From positions 1 through 26,894 of the forward strand of contig DASWHH010000271.1 of the NCBI GenBank assembly GCA_036398295.1: a stretch of 26,894 nucleotides of DNA, read 5' to 3'. A program made the position numbers and the translations under genes. The notes beneath the pieces were generated by a model. It ran no database searches. It saw only the letters and a program-made list of their open reading frames with translations, and was not told the origin of the DNA. Each line of letters starts with the position of its first letter. Position 1 is the stretch's first letter. This document shows positions 1-26,894 of this stretch, piece by piece. Origin of the DNA: a bacterium (GTDB lineage: Bacteria; Zhuqueibacterota; Zhuqueibacteria; Oceanimicrobiales; Oceanimicrobiaceae).

Positions 1-45
1 AAATTCAAGGTTGAAAGCATTAAAATAGACGTAACCGGCGAATAA
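1..45 (+). CDS. Possible 3' end of an upstream CDS (KFKVESIKIDVTGE*), truncated by the window edge
   Basis: Frame 1 is open from base 1 to TAA at 43-45 and is followed by a hairpin. Too short to identify. Confidence 0.3.
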   Translation, partial: KFKVESIKIDVTGE

Positions 46-56
46 CTTAATCCTTC

Positions 57-85
57 ATCGTTCAAAACGGACAGTGAACGATTTT
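57..85 (+). terminator. Possible weak intrinsic terminator hairpin
   Basis: ATCGTTCA (57-64) and TGAACGAT (75-82) form a perfect 8-bp inverted repeat with a 10-nt loop, followed by TTT, just after the putative upstream stop. Confidence 0.3.
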
Positions 86-164
86 CATCCTGCTCGTACC
101 AGGGATGATGAGTTGGGACACAACCAGATAATCACATACGGCAACCTGGAAGTTCATTACTACA

Positions 165-1688
165 GTGCCTCAGACGATTCGACCCAATAACAAATCGGTT
201 TCTGCGAAGGCAACTCCTAGAGTTATCAGCAGCCCCACGGCTTCCATTTCGAAGAAAGCTATTAATAAACTACGATTTTGGACAGCATCGCTCTGGCGCA
301 AGAGCCTGGATCTGTTTAGCTGCTTTCCAATCCGCTACAAATTGAGTTTGATTATTGGCGCCATTGTGATACTGGTGATGACCGCTTTCAGTCTCATCGT
401 CTTGCAGAGCCAAAAGATTGCATTGCAAAACCGCACCACGCAGATGTGCTATGTCCTGGTGCAAAATTTGGCCGAGTCGGTGAAAGGCGATTTGCTGTTA
501 GGAAAAACCGAGAAGGTACGTGAGGCCGTGTATCGCTTACAGAAAAATACTATTGATGGCTTACAGCAGGTTGCCATTTTTAATCACAAAGTCGATGTTG
601 TTGCCGAGTTCATTCAGGGAAGCGATTCCCTGGTCATCGATAATCGTGCAGAGATTTCTCAGTTCACAAAATTTACATCCCGTGAGCGAGAAGACCAGTT
701 TGATTTCTACCATCCGATTGTAACCGAATTGCAGGAAAACAATCAGGTGAAGAGGATCAAACTTGGTACGGCATATATTCGCTTTTCAAAAGAGTCAATT
801 GTCACCCCAATCAACCACGCTCGTAACATCGCTATTGGCACCGCCATGTTCATCATTCTTTTTTCGAGCATCGGCATTCATCTCATCTCAAGGAAAATGG
901 CGAGACAAATTCAAATGTTGTCCAATGGCGCGCGCGCCGTTGGCAGCGGCAATCTCAACGTGCAAATTTCAGTCAGCAGCAAGGATGAACTGGGCTTGCT
1001 GGCGGCGGAGTTCAACAGCATGATTCAGCAGCTCAGGGAGAAAGGGCATATGCAAAAGTTTATGTCCAAGCTCACGGTGGATATGATCAAAGATACCGTG
1101 CGCACCCGTGGCAAGGATCTGAAAGCCACGAAACGTAATGTGGCGGTGTTGTTTTCCGATGTGCGTAACTTCTCTTCTATCTCTGAATTGCTTGCCCCTG
1201 AGGAAATTGTTAAGTTGGTCAATGTCTACTTTGATTTGCAAACGCGCATCATCGAGCAGTATCACGGCATTGTGGACAAATTCATGGGCGATCAGATAAT
1301 GGCGATTTTTCAAGGACGCAACATGGCCGACGGCGTTCTGCGGGCAGCCGTTGAAATTCAGCGCCAGGTTCGTACGCTCAACCAGGAGCGCAGCGGCAAG
1401 GGCAAGGTCACAATGGACATCGGAATTGGCATCAACAACGGGGCCGCCGTGATGGGACACATGGGGTCGGCGAGCAGAATGGACTACACGGTTATCGGCG
1501 ATGTTGTTAACGTGGCCGCCCGCCTTTGTTCCTCTGCCAAAGCCGGACAAATCATCACCTCGCTGGAGTTGGCACACAAAGTGAATGGCTCATACCCTAC
1601 TTCGCGCTTGAAATCGATTGCCGTGAAAGGCCGTTCGCAGGTCATCGAGGTTTGTGAAGTTGATTACGACCGGGATATCCTGCTGTGA
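165..1688 (+). CDS. Membrane-bound class III adenylate cyclase (2 TM, extracytoplasmic domain, HAMP, catalytic domain)
   Basis: Two hydrophobic segments (LSLIIGAIVILVMTAFSLIVL and IAIGTAMFIILFSSIGIHLI), a HAMP-like stretch (GNLNVQISVSSKDELGLLAAEFNSM) and the cyclase motifs FSDVRNFS, VDKFMGDQIMA and DYTVIGDVVNVAARL, plus a C-terminal VKGR. Lys in DKF and Thr in YTVIG indicate ATP specificity (class IIIb). The GTG start has no clear SD, so the start is uncertain. Confidence 0.93.
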   Translation: MPQTIRPNNKSVSAKATPRVISSPTASISKKAINKLRFWTASLWRKSLDLFSCFPIRYKLSLIIGAIVILVMTAFSLIVLQSQKIALQNRTTQMCYVLVQNLAESVKGDLLLGKTEKVREAVYRLQKNTIDGLQQVAIFNHKVDVVAEFIQGSDSLVIDNRAEISQFTKFTSREREDQFDFYHPIVTELQENNQVKRIKLGTAYIRFSKESIVTPINHARNIAIGTAMFIILFSSIGIHLISRKMARQIQMLSNGARAVGSGNLNVQISVSSKDELGLLAAEFNSMIQQLREKGHMQKFMSKLTVDMIKDTVRTRGKDLKATKRNVAVLFSDVRNFSSISELLAPEEIVKLVNVYFDLQTRIIEQYHGIVDKFMGDQIMAIFQGRNMADGVLRAAVEIQRQVRTLNQERSGKGKVTMDIGIGINNGAAVMGHMGSASRMDYTVIGDVVNVAARLCSSAKAGQIITSLELAHKVNGSYPTSRLKSIAVKGRSQVIEVCEVDYDRDILL

Positions 1689-3970
1689 GTGTGCGCCATT
1701 GGAAAAATTGCGTCCGGTCGCTTGCGTGTGTTGTTCCTCTCTTTTTGATTCCCACGTCTGCATCCAGTCAACCTAAGTTTGAGAGCTTCCGACCCGGCGC
1801 CCGGGCCTTGGGATTGGGAGGATCGCTGGTGGTGCAGGCACGCGACGCCTCGGCGATCTTCTGGAATCCGGCCATTCTCTCCGGATTTCGCGATCGCGAG
1901 CTGCTCATCAGCATCAATGATCCCTTTGAGTTCAATTTTGTCGGGATGACGCAATTCGTGCCGCTCTACGGAACCTTGGGCGTTGCCCTGTCTCGTATTC
2001 CGGGGGATGACGACGACGTCGATCGCGGGACTTTTGCCTGGGGGTTCAAAATGTTGGAACGCTTTTCCCTGGGAGCAAACCTCAGCATCGCCAGGCAGGA
2101 AAAGGACTGGTTCGCTCAGGGTAGCGCTGGGATTTTTTTGGGAAATCCGGGAATTGGCGCTTTGGGACGCCGCTGGCGCCAGATTCCGACGTCGCAAGTT
2201 CTCGACCGTTTGAATCTCGGGCTAACCGTTCACAACATTCCTATCGGCAGCAGTCTTTTTGATCCCTCCGCAAATCTCGGGATGAGTTACCTCTTTCCAG
2301 GCCCCGGGCTGTTAATCAACACCGGACATCACATTCGCAATGGAGAAGACACCAGCCACCTTGGCCTCGGATTGGAGCTGTTTCAATCTGTGACCGTTTT
2401 TGGCGGTATCGAGGAGCTGGATTTTGACAAGGCGGCCATCGGCTTGAGCTATACCCACGATAACTTTCTTTTTAATCTCGCCTACTCAGCGGATTCGGAG
2501 CGATTAATCCTTACGTTTGCGGCGCGCATCAGCCCGTCACCGAGCGCACTCGCTAAGCCATATTATGATCGCGGCTATCGTTATCTTAGACGGGGGGACT
2601 TTCGCTCGGCGATACGTGAAATGCGCAAATATCTTTCCTTCGAGCTGGCTGGAACTGAATCCGACACCACCACAAAAGAGTTGCTAAACCGGCTGCAAAC
2701 AAAGGTGGCTCGGGACCAAATTGTGATCGATTCTCTTTATGTTTATGCCAATCGCATGATTGCAAATGGCGAACCCATGCGCGCCACCTTATCGTTGATG
2801 AGGATTCTCGAATTGGACTCCACCAATGTCAAGGCCAGGGAGAAATTGGGCCATCTGAAACCTGCAATCGATAGTTATATAAGTAAATATCTTGCCGACG
2901 GCACGTCGCAGTTTGAAGCGAAGCAATATGCAGAGGCCCGATCTTCCTTTTCTCGGGTGCTGATTCTCGAAAAGAAAAACCAAACGGCGTTGAATTACCT
3001 GAACCTCATCGAACAGCTTTCAGCCGAACTGGGTGACGAACATTTTTATCGGGGCCTGGGTTTTTTCCGGCAAAAGGACTATCTCCGCGCCATGGATGAA
3101 TTCGAGCAGGCGTTGCAATTTAAGCCGGATTTAGCCGAAGCGGAATCCTATCGAAAGCGGGCCCGGGAGAAGTTGATAGAAACCAGAAATCAAATTCAAC
3201 GGCTGCTCACCGCCGGCAGCGACTTAGAGCGAAAAGGACGACACCTTGACGCCACCAACCAGTATGTGGAGGTGTTGCAGCTGGATCCGGACAATGAGAC
3301 CGCGCGCCTGCGGATTGACAACCTGCGGCCCAGGGTAGAATTGTTTATTCAAGGCAAACTTGATGAGGGTGCCACTTTTCTTAAGAACGAAAACTTTGTC
3401 AAAGCGCGGCAGTCATTTTCAACCGTGCTTTCCATCGACCCCAATCACAAAGACGCTAAAAGTTACATGGTGCGCTTGCGGAACGCCATTGGCGATAGAA
3501 TCTCGCAGTACCTGGCTCAAGCCGATGACTACATGCTGCGTGGAGATTGGGCTAATGCCTCCGAATCCTACGCACGGGTTTTAAGCCTGGATCCCCAAAA
3601 CAATCGTGCCAACCAGGGCAAGCTTGAAGCACAAACGCAATCAGAGATCGCTTCCCTGATGACAAGGGGGCAGCAGGAAATTGAGGCGAACAACATTTTG
3701 GAGGGAATCGCCATGTTTGAAAGAGCTCTCAAGAACGATCCGAGTAACGAAAAAACCCGGGCCGCCCTCAAAGCCGCCCGCGATAAGTTGAAAGAAAAAG
3801 TCGAGGCGCTTTTCCTTGAAGGGATCAGCCTTTATACCAATGACCGCTACCAGGACGCTATCAAAAAATGGGAGGAGGTGCTGAGGCTCGACGCCAATCA
3901 CAAAGGCGCGCTCGAATATAAACAGCAGGCGGACGAACGCATCCGGGCTTTGCAGAAATTCAAACGATGA
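1685..3970 (+). CDS. Secreted protein with an N-terminal PorV/UPF0164-like beta-barrel and a long C-terminal TPR array
   Basis: Signal-peptide-like N-terminus (ending ASS|Q) and GARALGLGG...DASAIFWNPA, a motif typical of PorV/FadL-like barrels. Alternating beta-strand pattern to about residue 280, then many TPR-like units (e.g. AMDEFEQALQFKPDLAEA, YARVLSLDPQNNRA, WEEVLRLDANHKGA). The start overlaps the cyclase stop (GTGA). Confidence 0.8.
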   Translation: MSVRHWKNCVRSLACVVPLFLIPTSASSQPKFESFRPGARALGLGGSLVVQARDASAIFWNPAILSGFRDRELLISINDPFEFNFVGMTQFVPLYGTLGVALSRIPGDDDDVDRGTFAWGFKMLERFSLGANLSIARQEKDWFAQGSAGIFLGNPGIGALGRRWRQIPTSQVLDRLNLGLTVHNIPIGSSLFDPSANLGMSYLFPGPGLLINTGHHIRNGEDTSHLGLGLELFQSVTVFGGIEELDFDKAAIGLSYTHDNFLFNLAYSADSERLILTFAARISPSPSALAKPYYDRGYRYLRRGDFRSAIREMRKYLSFELAGTESDTTTKELLNRLQTKVARDQIVIDSLYVYANRMIANGEPMRATLSLMRILELDSTNVKAREKLGHLKPAIDSYISKYLADGTSQFEAKQYAEARSSFSRVLILEKKNQTALNYLNLIEQLSAELGDEHFYRGLGFFRQKDYLRAMDEFEQALQFKPDLAEAESYRKRAREKLIETRNQIQRLLTAGSDLERKGRHLDATNQYVEVLQLDPDNETARLRIDNLRPRVELFIQGKLDEGATFLKNENFVKARQSFSTVLSIDPNHKDAKSYMVRLRNAIGDRISQYLAQADDYMLRGDWANASESYARVLSLDPQNNRANQGKLEAQTQSEIASLMTRGQQEIEANNILEGIAMFERALKNDPSNEKTRAALKAARDKLKEKVEALFLEGISLYTNDRYQDAIKKWEEVLRLDANHKGALEYKQQADERIRALQKFKR

Positions 3971-4359
3971 CTCGACTCAAAGAAATTTATCGCATCCTCA
4001 CCCTTGCTGATAAAATCGCGGTGCTTGTCCTTATCAGTATGAGTGTGGTCAGCGTCACCGTCGCCGGACTCACCCATCAACCCGGGGCGCACGCCCTCAT
4101 GTCGGTTAACGGCAACGCTCCGCTTCGCAAGCCGTTGTACCACGAAGATATCTTCATTTTGAAAGGAGGGGCCGGAACAGCTGTAATAGAAATCAGCGAT
4201 AATTCAATTCATGTTCGTGACTCCACCTGCCCTCAAAAACTGTGTGTCCGCCAGGGACGAATTCGACATGTCGGTGAAATCATCGTCTGCGTTCCCAACA
4301 AAATAACCATCTGGATTGAAGGCCGACGCCCGAACCCCTTCGATGCCATCACCGGCTAA
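3967..4359 (+). CDS. NusG domain II-containing (DUF1312/Lin0431-like, EetA-like) membrane-anchored protein
   Basis: N-terminal TM anchor and the hallmark CPQKLCVRQGRI...GEIIVCVPNKITIWI, ending DAITG. ATGA overlap with the previous stop. Confidence 0.85.
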   Translation: MTRLKEIYRILTLADKIAVLVLISMSVVSVTVAGLTHQPGAHALMSVNGNAPLRKPLYHEDIFILKGGAGTAVIEISDNSIHVRDSTCPQKLCVRQGRIRHVGEIIVCVPNKITIWIEGRRPNPFDAITG

Positions 4360-4888
4360 GCCCAGCCCGGGAGCGCTGCGCGTCGGCTTGTCCCGTTTGG
4401 CGCGTATGGCCGTATTGGTTGCGGCTGGTTCTGTCCTCTTCCTGTTCGAATCCGCTATCCCAAGGCCGCTGCCTTGGCTAAAACCCGGGCTCTCCAACCT
4501 GGTTTCGTTAGTGGCCCTTTATCTTTACGGTTTTCGAGCGGCTTTTTTGATCATGCTCCTGCGCGTCTTGATCGGCGCGTTTGTCCTCGGAACCCTCTTT
4601 AACCCGGCATTCGTTTTTGCCCTGGGCGGCGGAGTAGTATCTGTAGCGGTGATGGCATCTCTTCATGCCTGCGCCCGCAACAAATTCAGCGTTATCGGCA
4701 TCAGCTTGATCGGCGCTTTCTCTCACAATTTGACCCAACTTGTGCTTGCGGCGGTGCTGGTTATCAACAGCACACAGGTGTTTTACCTCGCACCCTTGAT
4801 GCTACTATCCTCACTTTTTTCTGGATTTTTAGTTGGGATTTTTGCACATTACACTATTCAGAAAGCAGTTAGCTGGCATTTGACCTGA
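4343..4888 (+). CDS. Gx transporter family protein (so-called heptaprenyl diphosphate synthase component I; ECF S-component-like, EetB-like)
   Basis: LFLFESAIPRPLPWLKPGLSNLVSL, FVFALGGG and SVIGISLIGAFSHNLTQL match the family pattern, and the protein is highly hydrophobic. It follows the NusG-II gene as is usual for this pair. I chose ATG 4343 over TTG 4316, but the start is uncertain. Confidence 0.85.
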   Translation: MPSPAKPSPGALRVGLSRLARMAVLVAAGSVLFLFESAIPRPLPWLKPGLSNLVSLVALYLYGFRAAFLIMLLRVLIGAFVLGTLFNPAFVFALGGGVVSVAVMASLHACARNKFSVIGISLIGAFSHNLTQLVLAAVLVINSTQVFYLAPLMLLSSLFSGFLVGIFAHYTIQKAVSWHLT

Positions 4889-5038
4889 GAGATTTGTGGA
4901 CCTACCCGCCAAACTGAACCAATTTGATGCGGAATTTCTACCCGCCCAGGATAGTATTTCAAGTTAACAAATGGAACTGCTTACTGTTTGCGACGTTTAG
5001 ATTTAGAGCTGTTTTCAAAAACAATTTCTCCTCATCGT

Positions 5039-7171
5039 ATGAAATATAGATTTATCGTAGGCCTCCTTTCAGTGTTGCTATTCACTTCGTGCGGCGCCTA
5101 CTTCAACACCTTCCACAATACCAAGAAATACTTCAACGAGGCCAGGAAAGAGCGTGAGAAGCGCCAGGGCGACACACCCTCTGCCAATGAGCAGGCCAAG
5201 TATAACCAAACCATCGAAAAAGCTTCTAAGATTCTGGAGCTGTACTCCGAAAGCAAGTACGTTGACGATGCCGTGATGATTTTAGGCGAGTGTTTTTACT
5301 ACAAAGGCGAGTATGTCAAAGCCGAACGGAAATTTGAAGAGTTGATCACGTATTTTCCTACTAGCGAATATTTCAACCGAGCGCAGCTGTGGCTGGCGCG
5401 CACCAAAATTAAGATGCAGGATTACCTGGGCGCGCGTTTCCTTCTGCAGGAATTTGTCAGCAATGCGAGTGTCAAAAAGGAATTACGAGATGAAGGACAA
5501 TTCTATCTGGGTGAAATTCAATTCGAGCAGGAGTACTTTTTGGAAGCGGAACAGGAGTACCGAAAGGCCGCTGAAGGCGCAAACGACAAAATTTTGAAAG
5601 CGCGCATCTATTTCCAGATGGGAGCGAGCCAGATAAAAATCGGTGATTTTCCGCAAGCAGTGCAGAGCTTGCGCAAGGCGATCGCGCATAGCTCCGACAA
5701 ACGATTCACATTTGACGCTGAATTGAGATTGGCTACGGCCATGAAGTTGGCAGGTGACTATCAGGGCGCAAAGCAGTTACTAGCGGAACTGCTCGAAGAC
5801 CTCACCTTTAAAGATCAACACGGTCTTGTCAAATTGGAGGTTGCCGATTGCCTTTACCTTGAGGGGAGATCTCTCTACGAAAAATTAAGCGTTGCCAACG
5901 TTGAGCATCTCGGCAAAATCGAACAGGCCCTGGATGAGTATAAGAAAATCGCGCTCGAATACAAAAAGACGGAGGTGGCCGCCGAAGCCTACTTTGAAGT
6001 TGCCAAAATTTATGAGGAAGATTACGGGGACTTTGCCAGCGCCAAGGACTACTACGAAAAGGTGAAGCTCGAATCGACCAAGTCGGAGTGTGTGCCGCTA
6101 TCCATTCAAAAGGCCAAAGACCTCGCTGACTTGCTTCGTCTCAAGTCGCTGGTTAAAAAATCGCAGGGCACTCAGCTTGACAAGAAGAAGAGCGGTCAGA
6201 GCCAGTTGTCGGACCTCGAGTTGCTGTTGATGGAACACGGCGTTCATCCCGAGCTGCGATTTATACAGAAAAAGAAGAAACTCGACCAGCAGCTGCAGGC
6301 CAATCTGCCGCAGCCGCAGAGTAACCACTCTGATGCCAAAAGCGCCAACGGCTCACAGAATCAGGATCTCGATGCCTTGGTAACCAACAAGCTGCAATTG
6401 GCAGAGGTTTACTTGTTTCAATTTGCCAAAATCGACTCGGCGATGTTGGAGTACAATGAAGTCATCGAACTTTTTCCCAACCATGCCGGCTGTGCCAAGG
6501 CTCTGTTTTCAAACGCACTGATTTACGAGAATGAATATGGCAACAAATTTAAGACCGATTCTTTGTTGTATGTATTGATCGAGCGTTTTCCCGATTCGTA
6601 CCAGGCGCAGGAAGCGCGAAAAATCCTGGGGCTGCCCATGGCGGTGAATCGCAACGAGCTGGCTGTCGATATGTACAAAAACGCCGAGAAGATGCTGTTC
6701 ACCTCAAGCAGTGTTGCTCGTGCGGTTGAAGAGTTTAGCAAGCTGAAGGAGACATTTCCGGGTTCGGAATATGCCCCCAAAGCATTGTTTGCCCTGGGGT
6801 GGGTTTATGAAAGGATGACTCATGAAAATGATAAAGCCCTTGCGGCCTATCGTGAAATCATCGAGAAGTATCCGAACTCCGATTACTCGAGGACGGTCAA
6901 GATAAAATTGGATGCGGTTGAAAAAGCCGCCAAGCAAGCCGAACAGGAGAAGCAGCCGGCCGCACCCCAGCAGGTAGCAACCGAGAACGGGGAGCAAGTA
7001 TCTCCAGAATTGGTCTCGGACAAAACGGATACAACGGCTGCAGCACCAATGAAGCTTTCCAGTACCGAAGCCGCCGAGGATTCGCTACGCGCACAGCTGG
7101 AAAAAATCAACAAGGAGAGAATCGAAGCGGTCGATGAAAAAGTCAGTAAAGAGAAGAAACCGACGCCATAA
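5039..7171 (+). CDS. Large TPR lipoprotein (BamD/YfiO-like repeats; SprE/PorW-like architecture)
   Basis: ATG at 5039 gives a signal peptide II (MKYRFIVGLLSVLLFTS-C) followed by CGAYFNTFHNTKKYF. Repeated TPR units ending F/Y-P-x-S (FPTSEY, FPDSYQ, FPGSEY, YPNSDY) and a low-complexity charged tail. Confidence 0.8.
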   Translation: MKYRFIVGLLSVLLFTSCGAYFNTFHNTKKYFNEARKEREKRQGDTPSANEQAKYNQTIEKASKILELYSESKYVDDAVMILGECFYYKGEYVKAERKFEELITYFPTSEYFNRAQLWLARTKIKMQDYLGARFLLQEFVSNASVKKELRDEGQFYLGEIQFEQEYFLEAEQEYRKAAEGANDKILKARIYFQMGASQIKIGDFPQAVQSLRKAIAHSSDKRFTFDAELRLATAMKLAGDYQGAKQLLAELLEDLTFKDQHGLVKLEVADCLYLEGRSLYEKLSVANVEHLGKIEQALDEYKKIALEYKKTEVAAEAYFEVAKIYEEDYGDFASAKDYYEKVKLESTKSECVPLSIQKAKDLADLLRLKSLVKKSQGTQLDKKKSGQSQLSDLELLLMEHGVHPELRFIQKKKKLDQQLQANLPQPQSNHSDAKSANGSQNQDLDALVTNKLQLAEVYLFQFAKIDSAMLEYNEVIELFPNHAGCAKALFSNALIYENEYGNKFKTDSLLYVLIERFPDSYQAQEARKILGLPMAVNRNELAVDMYKNAEKMLFTSSSVARAVEEFSKLKETFPGSEYAPKALFALGWVYERMTHENDKALAAYREIIEKYPNSDYSRTVKIKLDAVEKAAKQAEQEKQPAAPQQVATENGEQVSPELVSDKTDTTAAAPMKLSSTEAAEDSLRAQLEKINKERIEAVDEKVSKEKKPTP

Positions 7172-7998
7172 TGGTTGAGTCCCCCCCTGGTAGCCGCAAA
7201 GGCTTTTACGATTGCCCTGTCGTTTCAGTCAAAAATCTGTCCGGCGCAATTTACTTGATGCGACTTCATTGCCCTGCGCTTGCCGAGGACGCCCACCCCG
7301 GGCAGTTTGTTAATGTCAAAGTAAATAACGATTACATCCCGTTGCTGCGCAAGCCCTTCAGCATTTGCCGCAGACATGAAGAGGAGGGTTGGATCGAAAT
7401 CCTGTGGAAAATTGTCGGCAAGGGTACGGAGGCTCTTTCTGGCTACCGGCCGGGACAACAAATCAATGTGCTGGGTCCCCTCGGCCGAGGGTATAGTATT
7501 CGACCGGATCTGGAATTGGCCATCCTCGTCGGCGGTGGACTGGGTGTGGCGCCGCTGCCCTTCCTGTGTCAAGAGCTTTTGCAAGTGGGCAAAAAAGTTG
7601 AGGTGTTCTTGGGAGCGAAGTCGGAGAAGGAGCTGGCGTTCGTTCGGCAATTTTTGGAATTGGGAGTCGAGGTCTTTGTCACGACTGAAGACGGCAGCGT
7701 TGGCGAGAAAGGTCTGATCACTGAGCTTTTGATTGAACGGCTGAAGAAAAGCTTCCCAAAGCCGGCAATTTTTTTCTGTTGCGGCCCCACCGGTTTTTTG
7801 AATAGCATGATCCGAATTAGTGAAAGTTTTGATATTGACGGGCAGATGGCCATAGAAACTATGATGGGCTGCGGATTTGGCATCTGCGTGGGGTGCCCGG
7901 TACGAATACGAGATTCCAAGCCTGGCGAGCGATGGTACAAGCTAACCTGTCTCGACGGTCCCGTCTTCGGGGCGCGCGAAGTGGTGTTGGATGATTGA
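7171..7998 (+). CDS. pyrK: Dihydroorotate dehydrogenase electron transfer subunit
   Basis: PGQFV, RKPFSI, GPLGRG, GGGLGVAPL, CGP and the 2Fe-2S motif MGCGFGICVGC...CLDGPVF. Directly upstream of pyrD, with a TAATG overlap with the previous gene. Confidence 0.95.
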   Translation: MVESPPGSRKGFYDCPVVSVKNLSGAIYLMRLHCPALAEDAHPGQFVNVKVNNDYIPLLRKPFSICRRHEEEGWIEILWKIVGKGTEALSGYRPGQQINVLGPLGRGYSIRPDLELAILVGGGLGVAPLPFLCQELLQVGKKVEVFLGAKSEKELAFVRQFLELGVEVFVTTEDGSVGEKGLITELLIERLKKSFPKPAIFFCCGPTGFLNSMIRISESFDIDGQMAIETMMGCGFGICVGCPVRIRDSKPGERWYKLTCLDGPVFGAREVVLDD

Positions 7999-8905
7999 TC
8001 TTTCCGTGCAGATTGGCGAGTTGCGCCTGAAAAACCCGGTGCTGGTTGCGTCGGGCACGTTTGGCTACGGTAAAGAAAGCGCCGAGCTGGTGGACCTCAA
8101 CGCGCTCGGCGGCCTCATCACCAAATCAGTCACGCTCAAACCGCGCGCTGGCAATCCCCCGCAGCGCATCGTGGAATTGCCAGCCGGGATGCTCAATTCC
8201 ATTGGCCTGGCAAATGTGGGCGTCGAGGCGTTTGTCAAAGAAAAGCTGCCCTTTCTCAATACAATCGATACCGCGGTGATCGTGAATGTGGCCGGAAGCA
8301 CCGCGGAAGAATTCCTGGCGGTGGTTCAACAATTGGAGAATGAAGAAGGAATCGATGCTTATGAGTTGAATTTTTCCTGTCCCAATGTGAAGGAGGGTGG
8401 ATTGGAATTCAGCCAGGACCCGCGCGTCACCGCCCAGGTGACGACGCTGATTAGGCGAGCCACTCGCCGGCCCTTGATCATCAAACTGACTCCCAACGTT
8501 ACCAGAATTAGCGACATTGCCCGCGCCGCTAAAGGTAGTGGCGCCAACGCGGTTTCGCTGATCAACACGCTCGTGGGCATGGCTGTCGACGTCAACACCC
8601 GCCGGGCGAAAATCAACACTGTGACTGGCGGCTATTCCGGTCCAGCGGTAAAGCCGGTAGCCTTAGCGAAAGTGTATGAAGTGGCGCAGCAGGTGGATAT
8701 ACCCATTGTCGGAATTGGCGGGATCATGAATGGTCGGGATGCCCTGGAGTTTTTGATCACGGGCGCGACCGCCATTCAGGTGGGAACGGCAAATTTCATT
8801 GATCCGCGCACCAGTGAAAAAATTATCTCAGAACTGAAGGAATATTGCCAGCGCGAGGGAGTCCACGCCATCGGGGAGGTTATTGGCACCCTGCGGACAA
8901 CGTGA
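7991..8905 (+). CDS. pyrD: Dihydroorotate dehydrogenase family 1B, catalytic subunit
   Basis: LKNPVLVASGTFGYG, GMLNSIGLAN, ELNFSCPNVKEGG (catalytic Cys), KLTPNVT, LINTL, GGYSGPAVKP and IQVGTANF. Confidence 0.97.
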   Translation: MIDLSVQIGELRLKNPVLVASGTFGYGKESAELVDLNALGGLITKSVTLKPRAGNPPQRIVELPAGMLNSIGLANVGVEAFVKEKLPFLNTIDTAVIVNVAGSTAEEFLAVVQQLENEEGIDAYELNFSCPNVKEGGLEFSQDPRVTAQVTTLIRRATRRPLIIKLTPNVTRISDIARAAKGSGANAVSLINTLVGMAVDVNTRRAKINTVTGGYSGPAVKPVALAKVYEVAQQVDIPIVGIGGIMNGRDALEFLITGATAIQVGTANFIDPRTSEKIISELKEYCQREGVHAIGEVIGTLRTT

Positions 8906-8969
8906 CCATGACGATTCCAAACAGCAGCTGGGCATAAGGCTGCGAAGGGGTCATTTGCTGATTTCCAGC

Positions 8970-9012
8970 GCGCGGCAAAGCCGCCCGCCTGCCGGACGGG
9001 CAGGCAACCAAA
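8970..9012. repeat. Two adjacent short GC-rich palindromes (REP-like)
   Basis: GCGGC-AAA-GCCGC (8972-8984) immediately followed by GCCTGCC-GGACG-GGCAGGC (8987-9005), in the pyrD-cdsA intergenic region. Confidence 0.6.
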
Positions 9013-9170
9013 TACCATTGAGTTAGCCACGGTTTGTTTCGTATTTCAAATTTCACCCCACAAAATAAAAACTTTGCAAAAAAAGCAATGTTTTACAAAT
9101 TTGGAGTACGGATGCACGCGGATTGATGCAGTACAGCGATATATTTTTTGACCAAAGGAGAGCAGGGAGG

Positions 9171-9998
9171 GTGGACTTAAAAAAGTTTGGCATTCGAGCG
9201 CTGGTCACGATCGTTTTCGGGCCCTTCATACTGTTTTGCGCATGGAAAGGAAGTTATCTTTTTCTAGCGCTGGTAACGTCGCTGGTTGTCCTCGGCGCGG
9301 GTGAGTTTTACGGGTTGGCTGTGAAAAAAGTAACGAACCCGCAGCGAATTCTTGGTATGGTCGCGAGCGCGGCGCTTTGCCTATCGTTGTTTTTTTACGC
9401 GACGCACTATCTTTGGCTGGTATTTGCCGTTTTGGTTTTTTTTTCTGGCACCTACGAGTTGTTTCGCAATGCAGTTAATCCGATTCTAAATATCGCGGCG
9501 ACCTTGATGGGGGTACTCTGCGTGGCGTTACCCCTGAGCTTTCTCCTCCTTATCCGCGAGCTGCCGAACCAGTTCAACTTTGACTACCGGCATGGTGGCC
9601 AGATCGTGATTCTGGTTTTTCTCACCATCTGGGTTTGTGATACCATGGCGTATGTGCTGGGTTCACAGTTCGGAAAACACAAATTGTTTGAGCGGGCGAG
9701 TCCAAACAAAACCATCGAGGGAACGCTTTGTGGTTTCTTGTCCGCAGTCACGGTGGCGTGGGTCTGCCAGCAGACATTCTTAAGTCACATGAGACTTGTG
9801 GATGTGCTGGTGATCGGGGTGATTAGTGGTAGCGTGGGACAGATGAGCGATTTACTCGAATCCCTGCTTAAGCGGGACGCCGGCGTGAAAGATTCGTCGA
9901 ACCTCATTCCGGGTCACGGGGGAATTTTGGATCGTTTTGATAGTGAGATTCTCGTGGCGCCAGCCGTCTACGTTTATTTGAAGTTGGTGGTTTTTTAG
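9171..9998 (+). CDS. cdsA: Phosphatidate cytidylyltransferase
   Basis: Multi-TM protein with DTMAYVLGSQFGKHKL, SPNKTIEG and SDLLESLLKRDAGVKDSSNLIPGHGGILDRFDS. GTG 9171 follows AAGGAG/GGAGG and is preferred to the ORF-track start at 9123. Confidence 0.95.
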   Translation: MDLKKFGIRALVTIVFGPFILFCAWKGSYLFLALVTSLVVLGAGEFYGLAVKKVTNPQRILGMVASAALCLSLFFYATHYLWLVFAVLVFFSGTYELFRNAVNPILNIAATLMGVLCVALPLSFLLLIRELPNQFNFDYRHGGQIVILVFLTIWVCDTMAYVLGSQFGKHKLFERASPNKTIEGTLCGFLSAVTVAWVCQQTFLSHMRLVDVLVIGVISGSVGQMSDLLESLLKRDAGVKDSSNLIPGHGGILDRFDSEILVAPAVYVYLKLVVF

Positions 9999-9999
9999 T

Positions 10000-10947
10000 T
10001 CACACCAAAACACTTCCATCTTTTAAAATCACCCTGCCGTCAATACAAACTGTGGGTTTCAGGATCACGCCCTTGGTGGCCTGAATGATTTTGCCGTGCA
10101 CTTTGGTGATCTGATATTCGCCGATCGCGATATGCGCGGTTCCGAAGACCTTTTCATCACCAAGCTGCGAATTTCCGAAGCTCACCTGATCGTTGGTACC
10201 AATTCCTAACTCATTGATTTTGCGGCCGGCTGTGCCGTACTTGCGGATGGCCTTGCGCAGTTGCTCTGCCTCATGAGCGCCTTTAACCTGGGTGATCACA
10301 CCATTCTTGATCTTCAGGATGATCGCTTTATTGAGCGCCCTTGTCTGTCCACAAATACGATCCAGAACTACTTCGCCGTCGACGTTGTTGCTTAAGGTGA
10401 CACACGCTTCGCCGGCGGGCAGGGTTGTGAGCTGCCCGGTTTCTTTGGCAATGCCAGTGATCGCCCTGCCCTTGGTTTTAACGAGGTTAATTTTCAAATC
10501 TGTGCCACTCGGAGAGGTGAGAACCAGATTTCTTCCGATGGAAAAAATATCCGCAAGGCGGCGGCTGGCGGTAGCCACCTTATTGAGATTTATTTTAAGT
10601 AGGTGATCAAACAAATCTTGCCTGGCATTACCGAGGAGGAGAAGCCGCGTTCCCTTTTGCCGGGCCGCCTCAAAGAGGCGTTCCGAGATTATTTTTGGGC
10701 TGAGTATCACCACGCAGTCGCTATTACCTAACGAATTATAAATCGAGGGCGGCAGACCGAGATAGTTAGAAAATTGATGCGAAAAAATCGTGATTTGAGC
10801 AAACTTGGTGGCCATGCGTGCGCGTTTCCACAGCACGTCCGCCATGCCAGACAACGTCTCTTCGGCAACGATGTGCAAGGACTCATGGGGCTTGACATTC
10901 AGACAGTCCTTGAAAATGGTGCGGGCTGACTTTTCGACCTTGGTCAT
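10000..10947 (-). CDS. M29 (thermophilic metalloprotease/leucyl aminopeptidase)-like protein with a degenerate metal site
   Basis: Retains SPSGTDL, TLPAGEA, NELGIGTN, DEKVFGTAHIAIG and ILKPTVCIDG. The HxD expected just before GVILKPT reads ATK. Confidence 0.8.
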   Translation of the reverse strand: MTKVEKSARTIFKDCLNVKPHESLHIVAEETLSGMADVLWKRARMATKFAQITIFSHQFSNYLGLPPSIYNSLGNSDCVVILSPKIISERLFEAARQKGTRLLLLGNARQDLFDHLLKINLNKVATASRRLADIFSIGRNLVLTSPSGTDLKINLVKTKGRAITGIAKETGQLTTLPAGEACVTLSNNVDGEVVLDRICGQTRALNKAIILKIKNGVITQVKGAHEAEQLRKAIRKYGTAGRKINELGIGTNDQVSFGNSQLGDEKVFGTAHIAIGEYQITKVHGKIIQATKGVILKPTVCIDGRVILKDGSVLV

Positions 10948-11174
10948 ACAATTCAGGAGGTAGTGAACATCGTAAAAGGAATTATGTCGGTTTGGGCAAG
11001 GAGAAACCTGTCACGAGGGGTTCGAGAGCCAAACAAAGAAATACTCTAACCGAATGTGGATCAGATGGCAGAAGCAGGGATATCAAAAGTCCTTCGCTCT
11101 CAGTTTCCTCACCCAAAAAACATTTGCTCCTCAACTTTTCGCCTTCTTTGCCGCGCTGTCTTCCTGGACAGATG

Positions 11175-12416
11175 TTAATCCTGCAAGGCAGTATGCGCAA
11201 AGACTTTCGCATCGTCGATGATGTTTTGAATTCTAACGTATTCGTTAGGCTCGTGAAGCGTCTCGTCCTGCGTCGCCCACACCGCCGCGTTAAACCCGGC
11301 TTTTCGGAAAAACGCCGCCACTGTACCGCCGCCGATTCCCATCACTTTGGGCTTCACCCTGCGGATATCAGAAATCGCACTTTCCAGCGCCTTGACGATC
11401 GGCGCATCGATCGGCGTTGGCGGTGCGGCCCGGCCATCCAGCTCACAATTCATCTCAACCGTAGCTTGGTGGCGGCTTTCAACTTCCTGGCAGAGGCGTT
11501 TCACGTTTTCCAGGAATCGATCTATATCATAACTCGGCAGAATGCGGCAGTCAAAATAAAAAACATCCTCGCCGGGAATGGTGTTGACGTTGGGAACGTT
11601 GGCTTCCCGTTTTGTCGGCTCAAAAGTACTGGTGGGCGGATCGAACATCGGGTCGATGATGTTGTAAATCAAGTACAAGTTATTCATTTTCACAATCAAG
11701 TTGGCTGCCGCTTTGAATGCGTTCACGCCCCGTTCGGGAGTGGAGGCATGGGTGGTCTTGCCCACCACCCGGAATTTCAGCCACAGGATGCTTTTTTCTG
11801 CCACCTCGATCACCGAGCCATCGGCCACGCCGGAATCGGGGATAATGATCAAATCCTCTTTCTTGAAAATGTCTGAGTGTTTTTCCAGCAGGTATTGCAT
11901 GCCGTACCTGTTGCCGGTCTCTTCATCGGCGGCGAAGACCAGTCCAAAATCCCGGGCCGGCTGGATGCCTTCGTCGTGGAAGGCTTTGGCCGCAATCAAC
12001 GAGGACACAATTCCCTGCTGGTTGTCCTCGACGCCACGCCCGAAGATTTTGCCGTTCTCGACGCGCACTTTCCAGGGATCGCCTTGCCATGCGCTCAGGT
12101 CGCCCGGCGGCACGACGTCCATGTGGGACATAATCCATAGCGTCGGTAGTGAACTTTTTCCCTTCAGCCTGGCAACCAAATTAGGACGATAGCCGCAACT
12201 CACCCGGGAATCCGCGGCCTGGTACAGAGTTGCGTCGCAATTCAACCTGTTTTTGAAATATGACTGCAAATACTCGGCTTTTTTCAACTCACCGTCGCCG
12301 CCGTTTTCCGGGGCCAGCGCCGGGCTGGCGGTGAGATGCGTTTGAATCTCTATGATCTCGTCTTGATACGAGTCAATGCGCTTGCTGAGTTTGCCGAGTA
12401 CCGTTTTGTCGATCAT
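11175..12416 (-). CDS. M20 family metallo-hydrolase (DapE/ArgE-like peptidase or deacylase)
   Basis: SHMDVVPPG, GRGVEDNQQG, DEETG, IIPDSG, VAEK, HASTPERGVNA, NVNTIPG and a C-terminal TLHEPNE. The full ligand set appears present. Confidence 0.93.
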   Translation of the reverse strand: MIDKTVLGKLSKRIDSYQDEIIEIQTHLTASPALAPENGGDGELKKAEYLQSYFKNRLNCDATLYQAADSRVSCGYRPNLVARLKGKSSLPTLWIMSHMDVVPPGDLSAWQGDPWKVRVENGKIFGRGVEDNQQGIVSSLIAAKAFHDEGIQPARDFGLVFAADEETGNRYGMQYLLEKHSDIFKKEDLIIIPDSGVADGSVIEVAEKSILWLKFRVVGKTTHASTPERGVNAFKAAANLIVKMNNLYLIYNIIDPMFDPPTSTFEPTKREANVPNVNTIPGEDVFYFDCRILPSYDIDRFLENVKRLCQEVESRHQATVEMNCELDGRAAPPTPIDAPIVKALESAISDIRRVKPKVMGIGGGTVAAFFRKAGFNAAVWATQDETLHEPNEYVRIQNIIDDAKVFAHTALQD

Positions 12417-12430
12417 GGCTCAAGCAATTT

Positions 12431-12548
12431 GAATGTTGAATATCGAACACGGAATGCCCAAATTCGAAGCGAATATCGAATATCGAACAAGGAATGACGA
12501 ATCATGAAGTGAGAGAATTCAGAATTCGATATTTTTTGTTCGATATTC
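12431..12548. repeat. Heptamer-periodic imperfect palindromic element, copy A
   Basis: Two degenerate 39-bp units (12431-12469 and 12471-12509) built from GAAtnnn heptads, plus a 13-bp perfect inverted repeat GAATATCGAACAA (12478-12490) / TTGTTCGATATTC (12536-12548). Confidence 0.8.
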
Positions 12549-12566
12549 ATTATTTTTCTAAATCTC

Positions 12567-12601
12567 AAAAAGCCATCAGGCTTTCGATGACGCCCTGATG
12601 G
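12567..12601 (-). terminator. Candidate intrinsic terminator overlapping the MFS stop codon
   Basis: On the - strand: CCATCAGG-13 nt-CCTGATGG (8-bp stem, 12601 to 12573) followed by CTTTTT. Confidence 0.5.
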
Positions 12602-13907
12602 TTTCCAGCCCATGGGACTGGCCGCCGGTTTCGCTTTTGCGAAGTAGATAAGCGAATAGCAAGCCGAGGAATCCAAGAGTCGAGAAAATCCACATTCCCG
12701 GTGCATATCCCAATGGATTGGTTGCGCTCGCCCCGCCCAGGTCATTGGCTTTGCCGATCATCAGGTTGAAAGCAAAAAAGCCGATTTGCTGGATGAGGGT
12801 CATGAGCGCGTAAGCTGTTCCCAGCCGCTTTTCTTCAACAATGTAGGCCACCGAAGGCCACAACACCGCCGGAATGAGGGAGAAGGCAATGCCCATCATC
12901 GTCACCGGCACCCAAAGAGAGATTTGAGTGTATGCCATAATAAGATAAACTGGCATCAGTAGCAGCGAACCGATGGTCATGAGCAAAGCGCGCTTGCCTA
13001 CTCTGTCAACCATAAGCCCGAACAACGGCGTGGCAATCATCGCTGAAATTGGCAGCAGGCCGTTGAAAAAGCCGGCAGCCTCGCGCGCCTGATCCGCGGG
13101 CAGAGCGGCAAAATGGGTGTCCATAAAGAATTTGATGGCGAAAGTTCGGAACGGGAAGATGGCCGAGTAAAAGGCCAGACACAGGCCTACGATCAGCCAA
13201 TAGGAGTAGTTGAACTTAAAAATCTGCGAGAAGTCCAGCTTGTCGATGGCGCCCGCACTACCCAGACTGAACCGCCGCTCTGCCTGATTTTCGAGCCACC
13301 AGTAAATGAAGGCACCAACCAGTCCGATGATGCCGGCGCCCACGGACAACACCAGGGGACCCTGCCAGCTTGGGTCCGCTTCAGGACCATGGGGATAGAA
13401 AATGCTGCCCGCCCACGAGGGGGAGTTGTCGGCAGCGACGGACGCAAGTCGTGCGATAGTCAAATTCACGCCGAAAGCAAAGCTCAGCTCTTTGCCTTTG
13501 AACCATTTCGCCAGTGCGGTGGTTACGGCGACGATGAGAGATTCAGCGCCCAGGCCCAGGACCACACGTCCCACGATGATCGGGCCAAAGCTGCCCTTTA
13601 ACCCTGTTAGCACCGCCCCGATGAGGCACAGTAGCGAGAAAACCGTGATGGCTTTTTTGGTGCCGATGCGATCGATGATGATGCCCCCGATGAGCAGAGT
13701 CAGCAAAGCAGCAATGCTGTAGCTGGCGTTGAGCCAGCCGATGTCGCTGTCGGTGAAACCAAGCTGCTTGGTGAAAATATCAACCAGCGGATTGATGCTG
13801 TCATAAATGTAGTAGTTCCCAAACATTGGGAGACTGACAAACAGCAGTACGATCCATCTAAATGCAACGGATGGTTGTGGCCGATCTTGCAGGTCTGGGT
13901 TATTCAT
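12576..13907 (-). CDS. MFS transporter, MFSD1-like (putative dipeptide transporter)
   Basis: About 12-TM MFS layout with GGIIIDRIG and FGLMVDRVGKR. Shares FGNYYIYD, GRVVLGLGAESL, WFKGKEL, ARL, YSAIFPF and LWPSVAYIVEEKRLGTAY with eukaryotic MFSD1 as I recall its sequence. Confidence 0.9.
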   Translation of the reverse strand: MNNPDLQDRPQPSVAFRWIVLLFVSLPMFGNYYIYDSINPLVDIFTKQLGFTDSDIGWLNASYSIAALLTLLIGGIIIDRIGTKKAITVFSLLCLIGAVLTGLKGSFGPIIVGRVVLGLGAESLIVAVTTALAKWFKGKELSFAFGVNLTIARLASVAADNSPSWAGSIFYPHGPEADPSWQGPLVLSVGAGIIGLVGAFIYWWLENQAERRFSLGSAGAIDKLDFSQIFKFNYSYWLIVGLCLAFYSAIFPFRTFAIKFFMDTHFAALPADQAREAAGFFNGLLPISAMIATPLFGLMVDRVGKRALLMTIGSLLLMPVYLIMAYTQISLWVPVTMMGIAFSLIPAVLWPSVAYIVEEKRLGTAYALMTLIQQIGFFAFNLMIGKANDLGGASATNPLGYAPGMWIFSTLGFLGLLFAYLLRKSETGGQSHGLETIRASSKA

Positions 13908-13961
13908 TCATCTTCTTTTTTAATGTTTCTGAGCGCTCCTTCATGCGCTGATCAGCAGCGA

Positions 13962-16136
13962 TCACAGTTTGGTTTCAACAGGCTTTTTTGCATAGTAGTA
14001 CAAAGAAGCCGCCAAGAGCACAAACATCACTACCGCAAAGAGGTTGCTCTGTGCCAGCCCACCTAAAAGCTTTGGACCAAATGCCAGTACGCCTGCTGGC
14101 AGCAACTTGACGCCGAGCTCGGGGTCGCCGAGCACATTGATAACGATACCCAATAAGCCAATGACGCCACCGGCGGCGATTAACCCGCTCGAGTAGAGGG
14201 AACCCGGGCTCACCTCGCTTTCCGCGTGACCGCCCGCGGAACTTTGCTTTCCGCGGTTGACAAGCCAATGGACGATGCCGCCACAGAAAATCGCGAGCGT
14301 GGTGTGGAGTCCGAGGTAAGATCCCACTGCAAAAGAGAGAGAGCGAATTCCCAGCAATTCGACCGCCGCAACCAGGAAAACACCAAGCATCACCAACCGC
14401 CACGGCAGGCGTTGGTTCAGGATGCCGTTGATAACCGTGGCCATCAGGCGAGCCTGCGGCGCAGCGGCTTTATCACTGCCTATGCCCTGAATCCATTGAA
14501 TTTCAATCTGTCCTGTTGACGAGTCGTATAAATACTTGCCGTCTGGCACTTCGGGTGAGCCAAGGGCGTTAATCAGGATGTATGGTTTACTCTTGTATTC
14601 GTAACTTTCTTTCTCCACTTTGACTCCGCCCTCTTCGGCGCGCGCGGCTTCGATGTTTAGTGGCAGCTGCATGGGTTTGTATTCGGAGAGGCCAACGTTC
14701 ATCAGGATGAGCGTACCGCCAATGACAAACACGCTGACCAGTACACCGATAATCAGCGCCACCTGCTGCAGGTACGGCGTGGCACCGACAAGATAGCCGG
14801 TCTTCAAGTCTTGAGAGGTGGCGCCGGCATTGGCGGCCGCGACGCAAACCACCCCGCCGATGGTGATCGCCAGTGCGGAGTAGGCTGCCGCAGTCCAGCC
14901 CATGACTAAGAACATGGCGCACGTGGCCATGAGCGTGGCGATAGTCATCCCGCTCACAGGATTGGCCGACGTGCCAATCAGTCCGCAAATTCGCGACGAC
15001 ACGGTGACGAAAAGAAATCCGAAAATCACGACAAAAATACCGGCGACGATATTTTCAAACCAGGTCGTGCTCGCACCCGGTACCGGCATGAAGGTCAATA
15101 TCGCCCACATCATCACTACAATGCCGAGTGACCCGAAGATCACCCATTTCATTGAAAGGTCGCGTTCGTTGCGAGCGGAGCCGACTTCCTCGCCGGACTT
15201 CTGAGCGCGCACGTCCTTGAGGCCGGCCTTGAGCGCCGAAACGATGGTGGGCATGGTCTTCAATAAGGTGATGAGTCCCGCTGCAGCTACGGCGCCGGCG
15301 CCCATCGGACGAATGTAGCTCGCCCACAGTTGATCGGGATTCATGTCTGGAATCGGAATCGTACTGGGATAAAGCGCAAGGCCCGGTGCGAGCGACCCGA
15401 AGAATTTGATAGCCGGCATTAACACCAGCCATGAGAAAACGCCGCCGGCGAAAATCGTCCCCGCCACTCGCGGCCCGATGATATAGCCTACCCCCAAATA
15501 CTCGGAGGTGATCTCCGCACGAAACGACGCCCCGGGCAACCAGTTTGGCTCATAGCGTGGCCGTGAAATCCAGGCGTTTGCAATTGCCATCATGAACGTA
15601 TAGATTCCGCCGAGTCCCAGTCCCAGAAAAACCCGTCCAGCGAAGGAGCCGCCGCGTTCACCAGCGATCAGTACATCGGCGCAAGCCGTACCTTCGGGGT
15701 AGAGCAGGTTGCCGTGCTCTTTCACGATGAGTTGCCGGCGCAAGGGTATCATGAACAGCACTCCTAAAGTGCCGCCGATCAAAGCCAGCAGGAATATGCG
15801 GGTGTATTCGAGTGGGAAGCCGAGAAAGATCAATGCCGGGAGGGTGAAGATGACACCGGCGGCCACCGACTCGCCGGCCGAGCCGGCGGTCTGGACGATG
15901 TTATTCTCCAGGATGGTTGCTTTGCCGAACGCACGCAGGATACTGATGGAGAGCACCGCGATCGGGATGGACGCGCTCACGGTAAGGCCGGCGCGCAGAC
16001 CAACGTACACCGTCACGGCGCCGAATAGAATTCCGAACAAGGCCCCCAACAAAATTGCCTTCAGGGTGAATTCCGAAACGGTCATCTCCGCGGGAATGAA
16101 CGGCTTAAAGTCGGTGGATGTTTTGTTTCCAGCCAT
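13962..16136 (-). CDS. OPT family oligopeptide transporter (YSL-like/bacterial branch)
   Basis: VYVGLRAGLTVSASIPIAV, ILENNIVQTAGSAGESVAAG, YPEGTACA, GSANPVSGMTI-like SANPVSGMTIATL, SQDLKTGYLVGATP, APQARLM and SGLIAAG. Confidence 0.96.
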   Translation of the reverse strand: MAGNKTSTDFKPFIPAEMTVSEFTLKAILLGALFGILFGAVTVYVGLRAGLTVSASIPIAVLSISILRAFGKATILENNIVQTAGSAGESVAAGVIFTLPALIFLGFPLEYTRIFLLALIGGTLGVLFMIPLRRQLIVKEHGNLLYPEGTACADVLIAGERGGSFAGRVFLGLGLGGIYTFMMAIANAWISRPRYEPNWLPGASFRAEITSEYLGVGYIIGPRVAGTIFAGGVFSWLVLMPAIKFFGSLAPGLALYPSTIPIPDMNPDQLWASYIRPMGAGAVAAAGLITLLKTMPTIVSALKAGLKDVRAQKSGEEVGSARNERDLSMKWVIFGSLGIVVMMWAILTFMPVPGASTTWFENIVAGIFVVIFGFLFVTVSSRICGLIGTSANPVSGMTIATLMATCAMFLVMGWTAAAYSALAITIGGVVCVAAANAGATSQDLKTGYLVGATPYLQQVALIIGVLVSVFVIGGTLILMNVGLSEYKPMQLPLNIEAARAEEGGVKVEKESYEYKSKPYILINALGSPEVPDGKYLYDSSTGQIEIQWIQGIGSDKAAAPQARLMATVINGILNQRLPWRLVMLGVFLVAAVELLGIRSLSFAVGSYLGLHTTLAIFCGGIVHWLVNRGKQSSAGGHAESEVSPGSLYSSGLIAAGGVIGLLGIVINVLGDPELGVKLLPAGVLAFGPKLLGGLAQSNLFAVVMFVLLAASLYYYAKKPVETKL

Positions 16137-16194
16137 AGATACTCCCTCGCATTTGGTTTGATCAAATATGATCCGTGGGTGTTTTGACCTTAGT

Positions 16195-16260
16195 GTAGGG
16201 GGAACATCTGGCCTACCATCGGATTGCCAATGGGCTTTCCTCCCTTCCGAAACGTAGGAT
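16195..16260 (-). promoter_or_regulatory. Structured segment in the roughly 200-nt 5' leader of the OPT gene (candidate cis-regulatory RNA)
   Basis: CCAUUGG-CAAU-CCGAUGG hairpin enclosed by CCUAC/GUAGG, with a second CCUAC and a UUCCCCCU tract downstream that allow alternative pairings. It matches no riboswitch class I recognise. Confidence 0.35.
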
Positions 16261-16341
16261 TGAAAAATGAGATGCTAAATGTTAATAGACAGAGAATAGA
16301 AAAGAATTCACTCGCGAGCCCCTCCGGCAATACAGCCCATG

Positions 16342-16370
16342 AACATAAAAGAAATGAACTAAAAAGTCAA
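16342..16370 (-). promoter_or_regulatory. Sigma70-type promoter for the OPT-MFS(-M20-M29) cluster
   Basis: On the - strand: TTGACT (16370-16365), a 17-nt spacer, then TATGTT (16347-16342). Confidence 0.6.
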
Positions 16371-16413
16371 GCGAAAAGTTGGGACGCAGTACGACCCGGT
16401 TTTTCTTTTTGGT

Positions 16414-16443
16414 TTGATTTTTCTAAAATTAGTTTTATATTAT
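16414..16443 (+). promoter_or_regulatory. Candidate sigma70-type promoter for ecfT-truA
   Basis: TTGATT (16414-16419) with TATATT (16436-16441, 16-nt spacer) or TATTAT (16438-16443, 18-nt spacer) in an AT-rich tract, about 25 nt before the GTG start. Confidence 0.45.
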
Positions 16444-16466
16444 CGTGTTTTTGAATGCAAACTTAA

Positions 16467-17267
16467 GTGGCCTTTCTAAAAGACATAACTTTAGGTCAGT
16501 ATTTTCCAGGAGACTCGTTTCTCCATCGTCTGGATCCGCGCAGCAAGCTCTTGGCGAGTCTGGCTCTCATGACCAGCCTGTTGATTTCGACAAAATTGAG
16601 CCTGATCTTGCTGCAGTCCGCCGCGGTGCTGGTGACGATTTGGTTGACGAAGATTCCAATGACCATGATCGCCAAGAGCCTGAAATGGTTTCTATGGCTT
16701 TTCCTGATCACATTTGCGATTCATGTTTTAGAAGTAAGCATCGGTTCCGTTTTTCCGTTTTTGAGTTTTGGTGTCCGTGCAGCGGGAATCATGAACGGAG
16801 CAATTTATACACTGCGACTGGGACTCTTGATCGTCACGGCGTCGTTGTTGACGTTGACCACCTCGCCCATCGAATTGACCGACAGCCTCGAACGGCTGTT
16901 TTCGCCGTTGAAGCGATTGAGAGTGCCCGTGCATGAACTGGCTCTGATGATGACGCTGTCACTGCGATTTATACCGATTCTAATTCGTGAGGCCGAGCGC
17001 ATTAAGAACGCCCAGTTGTCGCGAGGGGCATCGCTGGAAGGCAACCTCCTGCAACGAATTCGCAACCTGGTTCCGATGTTGCTGCCTTTGTTTATCTCGG
17101 CCATTCGCCGGGCGGACGACCTGGCGGTGGCAATGGAGGCGCGCTGCTACGCTGGTGGTGAAGGGCGGACCTGCTTTCATCGGTTTGCGTTTGGCGTCGG
17201 CGATGTCGGCTTACTGCTGTTTTCGGGTGCCTGGTTCTTTGGAATTTTAGTTGTTAATTACGGTTAG
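16467..17267 (+). CDS. ecfT: Energy-coupling factor transporter transmembrane component T
   Basis: ITLGQYFPGDSFLHRLDPRSKL, TTSPIELTDSLE, LSLRFIPIL and the two X-R-X coupling motifs AQLSRGA and AMEARCY. Confidence 0.95.
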   Translation: MAFLKDITLGQYFPGDSFLHRLDPRSKLLASLALMTSLLISTKLSLILLQSAAVLVTIWLTKIPMTMIAKSLKWFLWLFLITFAIHVLEVSIGSVFPFLSFGVRAAGIMNGAIYTLRLGLLIVTASLLTLTTSPIELTDSLERLFSPLKRLRVPVHELALMMTLSLRFIPILIREAERIKNAQLSRGASLEGNLLQRIRNLVPMLLPLFISAIRRADDLAVAMEARCYAGGEGRTCFHRFAFGVGDVGLLLFSGAWFFGILVVNYG

Positions 17268-17275
17268 GTTTAAGA

Positions 17276-18025
17276 ATGACTCGCAATATAAAGCTAACTC
17301 TTGAATACGACGGCACCAACTTCTGTGGATGGCAGTGGCAACCGCGGGAGCGCACGGTGCAAGGGACCCTGCAAGACGCCATGTTGAAGTTGTTGGGGGA
17401 ATCTCCAAAAATTTATGCGGCTGGCAGAACGGATGCTGGCGTACACGCCTTGGGTCAGGTGGCGAATTTTAATACCGCAACCGCCTTGGACCTCGATTCG
17501 ATTCGGCTGGGATTGAACAGCTATTTTCCAACCGATGTCGTCGTATTGCGGGTCGAGGAGGTCGCCGAAAAGTTTCATGCACGCTACAGCGCCGTCAAGC
17601 GGGTTTATCGTTATGTGATCTCAAAACGATTTCGGGCGATTGCGAGAAATTACTCGTGGTTCTGCAAGTATAATTTGGATTTGGAAAGAATGCGAGATGC
17701 CTCACGATGCCTCATTGGCGAACACGTGTTTACGGCGTTTTGCAAAGAAAACATTGAGGAACCGCATTACTTATCCAACGTCGAAGGTTTGGAATGGACA
17801 GAATCCGATGATAACGTAATTTTGCGAATTTCTGCCAACCGTTTTCTGCACAGCATGGTGCGCATCATCGTCGGCACCATGGTGGATGTGGGACGTGGCC
17901 GGATTCAGCCCGGTGAAGTCAAAAACATTCTGGATTCGCGGGACCGAAATCGCGCGGGATTTTCGGTGCCGCCCCAGGGATTGTTCTTAGAGAAGATTTG
18001 CTATCCCGAACACGGGGAAAATTAG
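17276..18025 (+). CDS. truA: tRNA pseudouridine(38-40) synthase
   Basis: LTLEYDGTNFCGWQWQP, AGRTDAGVHALGQV (catalytic Asp), FHARYSA, FLHSMVRIIVG and VPPQGLFL. Confidence 0.97.
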   Translation: MTRNIKLTLEYDGTNFCGWQWQPRERTVQGTLQDAMLKLLGESPKIYAAGRTDAGVHALGQVANFNTATALDLDSIRLGLNSYFPTDVVVLRVEEVAEKFHARYSAVKRVYRYVISKRFRAIARNYSWFCKYNLDLERMRDASRCLIGEHVFTAFCKENIEEPHYLSNVEGLEWTESDDNVILRISANRFLHSMVRIIVGTMVDVGRGRIQPGEVKNILDSRDRNRAGFSVPPQGLFLEKICYPEHGEN

Positions 18026-18046
18026 GGTGACAGTGAGTTAACCATA

Positions 18047-18116
18047 CGGATTGATGGACCAGTCCTGGATTGATGGATAAATGAGAGCGGCATGAAGCCA
18101 ATAGTCCATTAATCCA
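18047..18116. repeat. Direct plus inverted repeat element (GGATTGATGGA twice, TCCATTAATCC once)
   Basis: GGATTGATGGA at 18048-18058 and 18067-18077, and the near-complement TCCATTAATCC at 18105-18115, between truA and tal. Confidence 0.6.
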
Positions 18117-18178
18117 ATGTCATTAACGAGTGGCAATTAATTTACCATAGGAATTTTGAATCAAAAAGGAGAAAGGTC

Positions 18179-18832
18179 ATGAAGTTTTTTCTCGATACCG
18201 CCAACCTCGATGAAATCAAACAAGCCGCCAGCATGGGCATCCTCGATGGCGTCACCACCAATCCTTCACTGGTGGCAAAAGAAAGCGGCAAATTCAAAGA
18301 TATGTTGCTCAAAATATGCGAGGTTGTGAATGGCCCCGTGAACGCCGAAGTCGTCAGCACTAACTTTGATGGCATGATGAAGGAGGGTCGCGATCTGGCG
18401 GCCCTCCATCCTCACATTTATGTCAAAATTCCCATGATTCGGGAGGGGCTGAAAGCGGTGAAGGCCCTTTCCGCCGAAGGCATTCGCACCAACGTGACTT
18501 TGTGCTTCAGCGCCACCCAGGCATTGATGGCTGCCAAAGCGGGCGCCACTTTTATCAGTCCGTTTGTGGGCCGTATTGACGACATCAGTGGAGTCGGGAT
18601 GGAGATCATCGCGGACATCCGCACCATTTATGATAATTACGGCTTCAAAACGGAGATCCTCGCGGCGAGCCTGCGTCATCCGGTACACGTTCTCGAAGCC
18701 GCCCGTATTGGCGCGGACATCGGCACGATGCCGTACAAAGTTTTCGATCAATTGTTCAACCATCCATTAACTGATATTGGTCTAAAGAACTTCTTGGCGG
18801 ACTGGGAGAAAGTCAAAGACCGGGTTTTGTGA
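18179..18832 (+). CDS. tal: Transaldolase (small TalC/FSA-family type)
   Basis: [23 protein letters not shown] (Schiff-base Lys), [17 protein letters not shown] and LAASLR. Phe in SPFVGR together with Glu in NAEV favours transaldolase over fructose-6-phosphate aldolase. Confidence 0.92.
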
Positions 18833-18855
18833 ATCGATTTCTTGGAACGCCCACG

Positions 18856-20028
18856 ATGAGAAGCATTCATTTTGTTTTGTGTTTTTTGTTCTTTATCGGA
18901 TGTAGCGAGGAGAAGCCGCCGGAGACGCAGTCCCAGGCCGCGGTGGGTTTGAACGCGCAGCCCGCTGCTAACCAGGAGCGCAACGGTACCGATAGCGTTT
19001 CGAGCAGCCGTCGTAATGCCATCACCAACGCCGTGGCCCTGGTCAGCGATGCGGTTTGTGGCATCAACGTGACGCAAATCCGGGAATTTGTTCGCACGCC
19101 TTTCACCTTTTATGACGACCCGTTTTTCCGCTACTTGCTGCCGGCGGAACCATACTATCAACGCGTCAAAAGTCTCGGCTCCGGGTTTCTCGTTTCAAGT
19201 GATGGCTACATCCTCACCAATGAACATGTGATTCATCAGGCTACTGAAATCCTGGTGACCCTTTCCGATGGCACGCAACAGAGTGCCACACTGGTCGGGA
19301 TGGATCTCATCACCGACATTGCCTTGCTGAAAATCAAGGGTAACAGTTATCCCTTTGTGAGGTTTGGAGATTCTGACAATGCTCTCATCGGCGAGTGGGT
19401 GATCGCCATTGGCAATCCGTTTGGATTGTTTGAAATCAATGCCAAACCGACGGTGACAGTCGGCGTGGTGAGCGCAGTCGATCGCGACTTCGGCCGCGTT
19501 GACAACGATCGCGTCTATCAGGATATGATTCAAACCGATGCTGCCATCAACCAGGGCAACAGCGGCGGTCCCTTAGTGAACGGCCTTGGCGAAGTCATTG
19601 GAATGAACACATTCATCTATACCAGCAAAGATAATACCGGATCGATTGGGTTGGGCTTCGCCATTCCGATCAACCGCATCAAACGGGTCTTGAGGGATCT
19701 GAAAGAATTTGGTGAGGTCAATCGGCGCTGGACATCGGGTCTGAAGGTGGAAGATTTGACGCCGCTGGTAGCCCGTTATTTCAAGCTCAAAACCGAGCGC
19801 GGCGTTATTGTGACCGAAGTGGACAAAGACAGTCCGGCCGCGCGCGCCGGTTTGGAAATCGGTGACATCATCACTGAAGTGAACGAACAGAAGATTGAAA
19901 ATCGCAACGACATCTGGACGGTTATCGAGGATTCCGATTTGCGCGGCGGCGACGATCTCAATCTGACCGTGTTACGGGAGCGTAAGGTTTTTAAACTTAC
20001 CTTGAGATTGGAGGGCCTGGGACGTTAA
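18856..20028 (+). CDS. htrA: HtrA/DegP-family serine protease with one PDZ domain, predicted lipoprotein
   Basis: ATG 18856 gives the lipobox FIG-C. SLGSGF, TNEHV (His), TDIALL (Asp), IQTDAAINQGNSGGPL (Ser) and a PDZ segment SPAARAGLEIGDII. The alternative GTG 18829 overlaps the tal stop. Confidence 0.92.
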   Translation: MRSIHFVLCFLFFIGCSEEKPPETQSQAAVGLNAQPAANQERNGTDSVSSSRRNAITNAVALVSDAVCGINVTQIREFVRTPFTFYDDPFFRYLLPAEPYYQRVKSLGSGFLVSSDGYILTNEHVIHQATEILVTLSDGTQQSATLVGMDLITDIALLKIKGNSYPFVRFGDSDNALIGEWVIAIGNPFGLFEINAKPTVTVGVVSAVDRDFGRVDNDRVYQDMIQTDAAINQGNSGGPLVNGLGEVIGMNTFIYTSKDNTGSIGLGFAIPINRIKRVLRDLKEFGEVNRRWTSGLKVEDLTPLVARYFKLKTERGVIVTEVDKDSPAARAGLEIGDIITEVNEQKIENRNDIWTVIEDSDLRGGDDLNLTVLRERKVFKLTLRLEGLGR

Positions 20029-20067
20029 TTCTTCTATTCATGTGAACTTATTAACAAGGATTTCCTT

Positions 20068-21366
20068 TTGATTGAGCGTTATACCCGGCCGGAGATGGCC
20101 AGAATCTGGAGCGATGAGAATAAATTTCAAACCTGGTTGAAGGTAGAACTGCTGGTTTGCGAGGCCCTGGCTCAGTTGGGGGAAATTCCCCAGGAGGCAT
20201 TGGCAGCGATAAAAAGTAAGGCCAATTTCGATCCGCAGCGGGTGTTGGAAATTGAACAAACCGTCAAGCACGATGTCATCGCGTTTTTAACCGATGTCGC
20301 CGAACATGTTGGCCCCGCGAGCCGTTACATCCACCTCGGCATGACTTCGTCAGACCTGCTCGACACCGCGCTAGCGTGTTTGATGCGAGAGGCGGGATTT
20401 TTATTGCTGGATAAACTTGACCGGCTGAAAAGCAGCCTGGGAAAACGCGCCGTCGAATTTAAGCACACGGTATGCATCGGCCGCTCCCACGGTATTCACG
20501 CCGAACCCACCACTTTCGGTCTAAAACTGGCCCTGTGGTACGGCGAGATTGGCCGTAATATGCAACGGCTCGAACAAGCTATCGAAACTATTTCTGTTGG
20601 AAAAATTTCGGGAGCCGTCGGAACGTTTGCCCATATCAGCCCCTGGGTGGAATCCTATGTGTGCGCCAAACTGAACCTGCGTGCGGCTCCGGTTTCAACC
20701 CAAATTGTGCAGCGCGATCGCCACGCCGAATATATGACGGTTCTGGCGCTGACCGGCGCGTCATTGGAAAAAATCGCCACCGAGATTCGCAGTTTGCAGC
20801 GCACCGAAATTCTTGAGGTCGAAGAGCCGTTTAGCAAGGGCCAAAAGGGCTCGTCCGCGATGCCGCATAAGCGCAATCCTATCACCTGCGAACGTATCGC
20901 CGGCTTAGCGCGGGTGTTGCGAGGAAACGCCCTGGCCGCGATGGAAAATGTAGCGCTCTGGCACGAACGCGACATCACCCATTCTTCGGTCGAACGCATC
21001 ACCGTTCCCGACAGCACCGCGCTCTTGGATTATATGTTGCACCTTATGACCGATATTATCGCCAACCTGGCCGTTTATCCGGAAAACATGCTGACGAACC
21101 TTGAGAAAACCAATGGGCTGATTTTCTCTCAGGCCCTGCTGTTGGCATTGACTAGAAAAGGGGTGACACGCGAAGAGGCTTATCGGCTGGTGCAGACTCG
21201 TGCGCTGGAGGTGTGGAGTTCGGGCGCGAGTTTCAAGACCGCTCTTTTGCAGGATGATGAGATCAAAGAACATTTATCCGATGACGAAATCGATAGGTGT
21301 TTTGACCTTAAGAGAAACCTTCAACATGTAGATTATATTTTCAAACGAGTTGGGTTACATGGTTAA
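20068..21366 (+). CDS. purB: Adenylosuccinate lyase
   Basis: MIERYTRPEM, KHDVIAF, HLGMTSSD, GRSHGIHAEPTTFG, the signature GSSAMPHKRNP and ERDITHSSVER. Confidence 0.97.
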   Translation: MIERYTRPEMARIWSDENKFQTWLKVELLVCEALAQLGEIPQEALAAIKSKANFDPQRVLEIEQTVKHDVIAFLTDVAEHVGPASRYIHLGMTSSDLLDTALACLMREAGFLLLDKLDRLKSSLGKRAVEFKHTVCIGRSHGIHAEPTTFGLKLALWYGEIGRNMQRLEQAIETISVGKISGAVGTFAHISPWVESYVCAKLNLRAAPVSTQIVQRDRHAEYMTVLALTGASLEKIATEIRSLQRTEILEVEEPFSKGQKGSSAMPHKRNPITCERIAGLARVLRGNALAAMENVALWHERDITHSSVERITVPDSTALLDYMLHLMTDIIANLAVYPENMLTNLEKTNGLIFSQALLLALTRKGVTREEAYRLVQTRALEVWSSGASFKTALLQDDEIKEHLSDDEIDRCFDLKRNLQHVDYIFKRVGLHG

Positions 21367-21390
21367 CAACCGGAAAGGAGAGAGGAAGCC

Positions 21391-22119
21391 TTGAAAGAAG
21401 CAGGATCTAAAAAGAAAAAGAAAATTTACGAAGGCAAGGCCAAAATTCTATACGAGACCGATAATGAAGATCTGTTGGTTCAGGAATTTAAGAATGATGC
21501 CACCGCCTTCGACGGCAAAAAGAAAGGAACGATCAAGGGCAAGGGGCCCATTAACAATGAGATTTCAGCGCATCTTTTTACGTTCCTGGAAAGCTATCAC
21601 ATTCCCACGCACTTCGTTCGATTGCAGGCCGATAATTCAATGGTGATCAAAAAGCTGACCATGATACCCCTGGAAGTGGTGGTAAGGAATGTGGCGACCG
21701 GCAGCTATGTGAAGCGTTACAACGCGAAAGAGGGGAAGCCTTTCGAGCAACCATTGACAGAGTTTTTTCTGAAGGATGATGCCAAACACGATCCGATTGT
21801 AACCAAGGATGAAATTCTCGCTGCCGCGATTGTGACGCCAGACGAGTTGCGTTTGCTGCAGCGCTATGCACAGAAAATAAACGCCGTCCTCAAAGCGTTC
21901 TTTGTGCGAAGAAAAATCGCCCTGGTAGATTTCAAGCTGGAATTCGGCCGCACCAAGAGCGGCAAGGTTATTCTGGGAGACGAGATCTCCCCCGATACCT
22001 GCCGATTATGGGACACCGAAAGCGGCGAGAAAATGGACAAAGATCGCTTCCGCCACGATTTGGGCAAGGTCGAAGAGGCGTACCGCGAGGTGCATGACCG
22101 CGTGTTTAAGGAAGTCTGA
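21391..22119 (+). CDS. purC: SAICAR synthetase
   Basis: YEGKAK, FKNDATAFDG, PLEVVVRN, DFKLEFG, DEISPDTCRLWD and DKDRFR. The TTG start follows a strong purine-rich RBS. Confidence 0.97.
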   Translation: MKEAGSKKKKKIYEGKAKILYETDNEDLLVQEFKNDATAFDGKKKGTIKGKGPINNEISAHLFTFLESYHIPTHFVRLQADNSMVIKKLTMIPLEVVVRNVATGSYVKRYNAKEGKPFEQPLTEFFLKDDAKHDPIVTKDEILAAAIVTPDELRLLQRYAQKINAVLKAFFVRRKIALVDFKLEFGRTKSGKVILGDEISPDTCRLWDTESGEKMDKDRFRHDLGKVEEAYREVHDRVFKEV

Positions 22120-22123
22120 CATC

Positions 22124-22777
22124 ATGAGCAAGGAGGGAATTGGCACAATACTCGGCGTGGTTTTGTTCACCGCGGTGATGACGGTGGGTGCGGTGTTGAC
22201 GCCGCATCTGCACCTTACGATCCTGGCCGCCATTTTTGGGGCGTTGACGCTGTTGGTGATCTACTTCTTCCGCGATCCGCAGCGCGTCATCCCAGACGGT
22301 GCAAATCTCATTCTGTCGCCGGCGGACGGCAAAGTGGTAGAAATCGTTGAAGAGAATGAGAATGAATATTTGCAGGGGCTGGTGACACGGGTCAGCATTT
22401 TTTTGTCCGTGTTTGATGTGCACGTGAACCGCATCCCGATGGCGGGCTCGGTGGGACATTTTCGCTATCAGCGCGGGTCATTCGTCCAGGCCTACAAAAG
22501 TGCAGCCTCGAGCATCAATGAGCAGACGGTGATCGGTATTGAAAACAAGAACCGCAGGATCTTGTTTAAGCAAATAGCCGGGATCCTGGCGCGCCGCATC
22601 GTCTGCAATGTACGTCAGGGCCATCATGTGAAAAGCGGCGAGCGTTTTGGTATTATCAAATTTGGATCGCGTGTCGATATATTTTTACCCAAAAACTGCA
22701 AAATCAAGGTACAATTAACACAGAAAGTCAAAGGTGGCGAAAGCATCATAGGAGAATTCACCGATGAGAATTCGTAA
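22124..22777 (+). CDS. psd: Phosphatidylserine decarboxylase proenzyme (short type)
   Basis: YFFRDPQR, SPADGKV, SIFLSVFDVHVNRIP, QIAGILARRI and the self-cleavage site GERFGIIKFGSRVD. ATG 22124 is preferred to 22094. Confidence 0.95.
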   Translation: MSKEGIGTILGVVLFTAVMTVGAVLTPHLHLTILAAIFGALTLLVIYFFRDPQRVIPDGANLILSPADGKVVEIVEENENEYLQGLVTRVSIFLSVFDVHVNRIPMAGSVGHFRYQRGSFVQAYKSAASSINEQTVIGIENKNRRILFKQIAGILARRIVCNVRQGHHVKSGERFGIIKFGSRVDIFLPKNCKIKVQLTQKVKGGESIIGEFTDENS

Positions 22778-23507
22778 AAAAGATATCGTTCCCAGCGTCT
22801 TCACCATGCTGAATCTGTTCTTCGGATTTTTTGCGATTGTGAATGCGTTGCGGGAGAATTTCGTGGCGGCGTCATGGTTCATCATCATCGCGGCTATCTG
22901 GGATGTCGTCGATGGCAGGATAGCCCGCCTCACCCACACCTACAGCGAATTCGGCCTCGAATTCGATTCGCTCGCGGATGTCGTGTCGTTTGGTGTGGCT
23001 CCCTCGATTTTGATTTATCAGATCTTCTTTTATAAATTGGGACCGTTCGGGATCATTCTCAGCTTCTTTCCGCTGTTGTTCGGTGCCATTCGCCTGGCGC
23101 GTTTTAACGTCAATAGCGATGGTTTCGAAAAAGAAAATTTCACCGGGTTGCCTATCCCCGCCACTGCGGTAACATTGTCATCATACGTAATTTTTAATTA
23201 CGATCTCTGGGAAGGGCTCAAATTCGGCCCGTTGCTGATTCCCATGGTCCTGTTGCTAAGTGTCCTCATGGTCAGCAACGTCGAATATGAAACCATGCCG
23301 AAGTTTTCGTTCCGAGTGAACCGCAGAAACACCATTCAATTTTTGTTGGTGATGCTTGGCGTCGCCATCATCGTTGTCTTCCGCGAGAAGGTCATGTTTC
23401 CGCTTGTTTTTGGATTTGTGCTGTATTATCTTTTCCGTGCGATCTTGCACAGCTTGCGCGAGGAAGAAGAGGAAGACGAAGTGTTCGATATTTCAATTTC
23501 CGATTAG
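22764..23507 (+). CDS. pssA: CDP-diacylglycerol--serine O-phosphatidyltransferase
   Basis: CDP-alcohol phosphotransferase motif DVVDGRIAR...GLEFDSLADVVSFGVAP, plus RLARFNV and FTGLPIP. Overlaps psd. Confidence 0.95.
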   Translation: MRIRKKDIVPSVFTMLNLFFGFFAIVNALRENFVAASWFIIIAAIWDVVDGRIARLTHTYSEFGLEFDSLADVVSFGVAPSILIYQIFFYKLGPFGIILSFFPLLFGAIRLARFNVNSDGFEKENFTGLPIPATAVTLSSYVIFNYDLWEGLKFGPLLIPMVLLLSVLMVSNVEYETMPKFSFRVNRRNTIQFLLVMLGVAIIVVFREKVMFPLVFGFVLYYLFRAILHSLREEEEEDEVFDISISD

Positions 23508-23514
23508 GGGATAG

Positions 23515-23793
23515 ATGCTCGAAGCCAAAATCTATATCACCCTCAGAAGCGGCATTTTGGACACCCAGGGCAAAGCCATCCACCATGCACTCGAGAACCT
23601 GGGTTTTGCTCAAATAGGTTCGGTTCGAATTGGGAAATTTCTCCAACTTGAGTTTGCCGAGGATATCCGCAAACCAGAAGCCGAACGACTCACGGTCGAA
23701 GCCTGCAAAAAGCTGCTTGCCAATCCGGTCATTGAAGACTATCGCTTCGAGCTGCTCGAAGCCCCCTCTAATGAGACGAGTGCGACGCCATGA
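23515..23793 (+). CDS. purS: Phosphoribosylformylglycinamidine synthase subunit PurS
   Basis: [19 protein letters not shown] and [17 protein letters not shown] overlap with purQ. Confidence 0.95.
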
Positions 23794-24527
23794 AATTCGG
23801 CGTGATTGTCTTTCCGGGCTCCAACTGCGACCACGACTGCTATCATGTTTTGAAGGAAGTTTTTCGCCAGCCGGCAGATTTCATCTGGCACAAGGACGAC
23901 GATCTCAAAAATTGTGATGTGATCGTTTTGCCGGGTGGGTTCTCCTATGGCGATTATTTGCGTACCGGCGCCATCGCCCGCTTTTCTCCGGTGATGAATG
24001 CGGTGATAGAATTTGCAAACCGCGGTGGCATGGTGATGGGAATCTGCAATGGCTTTCAAATCCTCTGCGAAGCTGGTTTGCTTCCAGGTGCCTTGTTACG
24101 TAACGAAAGTCGTCGCTTTGTCTGTAAGTTCGTCCGCTTGCGGGTGGAGAATAAGGGCACGGCGTTCACCAACGCCTGCACTGAAGGTGAGATCTTGAAC
24201 ATCCCGGTGGCACATGCCGAAGGTCTTTACTACACGGACCAACAAACCCTGCGTGAGCTGCATCAACGTCGGCAAATTCTATTTCGTTATTGTGACGACA
24301 GCGGTGAGGTCACCCGCGATGCCAATCCCAACGGCTCGCTCGAAAATATCGCCGGCATCATGAACCGCGCCGGCAACGTCATGGGGATGATGCCCCACCC
24401 CGATCGCTGCGCCGAAGAAATTCTGAACTCTTCTGACGGCGCCAAAATCTTCGCATCGGTCATGCGCTGGAAAAAATTCGGGGAATCGGCTAAAACCCCA
24501 ATGGCGACGGGAGTGGAGGTGGTTTGA
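23790..24527 (+). CDS. purQ: Phosphoribosylformylglycinamidine synthase glutaminase subunit PurQ
   Basis: [29 protein letters not shown] (catalytic Cys), PVAHAEG, NPNGS and GMMPHPDR. Confidence 0.97.
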
Positions 24528-24559
24528 GCTTAACTGGTAAATCGTAAAGGAGCGGAGGA

Positions 24560-24823
24560 ATGGCAACGCATTCGTTTGGGAGAGTCGTTTTGGTAATCGT
24601 ATTGGGTGCGATGATCGGCACGTTGTTCGGAAAGCTTGTCGGGTTGGTGTTACCCGAAGGCGTAGTAAAAGAGTTTTTTTTGAAGGACGCCAGTTTTGGA
24701 GTCGGTCCTGCCGATATCGATGTTGGGTTGTTTGCGATTACCCTGGGCTTCAAAATTACGTTGAATATTGTCGGACTCCTGGGGGTGAGTCTCGCCATCT
24801 ACCTGCTGCGATGGTATTTCTGA
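24560..24823 (+). CDS. DUF4321-like small membrane protein
   Basis: 87 aa with a good RBS (AAAGGAG/GGAGG). N-terminal TM (IVLGAMIGTLFG), a central FG...ID.GLF.ITLG..ITLNI pattern and a C-terminal TM. Confidence 0.75.
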   Translation: MATHSFGRVVLVIVLGAMIGTLFGKLVGLVLPEGVVKEFFLKDASFGVGPADIDVGLFAITLGFKITLNIVGLLGVSLAIYLLRWYF

Positions 24824-24850
24824 GGTTCTTATTTTAGTCAGGAGTTTGCT

Positions 24851-25078
24851 ATGGGTGCCATTGGAATGCAAGAGCTGCTGGTGATTTTTCTGATTGTACT
24901 TTTGCTTTTTGGCTCGAAGCGCCTGCCCGAGCTGGCGCGCGGCCTCGGCAAGGGCATCAGCGAATTCAAGAAAGCCGCCAACGATCTGAAAAGCGAATTG
25001 GACATAAGCGAGATTGAAAAAGACATCAAGAAAGACGTGAATGAACTGAACAACGTGCAACGAATCAAGAAACCTTGA
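24851..25078 (+). CDS. tatA: Twin-arginine translocase TatA/E family subunit (copy 1)
   Basis: [39 protein letters not shown], preceded by the RBS AGGAG. Confidence 0.93.
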
Positions 25079-25114
25079 GGTTTCTACTCAATTCATCAAA
25101 ATTGGAGAGCGGCC

Positions 25115-25300
25115 ATGTCATTAGGTATGACGGAAATACTAATCATATTCTTTCTGATTTTACTTTTGTTTGGGGCGAAAAAACTGCCGGAGCTGGCCAG
25201 GGGATTGGGTCGCAGTTTGAAAGAATTCAAGGATGCCACCCACGAAGGGATAAACGACGATAAGAAGTCGGAAATCGAATCGTCGCAAAAGAAACAATAG
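25115..25300 (+). CDS. tatA: Twin-arginine translocase TatA/E family subunit (copy 2)
   Basis: [39 protein letters not shown], preceded by GGAGAG. Confidence 0.93.
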   Translation: MSLGMTEILIIFFLILLLFGAKKLPELARGLGRSLKEFKDATHEGINDDKKSEIESSQKKQ

Positions 25301-25328
25301 CGCAGTTGACGATACAAATCAAAAATGT

Positions 25329-25385
25329 GAATATCGAATTTCGAACAAGGAATAACAAATTTCGAAGTTCGATATTTTTGTCGAT
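25329..25385. repeat. Heptamer-periodic element, copy B
   Basis: gaatatc gaatttc gaacaag gaataac aaatttc gaag (25329-25367) is the same 39-bp unit as at 12431 and 12471. It is followed by a shortened inverted arm, TTCGATATTTTTGTCGAT. Confidence 0.75.
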
Positions 25386-25397
25386 TGGGGAGAGAGA

Positions 25398-26864
25398 TTG
25401 GAATTTAGGAAGTTGAGTTTTTCCCGGGCCCGAGAGCTGCTTGCCCGGGGAGAGCTGACCTGCCAGAATCTGGTCGAGTCCTACCTGTCCAAAATAAATG
25501 AAGGCGCGCAACTCAACGCCTTCATTTCTGTTTTTGGGGAAAGCGCCTTGCGACAGGCCGAGCAGGTGGATTTGAAGCTGTACCAGAAACGCGCCGGAAA
25601 ACTGGCCGGCATGGTTTTGGCGGTGAAAGATATTATCGCTATAAAAGACCAAAGGCTCACCTGCGGCTCACGCATTCTGGAAAACTTTGTCTCCCTTTAC
25701 GACGCCACCGTCATTCAAAGATTGACCGCCGAAGATGCTATCATCATTGGCAAAACCAACATGGACGAATTTGCCATGGGCAGCTCGAATGAGAATTCAT
25801 TCTATGGACCGGTGAAAAATCCCCATGATCGCGAAAGGGTCCCCGGCGGGTCATCCGGAGGCTCTTGTGTGGCCGTGGCCGCCGACATGGCTCTGGCCGG
25901 CCTCGGCACGGACACCGGCGGCTCCATTCGGCAACCGGCCTCGTTCTGCGGAGTGGTCGGTTTGAAGCCCACCTACGGCCGGGTGTCGCGTTTTGGATTG
26001 GTGGCGTTTGCATCGTCACTCGATCAAATCGGCCCCATTACCCGGAGCGTTGAAGATGCGGCGTGTCTCCTCGAAATCCTGGCCGGCCACGACGAACGGG
26101 ATTCTACTTCTGCGCCCGTTCCCGTCCCCGAATTTACGAAGGCGCTTAAGCAGGGTGTGAGAGGCTTGCGGATCGGAATCCCCACAGAATATTTTGCCGA
26201 AGGACTGAATCCCGAAGTTCGCAGTGCGATTGATGCGACCGTCGAAAGACTTAAGCAAGACGGCGCACAATTGGTAACGGTATCCCTGCCGCACACCGAA
26301 TACGCCATTGCCGCCTATTACATTCTGGCCACCGCTGAAGCCTCGTCTAATCTGGCGCGCTACGATGGCGTGCGTTATGGCTTTCGCGCTGAGGGTGTGA
26401 AAGATTTAGAAGAGATGTATGTTCAAACCCGCAGCCAGGGTTTTGGTGAAGAAGTGCAACGGCGGATCATGTTAGGCACGTATGTGCTCTCCACCGGTTA
26501 TTATGACGCCTATTACCGCAAAGGCCAGAAGGTCCGCACACTCATTAGACAGGATTTCGAGCGCGCCTTTGAAAACTGCGATTGCCTGCTGACGCCAACC
26601 GCGCCAACTACGGCCTTCAAGTTGGGCGAGAAAACCAGTGACCCGTTAGAAATGTATCTCTCCGACATCTACACGGTTTCCGTTAACCTGGCGGGACTGC
26701 CGGCGATTTCCGTTCCCTGCGGACTGGATTCAAAGAACTTGCCCATTGGCGCGCAGATCATAGGTAAACCCTTTGACGAGGGAATGATTTTGCGGGTGGG
26801 AAGATATATTGAGGAGGAGGAAGTGAATGGGTTTAAACAAAGATCAACGAAAGAAGGCGTCTGA
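25398..26864 (+). CDS. gatA: Asp-tRNA(Asn)/Glu-tRNA(Gln) amidotransferase subunit A
   Basis: AVKDII (catalytic Lys), GKTNMDEFAMGSS, PGGSSGGS, GTDTGGSIRQPAS, EASSNLARYDGVRYG, EVQRRIMLGTYVLS and MYLSDIYTV. Confidence 0.97.
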   Translation: MEFRKLSFSRARELLARGELTCQNLVESYLSKINEGAQLNAFISVFGESALRQAEQVDLKLYQKRAGKLAGMVLAVKDIIAIKDQRLTCGSRILENFVSLYDATVIQRLTAEDAIIIGKTNMDEFAMGSSNENSFYGPVKNPHDRERVPGGSSGGSCVAVAADMALAGLGTDTGGSIRQPASFCGVVGLKPTYGRVSRFGLVAFASSLDQIGPITRSVEDAACLLEILAGHDERDSTSAPVPVPEFTKALKQGVRGLRIGIPTEYFAEGLNPEVRSAIDATVERLKQDGAQLVTVSLPHTEYAIAAYYILATAEASSNLARYDGVRYGFRAEGVKDLEEMYVQTRSQGFGEEVQRRIMLGTYVLSTGYYDAYYRKGQKVRTLIRQDFERAFENCDCLLTPTAPTTAFKLGEKTSDPLEMYLSDIYTVSVNLAGLPAISVPCGLDSKNLPIGAQIIGKPFDEGMILRVGRYIEEEEVNGFKQRSTKEGV

Positions 26865-26894
26865 TATTTTTGAAAAACTTGGAGTCACTGTGCT

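Follow-up and report, generated by a model that had tools for sequence, protein, structure and literature searches.

A Listeria-type eetA/eetB gene pair in an uncultured Calditrichota bacterium: a candidate FAD exporter on a shared ECF module

The stretch of DNA analysed here (the window) comprises 26,894 nt of contig DASWHH010000271.1 in assembly GCA_036398295.1, a MAG that is 75% complete. Its relevant genes are collected in Table 1. The cyclase gene, the barrel/TPR gene and eetA are chained by 4-nt start/stop overlaps (ATGA/GTGA). The end of eetA overlaps eetB by 17 nt if eetB begins at ATG 4343 and by 44 nt if it begins at TTG 4316; the ATG aligns with the starts of homologues (MPSP...), which argues for the 17-nt overlap. 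In a promoter and terminator scan, the counts were no different from chance, and a terminator was not found after eetB.

Table 1. Genes of the window that are discussed in the text
Feature	Position	Strand	Remarks
HAMP-adenylate/guanylate cyclase	165..1688	+	PF00211 and PF00672; first gene of the overlap-chained unit
Secreted protein with PorV-like N-terminus and TPR repeats (barrel/TPR)	1685..3970	+	stop overlaps eetA start (ATGA)
eetA (130 aa)	3967..4359	+	PF07009 (NusG_II/DUF1312)
eetB (181 aa)	4343..4888	+	PF07456 (Gx transporter family); alternative TTG start at 4316
PorW/SprE-, BamD- and YbgF-like TPR lipoprotein	4988..7171	+	100 nt downstream of eetB
ecfT	16467..17267	+	PF02361 (E 6.7e-43); adjoins truA; physically unlinked from eetA/eetB

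The initial annotation described overlapping NusG-domain-II and Gx-transporter genes at 3967-4888, trailing a cyclase and barrel-TPR operon without apbE or FMN-binding genes. This description holds: both products match their Pfam families above the cut-offs, and a Pfam profile search of the 26.9-kb window found no apbE or FMN_bind gene. The genes ndh2, pplA and dmk are also absent from the vicinity of the pair. The genome was said to be apparently diderm; in agreement with this, the window contains matches to BamD/YfiO-, PorV- and PorW/SprE-like families, a T9SS sorting domain is encoded elsewhere in the genome, and the host is kin to the Calditrichaceae. These signs support an uncultured diderm (Gram-negative) Calditrichota bacterium as the host.

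EetB matches PF07456 (E 1e-40; 139.6 bits, cut-off 30) over profile positions 1-146 of 147. Its AF2 model (pLDDT 91.4) consists of six helices, and the top ten Foldseek matches in the PDB are all ECF-S proteins. The relationship to ECF S-components that the initial annotation gave for this family is thus borne out by the model: EetB folds as an S-component, with the riboflavin binder RibU as its closest counterpart. RibU is the best structural match (TM 0.66-0.75; identity 13-16%), and RibU 3P5N is the sole PDB match of the EetB profile (E 0.005). RibU (3P5N, 5KBW) shares with EetB the six-helix fold, the flavin ligand class and the shared ECF module; it differs in being an importer and in belonging to a different Pfam family. 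Sixteen invariant columns of EetB are common to two EetB::EcfT fusions and a Eubacteriales eetB, all three of which adjoin ApbE genes. Among the residues invariant in these ApbE-linked members, EetB retains E36, P40, P42, P44, G49, G83, M104, S121, G124, N129, Q132, P151 and G161. In helix 1, a conserved small-xxx-small motif (A23-A27) hints at possible docking on EcfT.

The first gene of the pair encodes EetA, which matches PF07009 at E 1.6e-22 (80.1 bits, cut-off 29.6). The AF2 model (pLDDT 92) has a short helix at the N-terminus, a single transmembrane helix (residues 13-35 approximately) and a DUF1312/NusG-II beta-barrel; by the positive-inside rule, the barrel is predicted to face the periplasm. 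Residues D15, C88, C93, C108, P110 and N111 are invariant among 36 aligned sequences, and the three cysteines form an invariant CPxKxC...CxPN pattern. The best fold match is 4ESN from Ruminococcus gnavus (TM 0.90, rmsd 1.5 A), which is also matched by the EetA profile (E 3e-21) and shares the CPxxxC...CxPN cysteines; in contrast, Listeria innocua Lin0431 (3LD7) lacks the first two cysteine positions. Other DUF1312/NusG-II structures that resemble EetA are 3LD7/2KPP (Lin0431), 4OBI (EF3258) and 1M1G (NusG domain II, Aquifex). Unlike EetA, the solved DUF1312 constructs have no membrane anchor, and a function has been assigned to none of them.

Membership of both families rests on the Pfam definitions used by Rivera-Lugo et al. 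(2023, mBio; PMC9973259), in which EetB is PF07456 and EetA is PF07009; the families named in the initial annotation match these definitions. Neither protein is covered by an NCBIfam model. In the published system, EetB is an FAD-binding, ECF-S-like exporter subunit which serves ApbE flavinylation together with FmnA and EcfA/A'; flavinylation of PplA in Listeria requires eetB, fmnA and ecfA/A' (PMC9973259). EetA adjoins eetB in 3,328 of 4,214 genomes, about half of genomes have eetB at a site away from apbE, and eetB also occurs in diderm phyla (PMC9973259). Export in Listeria needs FmnA, a dedicated EcfT paralogue, for which the housekeeping EcfT is apparently no substitute.

The locus resembles the Listeria EetB-FmnA-EcfA-EcfA' exporter in its two Pfam families, the eetA-then-eetB order, the overlap of the genes and the ECF-S fold. 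As in Listeria, the ATPases, here probable ones, are encoded elsewhere and would be shared, and ApbE and candidate FMN-binding clients are encoded in the genome. The locus also differs from that of Listeria. The host is diderm, so delivery would be to the periplasm. The pair has no neighbouring apbE, pplA, ndh2 or dmk and is embedded in an envelope (cyclase/TPR) operon. The only ECF-T found is the housekeeping EcfT, without a second one of the FmnA type. Finally, EetA carries the cysteine triad that is incomplete in Lin0431.

Bfe of Shewanella is a MATE-type FAD exporter of Gram-negative bacteria. Such a protein would meet the same need, the supply of FAD to a diderm periplasm, from an unrelated family and with a different energy source; unlike EetB, it is not known to be inherited together with an EetA-like protein. 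The discussion in PMC9973259 alludes to a MATE-type FAD exporter.

Group II ECF transporters combine a shared module with dispersed S-components. ECF-T proteins are defined by two X-R-X coupling-helix motifs; in the EcfT of the window these are SRG (185-187) and ARC (224-226). This gene is the only PF02361 match in the 75% complete genome, and tblastn with EcfT and with the T domains of the fusion returned only this gene and no second EcfT-like gene. A same-genus genome (97% complete) also has one PF02361 match, and an FmnA-type ECF-T paralogue was found in neither genome. Two ATPase genes have ECF families as their best matches, ECF_ATPase_1 and ECF_ATPase_2, and both score below the NCBIfam curated cut-offs: the gene on contig C559, which is cut by the contig end, reaches 243.7 bits with TIGR04520 (cut-off 315), and the gene on contig C118 reaches 292.2 bits with TIGR04521 (cut-off 330). 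By sequence, these probably represent EcfA and EcfA'. Other dispersed S-components are a BioY (contig C612) and an ECF_trnsprt member (contig C430).

The proposal of a flavin exporter whose targets are encoded elsewhere stands in part. The genome contains two ApbE genes, one of which encodes a lipoprotein (contig C337; lipobox LLGC), and an FMN_bind protein (contig C493) that is anchored by a transmembrane segment and contains the TGAT acceptor within a DIHNITGAT motif. This protein is a candidate flavinylation client of ApbE. Its gene adjoins a cytochrome c-FTR1 gene, and FMN-binding proteins linked to FTR1 have been published as a flavinylation class (PMC8238504). The specific targets that had been suggested, Rnf/Nqr, were not found: PF03116 was detected neither in this 75% complete genome nor in its three EetB-bearing family relatives. 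For this reason, and in the absence of any phylum-wide association, Rnf/Nqr is rejected as the EetB client.

RibH was not found in this 75% complete MAG. Of 81 phylum genomes, 72 encode it, among them the same-genus genome and all nine family relatives; the miss is therefore probably an assembly gap. The same distribution indicates that cytosolic flavin comes from synthesis and not from import, and EetB is rejected as a marker of flavin auxotrophy or import.

With moderate confidence, we propose that EetAB uses the shared ECF module to export FAD, which supplies ApbE in the periplasm. EetB, acting as an ECF-type S-component, would bind cytosolic FAD and move it across the inner membrane, powered by the single module of the cell, that is, EcfT from the window and EcfA/EcfA' from other contigs. 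Periplasmic FMN-binding proteins would in turn receive covalent flavin from the lipoprotein ApbE. EetA would be a single-span accessory protein that probably aids release or hand-over of FAD at the outer face. We infer FAD as the substrate, export as the direction, the housekeeping EcfT as the T-component and an accessory role for EetA. The proposal is supported by family and fold, by the presence of the partners in the genome, by a plausible client and by the co-inheritance of EetA and EetB. It is weakened by the lack of linkage to flavinylation genes, the lack of an FmnA-type paralogue, the sub-cut-off EcfA/EcfA' candidates and the distribution described below.

Presence was surveyed in 81 Calditrichota genomes, and locus context in 34 stand-alone eetA/eetB loci. 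EetB is found in 53 genomes and ApbE in 79, including all 53 that carry EetB. The 28 genomes that lack EetB, which also count against FAD export, mostly retain ApbE (26/28) and Rnf/Nqr (20/28); periplasmic flavinylation thus does not need EetB in this phylum. Rnf/Nqr is present in 44 and absent from nine of the EetB-bearing genomes, and is absent from eight of those without EetB. ApbE being near-universal and EetB not tracking Rnf/Nqr, there is no co-occurrence signal for EetB. Two EetB-bearing genomes, G010 (99% complete) and G047 (94% complete), have no detectable EcfT, which further weakens the proposal.

EetA and EetB are strictly co-inherited: eetA adjoins eetB in 33 of the 34 stand-alone loci, and the two are lost together. 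No apbE, FMN_bind, ecfT or ecfA gene lies within approximately 8 kb of the pair in any of the 34. A link to flavinylation is seen in a paralogous form, in which EetA and an EetB::EcfT fusion directly adjoin ApbE and an RnfG-like FMN_bind gene; this ties the EetA/EetB family to flavinylation in this lineage. In the EetB tree, the EetB domain of the fusion nests within the stand-alone diversity of the phylum with weak support (82/66). The root of this tree is arbitrary, and four long-branched sequences in the wrong overlapping frame (L057, L058, L082 and L089) were used for no inference.

These data also bear on an alternative in which EetB serves another small molecule or the other direction, such as flavin or vitamin uptake, and the ApbE role is held by the EetB::EcfT fusion or by an unrelated exporter. 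The isolation of the pair from flavinylation genes and the absence of a co-occurrence signal are in its favour, as is the fact that the best structural match, RibU, is an importer. Two genomes (G035 and G063) carry both a stand-alone pair and the ApbE-linked fusion, which would fit functional divergence. However, the signature residues of EetB are identical in the ApbE-linked fusion and the ApbE-adjoining Eubacteriales member, and the tree, weak as its support is, does not place the EetB domain of the fusion in a separate deep lineage. In addition, Listeria EetB imports no flavin and does not substitute for RibU, and the relatives have riboflavin synthesis. We therefore regard this alternative as unlikely.

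According to the original 2018 and L. plantarum models, EetA and EetB would be electron-transfer or other non-transport membrane components, independent of the ECF module. Work in L. plantarum proposes electron flow through EetA (PMC9888254), the invariant cysteine triad could be redox-active or metal-binding, and the two genomes without detectable EcfT would be accommodated. This explanation is nevertheless improbable here, as EetB has a full ECF-S fold without a cofactor-binding motif typical of electron carriers, and ndh2, pplA and dmk are not found nearby. In Listeria, moreover, clean deletions have shown that EET does not need eetA and that the role of eetB lies in exporting FAD and in flavinylation (PMC9973259).

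The gene neighbourhood raises the further idea that eetAB is a working part of an envelope operon with the cyclase, PorV-like and PorW-like genes, perhaps passing flavin or another molecule across the outer membrane. The 4-nt overlaps fit this idea. So does the conservation of the order cyclase - barrel/TPR - eetA - eetB - TPR lipoprotein in about nine Calditrichota families (f1, f4, f5, f8, f10, f11, f13, f14 and f18); the order from cyclase to TPR lipoprotein persists even where barrel/TPR identity drops to 23-28%. Against it, five same-family genomes (94-99% complete) have no eetAB and still carry the cyclase, barrel/TPR, TPR lipoprotein, pyrK, pyrD and cdsA genes in order; in two of these, a decayed 3' remnant of eetB is found in the gap. 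In seven other families (f9, f12, f15, f16, f19, f20 and f21), the pair lies in unrelated housekeeping contexts, e.g. cobA-thi4-thiE-pta-GT9. A working role in the operon is thus very unlikely, and the cyclase/TPR neighbourhood reflects inheritance of position and not functional coupling. The cyclase is a co-transcribed neighbour and is not regarded as belonging to the transporter. It is scarcely credible that EetAB, kept between the PorV-like and PorW-like genes and co-translated with a membrane cyclase, forms the inner-membrane part of a regulated path that takes flavin or another cofactor through the periplasm and over the outer membrane, running on the housekeeping EcfT; if it did, the S-component and EetA by themselves would determine the direction of export.

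EetB is dispensable in Calditrichota, and EetAB has undergone repeated deletion with ApbE and Nqr/Rnf still in place. How FAD is delivered to periplasmic ApbE in Gram-negative bacteria is understood only in part; here, a Listeria-type EetA/EetB pair is carried across a diderm phylum, and its operation, if any, would depend on a single shared EcfT. Genomes with and without eetAB form a natural comparison set for asking what purpose EetAB serves and whether export needs a dedicated ECF-T. Beyond this set, the finding is at the level of annotation, the function of the family having been published in 2023. The locus is a sound new example of the published system and not a new kind; both the position of eetB away from apbE and its occurrence in diderm phyla are already on record (PMC9973259). 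Public records label the homologues of EetB as Gx transporter family proteins.

EetB and EetA have been defined as PF07456 and PF07009, respectively (Rivera-Lugo et al. 2023, PMC9973259). Both families are matched in the window by an overlapping gene pair, which agrees in every detail with the initial annotation; as also claimed there, the pair trails a cyclase and barrel-TPR operon and not apbE or FMN-binding genes. The HAMP-cyclase gene, the PorV-like/TPR gene and eetA are joined into a chain by 4-nt overlaps. Downstream of eetB, a 100-nt gap is followed by a PorW/BamD/YbgF-like TPR lipoprotein gene, pyrK, pyrD and cdsA. The ATG start of eetB lines up with the N-termini of close homologues.

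Features of the EetA/EetB locus, its genome and related loci
Feature	Location	Strand	Remarks
HAMP-cyclase gene	window 165-1688		upstream of eetA
PorV-like/TPR gene	window 1685-3970		upstream of eetA
eetA	window 3967-4359	+	130 aa; NusG_II, E 1.6e-22
eetB	window, ATG 4343 (preferred) or TTG 4316, to 4888	+	E 1e-40, entire profile covered
ecfT	window 16467-17267		adjoins truA
Lipoprotein ApbE gene	G000:C337:3091-4495 (L014)		
Second ApbE gene	C365:3723-4691		
FMN_bind/FTR1 cluster	G000:C493:1-5173 (L016)		
Probable ecfA and ecfA'	G000:C559:1-663 and C118:1500-2369		
Fusion module	L064:7589-12582 (G035:C118)		
Fusion module	L078:5807-7389 (G063:C45)		
Gap with eetB 3' remnant	L076:6699-7156 (G013:C9)		
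Gap with eetB 3' remnant	L074:7762-7923 (G001:C8)		
eetAB near rib operon	L063:7476-15750 (G035:C119)		

The host belongs to the FCB group and is diderm; it is represented by a 3.25-Mb MAG of 678 contigs (~75% complete). The nearest EetB homologues are found in Caldithrix/Calditrichota MAGs (68-77% identity), followed by KSB1; in G056, a genome of the same family, the locus is identical to a record placed in Calditrichaceae. These findings favour Calditrichota as the host's phylum. RibH (PF00885) gave no match in the host genome and is present in all nine family relatives; this is probably explained by a gap in the 75%-complete assembly.

EetB has been shown to bind FAD and to be similar to ECF S-components (PMC9973259). 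The AlphaFold model of the window EetB (pLDDT 91.4) has six helices; its ten best PDB matches are all ECF S-components, with RibU at the top (TM 0.66-0.75), as expected from the relationship proposed initially. RibU 3P5N is the only PDB match of the EetB sequence profile. In the EetA model (pLDDT 92), a short helix at the N-terminus and a single membrane helix precede a DUF1312 barrel, which superposes with 4ESN at 1.5 A; by the positive-inside rule, the barrel would lie on the periplasmic side. Residues D15, C88, C93, C108, P110 and N111 are invariant among 36 EetA sequences. The CPxKxC...CxPN cysteines are common to 4ESN, whereas Listeria innocua Lin0431 lacks the first two.

In Listeria, ApbE-dependent flavinylation requires eetB, fmnA and ecfA/A' (PMC9973259). 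Both ApbE and a candidate flavinylated protein, on which the proposed flavin export depended, are encoded in the host genome. There are two ApbE genes. The product of one starts with a lipoprotein signal (…ILLGC), and the gene follows immediately after one for a polyprenyl synthetase; the other encodes a protein without a signal peptide and is surrounded by glycosyltransferase genes. One FMN_bind protein is membrane-anchored and carries the acceptor-type motif DIHNITGAT, and its gene adjoins a cytochrome c-FTR1 gene. Published flavinylation classes include FMN-binding proteins linked to FTR1 (PMC8238504). The cluster comprises four genes, encoding a secreted 432-aa protein, the membrane-anchored FMN_bind protein with TGAT, a 181-aa membrane protein and the cytochrome c-FTR1 fusion. 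These genes are candidates for a flavinylated reductase system serving iron uptake, which is the most probable client of ApbE in the genome. RnfD/NqrB was not found in the genome, and the suggestion of Rnf/Nqr as clients fails here.

EcfT is present in a single copy, which contains both coupling motifs, SRG and ARC. For two ATPases the best-matching families are ECF_ATPase_1 and ECF_ATPase_2, in both cases with scores under the curated cut-offs. Two other S-components are encoded, BioY and an ECF_trnsprt member. Together these could form a group II ECF system with which EetB could associate. The module is scattered: the genes that probably encode EcfA and EcfA' lie on two other contigs, adjacent neither to each other nor to ecfT.

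On the fold, family, partners and clients of EetAB found here, the best-supported reading, and a fairly probable one, is FAD export by EetB via the shared ECF module to periplasmic ApbE; FAD as substrate, export as direction and the shared module as partner are presumed. EetB would bind cytosolic FAD, dock onto EcfT-EcfA-EcfA' and let FAD go at the periplasmic face, assisted by EetA; the lipoprotein ApbE would then flavinylate its clients, for instance the FMN-binding protein linked to FTR1. The main difficulty is a difference from Listeria: the FmnA-type second EcfT, an export-dedicated paralogue, was not found in this genome nor in nearly all relatives, leaving a single EcfT. In Listeria the housekeeping EcfT is apparently no substitute for FmnA in export. 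It is unlikely that EetB carries another substrate or works in another direction; within the phylum, a fusion paralogue ties the EetB family to flavinylation.

This paralogue occurs in two genomes (G035 and G063) in a second module besides the stand-alone pair: eetA, a 396-404-aa EetB::EcfT-like fusion, two unknown genes (152 and 376 aa, no family match), ApbE and an RnfG-like FMN_bind gene. The EetB half has the same signature residues as the window EetB and branches within the phylum diversity, with weak tree support. The EcfT-like half is short (profile positions 2-157 of 216 only) and has no X-R-X ATPase-docking motifs.

Family matches were counted per genome in 81 genomes of the phylum. 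EetB is present in 53, EcfT (PF02361) in 77, ApbE (PF02424) in 79, RnfD/NqrB (PF03116) in 64 and RibH in 72. ApbE is found in all EetB-bearing genomes (53/53) and in 26 of the 28 without EetB, 20 of which have Rnf/Nqr; therefore, EetB is not the sole route of FAD to the periplasm in the phylum. Rnf/Nqr was rejected as an explanation of EetB presence: 44 genomes have both, 9 EetB only, 20 Rnf/Nqr only and 8 neither. In the window's own family, four EetB-bearing genomes (G000, G022, G056, G068) have no PF03116 match, while six without EetB (G001, G013, G025, G048, G050, G075) all have one with ApbE adjacent. This inverse relation is absent phylum-wide and may reflect one split, since kin are not independent. 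EetB occurs with no PF02361 match in two good genomes, G010 (99% complete) and G047 (94%); either there is an assembly gap or EetB works without a canonical EcfT.

The order cyclase - barrel/TPR - eetA - eetB - TPR lipoprotein - pyrK - pyrD - cdsA is conserved across families f1, f4, f5, f8, f10, f11, f13, f14 and f18, and persists even at barrel/TPR identity of just 23-28%. In seven other families the pair is found in unrelated housekeeping settings, e.g. cobA-thi4-thiE-pta-GT9. Five genomes of the window's family (about 94-99% complete) have no eetB; all neighbours are still in order and the pair is neatly absent. A decayed eetB 3' remnant lies between the barrel/TPR and TPR-lipoprotein genes in G013 (residues 136-169, 59% identity over 34 aa) and G001 (residues 157-174, 61% over 18 aa). 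These remnants are direct evidence for deletion: the pair was therefore lost from its ancestral position, and the envelope genes carry on without it. The link between neighbourhood and pair is concluded to be positional. A part for the pair in a trans-envelope route, which has the conserved order on its side and these deletions against it, is very improbable.

EetA and EetB behave as a single unit: they lie side by side in 33 of the 34 stand-alone loci and disappear jointly. None of apbE, FMN_bind, ecfT or a close ecfA was found within ~8 kb of the pair in the 34 loci. This isolation counts against the export reading. A role of EetA and EetB as non-transport components, against which the S-component fold stands, is very unlikely.

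Separation of eetB from apbE and occurrence of eetB in diderms are both already published. Among 4,214 genomes with eetB, it is beside apbE in only 2,169 and beside ECF-T in only 291; this data set takes in the diderm phyla Bacteroidota, Spirochaetota and Thermotogota (PMC9973259). EetB homologues are already named Gx transporter family proteins in public records. What this locus usefully adds is a setting with just one EcfT, together with a natural series of deletions.

Stand-alone eetAB lies ~3.7 kb away from a ribD-ribE-ribBA-ribH operon, and ~7 kb from ribH itself, in families f19 and f20 and in part of f12; two opposite-strand genes (DUF116 and ribonucleotide reductase) lie between them. 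This arrangement, seen in G035 and by coordinates also in G037, G055, G059, G069 and G021, is a loose flavin-related neighbourhood.

Follow-up and report, generated by a model that had tools for sequence, protein, structure and literature searches.

The region between the cdsA (positions 9,123-9,998) and ecfT (16,467-17,267) genes of a candidate-division KSB1 bacterium raises the question of which substrate is handled by four adjacent genes that encode two transporters and two peptidase-family proteins. The window, the whole 26,894-nucleotide stretch of DNA that was analysed, derives from a 75%-complete metagenome-assembled genome, while a sister species is represented by a 97%-complete genome. 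The content, order, minus-strand orientation and coordinates of the OPT, MFS, M20 and M29-like genes, as well as their location between cdsA and ecfT, are as an earlier note on this DNA had given them. No Pfam matches were obtained for other open reading frames in this interval, including the antisense frames inside the cluster, and a 110 amino acid frame (12,413-12,745) overlapping the end of the MFS gene was discarded as a repeat-derived sequence lacking a Pfam match. We propose, with a probability of roughly 0.62, that the cluster is a peptide import and breakdown locus and a genus-specific variant of a conserved module; the genomic context gives good support to a role in importing and hydrolysing peptides.

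The first gene (13,962-16,136; minus strand) encodes a 724 amino acid OPT-family transporter with full-length model matches (PF03169; Bitscore: 293; cut-off: 25.8; TIGR00733; Bitscore: 324; cut-off: 182.5). The TIGR00733 match falls into two stretches because of a hydrophilic, genus-specific insertion of ~68 amino acids (residues about 484-551). The protein shares 92% amino acid identity with the OPT of the sister species and belongs to a six-member subclade, apart from the OPT proteins that other genera of the family encode at this position. OPT transporters couple the uptake of oligopeptides or chelates to cations. They have 16, rarely 17, transmembrane segments, and a crude 19-residue hydropathy scan of this protein yields 20 partly overlapping peaks. 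No solved OPT structure was retrieved by a sequence search of a copy of the PDB. A 2011 family survey placed the prokaryotic OPTs with the iron-chelate branch of plants and not with the characterised fungal peptide carriers, while predicting from gene context that many of them carry peptides (PMC3061005). The peptidase surroundings of the OPT gene described here resemble the OPT-plus-peptidase contexts on which that prediction was based. Two members of the same family (TIGR00733, PF03169), neither of which shares the 68 amino acid loop insertion, have been linked to peptide uptake. A Porphyromonas gingivalis opt deletion mutant shows lower uptake of several dipeptides, and a pot opt double mutant scarcely grows (PMC8048996), while CptA of Campylobacter jejuni is cited as an OPT taking up Cys-Gly (in PMC7340319). 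In P. gingivalis, too, the OPT is accompanied by DPP enzymes and an MFS-type dipeptide carrier, although this carrier is a POT, while that of the KSB1 locus is MFSD1-like. On the basis of its family and its recurrent peptidase neighbours, the KSB1 OPT would import oligopeptides. The earlier description of the pathway as ABC-independent holds for these four genes, but this genome has a gene for a family-5 solute-binding protein as well.

The neighbourhood is conserved well beyond this genus. Among the 38 KSB1 relatives that possess an M29-like gene, at least 23 carry an OPT gene no more than ~4 kb from it. Outside KSB1, an OPT gene is directly upstream of the M29-like gene in 15/80 loci, which represent at least six phyla (Zixibacteria, Ignavibacteriota, Gemmatimonadota, Eisenbacteria, Acidobacteriota and Bacillota). 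The genes thus co-occur widely, and the earlier grouping of them as a functional unit stands up to comparison with other genomes. Both position and order (cdsA > < M29L-M20-PqqD-OPT / ecfT-truA >) are retained in 20 KSB1 loci, where the typical arrangement consists of OPT, PqqD-like, (M20) and M29-like genes. PqqD-like proteins are leader-peptide binders. The PqqD-like gene is absent from the genus studied here, where the MFS gene occupies its place, and no PqqD-like remnant was detected by tblastn in the window or the sister locus. As such, the cluster represents a form, particular to this genus, of a module that is conserved in several phyla. Furthermore, four unrelated kinds of peptidase, namely the PRK13983-type M20, a 487 amino acid M20, the S9-family DPP IV and the M29-like protein, recur beside the OPT or MFS genes in relatives, which favours a peptide over a metal chelate as substrate, as had been argued from the peptidase context of this locus. 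All four genes are under purifying selection. The PqqD-like, PRK13983-type M20 and M29-like partners were not found by a term search of the 2011 OPT survey (PMC3061005).

The MFS gene (12,576-13,907; minus strand) encodes a 443 amino acid MFSD1-like major facilitator (MFS_1; Bitscore: 136) and predicted dipeptide carrier. Residues 14-393 align with residues 38-416 of the MFSD1 chain in PDB entry 8r8q (8r8q_A; phmmer e-value: 2.3e-44), while the next best PDB match is NorA (e-value: 3e-6). This homology, which covers the 12-helix core and extends over ~380 residues of the lysosomal dipeptide uniporter MFSD1-GLMP (PDB 8r8q; PMC11252000, PMC10990142), bears out the MFSD1-like identity that the protein had been given. 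In MFSD1, the Glu150/Arg181 clamp holds the peptide termini and sets the dipeptide length, and roles have been assigned to further residues (PMC11252000). In the alignment, MFSD1 E150, R181, Y56, Y59 and D60 correspond to E122, R153, Y32, Y35 and D36 of the bacterial protein, and Y276, F280, W373 and Q396 to Y247, F251, W350 and Q373. These nine residues, including the Glu/Arg clamp, are invariant in 29/29 bacterial homologs. At six other positions (MFSD1 N157, Q176, Y365, Q393, N397 and L400), the bacterial protein has T, N, F, T, Q and F, respectively. The conserved clamp suggests that the carrier would move dipeptides, but as MFSD1 is a uniporter, homology does not settle in which direction net transport would run. 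Unlike MFSD1-GLMP, the bacterial carrier, known here from its sequence, would reside in the inner membrane without a GLMP partner and is encoded in a cluster with an OPT and hydrolases.

Among 80 metagenome relatives of the MFS, the four closest (73-80%) are all found in peptide contexts (OPT-MFS-DPP IV, OPT-PqqD-M20-MFS-M29L and, twice, MFS-M29L), while the other 76 are not. No protein matching PF00854 (POT) above the cut-off was found in the source genome or in the 97%-complete sister genome, and the MFSD1-like carrier thus probably fills the POT role in this genus.

The third gene (11,175-12,416; minus strand) codes for a 413 amino acid M20 metallohydrolase of the ArgE/DapE group, of the NF010589/PRK13983 type, with a full-length match to the NF010589 equivalog model (Bitscore: 557; cut-off: 333) and further matches to TIGR01910 (Bitscore: 261), PF01546 (Bitscore: 121) and PF07687 (Bitscore: 71). 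A dimerisation domain is present and no signal peptide is evident. Residues H98 (in HxDVV), D131, E165/E166, D194 and H388, each conserved throughout 13 orthologs, are taken by DapE numbering to supply the di-metal ligands (His, a bridging Asp, Glu, Asp/Glu and His) and the catalytic Glu. With all catalytic motifs intact, the assignment to a peptidase family is upheld. The nearest solved relatives are DapE enzymes (e-value: 3e-19), and the protein has its metal-binding motifs, catalytic motifs and dimerisation domain in common with ArgE/DapE-type deacylases such as the DapE structures 7uoi and 3ic1, but the genomic context is one of peptide transport as opposed to lysine or arginine biosynthesis. 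The library description of NF010589 lists no member with an assigned substrate, and no mention of PRK13983 was encountered in the literature searched. With its complete di-metal site, this putatively cytoplasmic protein is the one predicted competent hydrolase of the cluster, with di- or tripeptides, or else N-acyl amino acids, as its probable targets. Judging from its ArgE/DapE-like deacylase type, ordinary peptides may not be its substrates.

The deacylase affinity of the M20 enzyme is one argument for an alternative in which the cluster serves one specific small peptide-like compound and not bulk peptides. Glutathione or Cys-Gly, gamma-glutamyl peptides, cell-wall peptides and N-acylated amino acids are candidates for such a compound, which would be imported by the OPT and MFS proteins and from which the M20 enzyme would remove an acyl or amino acid group. 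Known OPT substrates are in keeping with this, as they include glutathione (PMC3061005), Cys-Gly in the case of CptA (as cited in PMC7340319), folates (PMC12687453) and, for Candida Opt4, peptidoglycan fragments (PMC12284242), and the peptide-recognition protein of the PqqD-like type in the usual module hints at a particular peptide. However, MFSD1 is promiscuous among dipeptides (PMC11252000) and its clamp residues are retained in the KSB1 carrier, while the peptidases linked to OPT and MFS genes are varied and general, comprising DPP IV, the 487 amino acid M20 and those M29-like proteins in which the metal site is complete. Furthermore, no gamma-glutamyl-transferase, amidase or cell-wall recycling gene adjoins the cluster in the window. 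A single dedicated substrate appears unlikely, although it is the most credible of the alternatives considered.

The last gene (10,000-10,947; minus strand) encodes a 315 amino acid protein, termed M29L-B, which matches PF02073 over part of its length (Bitscore: 32.3; cut-off: 27) and the profiles of NicX (e-value: 4e-21) and PepS (e-value: 2e-10). Its AlphaFold2 (AF2) model (pLDDT: 89.7) was compared with solved structures using Foldseek, giving TM-scores of 0.83 for NicX (e-value: 6e-24), 0.61-0.68 for PepS, AmpT and AmpS (e-value: 1e-15 for both PepS and AmpT) and 0.56-0.58 for the crocagin proteins CgnE and CgnB. By this model, M29L-B has the M29/NicX fold, which it shares with AmpS, AmpT and PepS, although it is ~100 residues shorter. 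Metal ligands were assigned from the homologous CgnB (PMC10070186) and from an alignment with NicX. Residues E180, E246, E265 and H272 are present, but the second-metal His-x-Asp motif reads A290-T-K292, such that Ala and Lys replace the second-site His and Asp of the M29 aminopeptidases. The resulting ligand pattern (EEEHAK) differs from the full aminopeptidase-type pattern (EEEHHD) seen in 81/100 relatives. This excludes a canonical M29 aminopeptidase. A 2,5-dihydroxypyridine dioxygenase of the NicX type was also rejected, as the cHLD Fe(II) motif of NicX aligns with the same A-T-K residues.

M29L-B falls in a 15-member ligand-poor clade that is always found with a PRK13983-type M20, and its dN/dS is 0.10 in comparison with the sister species. 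Lacking the His and Asp ligands and placed in this clade, it is not to be counted as a working aminopeptidase, and the earlier proposal that both the M20 and M29-like proteins hydrolyse the imported peptides is retained for the M20 only. M29L-B is most likely a non-canonical partner, which would act as a peptide-binding protein or a one-metal enzyme. In relatives with tandem M29-like copies, one copy is intact and the other has a damaged metal site, and both M29L-B and crocagin CgnE (PMC10070186) belong to a damaged-metal-site paralog line. The damage affects site 2 in M29L-B as opposed to site 1 in CgnE, and M29L-B is linked with an M20 hydrolase outside any RiPP context, unlike CgnB and CgnE. 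A more elaborate scheme, which we regard as tentative and rather doubtful, is that M29L-B is a non-catalytic, CgnE-analogous partner that hands imported peptides to the M20 enzyme, with this pair and the MFSD1-type uniporter replacing, in this genus, the PqqD-like/M29-aminopeptidase arrangement of an ancestral OPT module. If true, this would represent the first bacterial MFSD1-type dipeptide carrier and, for peptide catabolism, a novel pairing of an enzyme with a pseudo-enzyme.

The four genes had been described as standing under one clear sigma70 promoter. A promoter-like site (TTGACT-17-TATGTT; 16,370-16,342), matching at 9/12 positions, precedes the OPT start by 206 nt, and the site and the OPT leader of ~200 nt occupy positions 16,137-16,370 (minus strand). 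The sister species has the same two hexamers and an identical 25-nt block in its leader, and transcription probably begins at this conserved site. Such sites are, however, no more common in the region than in shuffled sequences (7 observed versus 5.4 expected), and the promoter is thus less clear than had been stated. In the minimum-energy folds of both species the 25-nt block pairs with the Shine-Dalgarno region, with no stability signal in the leader folds (z-scores: +1.09 and -1.05). The leader sequence is single-copy in the source genome and its motif is confined to this genus among all loci fetched. A known riboswitch or T-box was ruled out for this leader, since an Rfam scan of the whole window gave no match at e-values up to 1.

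The spacers in the window measure 54 nt (OPT-MFS), 159 nt (MFS-M20; 12,417-12,575) and 227 nt (M20-M29-like; 10,948-11,174). The second of these consists of a dispersed repeat of ~40 nt in direct and inverted copies, with ~50 matches on ~36 contigs of the source genome; ahead of it, a weak hairpin with a trailing T run (12,591-12,572) contains the MFS stop codon. The third is unique sequence, with no second copy found in the source genome. The common strand is compatible with the single transcript that had been suggested, but two or three separate transcripts may instead arise, given the two long spacers, the hairpin followed by a T run and the inserted repeat. In the sister species, with spacers of 46, 12 and 12 nt, a four-gene operon is plausible.

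The long spacers, the repeat element and the terminator-like hairpin could also mean that the four genes are merely neighbours without a common function. The MFS gene lends itself to this explanation, in that its product shares only 56-60% identity with that of the sister species, and in other KSB1 families its relatives lie elsewhere in the genome, beside genes of unrelated kinds (for a Na/H exchanger, folate/queuosine enzymes or a TonB receptor) that offered no clue to function. Chance adjacency is nevertheless very unlikely, given that members of these gene families are repeatedly found together across many phyla and in several orders, that the sister species packs the four genes closely, and that purifying selection acts on each of them.

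Still less probable is a RiPP-like peptide-modifying pathway, marked by the M29-fold and PqqD-like proteins and with the OPT or MFS acting in export and not in feeding. The leader-peptide binding of PqqD-like proteins, the structural match of M29L-B to the peptide-binding M29-fold proteins CgnE and CgnB, and the tandem intact and damaged copies in relatives, as in crocagin-type clusters (PMC10070186), would fit such a pathway. However, a PqqD-like gene is lacking from the window, neither the cluster nor its immediate surroundings contain a radical-SAM enzyme, a dioxygenase or a precursor-like gene, and the locus lies amid housekeeping genes at a position conserved across the class, while the characterised OPTs are all importers (PMC3061005) and the M29-like family mostly retains its aminopeptidase-type metal site. 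Equally improbable is import of a metal chelate by the OPT in the manner of YSL carriers, with the hydrolases freeing the metal from a peptide-like chelator or being unrelated, since the family-tree position of prokaryotic OPTs, within the iron-siderophore subdivision (PMC3061005), and a TonB-dependent receptor after the cluster in one relative are set against the gene-context prediction of peptide transport in the same survey, the peptidase-family proteins and dipeptide-type MFS that are the partners across phyla, and a window in which no gene for metal uptake or siderophores was seen.

The preferred reading, that of a peptide import and breakdown locus, bears on several protein families. Bacterial OPT carriers are common and almost uncharacterised, and this locus and its relatives provide a recurrent context for choosing test substrates. 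A bacterial homolog of the recently deorphanised lysosomal carrier MFSD1 is placed in a peptide-catabolism cluster, and since its dipeptide clamp is intact, the origin and mechanism of the MFSD1 carrier become testable in a simple system. M29L-B, as a conserved, selected and ligand-deficient M29-fold protein tied to one type of M20, forms with the latter a candidate enzyme and pseudo-enzyme pair. We know of no cultured members of KSB1, and the conserved locus supports peptide scavenging as a core trait of this candidate division.

The window belongs to a MAG (75% complete, 678 contigs), and among named organisms its proteins are closest to those of candidate division KSB1 bacteria. Candidatus Zhuqueibacter pondensis has a syntenic locus. 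The four minus-strand genes between 10000 and 16136 lie exactly where the earlier note had placed them and have the content it gave. They encode an OPT transporter (13962-16136; 724 aa; PF03169, 293 bits; TIGR00733, 324 bits), an MFS transporter (12576-13907; 443 aa), an M20 hydrolase (11175-12416; 413 aa; NF010589 (PRK13983) equivalog, 557 bits) and an M29-like protein (10000-10947; 315 aa) with a partial PF02073 match (32.3 bits; cut-off 27), while the antisense and overlapping ORFs in this interval match no family. The flanking genes were also correctly named, with ecfT-truA divergent and upstream of OPT and cdsA at the other end. The stop codons of the convergent cdsA and M29-like genes are 1 nt apart (9996-10002), and no terminator-like site lies between them.

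The position between pyrK-pyrD-cdsA and ecfT-truA-transaldolase-HtrA is shared with relatives. Among 40 relatives searched, all of the same class, ten genomes (nine belonging to the same family, the tenth to a second family of the same taxonomic order) harbor genes for the M29-like protein, M20, a protein of ~113 aa and OPT there, and six genomes from four more distant families harbor the M29-like, small and OPT genes, two of them with an extra gene. The small gene encodes a PqqD-like protein (PF05402). An OPT gene occurs within ~4 kb of the M29-like gene in at least 23 of the 38 KSB1 genomes with an M29-like match, counting same-contig matches and including the window genome. Among 80 loci outside KSB1 that were retrieved with a family profile for the 317-aa M29-like proteins, 15 carry an OPT gene, in nearly all cases immediately upstream and in the same orientation; these 15 are from Zixibacteria, Ignavibacteriota, Gemmatimonadota, Eisenbacteria, Acidobacteriota and one Pelosinus MAG. 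With only a handful of OPT genes in each genome, adjacency by chance would be ~1%. OPT and the M29-like protein are therefore the core pair, with the PqqD-like, M20 and MFS genes as accessories. The gene families of the cluster co-occur in KSB1 relatives and in other phyla, contrary to the outcome that the earlier note said would refute its proposal. Gene calls in the relatives' loci were made with a simple ORF picker.

The usual form of the module in KSB1 is OPT-PqqD-M20-M29-like. In most KSB1 relatives, and also in certain other phyla, a stand-alone PqqD-like protein of the RiPP-recognition type (~110-150 aa) is encoded between the OPT and hydrolase genes (relatives' loci L027:5440-5781, L043:5652-5993, L044:5344-5691 and L134:4939-5388, and 13 more relatives), with no maturase near these genes.

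The M29-like family profile matches NicX (E 4e-21), PepS, AmpS and AmpT. An AF2 model of the protein (pLDDT 89.7; pTM 0.86) superposes on NicX with a TM of 0.83, on M29 aminopeptidases with 0.61-0.68 and on crocagin CgnE/CgnB with 0.56-0.58. In CgnB, Zn1 is bound by Glu252, Glu274 and His280 and Zn2 by Glu252, His291 and Asp293, with Glu161 as a further ligand (PMC10070186). The window protein retains E180, E246, E265 and H272, but A290 and K292 replace the His and Asp found in 81 of 100 relatives, and a standard aminopeptidase, as had been proposed, is therefore unlikely. All members of its clade, 15 in number (FastTree support 0.85), lack the His/Asp pair and have Lys or Arg in place of the Asp; in six of them a Zn1 ligand is missing as well. 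Every one of the 15 is clustered with a PRK13983-type M20; clusters with the intact type alone have no M20. One KSB1 family shows the order M20, intact M29-like copy, ligand-poor copy. Tandem M29-like paralogs beside M20 (L045:4786-6866, L046:5640-7961, L063:7836-9935 and L069:7839-9925) pair one copy bearing the full EEEHHD with one reading REEH-x-R. Compared with the sister species, the gene has a dN/dS of 0.10, like that of M20 (0.11), with dS near saturation. Together, the clade-wide ligand loss, the link to M20 and the low dN/dS indicate that this gene is maintained with a changed function and is not decaying. The pattern of a damaged second copy closely parallels CgnB/CgnE, where copies arising by duplication have repeatedly been stripped of metal ligands and serve as peptide-binding proteins (PMC10070186).

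The MFS protein is MFSD1-like, as the earlier note held, its top PDB match by far being MFSD1 (8r8q_A; E 2.3e-44; 380 residues). In MFSD1, which carries dipeptides as a lysosomal uniporter, Glu150 and Arg181 form a clamp on the two ends of the peptide and thereby set length selectivity (PMC11252000; see also PMC10990142). By alignment, the clamp corresponds to E122/R153 in the window protein, which also keeps the counterparts of MFSD1 Y56, Y59, D60, Y276, F280, W373 and Q396, and none of these residues varies among 29 bacterial homologs, the most distant of which is 36% identical. Among 80 metagenome relatives, the four closest (73-80% identity) all have peptide-related neighbors and the other 76 have none: DPP IV follows one, two have an M29-like gene next, and the fourth, which lies downstream of OPT and PqqD, has a 487-aa M20 on one side and an M29-like gene on the other. 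Neither the window genome nor the sister genome (97% complete) has a match above the cut-off to the POT/PTR2 family (PF00854); the former does encode a family-5 binding protein.

The M20 enzyme has the motifs H98, D131, E165/E166, D194 and H388, all of them invariant across 13 orthologs; their ligand and catalytic roles are presumably those of DapE. The nearest solved structures are DapE enzymes (E 3e-19). Neither the M20 nor the M29-like N-terminus carries a visible signal peptide, and both proteins are therefore presumably cytoplasmic.

The proposed scheme, in which peptides are imported and hydrolysed by this locus, is supported in outline. The gene families recur across phyla, peptidases of four unrelated kinds are found beside OPT or MFS, and the dipeptide clamp is kept in MFS, all of which point to peptides as the probable substrates. 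Precedents point the same way: in a 2011 survey of the family, peptidase neighbors led to the prediction that prokaryotic OPTs carry peptides (PMC3061005), dipeptide uptake is impaired in the delta-opt and delta-pot mutants of P. gingivalis (PMC8048996), and C. jejuni CptA takes up Cys-Gly according to work cited in PMC7340319. Two parts of this scheme need correction, in that the M29-like protein is unlikely to act as a standard aminopeptidase and the single promoter is not established. A narrower substrate, of glutathione, cell-wall or N-acyl type, is possible, since the M20 type belongs to a deacylase group; the NF010589 model has no known substrate and PRK13983 is unmentioned in the literature searched.

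The single clear sigma70 promoter postulated for all four genes is partly borne out. The site TTGACT-17-TATGTT is found 206 nt ahead of the OPT start, and its two hexamers recur unchanged in the sister species amid variable flanking bases, but promoter-like sites are not enriched (7 observed against 5.4 expected from shuffles). The long OPT leader (16137-16345) includes a 25-nt block identical in the two species, predicted to pair with the Shine-Dalgarno region in the minimum-energy folds of both. The leader has no Rfam match, no second copy in the window genome and no unusual folding energy in either species (no significant z-score). The OPT-MFS-M20-M29-like spacers measure 54, 159 and 227 nt in the window and 46, 12 and 12 nt in the sister species. 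Furthermore, the MFS stop lies within a weak hairpin followed by a T run, and the MFS-M20 spacer consists of a dispersed ~40-nt repeat (12431-12554, and again at 25329-25368). This repeat, with direct and inverted copies, a core like GAATATCGAACA.GGAATG and ~50 matches on ~36 contigs of the window genome, resembles intergenic elements of the REP or MITE-like kind. Given these spacers, the hairpin and the repeat, transcription of all four genes from one promoter is not established; the sister species, with its short spacers, probably has a four-gene operon, which for the window is unproven.

The PqqD-like gene is absent from both the window and the sister locus, and the PqqD-like profile, which scored 6e-51 in a control genome, found no match in the window genome (75% complete) or the sister genome (97% complete). 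Its place is taken by MFS in this genus. The window genome has three OPT paralogs, one on C271 (the contig of the window) and one each on contigs C314 and C664. The OPT of the window falls in a well-supported six-member subclade (57-64% identity), whose other members come from the sister species, from a different KSB1 family (two genomes), from one Melioribacteraceae MAG and from one more MAG, a placement in a quick tree with long branches that supports subclade membership only and no donor. OPTs at the same position in other genera of the family are merely 35-40% identical. A hydrophilic insertion of ~68 aa after a transmembrane helix (residues ~484-551; 14484-14687) is confined to this genus and well kept between its two species, being missing from nine other aligned OPTs, the nearest subclade members included.

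The Melioribacteraceae locus has the order OPT-MFS-PqqD-x-M29L. In the nearest metagenome relative of the OPT-MFS pair (L132:2-5361; OPT 77%, MFS 80% identity), a 755-aa S9 dipeptidyl-peptidase IV follows where M20 and the M29-like gene would stand. From these gene orders, OPT-MFS looks like a recurring two-gene unit. The MFS proteins of the window and the sister species (12576-13907 and L024:9611-10954) share just 56-60% identity, against 77-92% for flanking genes, and in FastTree the window copy groups with L132 and the sister copy with that of Melioribacteraceae, so that they are not nearest relatives. This suggests that MFS may have been replaced in place in one lineage; all trees in the analysis are quick trees or FastTree trees. 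As a further correction to the proposed scheme, the cluster is a variant of the OPT-PqqD-(M20)-M29L module.
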